From NCBI GenBank assembly GCA_964106915.2, contig OZ066919.1: 64,000 bases of DNA; one strand, written 5' to 3'. The notes beneath the pieces were generated by a model. The model was not told where the DNA came from. It was given only the letters and a program-made list of their open reading frames with translations, and ran no database searches. Of the stretch, positions 1-64,000 are shown one piece after another. This stretch comes from Podarcis gaigeae (lineage: Eukaryota). Both the position numbers and the translations under genes were made by a program. The first letter of the stretch is position 1; every line of letters starts with the position of its first letter.

Positions 1-2153
1 CCCCCCCCCCCAATCTGTCCACTAGTAACTCTGGGCATGGTTATGGGAACTGGGCAGCCGTATTGAATGCATTTGGTTTGGAGTCAGACCACTGTAGCCT
101 GCAGGACTGATTTATGCATGAACATGCATAGAGGGTTGACCCCAATAATAATTTAGGGACGTTATAGGTTGTTGGGGGAATGTAGGGACTTGCTTTCCTT
201 CTTTCGGTGCAATGAAATATATATTGTCAAGAGTGAAGCTGTGCTCTTCTCTGATAAAGTATAAGGGAGTAATTCAAGAGTATATGTATTTAATCTTAAA
301 ACATCTAGATGAAAGTTTTACGGAAAATCCATATCTCAAAATAATATATGATGTAATAGTTGCAAGTAAGTCCTGAAAGCCTAGCTGCTCATGGAAATGT
401 TATTTAATATGCAGCGTGCAGTTGACACCATAAGATTCTAAAACAAGTGCATATATTCAAAACTAAATAGTTGAATAGTTGTCATCTTTTTAAGTGTTTG
501 GGGTGAGAGTGAGCTCCAGATAACAAGCCTGTGATGAAGCAAATTAAACGTTTTAAGATGAGAATGATCCTTAATGCAGCTTGTCAGGGCTCCAAAATAC
601 AAAACCACAAGAGTATAGCAAGTTCTGCTTGTCACACTACTAGTCATTATGTTTTAAGAGAAGGAAATGGTTAAGTGGAAGGGTAAGATTGCAGAACAAC
701 TCTGCATATGGCAACTTTGGAAGGTTGCACAAAGCTTTTGCATAACAGTTTAAAGGGAACTTCTAGTATGATCTTCTTTCCATAGGGTTCAGTGAACCAG
801 GTTACATTGTTGACATGGTTGGTTTTCATAATTTGTGACCGCTTCTCAGTGTGTATTATCATGTAATATCATGCATGTTGCTTTAAAACGAAGACTAAGT
901 AGTTGCAGGTATGTTTATATGAAATGCTTAGTGGAAGTGGTCAGTTATCTGGCTTGGTCCTGCTTAAAACTATTGACTGTAAAAGGTCTGGAATTCAGAT
1001 TTAATCCTTATTTCTTGTTTAATTATTTATCCAGTAAATTAATGAAAGTCATTTGTGAACCCAAACTGATAGGTATTTTTCAGCCAAATCACAGTTTCAA
1101 GTATTGCTTGCTTTGTAAAGCTGTGGGAGAGGCATAGATTACAGCAAAAGAGTTTGATCAAGTTAATGTGTTTTATAATCGGCTATTGACAAACCAAATC
1201 ATCTCTTCAAAAAGCAACTAAGATTTATAAATCACTTTATATTTTAAAAATAGAAAGTTGCTTTTAAAAGCAGTAGTATTTCATCTTGCATTTTTAACAA
1301 TATCTATTTAGGTGTTCTGGGGAGAAAATTGGACTTAATTGATTGTGACATAGAAATTGATTAATTGAAACTTGTGTAAATGAAGTCCTCAGAGGTTTGG
1401 CTTAAAGATTTAAATATTACAATTTTCTATGTGAAATACACAATTTCTTATTACTATAACTCCTTCACATTATTACCATTTTAATATTGACATTGTAATG
1501 AGAATACGTTACCCATATCGTGTACCTGCTAAAACTTCCACTTTGGCCAGTGCTCATGCTTCCATGAAACATGCAATCATTGCTCTCTGCAGTTTTCTAT
1601 AGCATATATAGGGTGTAGAAACAGAGGATTTGCCTTATATATCAACTTTTTTCACAGATGCAAAATGTGAATCTCTAGTGCATACATCTTAGAATTGTAG
1701 CAGGTGAAGTAACCTAACTTGTTTTGGTGGTGAAATGCATTGAAATGTGTATTTCAGTACTAAAGATGTAGGATTTTTAAAAAAAATACACACACATCCC
1801 TTTAATTCTAGTGATACTGTGCTCCCTATATCTTTGAAAAGTTTTGAAATCAAGTTCCTTTGTGCTTTGGTATACAGCTTCAAATCTGGAAATGGCTTGA
1901 TAAGAGTAGCACATTTTAAGATAATGCAGTGTGGAATATATTTTCAAATACATACTACTGCTACTACTAATATACTTTAGTAATTTTAAGAGTTTGTATG
2001 TGGGCTGTGTATGTTGAGTATGTGGGATTGTTTTAATAGAATAACATTTTTAATATGAAAAAGGTATATTCAACAACTTAGCATTTAAATTATGTTGTAT
2101 TCCTGTTCTCTTTTCAACTGACTCATATTTGTTTCTGTTTTTTCTTCCCTCAG

Positions 2154-2235
2154 GACACTATTTTGCTTGGCAGATGGACCATAAACAACACTGAATGTTA
2201 ACTCTGGAAATTTCATAAGCATTGCAGTGGCTGGG
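2154..2235 (+). other. ARHGAP29: 5'UTR part of first coding exon
   Basis: Strong polypyrimidine tract and CAG acceptor ending 2153 (tttctgttttttcttccctcag); upstream exon(s) not identified in window. Confidence 0.7.
2174..2218 (+). promoter_or_regulatory. Two back-to-back uORFs (MDHKQH*, 2174-2194; MLTLEIS*, 2195-2218)
   Basis: ATG...TGA immediately followed by ATG...TAA, same frame as each other, out of frame with the main ATG 2236. Confidence 0.6.
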
Positions 2236-2497
2236 ATGTTGCGACAGAACGGTGGTGGCAACAAGCGTGGTTTAGGATTAACCAAACTGTCTACCTCCAA
2301 TTTCTTCACCATCTCTAATTCAGGAACCTGGGGGATGGGGCGCAGCACCAAGAGCAGTTCTTTGAGCAGCATTAGCTCCAACTCGGACTGCTATGACAGC
2401 ACTGTTGTGGACCCAGAGTACATCATGCAACTGGTGAATGATGTCAGGAAATTTGCAGATGTTCTACTTTATTTGAAAGAAGCCATTCTTTCAGAAG
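2236..2497 (+). CDS. ARHGAP29: ARHGAP29 coding exon 1 (MLRQNGGG...LLYLKEAILSE)
   Basis: ATG in GGGATGT context; donor GAAG|GTGTGT, phase 1. Confidence 0.88.
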
Positions 2498-5400
2498 GTG
2501 TGTCAGCTGCTTCTCAATAACTCCCAATAGTTTGAAATGTATTTTTGTAGCTAATTTCTTACTTGCTAGCATATGAGCAAAGAAATGTTTAGAAGGAACA
2601 GTGGCTGTCTTCTCTTGAGTATATTTTGCGGTATACAGGAAGTTGTGGTTTTTACTTTGCTAACTTCCTCTGTGAAACATTGAGCAAGTTGTTTTGTAAA
2701 TGGGCACGTCATAAACAAAATTAAACTTCCCTTTTTTTAAAAAAAACCTTTAAAAATTGGCATCTGGTAAAAATGGAAAAATGTTTAGACTCACTGACTT
2801 CTTTTGAGATAGATTTTTTTTTCTTGAGGGGGTAGTGGCACCATCGTTTGTTAAGCAGTGGCGAAAAGACTGGTGGCAGTGTTGTAGCTTTGGATTTCCT
2901 GATTAAGCAGCAGAGGTTTGGACTAGATGGCTTGCAAAGCCCCATTGAATTCTTAGGATTCTGTTTCATACCTCTGAGCTAAATTATGCCAATCTTCCCA
3001 TTGTTTTGGTTCTGATGTAAATGGGTAAGAAGCAGGCTGATTATACTTGCTCTACTGGTGATGTACAGTAGTATGATTAAGACTAGGGAAGGGGAAACCT
3101 TTTCATCCGTAGAGTCACATTTCCTTTTGGTCAGCTTTCTTGGGCCCATTTCTATTGATAGGTGGAGCAAGAGGCAAAAATGAGTGAAGCAATACCGTTG
3201 AACAATTTGCTAGTTTCTTCGCACCCGCACATCCCCCTCCATCTAGGCAAGCAAGAAACATTATTGGAGTTCCACGAACACATTCCAGCCCTGTAAAAAC
3301 ACCAAATGAGGGTGCAAAAGAGGGCTGGGGAGGGGTGTGTGACCTGGCGAAAGTTCTGAGGGCTTGACAGAGGGGCCTGGAAGGCTGTGTTTGGTTGCTG
3401 GGCCTGAAGTTTCCCATCCCTGATTTAGGTCTGATTTTATACTGATTTAGCTTGTGGGTAACTAGCTAAACATCTCTTACGTTCCTGTTTGAGCTGAAAT
3501 TGAATATCAGTTTTTCTTACAAAATACATTTAAAATAAATTCATAGCCTATTTCAGGAGAATGCTTAAACAGTTGCTCTGTAAAATGAGTGAAGTAGGTC
3601 AGAGTAGCGCTTACTTGAAATAAGGAAAAAAATCCAACAGAAATAAATATAACTTATAATATTGCAGATGTTGAAACTTTCAAGTGGGGATACTGTTTCT
3701 TCATTGTATCCTCTGCGGAGTAAGAACTGAATCCTTCAGACAAGTAGTTTTCAGTACTTAATGGAACATAATATTCATAATATAGGTAAATAAGAAGCTG
3801 GTACCAGCTAACCTGTTATGAATTCCTTTCTAGGAATATTTTCTTTCTTTCTTTCTTTGTAGTAGATTCAAAGCGAGCATTGTGCTTTATAGACCTGTAC
3901 CTTAGCAGAATAAATTTCTGAGAAGATCTGCCAAATGCCCAGTGAGATTGCTTTTGAGCAACAATGATACATTTTCCTCACTTTTTATGCTGCTGTCAAC
4001 AAATCAACAAGAAGTGTGCTCTTATTCTTTTGTTTGAATTCAAAAGTCCCACTTTCTTGCCAATGTATTATAGCAGCTTTGCCTCATCCAACTGAATTAA
4101 GTATATTTATCCTTCTGCTTTTAAAATCAGAACTTTTCTAAGCTTTACATCTTAAAGGAACACAAAGCCATCATACCTATACATGGGCTTTGTTGCAGAA
4201 TCAGCAAACAACACTATCCCATTGTCTCGAGAGCAAGATCTAGATTGTTAGGCATCAGTGAGATCTAAACAATACACTATGAGTATGAAACTTGTTTCTG
4301 TGCATTAAGACTTATTTCCTAACAGTTTCCCCCCACTTTTTTAGGATGTCTGAGATTCTGTTAATCAGCATACAGTTCTCCATTTAGGAGACTTCTGTGC
4401 TTTAGGGGAAATAGTGCTGTCAAAAGGAATTCTCTGTGTTGTATCCTAAAGCAGCATTTGTACCCATAACCTAGTCTTGACTTACGAGTCATGGTACTAA
4501 AATGTAAACACAGATGATTTGTAGCTCCTAGAAAATTTAAGTGAGAAAATGCATGATCCTGTGCTTATAGGTTTTTAACTGCAAGTTTGTGTCTCTGTGC
4601 CTTTATTTATGTGAAGGGCAGCTTTGGTTGTGAGCCCTACTTGTACATGCCTGTGCAGTGCCAACAGATAAATATTCAAAATACATTGAATTTCCTACTT
4701 GGTCCAGTAATGGTGTGGATTTGGTTGTAGAATGAGGTTAAAATTATTTGGATTGGAGATACTGAAATGGGGGACTGCAAGAATTCAAAGTGAGGGTTGC
4801 TGAATGTCTTGCTTACTTCATCTTTTTGCCCCACTCCTTTGCATAACTTCCATAGACAGAAGAAGAAGGTGATGTGGAAGTAGTGATAAATTCTGCTGGC
4901 TATTGCCTCTGAACTCATAATGTTGATGTTTGGCCTCAAATAAAGAATGCAGCCTGTGCATTCTCTTGAGTTTGGCTCTGGCAGATCAGTACAAATGATA
5001 GCTAGGCATTACTTAGTGAACATGGACCAAATTTTCCTAGTCACCCAAACCTTTTAGCTGCATGGCTTTTGATTTTGATGAAGTTTGAGGATTTGGTGGG
5101 AGTTCCATTCTTTCAGTAAGTACAAGTTGTCACTACTACTGCCTAATTGCCATCCTTGGTTGTATATGTTCACACAGGCTATAGATAGGCAGAATAGGAT
5201 TCCGACTCAGTTGCTTTGATATGGGTGTGTTGTGGATCATGTTGTGGATAGTGAAAGTGAAGAATACTTTGGAGGGTGATGTGTGTTGCCATAGACTTTA
5301 CAGCCTTGCTGTTCTGTGATGTAAAATTGAGCATATGTGGTGGTCATATTTAACACATACTCCATAAGGTATGATTTTGAATAATGTTGTTTGGCTTGGT

Positions 5401-8400
5401 GATCTATATTGTAGAGGCATGGAATTGTTTGAAACCCCAATCACTGCTTTTTCCACCATACTGATTAATGTCCAAATAGCTCAAAACCAGTTACTAATGT
5501 TGAAGTTGAAATTAATAGGTGGGCTTAATAATACAAACAAGGAAATGCCAATTTATGAATGGAAATGCCAGTTTATACAAAAAAAATTCCTTCCAGTAGC
5601 ACCTTAAAGACCAACTAAGTTAGTTCTTGGTATGAGCTTTCGTGTGCATGCACACTTCTTCAGATACACAGTTTATGAATGTGGATTCATAAATGACAGT
5701 ATTCCCTGAAACTTGGAATAAAATACTCCTAAATTTGTTTTAGTTACATTTGTATCCCATCCTTCTGCCAGGAAGCTCAGAACAAGTTGTAGTTGGGTCA
5801 GGTAAATTTGGTGCAGGATATAGTTACTCTACTTGATTAAAATCACCTTATGAACTTTATAGCTAATCAGAGCTTTGTCCATATCCGTGGCTAATATTCT
5901 GGTCAATTTATGTCACTGCTGCTAAATGTGAGGGCTGCTGAATAGATTGAGCCGTTTGAGAAAGGAAAGAATTGAGTAGTAGTGGAAGAACAGGGAGTTA
6001 TTGTGCTTTTAACCATTAACCTTTAAAGATTTAATGGTTTTTAATTAAGCTTTTAATCTAGTGACATTTTCAGCTAAAACTTATATGCTGTTAGGATTTT
6101 AGTATGGAGCAGGTTAAAACTCTTAAAGTAAGTACATTGAAAGTTCCTAAAATTTTAGCATCATCTTCAGAGCATGGGGTATGCAAGTAGATTCAATTAA
6201 TTTATATGCTGATCAATATGTTTCTATCATGGTCATTTTGGCAGCATTATGCATTTATTTGGTTAACTTAATATGCATCACTAAAAAAGGTAAAATCACT
6301 GATCACTCTGCTTCAATGTGAACTGGTACACAGCGCTAAACCAGGGTTTATTAAACTATGGTTTATTAAACCCTTATTTGTTTCTTAGTAAACAAACCAG
6401 AGTTAAGCTTTCAAAAAGCACAAAGTGAAACAGTAGTTTGTTGGCTTATGAATCTTGGTTTGTTTTAATTATGGTTTTGCATAACATGAACATATAACCC
6501 TTCCTTAATAACCATGGTTTGTTTGGCCACCTGACACCCAGACACTCACCAAGGCTACAAAGGCACATGGTAAGAGCTGCTTGGAAATAATTCAAATTTA
6601 AGAGAAAGAAGCCATGGGTTTTTTTTCATTTGCTGGAAAACTTATTGGATAAACTTGTGGTTTGTTCATGAAACCTTGGTTTGTGTTGTGTGAACCAGGC
6701 CATTTCTGTTTAAAAAAGTTTACTCCTATTCTCCAGTGACTCTGTAGCCATGGCATTGGTGATATGACCTGAAACAACCGTGGCTCAGTGACAGAGCATC
6801 TGCTTTGCATGCAGAAGGACCTAGGTTCAATCTGCTGCATCACTAGGTATAGCTTGGAATGTCCCTAGTCTGAAACTATGGAGATCTGCTGGCAGTCAGC
6901 ATAAACAAATCTGAACTCAGTGGATCAATAGCCTGATTCATATAAGACAGCTTCTAAGGATGAGGGGAAACCCCAGATTATCAAAATCTTTGAAGTTGTG
7001 TGGAACCTGACCTCAGTTTTTTTTTTGGGGGGGGAGGGTTGGCATAATTGGGCCACAATGAAGAATTAAAAGCAAGGGAAAATAAAATCCTGATCTATAT
7101 GATCATTGTTGGAGGATTCCTGCTCCCATCCCTTCTCACTATGTGCTTTTAAACTATGTGCTTTTTAAGAGTTGTTTCCTCTAGGGTGTAGTGTATGCCT
7201 GTGAATTTCCTCCACAGAAGTACCAAGCATAGTATTGCCTCTCCAAGAGAATGTAATTACAAATAAATCAGCAAATTAACACTTTTCTCACAACCAATAA
7301 TTATAAAACAATGAGGTAAAACTACGGCTCATCAAATCATATTTTATGTAATAGTCACAGACGTCTAGGTTATCAGTAAACCAGACACCCTCCAGTATCA
7401 TCAGGACTTTTACATGGTATGGATTGGCTGCATATCATTATAGGTGCTTCAGATATTATAATATCTGGAAAGCTCTCTTTAGGGTTTGATTATGCTGAGT
7501 AGGACACAGACACCGAATGACAGCTACTTAGAATTCCAATTTGAAAAACAGAGTGTTGTGCAATCTAGAGTGTAGTGAATATATAAAGCTGTGAATGATA
7601 GAGTTGGAAAAGACCTTGAGAGTCATTTAGTCCAACCCCCTGCAATGCAGAAATCTAATCAAATCATTGCTGGGTATGAAATTAATTCTGTGGCTCTTCT
7701 GATACATTGGGTGATTTTTATTGAGTAAGGACATGGTACCACTCCAAGATTAAAATTCACCTGACCATTGGACTGCTTGGTATTGTTGCATGTGCTTTCT
7801 GTATGTGTGGCTGGCTCTGTACAGCTACCATTATGTGCTTTATTAAATTTATTGAATGCTGCTAGGAGTGGATAAGGGATGCGGGTGGCGCTGTGGGTTA
7901 AACCACAGAGCCTAGGACTTGCCGATCAGAAGGTTGGCGGTTCGAATCCCCGTGACGGGGTGAGCTCCTGTTGTTCGGTCCCTGCTCCTGCCCACCTAGC
8001 AGTTCGAAAGCACGTCAAAGTGCAAGTAGATAAATAGGTACCGCTCCGGCAGGAAGGTAAACGGCGTTTCTGTGCGCTGCCCTGGTTTGCCAGAAGCAGC
8101 TTAGTCATGCTGGCCACATGACCTGGAAGCTGTATGCCGGCTCCCTCGACCAATAAAGCGAGATGAGCGCGCAACCCCAGAGTCGGTCACGACTGGACCT
8201 AATGGTCAGGGGTCCCTTTACCTTTACTAGGAGTGGATAAAGTCAATTCTGCTTGTGACTGAATTGCAAGAGGCAACCACAAGTTCCAATGACTCAGTGA
8301 AAATTGCTCCATTATGTATCCCATGAGTTCTGTTCTTCAGACCTTTTGATAACTAGTAAGTGAAGACTTCTGAATATTTCTTCAATTCCTGTAGCTCTCT

Positions 8401-11400
8401 TATGGTGCTTGAAGCTTTGTTTATGCCTGTCTGTGTCTTTAAGGTAACATGGGGCATCCCACACATGCTTCCTTGACAGAGGGAAACTCCAGGCCAAAGG
8501 AATTTTATTGATATATCCAGCACCTGCAAATATCGTTACAGTGGTAACCATAAACCTACGTTTGGTGACCAGTGGAGAGAACATCTAAATATACTTTCTT
8601 ATTGGATTAACATGTTGGAAAATAACTGTGAACAGTTCTGAGAGATTGATTATGCCTCTTTCCAAAAATACTATCAGGCTAGACTGAGATTCTGCAATAG
8701 TGTGGTGCCTACAAGGCTTGGCACAAATACCTGCACATCCTTCCCAGCAAGCCTCTGTAAAAACCCAGGCAAAATTACCTGGCAAAAGAACCTCACCGCA
8801 AGTGGAAAAAGAAACATGAGTGTCAAGCCATTGTGGCTACTAGAAAAAATGTTTGCCAGCAAACATTTGGGGATCTCTGGTAGGGGATTATTTGGGAATA
8901 CATTTTAAGTTGATGTAGATTTAGGTAAATATATCAGTGTTAGCCTCAAGTGTTGAAGGCCCACATTCTCCGTATTCAGATAATTTCAAGAGTATATTGA
9001 ATAATATAGCTATGTTTAAATGATTCAGATTAAATCTATGTACTATCAAAATTACCTGCGAAATCCATGCAATAAATGATAGCTTAGAGTTCCAATTAAC
9101 TTTTAAGTCTCACAATCTAGCTGACTTAAATTGTGATCACCTCCCCTTCCCCCAATCGCATACTCTGCATTCCTTCTGAACAAATGTTCACTTGTTGCTA
9201 TAGTGTCAAAGATCAACAGTTGGTAGGGGTATGTTTCATGAGCAAGTGTAGTTAAGCATTTAAACTCAACTCCTGTGGAACTTTTAATACATTTTTAACT
9301 TAAAATGTATTCTAGAATAGTATTATTAATGCAAGAAACTTTGTTAGCAGTGTTTTGACTCATTCCTATTTTCAGTTTTAAAATACAGTAAATTTTACAC
9401 CATTCCCTTTACTTTTTTCAAAAGATGCATGAAAAAGCATTGAAAATTACTCTTATTCAAAATGCCATATTTTTAGCTTTCATAATTTGTCAGAATTTTT
9501 TAAAAAATCTGAAACTGGTACACTCTGAGGCTTTTTAACAAAATGTGGCCCTTGGGAGACTTCTGTAATTTAGTAAAACAATTTCCTTAGGAATATTACA
9601 TTCCTGTATGTATACATATATTAAAGCCTGTATTAATTTTAAAATGGTGTTCGCCACCATTCATGCAAACAGATCCCAGGGACCTGTGTAGAACTTATCA
9701 TCTAAGGTATGTTTTATGCAGTTTTTTGAGTGAATAATTAAGGGTGGTGAGTAATCTCTCTGAAATTTGATTGTATAGCTGTTAGCATTGTCTTCAAATA
9801 TAGGAACATCCTATAGGAACAGCAGGCAGGGGTGGGACTGGCGTGCGTCCCAGGGGTGTGGCGCACATCCTGTGGGCATGGCGCCCAGCGCAGGTGGGCA
9901 AAAACAATGGCACCCCACCGAGATCGCACTGCTGGGGTGGTGCGCTCTCCCCGCACTCTTCTTCCTCTGCCAGCGTATAGGAACATCCACTTAGCTTGGG
10001 TAAACCCCCATTAAACTCAGTAAGAGGTACTTGAGTAGACTCACAGGATTTTGCTCTTAGGGAAGAAGGAGGGTGAAGCAAAATGCTTTCAGGAAGAACT
10101 TTTAAGTACATGCTTATCTTGCCCATTGAAACCGGTTTGATTTGGAAGTGCTTCATTTTACTTAGATTATACCTACGAGTTTTGAATACTGGAAATTGGG
10201 TAAAATCTTCTTTGACTCTCACTCATTTTTATTACTGTCTAACATTAATTCAAAGGACGTGTAATAACTTGGAACACTTCCATCTTGGTGCTCCTTCATT
10301 AAAACTATAAGTAGGTAGATCTAGTATGTGGTGTTACTGTGTACTCAACCTGACACTCACCATGCAGCTGTTTCCTCAAATTAGGAAACATTACTTGGAT
10401 AAATATTTGCACTGGCATTTCATGTCAACAGTAAGCTGAGTAGGAGATAATTTACTATATATAATTTTTGTGGCATTACATGCCTTCAAAATAGGATAAG
10501 ATACAACTCATCTAGAGCACCAGTGATGACTATTCCATGCCACTAGTTAACTGTCCCTGGGAAGACTTGCAGTGGTATGCAAAACTTAAATAGATGTCGT
10601 CAGTAAGAGACCAGCCATATGTAGATACTATAAAACGCTTCTTGAGTTTACAGAGTATCACAATATAAAACTGCATTTTGTTCAGGAAAATTAATTATAC
10701 CAAATACAGCAGCTAATTTTTTTTTAGTAACCTGTAGTTGCACCTGTTTATGTTTCATATGAGAAATATTATCATATAATATTGTGTTAACTTTACACCA
10801 GCCTAGGTGTGTGATCCCGAAAGCGGTTTCTAAATAAATGAGTAAAGAATTAAATGGTGGTTTTCAGCCATATGCTGTACTATTACTGAAAGTCCACCTG
10901 AATGTTCTTCATTTAGACAGTTTCATCCAAGAGGTTCTTTACATTAGAACCTCCATTATGGATGTTATTTAGCTGTTAAATATTACAATGAATCTGGAAA
11001 ACTCTTTGCAGATGGAAAGCTGTTATGAAGAGGATTCATTTTAAAAAATTAAGTGCTAAAGGAGGCACTTTCCTGTGGGTTTATCCCATGGTGCATCTGT
11101 AGAGCCTGTAGCCACCTGGTCAGGACCAATCAAGTGAGTCTTTCCCACAGAACTGGCATCCTGCCACAGCTTTGTTTTTAAATATTGCAGGAGTGCTGTG
11201 TGATAAGCCTAGAGAAAAACTTGTCTTGCAGTACTCCACAGTTTTTTTTTTAAACGGTGCTTTGTGAGTGTAAAGTTCGGGAAAGAACTGGACCTCATCT
11301 CTTGCCTTTCAATAAAATTTGATGGTTCTTTACATAGCATTTTGAGATGCCTCTCACCACTTGGTCTAACACTTAGCTTACTTAAAAGCATACTGTGTGT

Positions 11401-14400
11401 TATCTTGCTGCTGGAAAGATTGTTACAATTTGGGGGAACTGGTACACTATCAAACAGGAGCAGTGTTATGTTTTTGCAATTAAAATTGTAAAATAAAGAC
11501 TCTTACAAGTTCTTGGGATTTAGTGGGATACACATTTTTTAAGACAGCCTTAAATTTGAGTCCTCAAAGTTGAGATACTTCAAGTTAGCATACAGCTATC
11601 AAGTTAGAATAGTGTTATTTTAGAATTTTGCTGCTTGAAGTCTCAAGAAGTTCTTCCCTACTTGTCCTTCCGCTGGCAGGTGAAGGATCATCTTATTTCT
11701 GAAGGCTTTTAGGAACTATCTATTTCCAAGGAAAGGGCTAGTGCTGTGATTTTATTATAGTTGCTATTATCTGTATTTTAGTAGATCTTTTTATATATAT
11801 TGTTTAATTTTATTAGTGTTTAATTAGTTTTAAATGATTTTTAAAATTGTAGATTATAATTAATTAATTCCAGACAAGCTGCGATCTGGAGGCCACCTTT
11901 AAGCCATGTTTTCCCACTTGTGTGAAAGAAAGTTCAAAGTGGTTGTGCACAAATGTGTGAAGCTCTGGTTTATAAAGCCACAAAATGTACAGAGCAGGTC
12001 AAGAACACAGCATTGTTTTAACTGAAATGGGATTGTTAGCCAATTGTCAGCCAATCCAATCATGCTTTGTATATGAAAATAGTAATAGGTCAATTAGTTT
12101 GAAACTTCTTAATGAAACTTCAGATACCATAGTTATTATGCCTTTGGACCATTTGCTGCATATAAAAAGTCAGAAGTGTTGTTAAAAATAAAGCATTATG
12201 CATAGACCCTGAAAGTTTTTGCTGCAAAGTAGTAAATAGAAAAAGCCTTTTAGGCAGGTTAAGGCAACCCCCTCAGGTAGCAAATGTTGGCATATTCACA
12301 AGTGGAGTCAAATTTTCATTTATTTGGTTTGTTCTTATCAGCGTTATATTTTCTGCTGCAGGCAGCAAAATATCTTGGGCTACCTCTGTAGTAAGATACT
12401 ACTTAAGGTTGACAAAGCAAAGTCCACCTCTTTATTAACACTCTAATCCCATAATCCTTGCTTTGTGTGGTCTTTGCTTAGGTAGACTGGAAGAGAATAG
12501 CCTTTTCGTTTATTCAGTTGCTTAGAAAATGGGAAAGTACAGGACAAATGACAGGTTAGAATGCTAAAAAAGTCAAATATTAAATTCAAACATTAATTTT
12601 GACACACACACACCTGTGTGTGTCTGTGTGTGTGTGTTGTGACTTGATTCTATTTCTACTTTACCTTGTATTTAACTTTTGAATACTATGTTGAGTTTGA
12701 AAGTAGATTTTTTTAAAAAACATTTTTTAAAAACAATTATAGCTCATTAACAATTTATGTAGTAATGTTGTTGGGCATATACATATGTTTTTGTTGAGGG
12801 TGTGTTACTCCAGATGGCTTCCCAATGTGGCACAAAGGGCTGTGTTTGGGAAGGAAAATCAACAACCTCCTCTCCAGCAAGAAGTAGTTTTTTCTGCTGG
12901 CATCTACTGTTCTTTAGATCCCATTCTCAATTTTTTAAAGGATTCAATCTAGCTGAAGACCCGAATTTCTGGAAATAAGTTCTGCGGGTGAAAAGTGAAC
13001 ATATGATTAGCTGTACCATTTTGAAAGCAATGGAGCTTTGTATTTACTTTAAAAAAGAGCACCACCTATCTAAATCTGGCACTGGGAGTCAGATTTTTGT
13101 GACTCTGAAGTTTAATGTTGGCCATGAGACCAACTAGTGTTTCTGGATTTTGGCAGCCTTTTGATAAAACAGGTTAATACTTGAAAACCTTAACCTATGC
13201 AGTAGAGCTTTTTTTTTTTTTTACTTGAAAGCAAGTAGCAGTTCAAAGTCTAAATAAGCTGTTCAAAAATAGTAAGAGTACAAGCCTGCCCACAGAGGAC
13301 ACCCTACATGCATGAATATACAGCAGTTGGGGCTACTGGGGTCAGTGGGAGGGAGATCTGTAAACTTCTGTGTCCCCATACAGCCCTTCTCTGCTTGCTG
13401 CATGGTCTGGTGGATCAATAACTTATATCAAGGTGAGAGAGAGAGGATTGGATGAAGATACTGAAGACATGCACAGACCTCTCATTCACCCTGATGGATT
13501 GCTGTGCTTCATGTGCTTCCTTAGGGAGAGAAAAACAGGACTCTGAAATCTTGGAAATGCTATATGTATAACTGACAGAATTGTTCTATAAGTTGTTGGC
13601 TAAAAATATATATATAAAATGGAACGGTGTTATACTATATGACAGTTGATGACTGACTACCGTTGTGTGGTGCCGATAATACTATAAAAATGTGAGTGAA
13701 GAACTGTGAGGAAATGCAAACTGCTTACAGTTTGAACGTAGATAGCTACTTAAATAAGCTTTGTTCCTTAATGGAGCTTCAAAATGGCTTTCTGTTTATT
13801 TTGCATTAGAATTTCTGAACACTCCACATCAGGTAAACAAAATTCCAGAAATCACTCCTTGGTAATAGCACTCATTTTTAAAAGCCTAATTTTAGAGAGA
13901 AGTTGCTAAATTGGATATTATATTGCTTAGCTTGCCTAAATGCATCTGGGTTGGATGAGACTGGAATATTAAGGCATATAAAATTCAAGAAGTTAAAGGA
14001 ATGAGGCATAGAACATTTTGAAATTGATGAAAAGCAGCATTGTGGCAGTGCTTCCTCCCCAGTGGAGAGTTGCTCCGTAAATTTAAATGTGAATGTGGAA
14101 GAACTGGCTTGCTGGTGTTTGACAAGTTGCCTTACTGAAATACTGAATTGCTTGAGGAAAACTAAGAATAAGGCATTTTTCAAGGATAAACCATAGTTGA
14201 CAGCACATATCTCTTGCTGTATCTTAAAAACCCTTAAATATTGGTGTTACATTTTGGTTGAAGTAATGGTCGCATGGTACTCAAGACTGAATTCCACAGT
14301 GTGAGAAAAGGAGACACCTGTTGATCCAGTGTACTCAAATCATTGAAATTTCCATATTCGGAAGATGCTTGCAACAATAAGTTCCTAAACTCGCAGCTAC

Positions 14401-17400
14401 AAATCTGCAGCATAGAAGTGCTGTGGTGTTTATAAACCTGTTGGCCTGTAGCTGTCCCACATAAATATTGTAATGAGTTTTTCACTCAGTGAGAGAAGTA
14501 AACATGACAGTTCTGAACAGCTTCAGGTACATTTTAAGAGATGGAATGGCAGACCTTCCTAGGATCACATTTATGCCACCTTGGGTTCCATGTAGGAAGA
14601 AAGGTTTATTTCTAATTTATATGTAAGAAATAAATTGTATTGCATAAAAAAAATAAATTCCCAGAGATAATTGGTCAGTTACAGGTTGCTTTTTTATAAG
14701 GTCTTCTTTTGATATGTGAGTCAAGATAATATAATAGGATCTTATTTTGCAGTAATCAGTGTTACATGTTAATCATCTCTTCTATGCATTGACAACACAT
14801 AACTTTGGTTCTCAAAGCATTGCACAGGCTACCCATACACTTCTGGGCCAGATTCAGAGTTCTTGCATTAATTTACAAGGCCCTAACAACTTGGGTCCAG
14901 GATACCTCAAGGACTGTCTAAACCAGGCTTCCTCAAACTCGGCCCTCCATATGTTTTGAGACTACAATTCCCATCATCCCTGACCCTAGTGGTCAGGGAT
15001 CATGGAAGTTGCAGGCTGAAAACATCTGGAGGGCCAAGTTTGAGGAAACCTGGCCTAAACCCTTACATCCCTGCCCAATCACTAAGGTTGAAGAGCAGGC
15101 TGGTCCAACTTTTCATACCAAGTGGACTGTAAGTGTACTTTGACACTGTCTTGTGCTGCACACCAGGGGCGGAGAGGCCAAAATTTGACACCCTGCCCAC
15201 ATTCTGACTTTTCAAAGCCAGGAAAGTGAGGCACCGAGATTGGAAGGATAACTAGGCCTGACTTAACTTGACTTTGGAAAGGCAGCACAAGTGTTGCTGG
15301 GGCCTGGGGGAATGCCAGCCAAACTTCAAGGAAGCAACTATTAGTGGTCTCCCGGGGCTCAGAAACATTGTACTCATGAGAATCTCTGTGTTCAGCATTG
15401 TCGCCCAGTTTTGTGGAACTCCCTTCCGGTTGAGTTCAGTTGAATTTGCAGTCCCTACCAATGCTTTTAAAAAAATTTCAATAGGACTTTTGATTAAGGT
15501 CTAGATTTAATGTTTTAACTGTTTAAAAATCTTTTTTCCATAATTTATGTGCATCCCTTTTAAATGTTTGCAGTTAAGCAGTACATAAATTGTGTAAAGA
15601 AATAATTCATAAATGTTCAGAAGCAGCTTTTGAGCACCAGCTGTGTAGAAAAGGCAGTTACAATGCCTGTGAATATTTAGAGGCATCTATCTGGCTGCTG
15701 TAGACGCATATTGCTGGACTAAATGGTCCTTTTATCTGATCCATCAATGCATTGGTCTTTGAGTGGATATTTTCCCTCTTATTGCATTGCAGTTATCTGT
15801 ACAGTGGGTTACATACACTTCAGGTTACAGATTCCGCTAACCCAGAAATATTACCTTGGGTTAAGAACTTTGTTTCAGGATGAGAACAGAAATTGTGCAG
15901 CGGCGGCACAGTGGGAGGCCCCATTAGCTAAAGTGGTACTTCAGGTTAAGAACAGTTTCAGGTTAAGAACGGACCTCCGGAACGAATTAAGTACTTAACC
16001 CGAGGTACCACTGTACTGCTGTTTTGCTGGTTTCGTTATTGATGGATTTTGTGGTTTTACTTTATGATTTTAATATAATTTGTACTTGTTATAATTGGGA
16101 TAGTTTTGTAGTGTGCCTTTGGACCCTTTGCTGGACAAATAAACATTAAACATTTTCATGATCAGCAGACTTTCTTGCACTTAGGCTGAACTTCATTGGC
16201 TAATTATAATCTTGTACAGAACTCCCTTATGTCTACTAATAACTGGACAACTGAGTAACTCCAAGTTACCCAAACCTAAAACTGCTCAGGCTTCTAAATA
16301 AATTTTTGGTAGGTGTATACAGCTTTGTGTTTTGCCTTGTGAAATAAGCTCACTAGTGTGTTGGCTGCAAATAAAAAATTGAAAATGTCTATTAAAAGTT
16401 TGTTAACCTCATTTATACAAACAAATCTTCCACTTGTTAATGCAATTAAATGTGTTGGAAGTGATTCTCATTTCATATAATACTTGTCAGCTTCCTATCA
16501 TTTTTTACACAATTGATTGTTAGATATATTTAATTCATGTGGAAAGGTAGGCTATTTCCAAAATGATCCACTCAATACTCAAGTAAAATATGTTCCAGTA
16601 ACTGAAAGTTCAAGTAAATAAAAGGATTAGAGCTTCCAGAAGTTTTCTTCCTGACAATAGGGCACTTATTGTTTGAGACTTAGGATGTTTTGATCTGGTA
16701 ATGTTATTACAAGGCAGCTTTTGACTTGGTGATAGTATGCTACAGCTAAAGGGAAGAGTGTATTTAGTACAGAAGACTTAAGTTTTCATTACTTTGGAAA
16801 GCCCTTGCCCCTCATGTCTTTTGTCATATGTGTCTGATATTGTCCATCTTTTGCCCTTGAGGGAATCATCCACACCTACCTTTCCTCTGCTCTTTCCAGG
16901 CATGGTCTGTTCTTTAAAAGTTCTGTTTCCAAATGCCCCCCTTTTTTTGCTCCGTGGCTTTCCCTGTGAAAACTCATTCTTTATAGCTCAATCAGAGCCT
17001 TTGCAAACCTGATCTTAGGGTCAATTTAAACATTTATCAGAATTGGGTGGTAAAACTTTTCCTGGATAGTTATTTTGCAGCTGAGGGCAACACATGTTTG
17101 AATGCCTTCCATATAAAGTACATACATCCACTCACCCATCCACACAAAACCTAGCGTTCTAAGGAAAGGTGTTCAACCGCAGCTATCTCTATTTTATGCT
17201 AACTTGCTTTGTGCAGGTAAAGGTAAAGGGACCCCTGACCATTAGGTTCAGTCAAGGCCGACTTTGGGGTTGCGGTGCTCATCTCGCTTTATTGGCCGAG
17301 GGAGCTGGCGTACAGCTTCTGGGCCATGTGGCCAGCATGACTAAGCCACTTCTGGTGAACCAGAGCAGCGCATGGAAACGCCGTTTACCTTCCTGCCGGA

Positions 17401-20400
17401 GCGGTACCTATTTATCTACTTGCACTTTTGACGTGCTTTTGAACTGCTAGGTTGGCAGGAGCAGGGACCGAGCAACGGGAGCTCACCCCATCACGGGGAT
17501 TCGAACCGCCGAACCTCTGATCGGCAAGTCCTAGGCTCTGTGGTTAAACCCACAGTGCCACCCGTGTCCCATTTTGTGCAGGTAGGAGAACATTAAAATA
17601 TGCAGCCTGAAGTAATAGAGTATTAAGAAAAGCAGTGTCTCCCAAGTTTTGATCCCAGCTGGTCCTGGGGTCTCTTAGCTACAGATGCCAGTTATATAAC
17701 CTGGGATATTGCTTATACATGCAAAGCATTAACTGTATACTATAAGCTGCTAAGTTGTGGCTGTGCTACTGCAACCAAATAGGTGACTCTATAGAAGCTC
17801 CATTCACTATTAGTACTATAAGTTTCCAAATTATTGTCCAGATTTCATTGTTTCAGTGTTTGCAACAAAAAGGCAAATCTTTTGGTATTGTCAAGATTAT
17901 TTTGTGTTATAACAGCAAAACTTCAAAGTGAGTCAGTACCTTCGAAGCAAGGCAGAATTACATCATAGAATTACAGCTATGTCCTCCTTTTGCAAAAGAG
18001 AGCAACAGATCCCTGACTGGTTTGAGCCCACCATTTAAAGGACATTGAGCCTGTTATTGCTGCAAAGCACTAGGCTCTTGTGAGCTGCAAGCATGTGTCA
18101 TGCAAAAAGAGGCAAGGAGCGATGTCCAGCAGATTGCCAGACAATTTGCCAGCAACTGTTGGCCAAAGCCCCTGGATAGGACAGGATCCCAACAGACGTG
18201 CTGAAAGCCGGCTTCAGTTCCTTCCTCATGATACACCTCCACAGCCACCTCTTGCAGTGTTGAGAACAAGGATCCGTGCCACAAGACATGTGCGACTCCA
18301 GCATTGTGACCCTCTAAAAGAGCAAATGTTACTTCCATGACTATAACTACCATGGAATCTCCCTGTTGAGTACTGTGGGGAAAGCCTTTGCTTGTGTAGA
18401 TCTCAACATATTACAGTCACTCATTAGCAGGGTCCTTTCCCAAGTCAATGTGTCTTTAGAGCTCAGAGGTCAACATGATTTTCTCATTGCATCAGCTACA
18501 GGAGAAATGCTAAGAGTAGAGATGTCCCTTGTATGTTGCCTTCATAGACCTGATGAAGGCTTTTGACCTCTTCAGCCACTAATCAGCAAGACATTCCCAG
18601 TATGTCTTGCTGATCCTGTCTCAGCGACATCTAGGCTGGCTTGGTCATGTCAACAGAATAAAATATGGTAGGATCCCCAGGGATGTGCTCTATAGGGAGC
18701 TAGCTTCAGGCACAAGGCCTGTTACAAAAATGTCTGCACATAAGACATGAAGGCACATGGCAACTTCAACCCTGCCATGTGGGAATCCCTTGCAGATGAC
18801 TACAGTGCCTGGAGACAATCAGATTGTGTATCCACAGCAGTGACCAGAGGAGGAATGACCATTGGGAGGAGCATAGGAAGAATAAACACCATGGTGCATC
18901 TGCAGCAGCACAACTGGACACCTTCATCTGCCCCCGCTGCAAGAAAACATGTCTCTCCCATATCAGTCTCTGCAGCCACAGCAGACGCTGTAACTCTCAA
19001 ATGGTTTTACTTCACCCTCAAAAGTGCACTCCTCTATTGTCTCTGAGACACAATGGTGAGAAGCGTGAAAGGGTTGCTGAAAGGAAATTTGCACATTTCA
19101 TACACATTGCATTTTGCACACGTAATCGTGCAGGTACATACTTCAACTTAATATTCCTCATGGCTTTCACCTCATGTACACATGATGTGAGACTTCCAGT
19201 TTGAAACTTCTCAAAGTTATTTTGAAGCATTTTTTTCAAATAGAACATCTTGATGCCAGCAACTATTTGGGGGTTTTCAGTCACTTTTATTCCAAAATCT
19301 AGATACAGCTACTATTTATACATAACACATTAGTCAAAATAGTCAGCTATTCAGTTTGATATTGTGGTATTACAAAATAACTAAATGTTTTTAACTATAA
19401 TGTGGATTTTTATACAGAAGGCCAGTTATAATAAAGCACCAATTTCCAGATCCAGGTAGACTTTCTAAAACAAATTCATTATTTATTGATGGTTTTCTGC
19501 ATAGTGTAGCTTTTATGCATGTGAGACAGAAATATGTACGTACATCTTCAGATTTGTTTCCCCCCCCCTCCAGTGAAAATAAAAGAAACACTCTTTTCCT
19601 TGCTTAGGATTCCTTTCCATTTTAGTTCCATTAGTATTCAGTAATGTGCAGCTAATAGTTAGTGTTTTCATGACTCTCCATTAATCTAAAAGTATTTATA
19701 GCATTATTTGTATCATTTGTACAGGAAAAGAATGCAGGTGGCTTTCTGGTCAATTTTGTTGTGAGTGTATGTTCCCTAATTTTCTAGAGAACATTCAGTA
19801 TAGTGTAGTGTGTTCTTTCCCTTGGGGAAATTGTGTGATGAGTTAAACTTGGATTTTTTCCAATAGTTGCAGATCTGTGTGTCAGACAGCAGCAACACAA
19901 TTCATTGTTTGATCATTTTTGCTAAGTCTGCAATGTTCATTGGGGAGTTTCAAATGCAGAATCAACCTGGATTGTTTTATGTATTTTGTACTTTAAAGGA
20001 TCTGCTAATTACTTTATTTGTCCCAGTGCTATTTTAGTTATTAGAAAAATTATATTTCCATGTTTTAATATTTTCAAGCATCTAGTTTCAGCGTGTTTGT
20101 TCTTCCTTTTAAATATTGATTTATAATGTCAAACTTTATCCCCCCCCCATGTCTAGGTTGGGGTCGGGGAGAGAAAATTGAGGTGCTGTGACTTGGACTA
20201 TATTGAACATTTCAACTTTGTAATAACTAAATTAGAATTAAAATTTGAAGGTTTACATTAAAAATCTCAAACGTTCAGAGAGGATGTGCATTTATGGTAG
20301 AGATTTTCATCTATACCTATACCTATCTCTTCCTATACCTGGCTCCCTGTGATACAAGTTTGTCAATGTGCTCTTAAATTAGAAAATAGGTTGCAATGCA

Positions 20401-21194
20401 GCATGGCTGACTGATCAGGTGCAGAGAGTAAGAAAGGTTCTCTGAATCAGGACATACCATATTTTCCCGTGTATAACCCCTACCCCCGTGTATAAGACTT
20501 CCCCCTATCTCCGTCCCTCTGGGGGGACATTGCTCACCCCTGCCTGACCAACACTGCTAAATGAACACGGTGCAGAAGCCGCCAGTTGCCTGCCCAATTG
20601 CAGCTACAGCAACCAATCGACAGCAACACTTGCCGCAGCCACCAATCAGCCACCCTATCATCGCTGACAATCTCCTGCTCGTGGCACAAACCAATCCCCT
20701 GTCCCCACTCTGCACTATCCATGTATAAGACGAGTCCCAATTTTAAAAGGTATATTATCATTAAAAAACCCTCATCTTATACACAGAAAAGTATGGTAGA
20801 TCTGAAAGTGACAGACATGGCTGTGAAGTAAGTGGCTTTGAGTTCAATTTCATCCACACATCCACCACTGGTTTAGAGGCGATAACTCTATAATCTTGTT
20901 TATGCATACTTGCTATTCCCACAATATGACAGGGAGAGAGATTTTGGGTTTACAGTTAAAAATCAATTCAATGTGAACCAATAGTTTTGGGCTGGGGATC
21001 AAAAACCCTATTTATTTTTAGGTTACATTAATGAGAACATGATTTCTGAAGTGTTATTGCACCCAAGCCTGGTAAGATCATATTGAGAGTAGAGCTCTTA
21101 TGTAGGCACTAGAAATGAGAAAAGTCAGAGATGCAAAAGCAGTGGCCATTTGTTTTCAGGTCAGGGGACACATTGACCCATGGTCAACCCTGGG

Positions 21195-21228
<34 letters not shown>

Positions 21229-23921
21229 AAGTGCAAAATTAGGTGAGGCAAAAGTGTAAAAGTGGGTATGGTGAGAACTGCAGTTCTCAAGTCTACCTTC
21301 TCAGAGGCTTTTCCAGCAACGATTCTACATTATATTTGAATCATTTTTATTATTCATTATTAATTTGGTAAAAATATTTTTAAAGAACTAATTTACAGGG
21401 GGTCTTGGACTCACACCCTTTTGACATCATCCATGGGTGATAGATTGTTTGAGTCTCATAAACAGTGTCTAGCAAAAGAAGACCTGGCTTATACAACAGT
21501 GCTTTTCTCAACTGCATGTAATGTAATTGAAACTGACTTGGCAGGAAGTTGTGTTGAAGCTGACAAGCTTGATTATGGAACTTTATTTTGTGTTTGGATG
21601 GGCGGAATCTATTAACTGTGAGGCCATTATTGTAAGTTAATATTTGTTAGACAAAGGTATTCCAATTGGAAAGCAGGTAAATTGTGTGTTTAACAACAAC
21701 TTGGGGCTTCTGTGTCTGAAACTGGAAAATAATTGCAGCATCTCAACAAGTTTTTTAAGATTATCAACTGACATTTGATTCTTGCTATCTGATGTGTAAA
21801 ACCTTACTAAAATTTCATGATATTTTAACTGAAAAGGTCAAAGCCTTTCTAGTACACTACTTGTGTGGTAAAGCATTTATTGTTTTCTACATGATAATAT
21901 TTCCATAAAGGAATTATTTATGGGAAATGTTTTATACAGTATCGTAATGTTTCAGCTTCAAACATTGGAAGGCTGAATTGTTGTTCTAGGACCTGAATAT
22001 GTGGAAATTTATTCAGAGGTGGAATTTTCACCATCCTGTTCCTCCCTGGCTTACTCTAATAAAGTAGTTTTGTCTTTTTTGCTTGTGATTTTTCTGTTGA
22101 AGTTTCATTCAGGAAGGCCATCGTTTTGCCTTGCTAAATCTAGACTTGTGAATAAAAGAAAGGGTTATGGTGCCAAAGCAAATTGGAATGCAGGTAAAGT
22201 TTCAAAACTAGAATTTCTGTATTGCAGATATTTCCTCAAATTCCCATTTGTTTTAGCTATGCCCATAATTTGTTTCATTCAGGAAGATATTTTATCGTGC
22301 TGTGTTTAATTTTGTCTGGCTGAACAGGTTAAAGTTGTTGGTTGTAGTGCAGGTCTAGTTTTTTCCATACTAGTTATTACATATAAATTATTATTTACAC
22401 TGTTCTTCAATGCATAGTATTATAAGCCAATAACAGTAAAACAGTCTGATTCTAAAACAGTAAGTTCCTCAATATGCATAATTATATTTCTTATCCCATG
22501 TCAAGACATGGCAGGAGTCGGTATGGTTGCACCTGCAGAGACCCATGGCCTAGGAGAAGCCCTACCACTGACCAAAGACAGTGGGACGATATCACAATTA
22601 TTGATGAGTGAAATGGCAGGTGAAAGCAGAGCAAACAAATAATAATAGTAATAAAAATAATAAAAATATTTTATTATTATTAATAATAATACCCCACCCA
22701 TCTGGCTGGGTTTTCCCAGCCACTGAATATTAAAAACAATACAGCATCAAACATTAAAAACTTCCCTAAACAGTTGTCTTTTAAAAGTAAAATAGTTGCT
22801 TATTGCAACTATTTTGCAATATACTATTGCAATAGTTGCTTATTATCCAGAGATTTATGCTTTGATACTAGTTCTAGGCCTCTTTTCAATGAGAAATGGA
22901 GGCAAAGCAACTATGGAATTATGAGTGGCTGAACTTTAGGAAAACTGGGAGTTGGGTCAAATGTCTACCCTCCATGGAGGTGACCTTGGGGAAAGAGGTT
23001 CTCCTGTTGGATATGGGGTACCCCCAAAACAGGTTTGCCAAGGGCATCCCTTCCAAACAACTCAATAGGCCAAACAATAGAGAAACACTATCTTACCTAA
23101 ATTCAGTATGTCAATTTTTGCCTGCCCCCTCAGTTTGACCTGTGGCATCCTTTGAAAGCAGCCCGAAAGGCATTGCAATAGGTGTTTGAAGAACATAATA
23201 AGATTCTGCAGTATCAAACCAATGGCCCATTTAGTCCAATATCCTCTTCTCATAGTGGACAACCAGATGCCCATGGGAAGCTCAAAACCAGGACCTGAGT
23301 GTAACGGCATCCTCCCAACTTGCAATTTCTATAGGGGGCTGGTTTGAGGAAGTCTGCTTGACTGGGAATTCTCCCTTCCTCCAAACATTAGCAGGATACT
23401 CTTTAGGGCAAAAGGGTACTTGCAGGGGTTGGGTTGAAGTAGTTGTTCAAAGCAGGGCATAGCCAGGGTTCTTGCTCTGGTTTTAATCAGAACTGCAGAG
23501 AATTATTGAGCTTCTGATACTTGCATTTCCCTTTGAGGTGAGCAAAATGAGCTCAAGAAGCTCATTTTTGGGCCTTAGCCTGGTGGACCTTGCCAGTATC
23601 TGTTTACAAAAGCTTGTATCTGGATAGGCAGTTTTCACCATTATTGATTTTTTCCATTTAGCAGACACCGAGTAACTCTTGTTCGCTGTGTGATGTACAG
23701 AAACTTCTGAAAACAATTTAAAGTTAGGAAATCCATATAAAACAATTAAACATAATTCAGTAAAGCATTCAAGTTCTTTTTAACAATAACACTTTGCTGG
23801 TACTGCTTTTTAAGTCCCCTTTAGTAGGGCAACATGACTATCTGTGCCTTCCAAAATCCCTACTTCTACATATCTGCTGTACAAGAACCCTATTATTGAA
23901 TATATCCCCTTGAATATATAA

Positions 23922-23957
<36 letters not shown>

Positions 23958-26900
23958 TGTGTTACACCTTTGATTTTAGTTTTTCAGTGTCTTTGTGTAG
24001 TGAGGAGTTGATCCATTGTTCTGGCTAACAGCTTAAGCAATTAATAAAATACTGCTACCTCTTTAAATGACCTCAAGCCTGATTGATGCAAAGTTTTATG
24101 CTGGAATAGTGCCAGACCCACAAGTACATGCTTCTGGTTCCATTGCTTTCACTGGAGGCCCAAGTGTCCTCAGTGGTGAGGACTGCTCATCACAAGCTTC
24201 AACTAGTACACCAGTGATGCCTGTTTCTGGATAGGATTAGCTTAGCCAACTAGAACTAATACATTAGTAACCTCAAGACTGCGCCAGTTTGTGTGGCTAC
24301 CCTTAAGGCTGGTTTGGAAGTTGCAGCTGACCCAGAATGAAGTGGCTTGGTTGCTGAGTGAGGGGCCTTTCCCAGCATGTATAACACATGTGCTGAAAGA
24401 GCTGCACTGCTTGCTGGTTTGTTAGCAAGCTGGGTTAAAGGTTATTTTATGAACATGTAAGGCCCCAAATAGCTCAATATAAGATTACCTGAAAGAGCAT
24501 CTCTCCCCGCTTCCGCCACCCTATAGACTCATTATATCACTACTGTGGCTGAAGGAGACCCTGTTGGTTGTGTTGCAACCTGCAGAGTTCCGTTTTGAGG
24601 CAACATGGATATGGGCCTTTATCTGTGGTTGCACCTGTGCTGTGGAATGAACTTCTCTCTGCAGTATGGCAGGCAGAAACAATGATCTATGTCCATTGCT
24701 TATTTTTCCTCTTCGCCCAATGCTTTCGCTCACCATTGATGCCAGTTTTTAATGACTATAGTACTGTAATGATGGTCTTCTATTTTTTTATGGATATGTT
24801 TTTTTTCTTTGTTGCATTCTTTTACTGTTGAATGCTGTTTTGGGATTCTTAAAAATGATAGAAATGTTTATTAAATAATACATCTGATATCTCCAATTAC
24901 TCCTGCGCTGCCTTTCCAAAGAACTGTAGAATTGTACCCCAAATGATTCTTTACGCTCTGTTTGAAATGCAACACTTGTTCTTACACATTTCAAGCAGGA
25001 ACTAGTTTATGAAGGCAAAATAGATCTGGTCCACATGACTAAACTTTCATGATATCAGAGGTAAAACATATTTACAGTGCTTCATGTAGATTTTTATAGT
25101 TAAATATTTTTTTCTTTCCTTTTCAGAAAAACAAGATTGTCTGCATCATGTTGTTCATGAACGTTTGGGCGAACTCCTGCGTGTGCTAAAGGCAATCATT
25201 AGCAAGCACCAATGTCTTAATTCAGTTGATATTCTAAGTGCTGCAGGAACAGTCATCGCAAAAGTGAAAGGTAAGGAAAAGGAGAAATTTTGCAACTTGA
25301 TATAGTAAGTAAAGTTGCCTTGTGATGTAATACAGATGTTGCTGTTAGCACTGTTAGCTCCTGTATTTACTTCCAGAGACACTCAACCATATAATTTGCC
25401 AGAGGAGGGAAATCCCAAACCAATCCCTCAGACATGTGGGGGACTGCTAAATGAGGAACAGAGCTATTCCTCTCTTGCTAGCACACAGCAGGTGCATGCT
25501 AGACTGCAAACTTTGTAGGCTTACAAAGTTAAATTAACACTGTTTTAAACAGCTCTGTACTACAACAGAACTGCGGGACTTAGCTTGTTCATAGTGATTC
25601 TGGAGGGATCTTTGTTTAATATTTCAGCTTATCCAAGTCTTTACTCAGACCAATACACTCAAATTGCTCAGTGAGAAAAAGGTCATTTACTGCTATAAAT
25701 TAAAAGTACCAGTCTATTTGTGTTGCATGTTTTCATTTAAGGCAGTGAGATTTATGTCTGTACAGGTAGCGACCATTGAAGACGCGTCCAGTTGGCGCGT
25801 GATTGCTAACACGTGGGTTATTTTGTACTCAGAAGAGGGCAGAATGGGGGCAGGGCAAGGTGTAATGGGCTGGGGAACACTCCGATGAAGCACACAGTAG
25901 CTGGGAACAGAATGCCTGTGCGGAATGGTCGCCACCTGTATTTGAAATATGTGATATGCTGGTAACTTGTATGTATATTGTTGTGTAGGATTGAAGCTAG
26001 ATGTACAGGGTTTATCAGCTTATTTGGAGGAACAGTTGTTGCATAACTTTGGGTTCAAGACGGGAAAGAGAAACCACAAGTGTAACAACAACTATGTTGT
26101 GAAACTGTTGTGAAACTGTGAGACTACTATTATTAACAAATAGCAGTTCTCAGGAGCTTTACTGATCATCAGCCAGTTCTCGAGAGTGTCATTTAATAAG
26201 CATGTTCAACCTAGCCTCTGCAAGATACTCAGACTTGGTTTTCCCCTTTAGCTGATCCTGGAGAAATTGAGACAGCTCTTTCCTTTTCTTGGGTCTAGAC
26301 CAGGGTTTCCCAAACTTCAATCTCCAGCTGTTGTTGGACTACAACTCTGATCAAGCCTAGTTAGCAGGGCCACTGGTCAGGGAAGATAGGAATTGTTGTC
26401 CAAAAACAGCTGGGGACCCAACCCAACCCTAGACTAAGGGTAGGGAACCTTACAGTTTCAAAGCCACATATCTAATGGCTAACCTTCAAGCTAGAGGCAC
26501 ATGCCAACAGTGGGTACGGTCAAAACAAAAATGGTAGAACCTATGTAGACAGGGCAGACTTGACAGAGTACATATGTCGTCATATGTGCATGGAGCACAT
26601 AGAATCACAGTTGAAAAGGACCCCAAGGGTCATCCTGTCCAATCCCCTGCAATGCACATCCATGCACATGCATGCAGTATGTTGCTTCCCCTCCCATAGC
26701 AATTAGACTTCACTTTTTAAACACATTATTCAAATCCACTTGTCAGTGGGGGATTTTTTAAAAATGAAGATTGCAGCTGGGAAGGGTTCTGTTGTTGGGT
26801 TCTGTTGGCTTTTTTCAAGCCAAATTGCTTGGGAGCAAGGGAATACTATGGGCCATATGGGGAGCCTTCATGGGCTCCATCTTCCCCATGGGCTCTTAGC

Positions 26901-29900
26901 TCCTGGTCTAGAGGCTTACTATCATTGCAGCCAAAATAGCATGCCCCCTCAGAATATCCAGGGAGCTCCATCAGTATTGGGTCTCCATCATGCCATCAGA
27001 ACTACGAAACAACACAGGATTCGTGTAGATCAGCAGTGGTCAGTCTGTGGTCCTTGGACCCACATACAGCACTGTGCCAAAATCATGTCATTGGAGGAAG
27101 CCCAAGAGGAGGAGAAAAATAGAAATGGAAGCTGAAATGGAGTGATAGAATGAGGATGGGGGAAGCTTTCTTCAAGTTCAGTTGAAGACCACTGGCAAGA
27201 GCAATCTTCCCTTCCTCCAGCTGTATCAGGTGGAGAGGAAGAAGGTGGAGAGAAGAGATGACACCATCTGCCACTGACTTAACATAAGTAGAACTTCCAT
27301 ACATTTTGAAGTCATGAAAGTACTATTTGGGGGGGGGGGATGGAAACAGGGGGAAATTTAAATATATGCAATAGGTAAAGGTAAAGGGACCCCTGACCAT
27401 TAGGTCCAGTTGTGGGCGACTCTGGGGTTGTGGCGCTCATCTCGCTTTACTGACAGAGGGAGCCGGCGTACAGCTTCCGGGTCATGTGGCCAGCATGATT
27501 AAGCCACTGCTGGTGAACCAGAGCAGCGCATGGAAACACCATTTACCTTCCCGCCAGAGTGGTACCTATTTATCTACTTGCACTTTGACGTGCTTTTGAA
27601 CTGCTAGGTTGGCAGGAGCAGGGACCGAGCAACAGGATTCGAACTGCCGAACTTCTGATTGGCAAGTCCTAGGCTCTGTGCTTGAACCCACAGTGCCACC
27701 TGCGTCCCTCAATATATGCAATAGTGACTTATTTTTTTTACAAGCAAAAACTTATTTTACTGCTTTAAAACATAAAATTTATAACTTAACATAAAATCAT
27801 ACTTTCTGGCATAGCAGTTTTATTGCTGCACCATCTAAATCACTCAGCCAAATAATTTACTCAGAAATAAGAGGTAAGTACACAAAGGATTGCAACCTCG
27901 ATATTGTAAATGCCTGAGTTGCCAACATTGAACCCAGTGGGATTTCCTTTTGAGTAGACATGCATATAGGATTGTGATATTTTGTAGCAGGCTGTCCATG
28001 TCACAGATATTGGGAGAGAGGTGGAAAGATTGATCACAAGAGAGGGGCCAGCCAAAGGGACAGGAGATGTTAAAGGTCACCATAACAAAGCAAGCAGCAA
28101 TTCAAAAGCAAAAAAGGTCCTGCATGCTCCTCTCGTGAACATAGTATCACCCCATAAATCATAGGCAGCCAATATGGTGCCCTTCGGATATTGTTAGATT
28201 GCAATTTTCATCAGCTCCATACAACAGAACCAATGATTGTAGGTGATAAAAGTTGCAATCCAACCATGTCTTTGAGGGCACCATGTGTTCTAGGTTCAGA
28301 AATGCATCTTGCATTTGAATATTTGAGACTCAAAGCATATGTCTATAACACAAAGAAATAAAGGTAAAGGTAAAGGTACCCCTGCCCGTACGGGCCAGTC
28401 TTGACAGACTCTGGGGTTGTGCGCCCGTCTCACTTAAGAGGCCAGGGGCCAGCGCTGTCCGAAGACACTTCCGGGTCACGTGGCCAGCGTGACATCGCTG
28501 CTCTGGCGAGCCAGAGCTGCACACGGAAACGCCGTTTACCTTCCCGCTGGTAAGCGGTCCCTATTTATCTACTTGCACCCGGAGGTGCTTTCGAACTGCT
28601 AGGTTGGCAGGCGCTGGGACCGAGCAGCGGGAGCGCACCCCGCCACAGGGATTCGAACCGCCGACCTTTCGATCGGCAAGTCCTAGGCGCTGAGGCTTTA
28701 ACCCACAGCGCCACCTGCGTCCCCAACACAAAGAAATAATTGTTCTCTAATGCTTTGTACTGTTTTACATAAAAATAGTATTTTTGGGGTGAGTAAAAAG
28801 TGTCTTAAAGCATTTCACACATTCCAAAAGATAAATTATTTAATAACTTTTTTTTACTGTTCCTCCAGATTTTTGAGTGTGTCTGTCAGGCTTTCACATC
28901 TTATCTTTGGGCCCCTCAAAAGTTTCCTCATCTCTGCTTAAAAAATAGTCTTAATTCATTAGCCCTAGCACTGTGAATCTTATTTTCATCAGGGATGGAA
29001 ATGCTTGTCATGATGCTACCACTGAAGCAGATCTCCTTTTTCAGGGTAGAGAGAGCCTTGCTGGCACTACCCAGTGACAATAATGGTTTTGAAACCACCT
29101 CACGCCATACTATCCACCACAGCCAAGAAAGCAGCTCCTACCACCGTTATAGCCTTGTTGCTGCAAGGTGCAATCCCTTTTGACCTCAAACCGTGACTAC
29201 CTCATTGCTGTCTTCTGCACCATCTTCAGTACAGTCTACATCAATGCCAAGGCTACTATTGTGCCATATGTAGTCCTGCACAGAGAATTTAAAAATAACA
29301 GTTCATCTGTACAGTGACGTAACATGCCCTCCTTTCCTGCTGCAGATGTCATTTGACCAGCTCTCAAGCTTGTGTTTCGTTGTGTAGGTGCTGAGCAACA
29401 GAGTAAGATGGCAGGAGTTACATATCTTTAAGCCTTTATTATGAGGGTTGGGGGTGGACTTTCTGCCAAAACTTTTGCCTAGCTCTAGAAAGTTCAGATG
29501 TTACTCTATTTAGGAACAGAACAATAGAAGGGTCAGCTGGTACAGCACCTGATTTGCATGTAGAAAGGTCCATGTTCAATCCCTGATATCTCCAGGTAAG
29601 TCTGGAGACATCCCTTGTTTGAAACTACAGAGAGCTGTTGCCAGTCAGTGTGGACAGTACTGAGTTAGTTTTCCAGGACACATCCTCTTTTTCAGGATTA
29701 AAATTTCTGTTTGGGCAGATTTTTAAAATTTGGCAAAATGTCCAGGTTGTTTTTTTTTGGGGGGGGGTATTTTTGTTTATAGTAACCTGATTTTAAAAAA
29801 TAAAAATAAAAACAATTTTAAAAGCCCCACATTTCATGCTCCCACTCTGCCGTTTTTCATGAATGGAATGGGGGCACTCTGCAGCGTGCCTGTGTCCTCT

Positions 29901-32900
29901 TCCCCGGGGCGATGAAGAGCGGCGGTTGTAGGCCAGTGTTATGGTCACATGGGTATATGTAGTTGTGGTGCCTGCTTCTCTAGTCCGGTGGGCTATTTAG
30001 AGTTAAAAACATTGCTACTAGCAGTATATCACAGCTTCTATAGCCTACATATAGTAGGGGTATTTAAAATGAGAGTTGTCTTAGAGATCCATAGTTAAAA
30101 GTAGAAGTCAGCAAATGTCTCCTCTTTTTTGCTCTTCAAAAAATGGCAACCCTAGTTAGGTTGACCAATGGTCTGATTCAGCAAAAGGCAGCATCCTTTG
30201 TTGTTTAGCTGACCAGATGAAGAGTCATAACAGTTGTTATTTATTAAAGTTTTATACCACCCTTCATCTGAGGATCATAGAGCTGTTTACAATACAGTAT
30301 AAAAACACAAAGTTACACATAATCAACCAGTTCTGTTCATTTGTAGCAGATTTGTTGAAGGATACAGTCTACATTCTGGATCTATATTCCTAAAGGAGTT
30401 TTAAAATTAGTCACATTGAAGTCAGGGCCTGTCTTCAAGCATGCAAGGTAGACTTCTTTTGTGTTAGCTACGTGTGATAAAACTCCTATTGTTACTACTT
30501 AAATTATCCATATAAAATTTATCTTTTGTTGGGGCCCAGCATTAACACTTTTGAAATGCCATTTGCATTTATAAATTGTTCTCGTAAAATAATAAGCATA
30601 ATGTAACTATAAAAAACTGATACATCTCCTGTAAGTGTGTTTGTACTTTCATTTGGTTACCTAAGTGAGTGTTGTGGTTACTGTGTTAAAACAGAGAGGC
30701 CTGGGAGAGTTACGATAGTGATTGTTAACTAAATTGCAATTCCCGAGAGCATTTATTTTGCAATACCATGAGGAGATAAATTTTTCAGGAGACTGGCATG
30801 AGATCCAAAGCTTAAAATCACAAGGCAAAACTTAGGTGAAAAGTCTTGTACGAGGCCTTGGAGACATGATATGAAGCTTGTGGTTTGTTCCAAAATTAGC
30901 AATTCCACTGCCCTGCCACACCCTTTCATTACTCTCCACTTGTATCTGTTTTTTCTTCGAACATCCTGTTACTTTTTAAAAAACAACAACCCCCAATCAT
31001 ATGTAATTAGGGGAAATGTAAAGACTTTTAACATCTTGGATTCCAAAATTTTGAAGCTTTTAAGAAACTTCAAACATGTCAGCTAAAGAAATGTGAATTT
31101 GCTTTACTAACAAACACTTGTTAAATAACAATTGCAAAGTGCAGTAATCTCAAGTTTCTGGTGTCTTTGCCCTGGAAAAAGGGCAACCTGGTAGTACTGT
31201 ATTCTATAGCGCATACATTTAAATCAGTGAATATTTAGAAAAATATACAGTTAGAAAATTTATTACGTAGTTGACAAGTGTCCCTTTAGATTGATATGCC
31301 AAGTTGTTATATAAGTCTTTGAATAGTGGTTTTGTTTTCTTTAAATGGTGGTTGGTGCCATATGTTTACATTAATCCTTCCCATTTCTGTAAAGTTGTGT
31401 GCTCACTTGAAAATGTAGAGGCAAAGATAGTTGCCATTTCCAGACATAGAAACAGTACTACTACTCATTGTTGTCCGTGCTATTGTGTGCAGCCAGGATG
31501 TCCTGGGGAAAGACTCTGTTCAAAGCTGATGTTAAGTAATATCAGTGTGCCAGTAATGGCCGAAAGGAAGGCTATAGGAATCTTTGGAGGGAAGTGTTTC
31601 AGGAAGAAGGTAGGAATCTTGCACTTTATATCTTACATTTGTCTGCTTGCCTGTTTGTAGAAAACATAAATGTACAATCTTTATCTTGTTTGGAATTTCA
31701 GATTATGAACATAGGGCTGCAATCCTAAATAAACATAATGAAACTAAGTTACTGAATTTACTGCTTCTGACTTCCAAAAATGTTTTGTGTCGTAAATGGA
31801 GCAATGAAGAATTGCTTCCAGAACAGGAAAGTGTGTGCATTTCTTCTGGCAACATATATTTAGAGAAAAATAGTTAAACAACTTGCATTGTATATTATAC
31901 TTTGCATTTTCTTGCTTTATTTCCTGGCCTTCTAATTTTCATAGTTAACCATTTGTCTGAAGTTTGGAAATTGATTTCCTGACAGAATTTTTCTCCAATT
32001 GCCTAATGTAAATTTAAATCTTGATTTATATTTGTGTTAGGAGTATTGTAATGTGCAGTTATATATATGTTTTTCTCAAGGAGAAGGCTTATTGCTTGAA
32101 TATTATACAAGGGAAGCATGTGATTTTAACAAAACTGAAAGTAGTTGATGATACCTGGCATGTTGAAAGTTTTACATTTTTCTTACTGAAAATAATGATC
32201 AGTGCAATAGAAGATTGCTTAGTTCAAGACTCATTTGTTAAAATGCTTATGATGAATTCAAACATACATTCTAAAGTTTAGCGGAAGTGATTTTGGCGCA
32301 TATTCAATGAATGCCGAGGCATTGTTTTCAGGACTTAGAATGTATGATGAAACCTCTTCCACCACACCACACCTAAAATATCTGTCTGTCTAACTGTTAA
32401 AATCCATGTAGTCTAAGTAGCTCATTAGCTTATCATAGTATTGCATAATTACTAGAGAGTTCATTTGTATCAATTTACTGGAAAAACTCTTCCTTTCACA
32501 GAGGAAGTCTAATGGAATATCCGGCTTAGTATATTTGTTATCTTTTTGTGTTTACACACCTGGCAGGAAACTTTAGGTTTTTTGCACAATTCATGATGTA
32601 AGCTACATGATCTTGTTCCAAATAAATTTCTTTCTAACAAGTTTACTATTTCTAACTTCTAATTATACTTCCAATGATTTTTCTTCTATACTTCATTTTT
32701 AAAATTGAACTGAAGATTAGGATTTGATTCCAATTGGTTCATTTTACTGTGATCGGTAAGAGGTTCTGCAAAGCAGAAGTGGGAGATCGGCTGGTAGATC
32801 ACTCAATGGTTTGAGATAGATCAGTAAGGATTCCAATTAACATTTAGCACTAGCATAAAAATAACATTCTCCCTCCTAAATTAGGCTTCTGAAATGAAGA

Positions 32901-35900
32901 AATATTGCTGGGGGAGAATCAGGAGCGAACTCTTGTGTAAAAGGATTGTGAACTTTGTTATGGTATTGAAATAAAATTCCTGAGCAGAGCATGTGCTTAG
33001 AGCAACCCTGTTCCTTAATTCTAAGTGTATGCTGCCCACCCCCAGCCCCCACTGTTTTGCAAACAAACTGTTTTCAAGCAGCTATCTGTGAAAAATTGAA
33101 ACTGTTTTGAGGAGTGCCATATGTGCCCATCTTCCTAGGTATCAACATTTTAGTAGTAATGAATCTCAGGGCTAAACTAGATGAGGTGATGGGACTGGGA
33201 CTGCATCTCTAGTATCCTTAAAATTTTGGTCAATAGCAAATGATTGGGATGTAAACTGAACACACCAAAGCTGCTGTTTACCCTGCTTTGAGTGACACTG
33301 ACTGTGCCTCTACATTTTCCACAATAGAGCAAATAGCAGCTTGAGAAAGAGAGATTACAGATGGAAAAAAATGAATTTGGTCCACATTTTTAATGAGCCA
33401 CCCTAATTGCCAGTCCCAGACTTTTTTTTGTAGATCAGAATGTGGTTATCAGTCAGATTATGCACTTCTCCGAATTTTCCCATGCAGTTTTGCTTCAAAA
33501 CATATGCACAAAAGCATATTTTTGGGGAAATGTGTACAAAAAATGTGTATTTTAGGGGTATGCAATTTGAAAACATGCAAAACTACATATTTTAGGGAAA
33601 TAATGTAGACAAAATGCATAGTTTAGGGGAAATGATACAGTTTAAATGCATTTAATGCATTAAAAATCTGCAATAATTGATTAAGTGCATAGGAAAGAAG
33701 GAATAGAAGGAATAGGATGAATAGAAATTTATGCCTAGGAGAGAGGTTGTATGATTTCTATTTGGTAAATAGCACAAGGAGAAAGGATTGATCCTGCTCC
33801 CTCTCTGATGCAGTACCAAACCAAATGAGCCATTCTTCCCATCCTACTCTGTAATTCCTGCAAAGAAAAAGATTTCCATAATCTTGTCTGGTGTAGCCCT
33901 AACTAGTCTGATCTATTATGGGCTATTATTCCTTTACGGAGATTATATTTTGTTTTCCTATCTCTGAAAAACAGTTACCACATCTAAGTCTTTTGCTAAA
34001 GGAACTTGTTATACTTCCCTTCTTGTCATGAGATGTAGAGAATTCTCAGGTCCTTAAGCAGCTTTTGTAAGCGCAGAAACTTAACATTGTTTTACATTGT
34101 CAGTTTTCACACATAGTCATTTTAACATGGCATTCCTGAAGAGGGTCTCATGGTAATGTAGGTAAATGTAGTTTAAAATTGTAGAAAGCAGGCTTCAGAG
34201 ATACTGAAATAGAATATATAATATCAGTATACTGCATTTAATGAATATTTAGGTACCTAGATGCTACTGTCAAATTTATAGATGTTCTATGTTCCCCATA
34301 ATTATTACTTCAACAGGTTATATAGATAGCCCTGTGGTTTGACTTGGAAGCAGTTTCATGGCCTGTGAAAGTAAAATCTGATTAATCTACTCTTCTTTGT
34401 TTTCTTCCTTAGCTGTAAACTTCAAGGAAGTTAATGAAGAAAACAAGCGAGAAGTCCTAAGTGAGATATTCTCTTCTATTGACACACTGGCATTCACATT
34501 TGGCAACATGTGAGTAAAAAATAATTACGATGACTGTTCTGTTTGTTTCCTGAAGCACCTTAGTTTCACCTTCTTTGAACTCTGCTGCAATGTGACACTT
34601 TTGTCTATTTGTTAGTCTATACTTTACTTGTCCCCCTGCCAATACTGTTTTGGACTACGTAGATGCTGCTCTTACAATATGAGAAAGAATGGGTATTTGT
34701 AAAGTACTCTAGCTGAGAAACTTAATTTCATTGTGTTCTGGTCCATTCCTTTCTTGTGACTGCTTCTTCATAATCATTTCCCACAGTAGCTCTGCCTATT
34801 TGCTCCAGTAATTGCGAAGGTACCTTAATGGGAAATTAAGAAACTATGGTTGTGTTTGGACATCTTACTGAACAATGATTTAAAATGAATTTGTTGTTGT
34901 TGTAGAAACATGCTAATGCAAGATATTGAAGAGCATAGTCTCCCACACACACTTGCGTGCTTCTCCTGCCCTCCTCTTGTACAAGAGGTTTACTTGGATT
35001 ACTTTCAAGCAGACCAATTTCAAACTGTGACCTCTGAACCTGGTTTATTCAACCATAGTTAATGTTAATCACAGTTCTGGGTTCTGATGGCGCTAGACAG
35101 TGTCATAAAGCAGATGCTTCCAGACTCCTCCCAGCTGCCCAGCATGAGGAGAGGGGAAGCATATGAGCCTGGGAGGTAGCCAGGCTCGCTCATATCTCAC
35201 TGAGCCATAGTTTAACATGACAGCTGAATGCTTTCCATGTCTACCCAATGGCTGGAAAATATACTCTTGCCTTCTCAGTTTGGTTGACTCTAATTTCAGT
35301 GAACCAAATATTGAACTACCAGTGTTCAAAATAATTTGTAGTAAAATAGTTCCACATCTAGGTTTTGTATCTATATTTTACTTACCTTACGCCTTAAATA
35401 AACACTGAACATTCCCATGTGGTTGTCTGTTCTGAGTATTAGGTAGACATTTTGTTCTTGTATAGCAGGGCAAAGCATGAGTGAATTTTCTTCTGGTTCT
35501 CATGGCAGAGTTTCAGACTTCCTTATGGGAGATGTGGATAATAGCTCAACATTGGGTCTTCCTGTATCTCGACAAAGTCAGGTAGGGTGAATATTTTTTT
35601 TTAAGTTGTTAAAATACATTTTGCCTTTAGTAATATTATAGAAGAGAGCATTATTTTTTTTACTATCCAGCAGGATCAGTTTAAAATGGTGTTGTTGTTG
35701 TTGTTGTTGTTGTAGAAATACACTAATGAACATCTAAAACTGATGTTTTCTAAGAACTAATAAGTAGTTCCTAGATGTAAATATATATATATAAGGCCTA
35801 ATTTATAGTAGCTTCTCTTTGAAGTTTCTTTACACAAAAGTACAGTAGTTAAGGTACTTGGGCCAAGCAGACCCGAAGTAGGAAGCTGCAAATTAATTAC

Positions 35901-38900
35901 TGTGTCAAATTGTATTAGATGAAAACGTAACTTTCAAGCCCTGCTTGTGCTTCAGCTGCTTTAATGATACTTGGTAAATTAAGTCAATGCTTAATCCAGG
36001 TAAGATGAAGATATTGTGGTTGGGGAAACAGATTCCTCCAGATAGAGATATGCAACTAGTCCTAAGTGGGGTTGTGGACCCCTGAAGAGCTGGCAGTTTG
36101 GTAGTGAACATGGATGATGCTAACTGGGGATGCTCAGGTGCTAGCAGTGGCCAGGAGTGCTTTTTACCAGCTTTGCCTGGCTCACCAGCTGAGGCCCTGT
36201 CTGGAGAGAATGGATCTTACTTCAGTTATCCATGCACACTAGTGACATCCAGGCTAGACTATTATAATGTGGGGCTGCCTTTAACAATAGTTCTGAAGCT
36301 TTGACTGGTACAAAATATGGCTACCCAACTGATGGGTGGCCAGGTAGCTAAAGCATATTACACCTGTGTTGTACCTCTTGCACTAGTTACCAGAGTTAAC
36401 TAATTTACTAGGCTTAATTTAAAATGTTGCTCATATATTGCATTGTCCTATTGATATCGCTTGAAAACCTTGGTTGCAGCAAGCCAACTGATTTGGGAGG
36501 GGGGACAAAACAAAACTGGAAGTCTCAAGGAACGTTAGAGGAATGGAAAAGCAATGTGGTCTCTGTCATTGGCAGAAAATCTTACTAAACAAGTGTTAAT
36601 AGGGTGGTGCAGGCAGTTCTGCCACACAGGGTGCTGAGCCGAGGGAGTGCAAAATTGAGAAGATCCATTTGGGGGTTCTAATTTTTGGCCTTGCACAGGG
36701 CACCATATTACGAAAGATTACTGAAGTCTACCCTTGATGGCTACCCTTATGTGCTTATGAGGCAGCCATCTTTTTTCTTTATCATGTTCCTAATAGGCTA
36801 CTTTTTTAAGAGTTGAAGGTAATATTGGAGGCATTGCTTCTCATTCATTTCTTTTGTCCTACTGCAATCTTTCATCAAACTAATTTTGCAATTTTATGTT
36901 GGCTCGTTTTGAAGCACCCCAAAGAGAATGTGCTAAAAATACAGCGTGCAGCGATGCTTCCATCATATCACCTTCAGCTCTCTGAAAATATCACCTGTCG
37001 CCAGCCAGTTTTCCAGTGTGTTGGTAGAGGAGAAGCTAATCTTTTTACCTTCTGTCACATTGAGAGCTTCCTTGATTGACTGAAAGGGGTGTGTAATTGA
37101 AGTTAAGCATTTCTAATATGCTTAACTTGCAAGCAATTGGCACATTGTATGTAAACCGGATTTTGTTTCCACTGAGGCATGTTCATGCTTCATTTGTTGC
37201 ACCCAGTCCACATACCATTTTGCCAAAATTGGCATCTGTTGTGCAAGCATAGAAATTGCAGTACATTTTTTCCTGGGAAAATAGAATACTTTTACTTGTA
37301 CCTATATTTATTGCTCTTGGGATGCTTTGTAAAATGTTTTTGTACATGTGCAACACGTGTTGAATTTTTGTGACAATGACGCTGTTAACACCATTCCCAG
37401 TGCCCGCCTTATATTCTGAACATTTTTAAAGCTTTTTCTTATGCCTAATAGACTTTGCCTGTTATCATTGTCCAGATTCATATGAGCTAGAAAGTCTAAT
37501 TTTAAATTGTAGTGCATGTTGGTAAGGTTACCTATGGGCATTTTATAATCTTTTTTGTCCAATTTTGTATTTTCCTTTCCAATTTTTATTTATTTATTAT
37601 TTTTGGATGTGGGGGAGGTTCTGTTCGCTTTTACACCATAATGGACATTTGGGCATTTTTCTTTCTGATGGAGGACAATGGCAACAATGCTTCCTTTCCA
37701 TCCACTTTGAATGGACAGGGTACTGTGCTATTGAATTGAAAATACGTTTTCAGAAATATTGTGCAAAGTTTAAAATACACTTGGGGTCATGCTTTGACTA
37801 TGCATCAAGTTCATTCATAAATTAGCCATTTTTTTCAGGGGGAATAGTTAACTTAATTTTGTTAAGTAACCAGCTCCATCAAAGCTTTAAAAGGCAAATG
37901 TTTGACACATTGAAAGGCTTTCTATACTACAGTACCTAAATTGTCTTGCCTTTTTCAACCATTGTAGATTTAAAAGGGAACAGAGTTACTGGGCAGGAGT
38001 GCATTCTACTCCATTCTCTTGTTATGTTAGTATTGAAAAACGCCACATAGTTAGTATATGTTGAGTGTTTAATCGTCTGTTTGCTTAGCTGATGCTAACA
38101 GGCTGCATTTTATTGAATGCTAGTCTTTTGAAAATCTTTCTGTGGATTCCGGGGGATCACTGCACGAAAAGGATGACGTACAAGGCACAGGTAAGCATTA
38201 CATACAGTGTTTTTGGTCTCTGTTATGTTTTTAGACATGTAGAAATAATCAAATTTTAAAATTTTCTTTCTTTTCTTTTTTTACTATGGGGGAAACTATT
38301 GGTATTTAACAGAAGTGTGTTTAGAACTGAAGTTAGCCCCATTGAAATCACAAAACCTCTGTGTTATTGGAAGTTGTAGCATGAACTTCAGCTATTTATA
38401 CATTTTTTTCCTGTTTAGTTCATTACAGAAGAAAGTTTTATGTTGGCCATATGATTTGTTAAGATTTAATTCTGTGACCCTTTAATTTGTTCTAAAAGCC
38501 CTGTCAGTTCAATTTAGTGTCAACTAGCATTTAAAGAGAATCTCAAGATCAGAGCTGCTTTAGTCTCCACAGTTGGCTGATACAAGCTGTGCTGTTGCTG
38601 TGTGGTCATGTCTAAAATTCACTTTTTTGCATTTGACATTTTATTTTCAGGGCACCTTAGAGCTGAAGAGATTGATAGTGTTCTCCTAAGGAACGATAAT
38701 GGAATTGAATCAGCTCTGTCCTATGCTAAGGCATGGTCAAAATACACGAAGGATATAGTTGCATGGGTAGAGAAAAAGCTTAACTTGGGTGAGTGGTTCT
38801 TTCTGGCACCTAATGAGCTTTGTCATGATGGAATTAAATCTGTTGTCAGGATTGTGCTACAGACTGTCAGTAATGTGATTTCTAAATTAGTAGCTGTTCA

Positions 38901-41900
38901 CTGAAATGAATGGAACTGTTGCCTGTTTCCTGTGACTGAAATATTTGTAGCAAAATAGTGTCTGTGTACTGTTAAATTAAGACTACAGAGAAGTTTATGC
39001 TTGCTCTTACTGCTCTCATTCACTACGTGAAACCGGTCTTCCTTCCCTACAGAAATGGAATGTGCTAAAAGCCTGGCAAAAATGGCAGAAACAACTAAAG
39101 CTATTGTTGGCCCTCAGGTGAGTGTTCACTTAATAAAAATGCACTGTTAATAACACACACTTCTGTTGATTATGGAAGTTCCACTGAATTCTTCTTTGCT
39201 GTTTCCTTTATTTGTAGTTTTTTCTATTTAAATTCTGATGAATATTCTTTTGGCTTTTTTTTTGCTACTTGAAAGTAAGAAAAATAAAGCAAACATTTTT
39301 CTTTTGTTTTACAATATTTTATGCATTGTTACAAGTGCAACTCTGGAACTAGGTTTTTTTTAACTGAACATTTTGTCTTAATAGAATGAAGGTTTACATA
39401 AGGGTATTGATGTAATATAACAACTTAATTTTGTCACGGATCTGTATAAAGCACTTTTCCCACTTAAACTAGTGGGAGAATTTGACCTAGAAGGATACTC
39501 TACTAATTTACATGTTTTGGCTTACAGGATTACATGCCATTCCAATCAATATTCATAAATGCATTCCAAAATGATGTAGAGAACAGTCAGCTCTGGCAAC
39601 AAACGGCATCAGCTCTCCAAACTAATAAATTTGTTCAGGTAAAACCAATTCTATTTAAAAGCATTTTTACATGCATAGCTCACAGGCATATATATTTTAG
39701 TCATTGACATTTCCTTACACAGTCATTGGATTTCTCTCATGTAGCCACTCCTTGGAAGGAAAAGCGAACTGGATAAACAAAGGAAGGAGATCAAGGAGCT
39801 TTGGCAACGAGAACAAAAGAAAATGGTTGGTATATTTGAACATAATATATTGCGGGGGGGGGGGCATTCAGGGATGTCCATCTGCTAGCACAATGGAAAT
39901 CTTCTTCCCCCAACATCCCCCTGTGTTCCCCAAAATCTGCTTTGTAGGTTTGGGGAACTTGTGGAGCTGATTTAGGGAGGCGCAGGAGGAGAAGCCCCAT
40001 TGCATGAGAAGACTTCACTCATACTATGTGGGGCATCACCCTTTGTTTCAGATAGAAATTCTAAACTTCCAAACTTGCCTGCAGAGCATACAATATAGGC
40101 ATTCAGCATACATTACTTACTGTAATTCATTGAAAAAGTTTACATATTTTAAAAAAGAAAAACCCACTAGTTACAATTTTCTTCACATTTATGGCATAAA
40201 GGCCACCAGTTCCTATGCTTTCCCATACTCCCATTCCCACAGCTCAGTGTCATGATGTTGATGATGATGATGATGATTAACAAGCTTTGAGTTAGAATAT
40301 AATGTGTCGCATTTCACTATTCTACAACATGGAAACTGCTAATATTGAGATGCTTTCTTTTGGAATGAGCAGCAGGAACTGGAATCCACCGTTAAAAAAG
40401 CAAAGCTATTATATCTTCAGCGGCAAGATGAATATGAAAAGGCAAAATCATCAACTGTTCGTGCTGAAGAGGAGCATCTGACCTCCAATGGGGGTATTAT
40501 TAAAGATGTTAGTAAACTTGAGAAAAAACGAAAACTTGAAGAGGAGGCTCTCCTAAAGGTAAGAAAACTTCTTTAGATATGTTAGCAATGAAATGCAGTG
40601 TTACACTAGTGATATGAATATGTGATTCATAGGACATGTTGGCTGGTACTTATGAAATTATAAAGTGCTTTTATTGTGGACTGCTAAAGGTAGGGTTTCT
40701 TCAGGTATTTTAATAGGAAGTTTCTTCACCATCACTCATTCTTTACATGTTTAATTTGTTGTAGGCTGAAGAAGCCAATGAACATTTCAAAGCCAGCATG
40801 GCTGAAGTTGAAGAAAAACGAAATGATCTAGAAAATTTCAAAAGTGATGTCTTAACCCAGCTACGGGAACTTGTTTATCAGTGTGACCTCACACTTAAAG
40901 CTGTAAGAATGTGTTCCTTGTGTTCTAGACTAGAAGAAAATCATTATTGTTGGAATATCATGTGTGAAAATGATTTGATATATATCTCTGAAGCATTATG
41001 GCCAACACTGCTGGTATATTGACTAAAGCAATCATATTAGTTTTATTTGGGCCAGCCTATAAGCTGTGGTGTAATAGTAGATCATGAACAACCCATGCTT
41101 CTTCTACATTTATTGTTTTAGCACAAACCATAGTTTGCCAAGCTGCTTGAATTAGAACGCTGTGCTTAGTGTTCGGTCTCCAACCCAAGATTGGAAACCC
41201 ACTTCAAACCATGGTTTCATATTCTGGTTTGGAAGACTCGGCAATTATAGCATGCCAGTTCAGATGCCCTGACAAAATCATGGTTAATGCTAAACAGGAA
41301 ACTGATAGGAAAGCCATGCAGAGAGGGGAAACAGGCAAGTCATTGCTCATCATCCATACCCGTGGTTTGCAGAACTGTCTGAATGGTGTCTCTATGATTG
41401 TTTCATTCAGTATATTAGTAATTTTTAAAAGTAGTCTGGAGAACTATCTAAACAGAGCCACTTGCCTAGTTCAGAGGTAATGGGGAACAATGGTTTTCCA
41501 CAGTGCTGAAAGAGCTGCAGCAACCCTTTGTCTTGTGCACCCCCTGCTCTCTGCTTTTCCCACTGTGAGTCGGAGATCAGAAATGCCAGATTCATTGGTT
41601 TTTCTTTATGTGCATTGGTACTAAGTAGAGAATCTCTTCATGTTCCTTTATCTTGAAACAACAGTGAGCCAACATTCAGAGCCTTACCTCATAAAGTGGC
41701 AAGTGGGGGGAAATACAGCTGCAGCTTTGGCCTGCCTTACCTTTGACTTAAATCTTCTGTGAATTGATTGATAATAGTTTGTAGTAGATTAAATAGAATA
41801 CTATGTTCCTAGCACCCCATTTTTGAAGTCTATCCAGAACTGAGTGGTTTCCTGGTACTATGATGTCAAGCACTCTGAATTGCTAAATAGTGCTGCAAAA

Positions 41901-44900
41901 CATCTCATGAAACTAGACAAGCTTCACACAACATGTGGCAAAAGATGTTTGTGAATGGTTTGTCCATGAAGTTATTTATTTCATAAATTGGAATATCTAT
42001 CTAGATAACATAAGTTTCCACAGCTTAATTATAGCAAGCCATTCATAGAAGGCAGACAAAAGGAAGACAAGCAGAAGAGTTCATGAGGTTGTGTATTAGT
42101 ATAAAGTGTCCATTTGTCTTTGGGAAGAAAGGCCTAGAATCTTAGATGATAAATCTGTTTTGTATACATACTTGCTATTTAACTTTAGTGGATGAACTGT
42201 ACTATGATGCATTCTGTCTGTTAAGACATGCATCAACTTATGTTGAATTGAAGGACACAGCTTTTTTGTAAATGTGATACCGAAATGGAAGGGCATTAAA
42301 TTTTAGCATTAAATTTGTTCTGCAGCTATGCCTTGCATATTTATACTTAACTTTATAATAAATGGGGGGCAACCTAAGCAGCATCTTAGATGAGAGGCTG
42401 GTCCATATCACATTTCTAAATATGGAAGCTTGAGGCTTCTAGTCAGACTGCTGTGTACCAACTACAAACACTGCAATTTGTTTATATTCTCTCTTCAGAT
42501 TTCTGAATACCGAGAGACTTAGTTTTTCAACATTTTATAGTTTTCTTTCTTTTTTTGGTCTTGCTGATTAAGTAAAGTTTCCAAAAAACATTGGTTTCTA
42601 TCTAAACCAATTCTTTCATGAGTGAAATGCAGTTTCACTTGTGCAAAGTGGCTTCTGTGAGTTCTACCAGTTGTTCTTCGCATTACAGCTCCCTGTGCCT
42701 ACATCACATGCTATGCTAGAGGGTCTCCCAAACCCTAGGAAGGGTTTTTTCAGGCATTTAGGGGGCTTAAGCAAGCTTTGGTGGGAACAACCTGTTGTGT
42801 AAGCAGAATTACACTCATACTTCTTTGGATCCAAACCCAGTACCACTACAGGCAATCAAAATTCAGACTTTCACTGACTTCTATCCATCAGTTTCACAAA
42901 ACAGAGATTGGTTTAACTATAAATACATCTTGCATCCACATGCTTTCTTGAAACCTAAGTATACTGACAGAAAGGAAATGGAGAAGTTTAAGAAAAGTTG
43001 AGCAAACTATGACAGAAAGCTGTAATTGTGATAGGTGACATACAGGCTAGTTGTTGTTTTTTAATACATGGAGAAAAATCATTTGTGACCTATTTTTGTA
43101 AGTTTTAAGAGATGCAGGGAATATTTCAAACCTTTGTTTCTTGAAATAATTCTATTTCAAATATCTTTTTGTTCCACCCAGGCAACAGTTAACCTATTCC
43201 AGATGCAGCATGCCCAGGTTGTGTCTCTACCAGTTAACTGTCAGTCCCTCTGTGAGAGTGCCAAGCTTTATGACCCAGGACAGAAGTTCTCAGAGTTTGT
43301 GAAGAATTTGCCAAAAGATGATGTTCCCATTGAATCAGGTTCCTTTGAAACTCAGAGCTCCCAGGTTGGAGGGTGAGAGCTCAGATACCATCTTCGCTTA
43401 CTTGGCAGCAAATGTGAACAAAATGCTAGAGGAATGTAGATAGAAAATAAAAGAGAGAAAGAACTTGTTACTTTAATAAGTCAGGCATTGTTGAAAAATG
43501 AATGGAAATGGGTCCTAAAAGACAGGTGACTTTTCATAGTGTAGAGCAGAGTTTAGTATTTGTTGTTGTTTTTTGCTGAGGATATTTTTTTCCATTTAGC
43601 CAAAAAAAGAAAGACATGGAGAAGGTACCTCAGCTAGCACAAGTTCTTGGCTCTCACTTAAGTTTGTTGTCCAGCCATTTGCGGCAACAGTTGATGCTTA
43701 TCACTATGTCTATTCTTGTTGCTGAGCACGAGAATTTGGGACAAGTGGGACTTGCAACAAAAAATACTGCAGCATGAAAAATTCCTGCTCAGGATACTGC
43801 ATTCTGTTACATCCTCTCTCCCCATTTTCCAGTCGTCCTCCTCCCACCAGAAAGTCAGCATTCTATGGCTGTTGAAGATGCTCAGTCCTCATTGAGATGT
43901 TTTGGTGGTTCACCCCTAAAGGCTACTTTGTCTTAAAAAATATTGTATATTAAACCTCAGGGTTTCCAGAAGTCTGCTGATAGCCTCCTCTTTTGAGCAT
44001 GGGTGGTGCCATTTAGATTACATAAGCAACGTTCCCTGTTTGAGTATTGGAAATAAGAGGGTAGAATGATGGAAGCAGTATTCAAAGTTAGGCCTCTGGG
44101 CTCTTATACTGCTTAACCTCTGCAATACATTCATAAAAAGCCTGGAAATGTTTTATTTATAAAAACTTTTTTTGCAACATTTAATATCAGTATTAAGTCA
44201 GCTTTGGAACTTGATTAAATTCTCATTTTATGTTTTCCGTTTCAAAAAAGCTGAATATAAGAAAATGTAACTCTTTCAAAAGTTCTTAACTTAAAGCTTG
44301 AGGTAGTAATAGCCAAGAAATTAAAAGTTAGTCTTGGGATACTTGTCTGTAGACTTCCTGCCTGTCATTAATTTGTTTTAAATCTATGCTCCAACATTTC
44401 CAGAGATAAAAGGGGCTTTCACATGCACTTCAACTAAGTCATCCAAAGAAAGCACCTATTTTAGTCTTTTGTTTTGAGCTCTCTCGTGATAAATTACTAT
44501 TATGATAGATAACTAAGTTGTTCAGGCTATTACTTAGGGAGACATGGGCAGCTTCTGTTGTGCTGAGAGGAGAAAAGCTTATTAAGCATAGACTTCCTGC
44601 TGCTGAACATGACTAATAAGCTCTTTCTGTATTTGGATGTTGTGGATTTTTTTTATTATTATCTAAAATTAGGGTGCAAATATAAGAATGCAGTGGAAGT
44701 TGCATTTGACAACTTAATTACAAAAGTCCTGTGCAGTATTGGTATGCCTTACACCTCAACTGCAAACTGAATCAATAAACTCTGCTGATGGATAAATGCT
44801 GTAAGCACCAAAAGCTTACATTTGAAAATAAAATAGTGGATGAAACAAATTTCATCCTACCACAGAGAGTCCCACAACTAACTAATAAATATTATATGCC

Positions 44901-47900
44901 CTTGTTCTTTGTTCAAACACATACACTCACTTCATTTCAAAACAAGGCAAAAAAAGCACAAAATCCAACTCAGGACATGCTCTAGTTGGACTAACCTGTC
45001 CCCTCCATCTACTATCTACTGTCCTGTGGGAACGATTCAGGAGATGGGGGCAGGCAAAGAGCCTTGGAGCCTGCTAGGGGGTGGATATTTCCAAAAATAA
45101 AAATGTGTTTTCCTCTCCCCAGGGTTTTCAGTAAACGATCAAACAATGTCCATGCATCACAAGGAAATTTATCCCAGTGCTCAGGAGATTTTCCCGCTCA
45201 GTTACTAGAAGACATCACAAGTCCAAGCTGTCATCGATCTCAAAAGATTGGAGAAAAAAGATCATCAAGCACCACAGATGTCTCTGGTAATATTTTAGTA
45301 GGTTTCTAAATCTTCATGGTAAAGTAGTCTTCCTTTAAAGGCCACTACAGTAACACATTGCCAGTACTCAGGTGGTTATTGTAATAAACAAAAGATCATA
45401 ATCAAATAAAAACTTTTTAGGTTGTTGGGGTTTTGCTTTCTCTTTTGTTTTATTTTTCACTGATTTTTTATTTTAACAGTACTTATTTTGGCAAACCAGA
45501 TAAAATATGACTAGAAGCTGAATAAGTTTGTTCTGCTTCCAGCACAAACCAAGCAGCAAAAGTAGAAAATTGTTGAAATACTTGTAATTTAATAGTACAA
45601 GGTTGACTTTAATATTTTATTTTACCATTTGAGTTCATTCTTTTTGTTTTCTTACAGCTGTGCGTGGCCCCCCACCATTCAGATCCTGGTCAGTTGGTAA
45701 CCAGAGTGGAGGAATGTGCAGTGATTCTGAAAGTGCGGGAGGAAGCAGTGAATCACGGTCTGTAGACTCTCCATCTGCAAGCCCAGGTACAGAGAATATT
45801 AATTTCAAACACTAATAAATAGTATCTATTGGATGAAATTTCCAGTTTCAGCAGCAGTGGGCAGGGGAAGGCATAACTGGAGTGGACTGACAGACTACCA
45901 TCTGGGGCCGAGGCTAGATGTTTGGCCCCTGTCCTCCATTTTAGTTGCCCCACTCTCTGATCTAGTAGTGCTGTTGTTGAAGGCCAGTCCAGTCCACGCT
46001 GATCATGTGTAGCCACAATTTTATCATGACATAGTGTGCATAACCAAAACTGGGATGGGTAAGCTGGGTGGCCTGGCCTGACTTAGCTGTGCCTATCTTG
46101 GTAGTCAATACAGCACCAGGCTTGACTGTGGGGGTCAAGTGGTGGTGTTGCTATTATCCATAGAAGCACCATCTCTTTTCCCAGAAAGCTTCATTTTCTT
46201 GGGATGGACTTAGAGAGTCTGCATTGGTTTGGGGTTAGAGAAATGGACTGGGGGTGCTTCTAATTTATTAATTACCCTGTTACCCAGCAGCATCTCTGAG
46301 TTGGCTGTGATGGTCTCTGGTGTGGCGTTGGAGGACCCAGGGACAATAGACTTGGGTGACAATATCCACAGAGACTGCAGTTGGGCCAGCTTGGGACTTC
46401 ATGGTCTTGGTGACAGCCATGGGGCCGTGTCAACTGGTCATCAGTCCAGCACATTACGCAGGGCACAACCTTGAAGTTGTTTTTACCGCCAAGTAATATA
46501 AGGGATGGACCATAGATTGGGTGGTATGTGTGTGTGTAACCTTGTCATAGTTGAACCATTATCTGGTAAAGTTCAAACTAGTGGTGACAGTTTCTCTCCC
46601 TGTAAGGGTGGTGGGCTCGTTCGGATGGCCCACCCTCAGAGGCTGATGTAACCTGAGGAGTTCCTGAATGCTCTGGAAGAATTTTTGGTATTCTGGGGAG
46701 CTTTGGGCTATGGAAAATCACGTGAAGACTAAAGTGCAAGTGGGGCAAGTCTCATTCTGAATCCAACTGAACACTGGCTAGTGCTCATAATCATGCCTAC
46801 TATGTGGCAATGCAGATTGCGAAGAATGCTAATTTTGTAGCTTGCGTTACCTCCTCTAGTAGCTGGTTGACAGTTTTATTGTGAACTGCCTGAAAGTTAC
46901 TGACTCCCATTGTGGGTCTGCTGTGACCAACTGACTACACCCTTTGAGGATAAAGTCACATGGCTTTCGAGTGAACTTGACTCTTCATTTGTCGCAATTC
47001 CGGATGAAGTACCCAATATGTTGTGGGATCAGTTTCAGGTTATGCAGGCAGCTGATGTGGACAAGGTGCTGATGGTCACACACCCAACCACATGCCCTGT
47101 CCCACCTGGCATATTAAATATAGGAGATGGAGTTGCAAGAGGTCATACTTTCTGCCTTGAATGAATTGCGGGTGTGGCCTCTCCTATAGAAACCAGCCCT
47201 GGACCTCTTGGACTAGAATAACTATCAACCAGCTGCAAATACCCCCTTTGGGGATGGGGAATAGTGGAGAGAGTTGTGGTAGGGTATCACCTAGCATTCT
47301 TGGATGACAGATAGTTTAGATTTGTTTCAATCTGGGTTCAGACCTGGTCATAGGACTGAATTTCCCTAACAGATGACCTTACAGAGAGCTGGACAAGGAG
47401 AGTTTGCCCTTTCTCTTGCTTCTTGATCTTTCTGTGGCTTTTGATACCACCTACCATAGGAATAGGGGGCACTGTGATACAGTGGTTTCTGTCCTACCTA
47501 TGAGACAGAGTCCAGAGAGTAGCACTGAGATAGTGGGATTTTTTAGCCCCTGGTGTTTATGGCTTAGTCAAATTATAATAATCTTTTGAATGCCTTTATA
47601 TACTTGTTTTTAACTGCTTTTGTAAAGAATTTCAATGTTTTATTTCATATATTTTGTAAACTACTTAGAGGTTTTCTTACATCCAAGCAGTATATAATTT
47701 AAAAATAAATATATAGATAGAATTAAATAGGCGGCTTCTTTTAAAATCTAAAAAAAGCCTTGCCTCTTTCATTAGGGGACTTTAAAAGAAGGCTTCCCCG
47801 GACACCATCTACTGGTACCATGTCATCTGCGGATGATCTTGATGAAAGAGAACCACCTTCACCTTCAGACTCTGGTAATGTATCTTCATAATTGAATTAA

Positions 47901-50900
47901 TAATTTGCTGCAAGTAGGCTTCATGGTATTAATCATATTTGGATGCCCTTCCCTGAGTTTTGTTAGAAGAGAGTAGGGAACCAGAGATAATTGGAATGTT
48001 TGCCTCGTTGGATCAAAGAAGTAGATTAGCGTATCCTCTCAGCTTAACATACACTAAGAACTGGAACTCTTTTCTCCAGTTTAGAAAAATTTAGGCTTAA
48101 CTGCTTAGTTATAATGCCAATGTTTCTGCTAAATGCCTGCTTGATAGCAGAGTGGAAAGTAGTAAGCAGCTTCTCTTCTGGCTTGCATGATGCATTGGCA
48201 GGAAACTTCAAAGCCCACCATATGTTTGAGCTTGTAGAGATGCATGACTGGACAAAGGTTTTTTTTTTTTTTTTTTCAAAAACAGAAGTACAAGATTGGG
48301 AGCTATTCCATATAATTATTAAATGATTCAAATTGTTCCTCAGCCCTTCTAAGGCTGCAATCTTCTACATGCATGCTCAGGATTATGGTCTCATGTTAAG
48401 GCCTCATTTCAGAGTATCTGAATGGAAACATGCAAATATATTAGGAGGTAGAAAAGTGTATGTGTGTGTGTGTGTACTCACACAAAGATGTCTTTTTTAT
48501 TTCCCTTGGTACACTTTTTTAAATATACAAGTCAGAGCTAGTGCTGTACAGTCAACGAGGCCCCACTCACCTGTCAAAATGGCCCACAGGCAAGCCTGTG
48601 TATTGTATATTCTTACAATAGTGACCCCTGGGTGTAGTTTTATGTAACCAATAAACATATTTCAGTTTATAAAGAACTTGTTTTTCTATTATGCCATCCC
48701 CCCCTTAGTACATTAAAGAGCTAATAACAGAATTTGTGTTCTAAGGTTTGAATGATCTAGCATCTGAAATGACCAGTTCACCTGGACCTTTTCGAAACAC
48801 GATTCTATCTAAGGCAGCACAAACCCACAAACTGCGGAAGTTGAGGGCTCCATCTAAATGCAGAGAATGTGATAGTCTGGTGGTATTTCATGGAGCAGAG
48901 TGTGAAGAGGTAAGAAATTCAAGCATTGTTTGGCTTCCTTGCGGGAGGCTGTGTTGCTGCAATCAGATCATGTGAAAATTTTGCTCTCTGTAGGTTAAAG
49001 GGCTTCTTTCACTATGAGGTGCTCTGGAGATGTGAGGTAACTGATTTGAAGCAGCCAGTGCTGGTGTCAAGGCATTTTGCGCCTTAGATAAACTCCCAAG
49101 TTGTTGCTCCCCTCTTCACTCCTGACCAATTGAATGGCTCAAAGCCCCCCCCCCCAAAAAAAAACTCTGCTAGGTTATCCAGGCTTCAACCTGGAGCTCA
49201 TTGAGACTAAGACCCAAACTACATGTTAAATGGGAAGTCCATTATAGGTTCTTGTGATTTTTAAAAAATGCAGCTTTGGGGGTTGCCAAGTGGATTGAAG
49301 TAGTGACATGTTTTCCTGTGTAGAGATAAGCACTATGTGAAGACAAAATGTCGAGGACAACACAAATGCCGGTAAAGTTTATACATAAGTCAACTGGAAA
49401 CTTGTTCACCATTTGGCCCTTGCCCATCTTGGTTGATTAAGGCTGCATGAGCAAAACTGAGCCCTCTCCTTATTGTCGTGATTAACGAAGCTTTGGAAGA
49501 GAGGTCAATGCTTGTATTTTGGATCAGCCCCACTTTTAAGAGCCTATTGGACTCAGCCGATCTAAAAATTATTTCCCCTTTTAAGTTTTAGGACAAGATG
49601 CTATTGCTCTGCTATCATTATGAACAGGGTTTGAAAGGACCTTCATTTCTGTTACATTTCCTCTAGTGTTCACTTGCCTGTCACAAGAAGTGCTTGGAGA
49701 CTTTAGCTATTCAGTGTGGACACAAGAAACTCCATGGAAGACTTCATCTATTTGGAGTTGAGTTTACGCAAGCTGCTAAAAATTCCCCAGATGGCATCCC
49801 CTTCATCATAAAAAAGTGCACCTCTGAAATTGAAAGCCGAGCCCTAAATGTAAAGGTAAATATTCAGTGAATAGATGAATCAACACCCCTGTCTTTAAAA
49901 TAGCTTACATTTTGGTTTTGCAAGTACTTACAACTTTTTCTTATATAAAAAGGGTATATATCGTGTGAATGGAGCCAAATCAAGAGTTGAAAAGCTTTGT
50001 CAAGCTTTTGAAAATGGAAAGGACTTGGTGGAATTATCTGAACTCTATGCACATGACATAAGTAATGTTCTTAAATTATATCTTCGCCAGGTAAATATGC
50101 ATAATTCTCTTGTTTCATCTGACTAGCAAATGAAGTATAAATGGGAGGCTTTCTGTTTTTTAGTCTTTCATATGTCTGAATTTTGAAACACTTGGTGGGA
50201 GGATTCATCTTTGAAGCTGCTGCTTACTTGTTACTTACACCCAGTGGATAGGGAAAAGGGGCAAGGAATACTCCTAAAATGGTTAAACTTTTTTGTCTCT
50301 GAGCCAATGAAATTGCTGCCTACTAATTCTGACGTATTAACCATATAAATGTTAGATTTTTAATAGTTTGTATTAATGCTAGGTTGCAAATTAGCTTCAG
50401 TTTTTTAAAAAAACTAAGCTGTATTTTTGTAGCTTTTAAGTAAAATCAGAAAGTTCCACTGGTGTCAGGTGCTGCACAGCATAGTAGGAGTGTACTTTAA
50501 CCATTTGTTTTAATGGGAGACTTCCTGAACTCCCACCTAGAAGCAGAATACAAATAATATTTGAAAACAAAATAAATGAGAACCTTGAATGCCAGAATAA
50601 ATGTGGATACTTCCTCTTTTTCCTGTATTACTAAAAATGTAGTGGAAATTTGTTGAGGTCTGCTTGCGAAGCTGATTTTTGTGTGACTTGATCCTAGACA
50701 TCTGTTGGAAACTTGTAATTAAGATATTTTGGGCCACTATGAGAAAACACTTGTGTTAAATTGCATTTGTTGTGCCACTAAAGCCAACATCACTAAAATC
50801 AGGTAACAAATTAGACTAGCTGTGGATTTTGGGGAGATTATTTAACAACCTGAGATGTTGAAGCAGGTTGATTCCGCCACCCAAGAAGCATTCTAATCCT

Positions 50901-53900
50901 TCAGAAAATGTTCCTTGAGAAGCAAGTTGTAATAAGCTGAAAGCACTTGCCTTTTTGCCAGTGAAGCTGTTTTGACATTTTGCATGGGCCACAGGCGATA
51001 CCTAACTTTGCTGAAGGTCAAGTGAGAATGCTGTTTGCCCATACTCAATATGAAAAGGGTATTTTATATTCTTGAATCAATTACAAGGGTTTGGTTTGAT
51101 GGGGTAGTTTAAATTTAGCAGCAAGTGTACTGAAAAAGACTGGTTTCTCTCTGTTCTCTATACCCTATCTGTGGATGTCTGGTAGGTATACAGAAGAGGA
51201 GACTTGCCAGTCTCTTTGATGTTGTAAAAGGACAGACTAGTGTCACTACCTATGAGACTCTTGTTGCTGTATTCGTCTTTTTAAAATATATACTATTAGT
51301 GAACAATTTAAAAAATTAACATTTCTGTTAATAATTTGGATTTCTTACTTTATCAATAAATACCACCTCATTTGCTTGCAGTATCTTACTTACACAGAGA
51401 CTAAGTGACATCAGTAAAACTAAAGCTCAGAAGCCTCTCAAAAAAGAAAAGGAACTAGACTAGACATCAGGAAGTAATAGGAAGGAAACAGTTGACTTGA
51501 GCTAAAATTGAAGTCTGAAATTTCTGACGTTCTTTCCCTCAGCTCCCTGAACCTTTGATTTTGTTTCGGCTTTATAATGAATTCATTGGCCTTGCAAAGG
51601 AGAGCCAAAGTATTAATGAAGAACTGGATATGAAACGGATGAGCCCCAGGTCCAAAAAAAGACAGTCAGTGTGTATTGAACTGAATAGGATCATTCTTAA
51701 AATCAAAGATCTACTGAAACAGCTGCCTGCACCAAACTATAACACACTCCAGTTTCTTTTAGGTCATCTGTACAGGTAAGGGAACTTCAACTCAGCTTGT
51801 ACACATACATTCAGAAATATGCGTTAAGCATGGGTTTATTTGTTAACAATAAAGATCTGTGTATTTCTTGTAGCAAGCAGTATTTTTGTTGTCTTCCTAG
51901 CTGGTGGTATGAACATATTAATATTAATGAGGCTTAATATTTCCTTCTCTCTTTTTCAACTTGTTAACACTAATTGGATGATGATGATGATAGTGAAATT
52001 AATGTGGAGATTTGGGTAGTGTTGGTTTTGTAGTGAATGTACCATGTTGGGTTCGTACCAATGTTCAAAAAGCCTCTCTGGATTTTGTTCTTTTATGCAG
52101 GGTTACTGAGCAATCCGATGAAAATAAAATGTCTGCCAGCAACCTTGGTATTATATTTGGCCCAACTCTGATCAGACCACGTCAGACAGATGCTACCCTT
52201 TCTCTCTCTTCACTTGTGGACTATCCATTTCAGGCCCGGGTAGTTGAGCTCCTCATTACCTACTATGAGAAGATCTTTGATATTTCGCCGCAGCCTTTAT
52301 CACTTGCACCTCGGTTAGAAGACAGTGCTGCTTGCGCTAAAAGTATTTTAACAGCTGAAGATAGAGATCCATATCAGCAACGAAAAACGTCGCCCTGTGC
52401 TGCTGTGAAAGAAGTGAGTGTCTGCTGTGAAACAATAACTTTCATTTACTGCATTGAACTTGTGCTAGTGTATTCAGCCAATTTTTAATATTGCTGTTAT
52501 TGACAGAGCATCCAGTTGGTCCAAAATGAGAGGAAGGATTCAGAGGCTAGTATATCATTTGAAGAACCAGATGGCAGCAAAGACACCCACCAGAATTCTG
52601 ATGCATTAGTGACAGGTTAGTTTTTTGCATTTCTACAGTACAATAGATGGATAGAAAAATAAAGCAGAACTTTTATTCACGTGTTCACTGCATGACATTC
52701 TTCATTAAAGGGACAAGTACAGTGGTACCTCGGGTTACATATGCTTCAGGTTACAGACTCCGCTAACCCAAAAATATTACCTCGGGTTAAGAATTTTGCT
52801 TCAGGATGAGAACAGAAATCATGCTCTGGCAGCGCAGCGGCAGTGGGAGGCCCCATTAGCTAAAGTGGTGCTTCAGGTTAAGAACAGTTTCAGGTTAAGA
52901 ACAGACCCCCGGAACGAATTAAGTATTTAACCCGAGGTACCACTGTATTGACATTTGCTATGGAATCCATAGAGCAGATTGAAAATGCATCGGGCTTATA
53001 GTCACTATCACATTAGGCTTTCCTGTTGAGATTTAACTGTTTATGTTGTTGGCTGTGTTCATATTTCCTAGAATGGAACTCCAAACTTGGAACTAAACAG
53101 AGTCTTGGCAGAAGGAATTCTCCTTCAGAACCCTCTCCTGTCTCAGTTTTAGAAAACCACATTGCACCAGCAAAAGATCCAGGTCAGTTTCCTGAATTGC
53201 AAGTATTCATACAGCTATCTTGCTATCCTTCAGGTTCCTGAATGTTCAGGTACAAAATAAACCTTTCGTTATTATGACTTCTGTTGGTGCAATGAAAAGA
53301 AGCCTATTCTTAGTTGACAGCTTACTGTCTCAGCACATCGCGTGTGTTTAAAAAGCACATTCTTATGAAGCCTTTTCAAGGGGTGGTTATGCTGCTTTTG
53401 AGTTATTGGCCATGATTGGACAGTCAGGTCTCAGTTCAATAAGTGGAGATGTGAACGAGCTTCATCTGTCTACATGCAGCTGTTTTACTCAACCCTTTAC
53501 AAGAAAAGGGAAACAAGACAGGAAACTGCTGTTAGCCATAGCTTCCCATTACATCCTAACAGCAAGCAAGCCTGAAAATGAAGCCATGGGTTAAAGTTGG
53601 CTTCCATATCCTGATTCGTTTAGACAACATTAATCATAATTGACAGTTCAAACATAACAGGAAACTGTTTTTCAGTGAAAAAATGCCTTGAGTTCCCTCA
53701 AGTAACAGAAACCTAAAGCTAATTTGCTTTGTTTAAGTAGATAAAATATATGTAATTAAGAACTGTGCAAGACAAAGGCATATATAGGCCTATGAATAAG
53801 AGCATGGGTAGGCAAACTAAGGCCCGGGGGCCAGATGTGGCCCAACTGCCTTCTATATCCGGCCCGCGGATGGTCCGGGAATCAGCGTGTTTTTACATGA

Positions 53901-56319
53901 GTAGAATGTGTGCTTTTATTTAAAACGCATCTCTGGGTTATTTGTGGGGCATAGGAATTCGTTCATATTTTTTTCCAAAATTTAGTCCGCCCCCCCCCCC
54001 CCAAGGTCTGAGGGACAGTGGACCGGCCCCCTGCTGAAAAAGTTTGCTAATCCCTGAGTAAGAGTATAGTAAGAGACCTGTTGGTTCAGACCAAAGACCC
54101 ATCTAATCTAGCATTCTTTTCTCAAAGTGGTTGACCAGATGTTGATGGGAAGCCTGCAAGCAGGCCATGAGTGCAATAGCACTCCTTCTTCTTGTGATTC
54201 CCAGCAACTGGTGTTCATAAGCATAGTACAAATGGTGTTTAGAAACACACTGGAGGTCGCGGTTAGCTATGACATACATGCCTAGTAGCCATTGTCAGCC
54301 TTATCCCCCCCCCCAATGAATTTGTCTAAAGCCCTTTTTGAAACAATTCAAGTTCGTAGCCTACTTGTGGTAGAAAATTCCATTCTTTAAGTATGCACTG
54401 TGTGAAGAAGTACTTCCTTTTTTGTCTCATTAATCTTCTAACATTCAGCTTCATTGGATGTCCCTGGGTTCTAATATTGGGAGAGAAGGAGGAAAACTCC
54501 CCACCCACTTCATAACTTTACATAAATAGATGTTTATCAAATACTAATTTTCTTTCATTATACTAATGATACCCCTAATGCAAATAATTTTGTGAGTGAG
54601 GGATAACAACCATTTTTTCACTCTGTTTGAAAGAGAATAATATGGAGAGGGATAAAAATCCAAAGCAGCTGTTTAAAGCAGTATATTTATACTTGTTGGC
54701 CCGATATATTAGCTTTTTCCTGAGGTCTGTAAAAAGGCTTCCTTCCTTCCTTTCCCAGAAAGAGACCTTTGATTCCTCCTAGGCTGATTTATCCTAACTA
54801 TTGGGTTGTTCTTGTGAAAAAGTTGATAGAAATAGGACTAAGATCTCTTTTTGATTCATATCCAGAACTCTTTAAATGGAAGCTTCCTCCATGGCTTATA
54901 TAGTACTATAATCCTAAATTGTAGGTATGGATACAGGTACAAATCAGGGTGATTGGGTGCTGCAGTCTTTAATGCAAACTGTTCTACTTAAACTGACTCT
55001 GCAAGTCCTTAGTCTGCCTTATGGAGTAGGAAGATGAAAAGTCTCTTTGTGGCTTGCAGGTGTCAAATCCTTTGAAACAGTATGTCTGGCACTTTTTATT
55101 TTATCTATAAAAATATTTAAATACTGCTGTATGATAAAAATATATAACAGCCATTTGCAACAATATTGAAACATAAAATCAAACAATAAAATCATAAAAA
55201 GTTAAAAACAAAAAGAAATTAAAAGCAAACTTTAAAAATAGCCTGGAATTAATATGGTCTTGAATATAATGGCAATATTGGTGTTCTCTGCTTGTTCTCT
55301 GAGAGGTGTGATCTTCTAAAATATACTTAGTTGCATTTAGAGACCAGTTTGATTTCTGGCTAATGTTATTCAAAGTTAATGCTTTCTGATGGCAAACTGA
55401 CAGTCAAAATAAATGTTTTTCTTCCTTAGGCAATGCTGTGGCTGCAGTTTCAGATCCAGATAATGAGCAATCTCCCCCTCAAGTTGAAGATGGTGTTAAA
55501 GCCAGTCACCTTTTAAGACCGAATCGTCAAATAACCAAAGTTCAGTTACGCACTCATAGGATAAAGCCAGTTGTTCGTCCTGTGAGTTTACCTCTAGGTC
55601 AAATGCTTCCTCCCTGTGTTTTGAATGAGAGAAACTCACGAAATGCAGGTCTAAGTACAGAAAATATTGGCAGAAGTCCTGTAATTGAAGAAGTTTCCGA
55701 GACGCAGCCACTTCCAGCTGTAAATGCCGGCTGTAGGCTTTCTTGCTTTGACCCACAGACTCTGAAGAAAACTTGGGACAAGCAATATAAGCAGTATGAT
55801 ATGACTGCAAGGACAGCAATGATTGTGACTAACATACCCCAGGAGAACCGAACACATGACTCTGTAAACTCAAGTGCCTTAACTACACATAGCAACCTTG
55901 CTAGCAACTCAGTAAATGCCATACTTCCCAATAAGCCATATACGGTACCTGTCAGGGCTGCAAGGGCAACAGCAGAAGGGCATTCCTCAGACTCTAATAC
56001 GCTTGCTGCTTTCAGAACACCGAGAACTTTGCAACCACCACCAGGGACATTCTATAAGCCACCACCCATCAGTAAGGCCAAACAGAGCGATGAGAGCTTG
56101 GCACCCAAACCATGTGCAGCAGTCGTCAGAGATGAGACTTCACAGCTAGTTGTGAACCCTGGGCTTGTCCAAGGCTCCTTGGGCTCCTCTGGCCAACATG
56201 CAAAGCAACAAAAACCCACTTCTGAAGCTCTTTCCCCTACAGACCTGAAGCCCACCTACCAGAGATTAAGGCCAAAGAGGATGCAAGAACTAGAACACAG
56301 GGAAGCTCACTTTGTATAG
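2236..56319 (+). CDS. ARHGAP29: Rho GTPase-activating protein 29 (PARG1), spliced gene model of 23 coding exons, ~1363 aa
   Basis: Manually joined exons all have GT-AG boundaries and consistent phases; total 4092 nt including stop. Translation gives an N-terminal helical region, F-BAR, C1 zinc finger, RhoGAP (GIYRVNG arginine finger; NKMSASNLGIIFGPTL) and a C-terminus ending EAHFV*. The N- and C-terminal parts (LVNDVRKF..LLYLKEAI, RPVSLP, PRTLQP, -FV) match recalled ARHGAP29 rather than ARHGAP45/GMIP. Confidence 0.93.
5577..5668 (-). mobile_element. Penelope-like element terminal (pseudo-LTR) fragment
   Basis: AGTAGCACCTTAAAGACCAAC...GAGCTTTCGTG...CACTTCTTCAGATAC resembles recalled reptile Penelope termini; flanked by CAGTTTAT direct repeats (5569-5576, 5669-5676). 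Confidence 0.7.
5630..5667 (-). ncRNA. Minimal type I hammerhead ribozyme motif
   Basis: Minus strand reads GUAU-CUGAAGA-A-GUGUG(CAUG)CACAC-GAAA-GC-UC^-AUAC: CUGANGA and GAAA core, stem I 4 bp, stem II 5 bp, palindromic AGCU in place of stem III. Confidence 0.72.
6330..6700. repeat. Degraded interspersed repeat rich in AAACCATGGTTT-like palindromes (related copies ~35030-35220, 41100-41390, 53500-53680)
   Basis: Recurrent aaaccatggttt/aaccatagtt motifs at four loci; family not identified. Confidence 0.45.
6777..6957 (+). mobile_element. tRNA-derived squamate SINE (Squam3-like), diverged
   Basis: A-box TGGCTCAGTG, B-box GGTTCAATC, body GCATCTGCTTTGCATGCAGAAGG...GGCAGTCAG... Confidence 0.7.
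7876..8226 (+). mobile_element. Sauria SINE, full length
   Basis: tRNA-like head GGGATGCGGGTGGCGCTGTGG...GGTTCGAATCC, (ACCTTT)n tail, 14-bp TSD CTAGGAGTGGATAA (7862-7875, 8227-8240). Confidence 0.93.
9822..9975. mobile_element. GC/CpG-rich inserted repeat fragment (probable non-autonomous DNA transposon piece)
   Basis: Abrupt GC-rich island flanked by TATAGGAACATCC (9799-9811, 9976-9988). Confidence 0.6.
12602..12637. repeat. (CA)n/(TG)n inverted microsatellite
   Basis: acacacacacac-c-tgtgtgtgtctgtgtgtgtgtg. Confidence 0.8.
14840..15500 (+). mobile_element. L2-clade LINE 3' relic, interrupted by younger insertions
   Basis: Degenerate KALNNLGPGYLKDCL and FS..AP..WNSLP motifs typical of L2 ORF2 C-terminus. 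Confidence 0.6.
14924..15052. mobile_element. Palindromic hAT (Charlie-like) MITE
   Basis: TIRs CAGGCTTCCTCAAACT / AGTTTGAGGAAACCTG; 8-bp TSD GTCTAAAC/GCCTAAAC; whole element is a near hairpin. Confidence 0.85.
15802..16013. mobile_element. Tc1/mariner (Tigger/pogo-like) MITE, copy 1
   Basis: TA TSDs (15800-15801, 16014-16015); right TIR AACCCGAGGTACCACTG; left TIR internally deleted; same family as 52720-52945. Confidence 0.87.
17216..17570 (-). mobile_element. Sauria SINE, full length
   Basis: Reverse complement of the 7876 copy; TSD TTTGTGCAGGTA (17208-17219, 17573-17584) overlapping the tail. Confidence 0.93.
18050..19045 (+). mobile_element. RTE-clade LINE relic, internally deleted
   Basis: Frameshifted RT motifs KAPG.D.IP, VPQDM.DS.IVTL.K, GISLLSTVGK, QLQEKC, AFIDL.KAFD, then WLGHV.R...RIPRDVLY.EL and C-terminal CPRC...HSRRC. 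Confidence 0.85.
20457..20796. mobile_element. Tc1/mariner (Tc2/pogo-like) non-autonomous element
   Basis: ~20-bp imperfect TIRs CCATATTTTCCCGTGTATAA / TTATACACAGAAAAGTATGG, TA TSDs, internal TGTATAAGAC sub-repeats. Confidence 0.8.
21197..21225. repeat. (GT)n microsatellite
   Basis: ~14 perfect GT units. Confidence 0.95.
22638..22804 (-). mobile_element. LINE (L2-like) 3' end fragment with (TAA/TTA)n tail
   Basis: Simple-repeat tail followed by ATACCCCACCCATCTGGCTGGGTTTTCCCAGCCACT...AAACATTAAAAACTTCCCTAAACAG. Confidence 0.6.
23190..23330 (-). mobile_element. CR1-type 3' tail fragment
   Basis: Similar to 54065-54230; related + strand pieces at ~15680-15745 and ~63785-63870. Confidence 0.6.
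23922..23957. repeat. (TA)n(GA)n compound microsatellite
   Basis: Seen directly. Confidence 0.95.
24270..24880 (+). mobile_element. L2-clade LINE 3' relic
   Basis: Degenerate LPLRLVWKLQL.QN, IT.VLKELH.L, YLKE.LSP, SVVAP.LWN motifs and T-rich tail. Confidence 0.7.
25127..25270 (+). CDS. ARHGAP29: ARHGAP29 coding exon 2 (EKQDCLHHVVHERLGELLRVLKAIISKH...IAKVK)
   Basis: ttttcag acceptor, AAG|GTAAGG donor, 144 nt, phase 1-1. Confidence 0.93.
25763..25938. mobile_element. Tc1/mariner-type MITE, family not recognised
   Basis: 15-bp TIRs CAGGTAGCGACCATT / AATGGTCGCCACCTG (1 mismatch) flanked by TA on both sides. Confidence 0.75.
26301..26430. mobile_element. Palindromic hAT MITE, degraded (related to 14924; further copies ~28160-28290, 62325-62460)
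   Basis: CAGGGTTTCCCAAACT after GTCTAGAC; internal ggactacaact / aattgttgtcc arms. Confidence 0.6.
27373..27708 (-). mobile_element. Sauria SINE with ~19-nt internal deletion
   Basis: Same family as 17216 copy; TSD AATATATGCAATAG (27361-27374, 27711-27724). Confidence 0.92.
28362..28724 (-). mobile_element. Sauria SINE, distinct CpG-rich subfamily
   Basis: Same architecture but different 3' half; 15-bp TSD AACACAAAGAAATAA (28347-28361, 28725-28739). Confidence 0.92.
29529..30200 (+). mobile_element. Squam3-like SINE split by a DNA-transposon insertion (~29666-30154)
   Basis: SINE 5' part ends TACTGAGTTAG, resumes GTTAGGTTGACCAATGGTCTGATTCAG; the insert ends TGGCAACCCTA (Blackjack-like hAT terminus). 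Confidence 0.6.
34413..34509 (+). CDS. ARHGAP29: ARHGAP29 coding exon 3 (AVNFKEVNEENK...TLAFTFGNI)
   Basis: cttccttag acceptor, AT|GTGAGT donor, 97 nt, phase 1-2. Confidence 0.93.
35509..35581 (+). CDS. ARHGAP29: ARHGAP29 coding exon 4 (VSDFLMGDVDNSSTLGLPVSRQSQ)
   Basis: ggcag acceptor, CAG|GTAGGG donor, 73 nt, phase 2-0. Confidence 0.9.
35689..35713. repeat. (GTT)n microsatellite
   Basis: Seen directly. Confidence 0.9.
36215..36440 (+). mobile_element. L2-clade LINE relic
   Basis: LVTSRLDYYN.GLPL, LVQN, HITPVL..LH.LP motifs. Confidence 0.7.
38124..38190 (+). CDS. ARHGAP29: ARHGAP29 coding exon 5 (SFENLSVDSGGSLHEKDDVQGT)
   Basis: tgctag acceptor, CAG|GTAAGC donor, 67 nt, phase 0-1. Confidence 0.88.
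38651..38788 (+). CDS. ARHGAP29: ARHGAP29 coding exon 6, start of F-BAR (ALSYAKAWSKYTKDIVAWVEKKLNL)
   Basis: ttttcag acceptor, G|GTGAGT donor, 138 nt. Confidence 0.94.
39053..39117 (+). CDS. ARHGAP29: ARHGAP29 coding exon 7 (EMECAKSLAKMAETTKAIVGPQ)
   Basis: ccctacag acceptor, CAG|GTGAGT donor, 65 nt. Confidence 0.92.
39528..39638 (+). CDS. ARHGAP29: ARHGAP29 coding exon 8 (DYMPFQSIF...LQTNKFVQ)
   Basis: cttacag acceptor, CAG|GTAAAA donor, 111 nt. Confidence 0.93.
39745..39825 (+). CDS. ARHGAP29: ARHGAP29 coding exon 9 (PLLGRKSELDKQRKEIKELWQREQKKM)
   Basis: catgtag acceptor, ATG|GTTGGT donor, 81 nt. Confidence 0.93.
40373..40558 (+). CDS. ARHGAP29: ARHGAP29 coding exon 10 (QELESTVKKAK...LEEEALLK)
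   Basis: Tandem NAG acceptor (start 40373 or 40376), AAG|GTAAGA donor, 186 nt. Confidence 0.9.
40765..40902 (+). CDS. ARHGAP29: ARHGAP29 coding exon 11 (AEEANEHFK...QCDLTLKA)
   Basis: ttgtag acceptor, GCT|GTAAGA donor, 138 nt. Confidence 0.93.
43182..43372 (+). CDS. ARHGAP29: ARHGAP29 coding exon 12, end of F-BAR (ATVNLFQMQH...SAKLYDPGQKFSEFVK...)
   Basis: acccag acceptor, GG|GTGAGA donor, 191 nt, phase 0-2. Confidence 0.92.
45123..45286 (+). CDS. ARHGAP29: ARHGAP29 coding exon 13 (VFSKRSNN...SSSTTDVS)
   Basis: ctccccag acceptor, G|GTAATA donor, 164 nt, phase 2-1. Confidence 0.88.
45658..45786 (+). CDS. ARHGAP29: ARHGAP29 coding exon 14 (AVRGPPPFRSWS...SDSESAGGSSESRSVDSPSASP)
   Basis: cttacag acceptor, CAG|GTACAG donor, 129 nt. 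Confidence 0.92.
46040..47710 (+). mobile_element. L2-clade LINE relic (endonuclease and RT pieces, tail)
   Basis: GGVAIIHR, GD.NIH, H.AGH.L (APE); FQSGFRPGH.TE, LLDLSVAFDT (RT); multiple stops and deletions. Confidence 0.8.
47776..47874 (+). CDS. ARHGAP29: ARHGAP29 coding exon 15 (GDFKRRLPRTPSTGTMSSADDLDEREPPSPSDS)
   Basis: ttcattag acceptor, G|GTAATG donor, 99 nt. Confidence 0.94.
48746..48909 (+). CDS. ARHGAP29: ARHGAP29 coding exon 16, first half of C1 domain (THKLRKLRAPSKCREC...ECEE)
   Basis: Acceptor ctaag (in-frame alternative at 48760), GAG|GTAAGA donor, 164 nt. Confidence 0.88.
49667..49855 (+). CDS. ARHGAP29: ARHGAP29 coding exon 17, C1 end and RhoGAP start (CSLACHKKCLETLAIQC...LFGVEF...EIESRALNVK)
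   Basis: ctctag acceptor, AAG|GTAAAT donor, 189 nt; all 8 C1 Zn ligands present across exons 16-17. Confidence 0.95.
49953..50090 (+). CDS. ARHGAP29: ARHGAP29 coding exon 18, RhoGAP arginine finger (GIYRVNG...VLKLYLRQ)
   Basis: Catalytic Arg codon CGT 49962-49964; CAG|GTAAAT donor, 138 nt. Confidence 0.95.
51543..51775 (+). CDS. ARHGAP29: ARHGAP29 coding exon 19, RhoGAP (LPEPLILFRLY...LLGHLYR)
   Basis: ccctcag acceptor, AG|GTAAGG donor, 233 nt. Confidence 0.95.
52101..52413 (+). CDS. ARHGAP29: ARHGAP29 coding exon 20, RhoGAP end (VTEQSDENKMSASNLGIIFGPTLIRP...AAVKE)
   Basis: atgcag acceptor, GAA|GTGAGT donor, 313 nt. Confidence 0.95.
52507..52615 (+). CDS. ARHGAP29: ARHGAP29 coding exon 21 (SIQLVQNE...SFEEPDG...DALVT)
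   Basis: ttgacag acceptor, CAG|GTTAGT donor, 109 nt, phase 0-1. Confidence 0.87.
52720..52945. mobile_element. Tc1/mariner (Tigger/pogo-like) MITE, copy 2
   Basis: Perfect TIRs CAGTGGTACCTCGGGTTA / TAACCCGAGGTACCACTG, TA TSDs. Confidence 0.92.
53072..53182 (+). CDS. ARHGAP29: Candidate ARHGAP29 cassette exon 22 (EWNSKLGTKQSLGRRNSPSEPSPVSVLENHIAPAKDP)
   Basis: tttcctag acceptor, CAG|GTCAGT donor, 111 nt, phase 1-1, open in the required frame. Confidence 0.7.
53803..54056. mobile_element. hAT-Charlie non-autonomous element (OC1/nhAT1-like)
   Basis: TIRs CATGGGTAGGCAAACT / AGTTTGCTAATCCCTG; 8-bp TSD AATAAGAG/AGTAAGAG. Confidence 0.85.
54065..54510 (-). mobile_element. CR1 LINE 3' end
   Basis: Minus-strand RTQGHPMKL...RKYFFTQ...WNFLPQ, the typical CR1 ORF2 C-terminus, plus 3'UTR. 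Confidence 0.85.
55430..56319 (+). CDS. ARHGAP29: ARHGAP29 last coding exon (GNAVAAVSDP...RPVSLP...ELEHREAHFV*)
   Basis: cttccttag acceptor, 890 nt to TAG; matches the 293-aa ORF in the track. Confidence 0.93.
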
Positions 56320-57450
56320 GGTAACAACTGCTATACAACCTTTCAATGGGGAACTTTTTTTTTGGTAGAGGATTTCATCTTTGTGCCATATATTGGAATT
56401 ATTTTTATATATGCCTGTATAGACTTTTAAAAATATGGGATGTGTTTAAAAAAGAAAAGGAAAAAAGCTGTGAAGAACCATGAAGTTATTTTTTTCATTC
56501 ATTAGAGTTTTCTCGGAGAGTATTTAAATGCATTCCAAATATAGAAAAAGTTAATAAGGAGGCACATTCAAAAGCCCTATAATCAAATTTCATGTGTAGA
56601 ATTGTACTATTGCTTGTGAAAGGCAATTTATTATGCATGGGTGCAGCAATGAAAGTAGCCACTTTCTCAGAGTAAATGATTTGTCAAGACTGCAGGGTAT
56701 ATGAAATACAGCTACTTTAATTTAAGAATAAACCAAAGCTTGAAGCAGTGCTCTAAGTGTCTGTAATCAGTTCCCTCCCCCTGACTCTGTGCAATGAAAT
56801 GCGCCTGAATAGATTATGTACTGGCCAGCATGGCCTTTGTATATTGTGTGTGAATATACATATATAGTTTTATATACCAATTAATTTTTTTTTTTACTAT
56901 CTATGTTGTTGCTTAAAAGTTGTTTGTACAGGAAAGATGCATTATTAAGCTTTACTATAAAGATATTTAAAAAGTGTTCTCATCCAGTTTCCAAGTGGTT
57001 TAAATGCACAAAACCTAGCTGGCTTATTGCCTTTCAGTTGAAAATAATGTGGAAGTTCCTTGTTACTAATAAGCTATCATTTCCCCCTCACTGTAGAAAG
57101 CTCCTTTTATTGCTTGGTATAGATGAAGAATATAGGTCTGAGATTTAGTGAAATAGATAAAAATAACCAAAAAGCCAGCATTTAGTAAGTGCATTGAATG
57201 GTTTTTCACTCTGTATTAAAAATTGTTTTTATATGTACACTGTTGCTTTAAAAAATATACATTAACATGTTAATGTTTCACTGACTCCATGTATTCTATT
57301 ATGCTTCATCTTACTGTATATAGAGCCATTTACATGTTAATATAATATACCATGTATCAATATATACACTCAAGTTTCTTTAAAGTTATTCTGTACAGAT
57401 GGGTTTGTATTTCTGTTGCACATTAAAATGCTGGTAATGTTATGAGTAAA
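56320..57450 (+). other. ARHGAP29: ARHGAP29 3'UTR (end approximate)
   Basis: AT-rich, no recognisable repeats; candidate poly(A) signals AATAAA 56727-56732, ATTAAA 57215-57220 and ATTAAA 57422-57427, the last preceded by several TGTA elements. Confidence 0.55.
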
Positions 57451-58019
57451 TCTTAAAAGACAACAGTAAATGGTGGGGGTAACTTTCTTTTAACAAATCT
57501 GCTTTTAGACAGATGTTTCAAAATGAAAAGGGGTGGATGTCAATACTAAATTAATGGTGTATAAAACCTTTATTTCAGGGGTGGGGAACCCCCAACCCAT
57601 AGGCTGGAGAGAAGCTCAGCAAGATTTTATCCAGCCTCTGGGGGCCCTCCCAACCATCAAGTCTTCAGTACGGCCAGAGGGAGAGCATCATTTATGATGC
57701 TGGCAAACAGCCTGTCTGTGGTAGGCTGCAGGTTTTCCTGACATACTGATGAAAAACAGTATTCTTCTGGAGGAAAGGGGTTATTGATATGATGTAATGG
57801 CCTGATTATGCTTGTGGAGATTGCTGCAGTAGTTCATTGTAGCATGTATGTTGTTTCCTTCTGTGCTGATACATTTGGTATAATTTGTTTCTGCATACCT
57901 GCGTTTAAGAAGTTGGTACTCTCAAGACAGATGTGGCCATACACATTGTCCCGCTTTAGCCCTAAACTGCTTATCACTTCTGAAGTAGGCAGAAGGTAGT
58001 GGCCAAGCAGGATGTGGCT

Positions 58020-58265
58020 TCCATGAGTTATTTTATTGGAGTTATTTGTTTTCCGCCATTTGCAAAATAGTTCCAAGGTGGCTTGGAACATTAAAAATAC
58101 AAAACAATAAAAAGCAGGAGATAAAATGCAAATGCCTTCTAAAAGCCATCTGAAAACAGAAGGACTTCCTGAATGATAAGGATATTGGGTGGTAATGTCT
58201 GTGAAGTGTCAATAATTTGGGTGTTGCTGTTGAAAAACTCTTTCTTTGGTAGCCACCTACTACCA
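58020..58265 (-). mobile_element. L2-like LINE 3' relic
   Basis: Antisense tail ttatttg...ccgccatt...caaggtggctt and FST..P motif on minus strand; similar relic ~62995-63290. Confidence 0.45.
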
Positions 58266-60304
58266 TTTACTATGTGCCACTTTTCACATGGGTTGAAGCT
58301 TGTGGATCCTTTACAAATAAATAATCACACATCTCAACATAGTCTAGCCTAGACTATGTTAAGAATATGCATAACTAGCCAGACCATATTGGTCAAGGAA
58401 GGGGTATAGGTGGAACACCAAGGTAAGTTGATTAAATGCATTCTGAACTACTGATACCACCTGAACACATCCAAAATTAATTATAGATGTAAAAGCATTC
58501 TCAAGCTGTGCATTTGCAAGTTAATTTACCCTCTGGTAATAGCCCTCTCCCAGGAGCTTTTTTAGTAAGAGGGTGGCACCAAAGCTTCGCAGAGGAATTA
58601 CACTGAATATTTGCCATCTGTTTTCACAAACTAAGATTTAAAAAGGCCCTCTGGATATGCAAAACACAAAGAGAATGTGATTGTAAATGCAAAACACAAA
58701 ACAAAAAGAGAATGTGAATACCATAAGGCACACAGGACCCGATAGAGATTGAGGCAATTCTTTAAGCATCAGTTCAATTGAAGCAATATGACAACCACTC
58801 AATCACACACATCAAGTCAGCTTTCTGATGCTATTGCGTATCTGCAGTAGTTCAATCAGATAATGCATGTCAATGTGATTGTCATGAGTTCCTTTATTTG
58901 CAAAGCAATATAGATTTCTTCTTTAAGCATGCAGCCTGTGGTATCTATCCCCAACCAAAAGGCCTTGTTGAAAATGGAGTATGACTAGTTAAGAAACTAC
59001 TCCCCACCCCGGGGGAAAAAAATAGTGACTGACTCAAATTTATTTGGCCTTTCTTAATTACAGGGTTAGTTCCATGCAACACTGCATTTCCTCAACAAGC
59101 AGCTTTGAACAGAAAGCTCAAAGCACTACTGATTGGACACCAATCACAATCAGGACTGACATTCTGTGACTTGCCAGTTGTTGCAAACTCTTCTGCACTA
59201 AGATTAAGTTATTAAAATGTGCGTGGTTGGTTAATGTGCAAGATTCATACAAACCAACTGTTACTTTTAGTGAGTTTGGTGTACTTTTTCACAGCTGGAA
59301 AACATTACCTTTATTATGACTTGAAATCATCTTGCTGTGCAGTGTACTATATAATATCCATATAGTGTGAATGTATGGGCTGCACTTTCAGATAATTGTA
59401 GTTACAGCTAAGTTACACCCTTCACTGAAATTTATCTCAAAAATATTATTTCCCATATAAAGATTGATCTCTGTGTAGGGAAAAACATGAACTAACTGCA
59501 GGGAACTGAAATAAAGTATGTTGCATCAGTGTAAATATCAGCACTAGACAGGGCTTGTGTTTTAATAAACGGGCTGTGTCACAAAAGAGCCAGCAGTTTT
59601 GCCAAAATTTATTGAAAAACAATATTCTACAGTGTAACCTTTATTAAGCACGGTAGCTAGAAGAGGAAAACGCTGAAATCCTTGGTACATTCAGAGTAAT
59701 CTGCCCTGTAACTATATTTAAATCAAAATCACATAAAGTAACAGAATTTAGACTAAAATTTAAAAGCTATATTGTAGGAAATGCACATTGAAGCATGTAT
59801 TCTCCAAGATATGCACCCATTAGGTGGCAAAACACATCTCTCTCCTGCATCTGATGGGAAAAGCAAATTCTAGCAACCAACTGTAAACTTCAGACTGTCC
59901 TTACCCCTTGCTTGGTGAATATGCTGGTATAAAAAGCTGTCTGTGTACATGATAAGAAGGTAAATATAAGCTTCAGGAAAGGTCTGAGACAAGGCTAGAA
60001 TCCCATTCTCCTGCACCCATAGTCCAATTTTCCAGCTAGTAAGCTATAGTCTAGCCACATTAATGTCAGAAGGAAGTCTGCAAATAATATTAAAGAAAAT
60101 ACATGAAAAAGGGGGCCTTGTCCAAAAGGAAGAGGTCTGATTTTCAGTCCAGTCCATTGGGAGAAAGGGTCACTGGTGAAGTTTCTGAAACCTGTTGTTT
60201 GCCATCTACTTAGTTCTTGAGTTTTCTTTGCTCATTTTTTCCCATCCCATCTTTCCAACTTTGGTGTGTTCTAGGTTTGATTCCCCAGCCTCAGAGCTCC
60301 TCTT

Positions 60305-60425
60305 TGTTTATTTAATGTATTCATATCTCGTATTTTTCTCAAGGACCTCAAGGTGCTCCTCATTAAATCCCACAACAACCCTGTGAGGTAGGTTAGGCTG
60401 AGAAGGAAATGACTGGCAGAAGGTC
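60305..60425 (-). mobile_element. MIR/CORE-like SINE fragment
   Basis: CCCACAACAACCCTGTGAGGTAGG core in antisense orientation. Confidence 0.6.
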
Positions 60426-61608
60426 AAGTCTTAACACTGTTGTAATAGGGTCTCAGGTTCCTTTAGCTCTGCTAAATCCGGACAACTCTTAACACAGAGA
60501 TGTTATCATAGTTCGCTTGCCATTTTAACATTGCCATGACGTCAGCTGTGCAGCAACATGAGTGCCAGTGTGTGTTTAGAACTTGTGTGCTGTAGAGCTG
60601 GCACAAGAAGCCACCGCTGTCAGATTTGCATGGTAATTACATTCTATATACTTAACACTGAACTCACCAAGTGCCTCTGAGGCTTTGACGGGGTACTGGC
60701 TTCTATAACTTCCTGACCTAATTAGTCATGACAAATGTGTGTGCGTGCTTGGTTTGGGGTTTTTCTTTTCTTTCCTTCTAGGGTTTGCCTGCGTTAGAGA
60801 GCTCCTGAAGCCGTAGCCTCAAATAATATTTGTTAAAACACAACATTAGTTTAGATCTACAAATAAATATTATAAGAAGTCCGAACTTTTCCCAACGTAT
60901 GCGCTATGCAGTGTTTGTGTCTAATGCAATGGTGCTTAAACTCTGAAAACAGAGCTGCCCCACATGAAGCTGAGGATTAAAGCAATCTCCTTACAACTGA
61001 GCTGTATTATTTTGTAAGTGCTCACTGTTCCTGAGATGCATTCCTCTGCAGTCATGCTGGACTTCCTTTCAAAACCTCTTTCAGTTCTCACAGCAATGCA
61101 ATGCCTTTGATGGAGATCTCATCACAAATGAGGTAAGCTTGAAGACAGTTTCTTGTCGTATTCCTAATTAGTGCACTCTTGTTTTTTTAAGACCTCTCAT
61201 TTCTGTAATACGATGTGTGTCAAAACTGGATGTGTTTGGATTTTAACATATAAGGTACCATAAGCTGCTCTTAAATCTGATAACGAATAAAAATATATTT
61301 ATAAAAGCAAAATCGCAGTATAAAACAAAGATAAGAGCACTGTAGGCTGTTAAATCAGCCATCATGCAAGTGGTAAACATTAAAAACATATCTGTACGCT
61401 TTGGTGTGACCAGGAAAAGTCATGTTTATGTATTTATAGGCCGCCTTTCTGTCTTACCCCTCTGAATAAGTTGTTAAATAGACAAAACAGCTAACAAGTT
61501 TGATCTGAAATACAAAGAATGGATTCTGATCATCTACATATTTATTAGATGCTATTTATGGTGACCTCATCTAACAGCAGCAATTCCTCTAAAACAGAAT
61601 TGGTGAAA

Positions 61609-61808
61609 NNNNNNNNNNNNNNNNNNNNNNNNNNNNNNNNNNNNNNNNNNNNNNNNNNNNNNNNNNNNNNNNNNNNNNNNNNNNNNNNNNNNNNNNNNNN
61701 NNNNNNNNNNNNNNNNNNNNNNNNNNNNNNNNNNNNNNNNNNNNNNNNNNNNNNNNNNNNNNNNNNNNNNNNNNNNNNNNNNNNNNNNNNNNNNNNNNNN
61801 NNNNNNNN
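61609..61808. other. Assembly gap (200 N)
   Basis: Run of exactly 200 N, probably a fixed-size scaffolding gap; true distance unknown. Confidence 0.98.
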
Positions 61809-63369
61809 AGCATTTGATGAATTTAATTTAGCATTTGAGTGTACAGCATACCTGAGAAGGTAAGGGTAGTGGCTGCCAAAAGCTGCCCAGTGCATCCTGG
61901 ACCCAAGTCGTGGCGTGAATCCAGGTGGTTTTGGCAACCTTTCCACACTAGTTTCTGAACCTTTAGAATAAAAGATGTTAGTAGTTACAGGTCACCATGT
62001 CACTGTGTTACAGCTGTTTGAAAAGTTTCCAGTGCCAGTATTCCTTCATCTGAAAAGAATGCATGACGTTTGAAGATGGTCAGTTCTTGCCTCTGGTACT
62101 GGAGAAGTTCACCCCATTGTTCCTAAAACCATGTGTGACCTAGAGCAGTACAGATTACTTGCTGAACCACATTTAGCTTTATATGTCAATCATTTAAAAA
62201 CGTGTGATAGTTTCCCTATGCCAAAATGGGATGCAGACATGGCTGAATGAAGACATGCCCTCGGGCCCATTTGGCTGGCTAGCTACATGTCAGTGATAAC
62301 ATTAACCTAGCAAAATGCTACCCATAGGTCAAGGTGAGGAAAGTTGTGGGTGTTGTTGGACTGCAACTCCCATCATCCCTGTCCATTGGCCATTCTGGCT
62401 GAGACTGATGGGAATTGGAGTCCAACAACATCTGGAGGGCCACAAGTTGTGGAGGGCCACAGTTGTGAAAACAAGAGGCATCTTTGTTCCAATTAATGAA
62501 GGTCACAAACGTTTTAGGTGCTGCTTCTGCTGCCCCAATCTGATATAACAACAAGCTCTCCTCAGTTCTAGCCACTAAATACAAGCTCTCAATGGTTACT
62601 CTCATTTTACACGCATACATATAGATAAATAATTTTATTTGTGTGGCACCTTTCCACACCATACGGTGGCCTACAACATGAAAAAATACATAACTACAGC
62701 ATAACAAAAGTAGTCATAAAATAAAACATAAAAAATGCACAACCAAATCAAAGAATTTACATCAGTGCAATGTTGCATTTGACCCCATGTTTCCGCACCT
62801 CCAAACTATGTTTAGATATTGGGAGCTGGAGAAGGTGGGTAAATAAATGAATGTACAAGCCCCCATTCTCTGCTTCCTCGCAATTTTAGCCGAATCATGC
62901 CTACATAGACTTCCAAAAACAAACTAAGGGGTCGTCACAAAGTTGGGAAGAAAGGCCACATCTATCCCGCCCCTAATTAAGGCACAGGTTCAGATGATTA
63001 TTTACTGATTTCTCACCCTTTGCCTTAAGGCCCCACGATGGGTTCCAACATCAAAGCAATGTTAAAAATGGTCTAAAGCAACTTACAATAATTAAAAAAA
63101 TAAGGTGGGATCTAAAAATATATACACCTCAAGTGTCAAAAGGCAGGATAAAGAGGTGCATCTTTGGAATCTTCCGGAAGCTGTATTATGAAGAAGCCAC
63201 CACAAAGAATGCCCTCTCCCAGGCCACCCCTACCCTGAGCCTCTGAGGGCAGAGGAACTAGCAAGAGGTCCCAAGAGGATCTGTGAGGAAGGGGGGACTT
63301 TAGCATGCAGCCCACTAGCTGGAATTGATCCCTTTACAGAATTTGAAAGGGATCTATTCTATTTGAAAG

Positions 63370-63540
63370 CAGTGTTTTTTTTCTGGGGGGCATGCAGGGG
63401 TACGCATACCCCTAAACAGTTAGTGAATCTATGTACTTTTGTCCATTAACTGTATTTATTTCCCCCCATCTGAACTATAAAATGGTGAGTCAAAATGAGA
63501 GTACCTCTAAACATTTTTTTAGGAGGGGAGGAAAGCACTG
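63370..63540. mobile_element. Probable short DNA-transposon-derived element
   Basis: Ends CAGTGTTTT / AAAGCACTG, sub-terminal TACCCCTAAACA / TACCTCTAAACA repeats; no clear TSD. Confidence 0.45.
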
Positions 63541-64000
63541 AAAAGGAGTATTCTCTTTGAAGGGCTATCAGGCCCAAGTGAGGAGTAAAGATAAAAAGAA
63601 CCCTAAGGAGGGATAAGCTGCGGTCTTGAAGCCACCCCTCACAGCACCATTTTGGCAGTGAAGTGAGGCTCACAGGTGACTTGGTTACAACATTATGGCC
63701 TCCATTGCTAAAGGAGCTATGCCTTTAAATATCACTCGCTTGAGAGTCACAGGTGAGAGAATTAGTACTGTACTTAGTTTCCACACAGGCGTCTGGTTGG
63801 CCACTGTGATAAAAGGCTTCTAGGCTTGCTAGGCCTTTGGCCTGGTTCAGCAAAGCTCTTTTTCTGTTCTTCCACAGTATGGTGAGTTATCTTGTATTTA
63901 TCTTTAAATTATGGAAATTGTTTCAGAATGTTCATCTTTACAGATAAATGAGCAGTTGTACATTTTATGAAAACCTGTGTGGGGTTTTGTTTTTTGTTTT

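What the first reader, a model, noticed from the sequence alone, without database searches (positions are those of the whole stretch)
5577..5668. Intact minimal hammerhead ribozyme in a 92-bp Penelope-like insert, antisense to ARHGAP29 intron 1
Seen: minus strand 5667-5630 reads GUAU-CUGAAGA-A-GUGUGCAUGCACAC-GAAA-GC-UC-AUAC. This gives a complete CUGANGA/GAAA/UH core, stem I GUAU:AUAC, a self-complementary stem II and a palindromic AGCU replacing stem III. Predicted cleavage is between 5634 and 5633. The insert is flanked by CAGTTTAT repeats and stops one base beyond the ribozyme. Known: Penelope-like retroelements carry minimal type I hammerheads that typically work as dimers. Inference: this is a solitary, insertion-delimited ribozyme unit. 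It cannot cut the sense pre-mRNA but could process antisense transcripts or pair in trans with other genomic copies.
Basis: partly seen in the sequence, partly recalled or inferred. Interest (0 to 1): 0.7.

Follow-up and report, generated by a model that had tools for sequence, protein, structure and literature searches.

The report
Young Penelope leader copy, capped-end stub
This small self-cutting-RNA motif is real but ordinary: it is one of more than 11,000 near-identical copies of the front end of a young Penelope-type jumping gene in a lizard genome, and it likely stops where it does because the copying enzyme ran off the capped start of the jumping gene's RNA, not because the ribozyme works on the host gene.

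Summary
The hammerhead, the 8-bp target duplication and the antisense place in ARHGAP29 are confirmed. Four related species have the clean empty site and a fifth also lacks the insert, so it is recent. The 34-nt core has 11,151 exact copies in this genome. The insert is 99% identical to the pseudo-LTR of a Neptune-type Penelope-like element (RT + GIY-YIG) and ends 7 nt before that element's start codon: it is the element's 5' leader. Its ends are family hotspots. In 100 copies picked by their 3' part, 25 begin within one base of this one and 1 begins at the cleavage site; genome-wide 6,480 versus at most 164. The hotspot lies 31 nt behind a TATA box and often carries an extra G, which points to a capped transcription start (inferred; no RNA data). 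So the insert is likely a run-off copy from an internal priming site to the RNA's 5' end. It has no promoter, no partner ribozyme within the window and faces away from the host RNA; it is intact because it is young. Known kind, low interest; only the cap-end pattern is a useful clue, and earlier notes of this scan already report it.

The parts
5577..5668 (-). 92-bp insert = 5' leader of a Neptune-type Penelope-like element
   Evidence: 98.9% identical over 91 nt to the pseudo-LTR of L185; absent from five related species
5630..5667 (-). minimal type I hammerhead (stem I 5667-5664 with 5633-5630; core; stem II 5655-5642; palindromic AGCU)
   Evidence: sequence; compensatory changes in stems I and II among 8 distinct sequences of related families
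5633..5634 (-). predicted cleavage site, after C17
   Evidence: hammerhead consensus; cleavage not tested; 1 of 100 copies begins here
5667..5669 (-). family 5'-end hotspot, inferred transcription start (5667)
   Evidence: loose ends at 5667 among the best supported in all 8 runs
5577..5590 (-). T-run 3' end, first of two family 3' ends (inferred priming site); the element's ATG would follow 7 nt later
   Evidence: 49 of 100 copies end before the ATG, 48 about 30-40 nt later; ORF start in L184
5569..5576 (+). target-site duplication, left copy
5669..5676 (+). target-site duplication, right copy
2497..25125 (+). host intron of ARHGAP29 (first after the first coding exon)
   Evidence: tblastn of P0001 on the window; splice sites seen

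Best explanation
The insert is a recent copy of the 5' leader of a high-copy Neptune-type Penelope-like retrotransposon, likely made when the element's reverse transcriptase primed inside its own RNA and ran off the RNA's capped 5' end, and it is probably inert at this locus. Shown: family identity, copy number, target duplication, empty sites, shared 5' and 3' ends, ATG just downstream. Inferred: (1) a TATA promoter in the pseudo-LTR starts the RNA at the first base of hammerhead stem I (window 5667); (2) the GIY-YIG domain nicks AT-rich DNA and the RT primes at the T-run or at the end of the 30-40 nt tail, as shown in vitro for an Anolis element; (3) priming at the copy of this site near the RNA's start gives only about 90 or 130 nt before the end, where the RT adds an untemplated base (often C opposite the cap, read as G); (4) the end joins the target by short microhomology, leaving an 8-bp duplication. 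The template was uncut RNA, so the ribozyme did not set the boundary. Without the TATA box, a second ribozyme or the element's protein, and antisense to the host gene, this copy would not be expected to cut anything.
For: 11,151 exact copies of the core, control 0. Upstream ORF with RVT_1 and GIY-YIG, 915 codons from the ATG. 25 of 100 copies anchored on the 3' part start at 5667-5669 equivalents; 25 of 80 ends in 3 of 118 positions, p about 1e-20. Genome-wide 27-mer counts: 3,131 at -4, 869 at -5, 2,480 at -6, 164 at the cleavage site, 3,673 running at least 16 nt upstream. TATA-like box starts at -35, 31 nt before -4. Base before the -4 end in the first 100 listed: G 72, A 17, C 11 (counted by hand); at the cleavage site G 27, A 24, T 49; G versus A p 0.0009; G before 12 of 62 other ends. 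23 of 30 copies that run into the ORF jump straight back to this same start, which needs a fixed RNA end. Two 3' ends, 49 and 48 of 100, as in PMC11167929. Extra 5' G is attributed to cap copying for L1/SVA (PMC3287187, passages).
Against: No RNA 5' end was observed; the start site rests on DNA junctions alone. The -6 class (2,480) is preceded by T in 79 of the first 100, not G, and the window copy starts at -5, so the cap-G rule does not cover all ends; T cannot be scored at -4 because it is the element's own base. The upstream sequence also reads as a 3' splice site ending at -6. The 100 copies are the first on one contig and include both halves of inverted pairs, so they are not independent. 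The genome-wide patterns cover different bases; the cleavage-site one misses subfamilies that vary there (variants at 27-41% of depth), so 164 may be about twofold low. D. virilis Penelope has a TATA-less internal promoter (PMC2377424, passages).
Confidence: 0.78

Rival explanations
1. The shared 5' end is a splice acceptor (branch-like motif, pyrimidine run, AG directly before -5): spliced RNA or a splicing product was the template.
For: The sequence before -5 in long copies looks like an acceptor; the window copy starts exactly at -5; in D. virilis the intron's end maps to helix I (PMC4209133, part 2).
Against: -4 starts outnumber -5 starts 3,131 to 869; no shared upstream exon in the 15 inspected -5 copies or 15 -6 copies; extra G at -4.
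Confidence: 0.1
2. The end is a structural stop or fold-back: the RT stalls at the hammerhead, or the cDNA end re-pairs through the self-complementary stem I.
For: 22 of 30 copies starting at -4 have an inverted element piece upstream; a smaller cluster of ends lies in palindromic stem II.
Against: An RT meets the 3' side of stem I first, and ends there are rare; 0 of 30 -4 junctions use stem I homology (one such case was seen); the same end appears in solo copies and in jumps from the ORF.
Confidence: 0.08
3. One reading: a retained solitary ribozyme that cuts an antisense ARHGAP29 RNA or pairs in trans with other copies.
For: Core intact; thousands of potential partners exist; the Anolis ribozyme cuts when its protein is present (PMC11167929, part 2).
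Against: Present in one species only; no promoter or second copy in 64 kb; single minimal hammerheads showed no cleavage and dimers little (PMC4209133, part 2); two copies are predicted to pair through stem II rather than AGCU; intact cores are the norm, 53 of 60.
Confidence: 0.04

Closest known systems
Minimal type I hammerheads of metazoan Penelope-like elements (Cervera and de la Pena 2014, PMC4209133; parts 1-2 of 4 read)
   Same: Core, 4-bp helix I, unpaired base before helix II, G10.1-C11.1, palindrome in place of helix III, thousands of single genomic copies from truncated elements, reported in turtles and snakes.
   Different: That text does not place the motif at a transcription start or describe a shared 5' end; copies here are highly uniform. 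Supplement alignments not seen.
EN+ Penelope-like elements, Neptune clade (Craig et al. 2021, PMC8557442; passages)
   Same: RT, CX2-5CxxC linker, C-terminal GIY-YIG, pseudo-LTR with hammerhead, optional 30-40 bp tail, inverted 5' copies.
   Different: The window holds only the 92-nt leader; no tree was built.
Anolis Poseidon PAc (Frangieh et al. 2024, PMC11167929; parts 1-2 of 4 and passages)
   Same: Two internal priming sites that bound the tail; uncut RNA is the main substrate; no reads ending at the cleavage site; AT-rich target.
   Different: Other clade; in PAc the ORF starts inside stem II, here 94 nt after the core's first C; cap, TATA or template jumps are not mentioned in its main text.
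Non-LTR retrozymes (bioRxiv 10.64898/2026.07.22.740005; parts 1 and 3 of 5)
   Same: Short, non-coding, hammerhead-bearing, derived from pseudo-LTRs.
   Different: Defined by tandem units each with a hammerhead; this is a single copy with a target duplication and does not start at the cut site.

Membership tests
PLE minimal hammerhead | CUGANGA / GAAA / UH core | tested here: met
PLE minimal hammerhead | short helix I, unpaired base before helix II, G10.1-C11.1, palindromic 15.2-16.2 | tested here: met
   8 cells with changes on both sides, 0 of 500 shuffles as high, only 8 distinct related sequences
PLE minimal hammerhead | located in the pseudo-LTR of a PLE | tested here: met
   follows the RT-EN ORF in 9 of 10 long copies; in L184 the 3' end is cut short
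PLE minimal hammerhead | self-cleavage as dimer or with protein | not testable with these tools
   needs an assay
EN+ PLE, Neptune clade (parent element) | single ORF with RT and C-terminal GIY-YIG | tested here: met
   PF00078 and PF01541 above cut-off
EN+ PLE, Neptune clade (parent element) | CX2-5CxxC zinc-finger-like linker between RT and EN | tested here: met
   one such motif at residue 775; feature from PMC8557442 passages
EN+ PLE, Neptune clade (parent element) | optional 30-40 bp tail and inverted 5' copies | tested here: met
EN+ PLE, Neptune clade (parent element) | RT phylogeny groups with Neptune | not tested
   no reference set; Nematis also has a linker motif
Non-LTR retrozyme | at least two tandem units with a complete hammerhead | tested here: not met
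   one copy in 64 kb
Non-LTR retrozyme | unit defined by self-cleavage / circular RNA | tested here: not met
   by DNA junctions only: 1 of 100 copies starts at the cut site; circles not testable

The most novel reading that the evidence does not exclude
Probability: 0.3. Interest if true: 0.55.

Novelty: new member of a known kind. Interest (0 to 1): 0.22.

Why it matters
The locus itself matters little: a species-specific intronic insertion, usable as a marker. The family pattern is a testable clue to two open questions named in the papers read, what PLE hammerheads are for and how tandems form: uncut, probably capped RNA is the template, and the ribozyme sits at the RNA's start. It also warns that an intact hammerhead with a sharp edge in a reptile intron is the default product of a young family, not a sign of co-option.

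Tried and rejected
Rfam scan: no hammerhead family matched. The first 30 loci were anchored at the ribozyme start and so biased; the 5'-end test was redone with a 3' anchor. One search used a reference that was too short (ends near -255 are an artefact); one search corrected it. Automatic target-duplication calling failed on most copies because of inversions and untemplated bases, so the extra G was shown to lie outside the duplication only in a few cases. Cleavage-defined ends: rejected; 12 of 30 inspected matches are point mutants of longer copies and the others share no upstream sequence beyond the element's own inverted pieces. Expression: no RNA holder listed; no RNA was laid, so transcription and the start site remain open. 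Literature searches listed no paper on this lizard family or on cap-ended PLE stubs; subscription papers, Repbase and supplements were not seen.

Full report
Observation. The minus strand 5667-5630 holds the minimal hammerhead as described, with C17 at 5634. The 8-nt repeat flanks the insert on both sides. A descriptor finds one hit in the window and none in 200 shuffles. Folding energy is not unusual and Rfam gives no hammerhead match. The host gene is ARHGAP29 on the + strand; the best protein match is from a Podarcis lizard at 99%, and its exons place the insert antisense in the 22.6-kb intron after the first coding exon.

Age. Contigs of four other organisms (B, C, D, F) skip exactly 100 nt with 8 ambiguous letters; organism E also lacks the insert but has another local deletion; three runs of organism A (two samples) carry insert letters joined to the flank. 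So it is a true 92-bp insertion with an 8-bp target duplication, seen in one species of six.

Identity. The 34-nt core has 11,151 exact copies and a 25-nt piece from the 3' part 13,261. Longer copies run upstream into an ORF with GIY-YIG; locus L184 holds a full 915-codon frame with RT, a CX2-5CxxC linker and GIY-YIG, the layout of Neptune-type Penelope-like elements (PMC8557442, passages). The insert matches the pseudo-LTR of L185 at 98.9%. The ORF's ATG lies in the 'tail', 7 nt past the point where the window copy ends. The insert is therefore the element's 5' leader. Related older families in the genome change both sides of pairs in stems I and II (8 distinct sequences), so the fold has been kept at the family level.

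Ends. Counting from the core's first C as 0 (window 5663), 100 copies chosen by their 3' part start as follows: 20 beyond -60, 10 at -60 to -8, 1 at -7, 25 at -6 to -4, 8 at -3 to 0, 22 at +1 to +28, 2 at +29 to +31 (1 at the cut site, +30), 12 further on. These are the first 100 matches on one contig and include inverted pairs. Genome-wide counts with 27-letter patterns agree: 3,131 at -4, 869 at -5, 2,480 at -6, 164 at +30, and 3,673 reaching at least -16; 12 of 30 inspected +30 matches are only point mutants, and that pattern may undercount about twofold. In all 8 sequencing runs position 5667 is among the best-supported loose ends and its consensus begins with C on the + strand, that is G on the element strand. 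3' ends are bimodal, 49 before the ATG and 48 at the tail's end, as for the two internal priming sites of the Anolis element (PMC11167929, parts 1-2).

Why a transcription start. A TATA-like box begins 31 nt before -4 (spacing judged from my own knowledge of RNA polymerase II promoters; a TATA plus initiator was also noted in rotifer pseudo-LTRs, PMC3846280, passages). The base before -4 ends is G in 72 of the first 100 listed, against A 17 and C 11, while it is G in 12 of 62 other ends. An extra 5' G is attributed to copying of the cap in L1 and SVA insertions (PMC3287187, passages). Of 30 copies, out of 206, that continue into the ORF, 23 break off after a variable stretch and join this same start: a fixed end on one side and a variable one on the other is what a template jump from an RNA end gives. 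Against: no RNA was seen; the -6 class is preceded by T in 79 of 100, which needs an added step (an untemplated A and realignment, inferred); the upstream sequence also resembles a splice acceptor; and D. virilis Penelope uses a TATA-less promoter (PMC2377424, passages).

Function at this locus. The copy lacks the TATA box and the ORF, is the only piece of the family in the window, and lacks the upstream bases predicted to extend stem I. Single minimal hammerheads did not cut in vitro and dimers cut poorly (PMC4209133, part 2); the Anolis one needed its protein and uncut RNA was the main substrate (PMC11167929, part 2); 1 of 9 Xenopus dimers cut (bioRxiv 10.64898/2026.07.22.740005, part 3). 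An intact core is usual, 53 of 60 whole copies, with G12 to A the commonest loss (6). Nothing suggests selection here. Antisense transcription was not tested.

Novelty. The ribozyme kind and the element kind are in print. My searches listed no paper on cap-ended PLE stubs, but supplements, Repbase and subscription papers were not seen. After I had reached this reading, earlier notes of this scan turned out to report the same pattern in other genomes; they are unchecked AI notes, not independent support, and they lower the news value. One other note reports U6 joined at PLE cut sites in another genome; the 30 cut-site matches inspected here showed no shared foreign upstream sequence.

Verdict: real, recent, ordinary insertion of a known kind; interest 0.22.

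Noticed in passing
window 5541-5576 and 5677-5680: The target was the second unit of a 20-bp tandem duplication (one mismatch) in the intron.
   Followed up: partly
window 6779-6837 +: tRNA-like stretch below the Rfam cut-off (23.4 bits, E 0.08), probably the head of a tRNA-derived SINE.
   Followed up: no
L194-L223: 23 of 30 copies that run into the ORF stop some 40-90 nt past the search anchor and join the leader start head to tail; may mark a further priming or jump zone.
   Followed up: partly
L224-L238 and one search list: 2,480 copies start at -6, mostly with T before; some show extra GT repeats, which could be slippage on the RNA's first two bases.
   Followed up: partly
L184 (G000:C17:90944500-90954400): A full 915-codon Neptune-type frame whose upstream piece lacks the hammerhead and whose 3' pseudo-LTR is cut short, beside an unrelated 1,272-codon open frame that was not identified.
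   Followed up: partly
L256, L259, L262, L265, L268, L270, L271, L272: Older related hammerhead families with different stems; several appear to begin near stem I as well.
   Followed up: partly
window 5576-5701, run X10: Organism E lacks the insert and has a small separate deletion at the same site.
   Followed up: no
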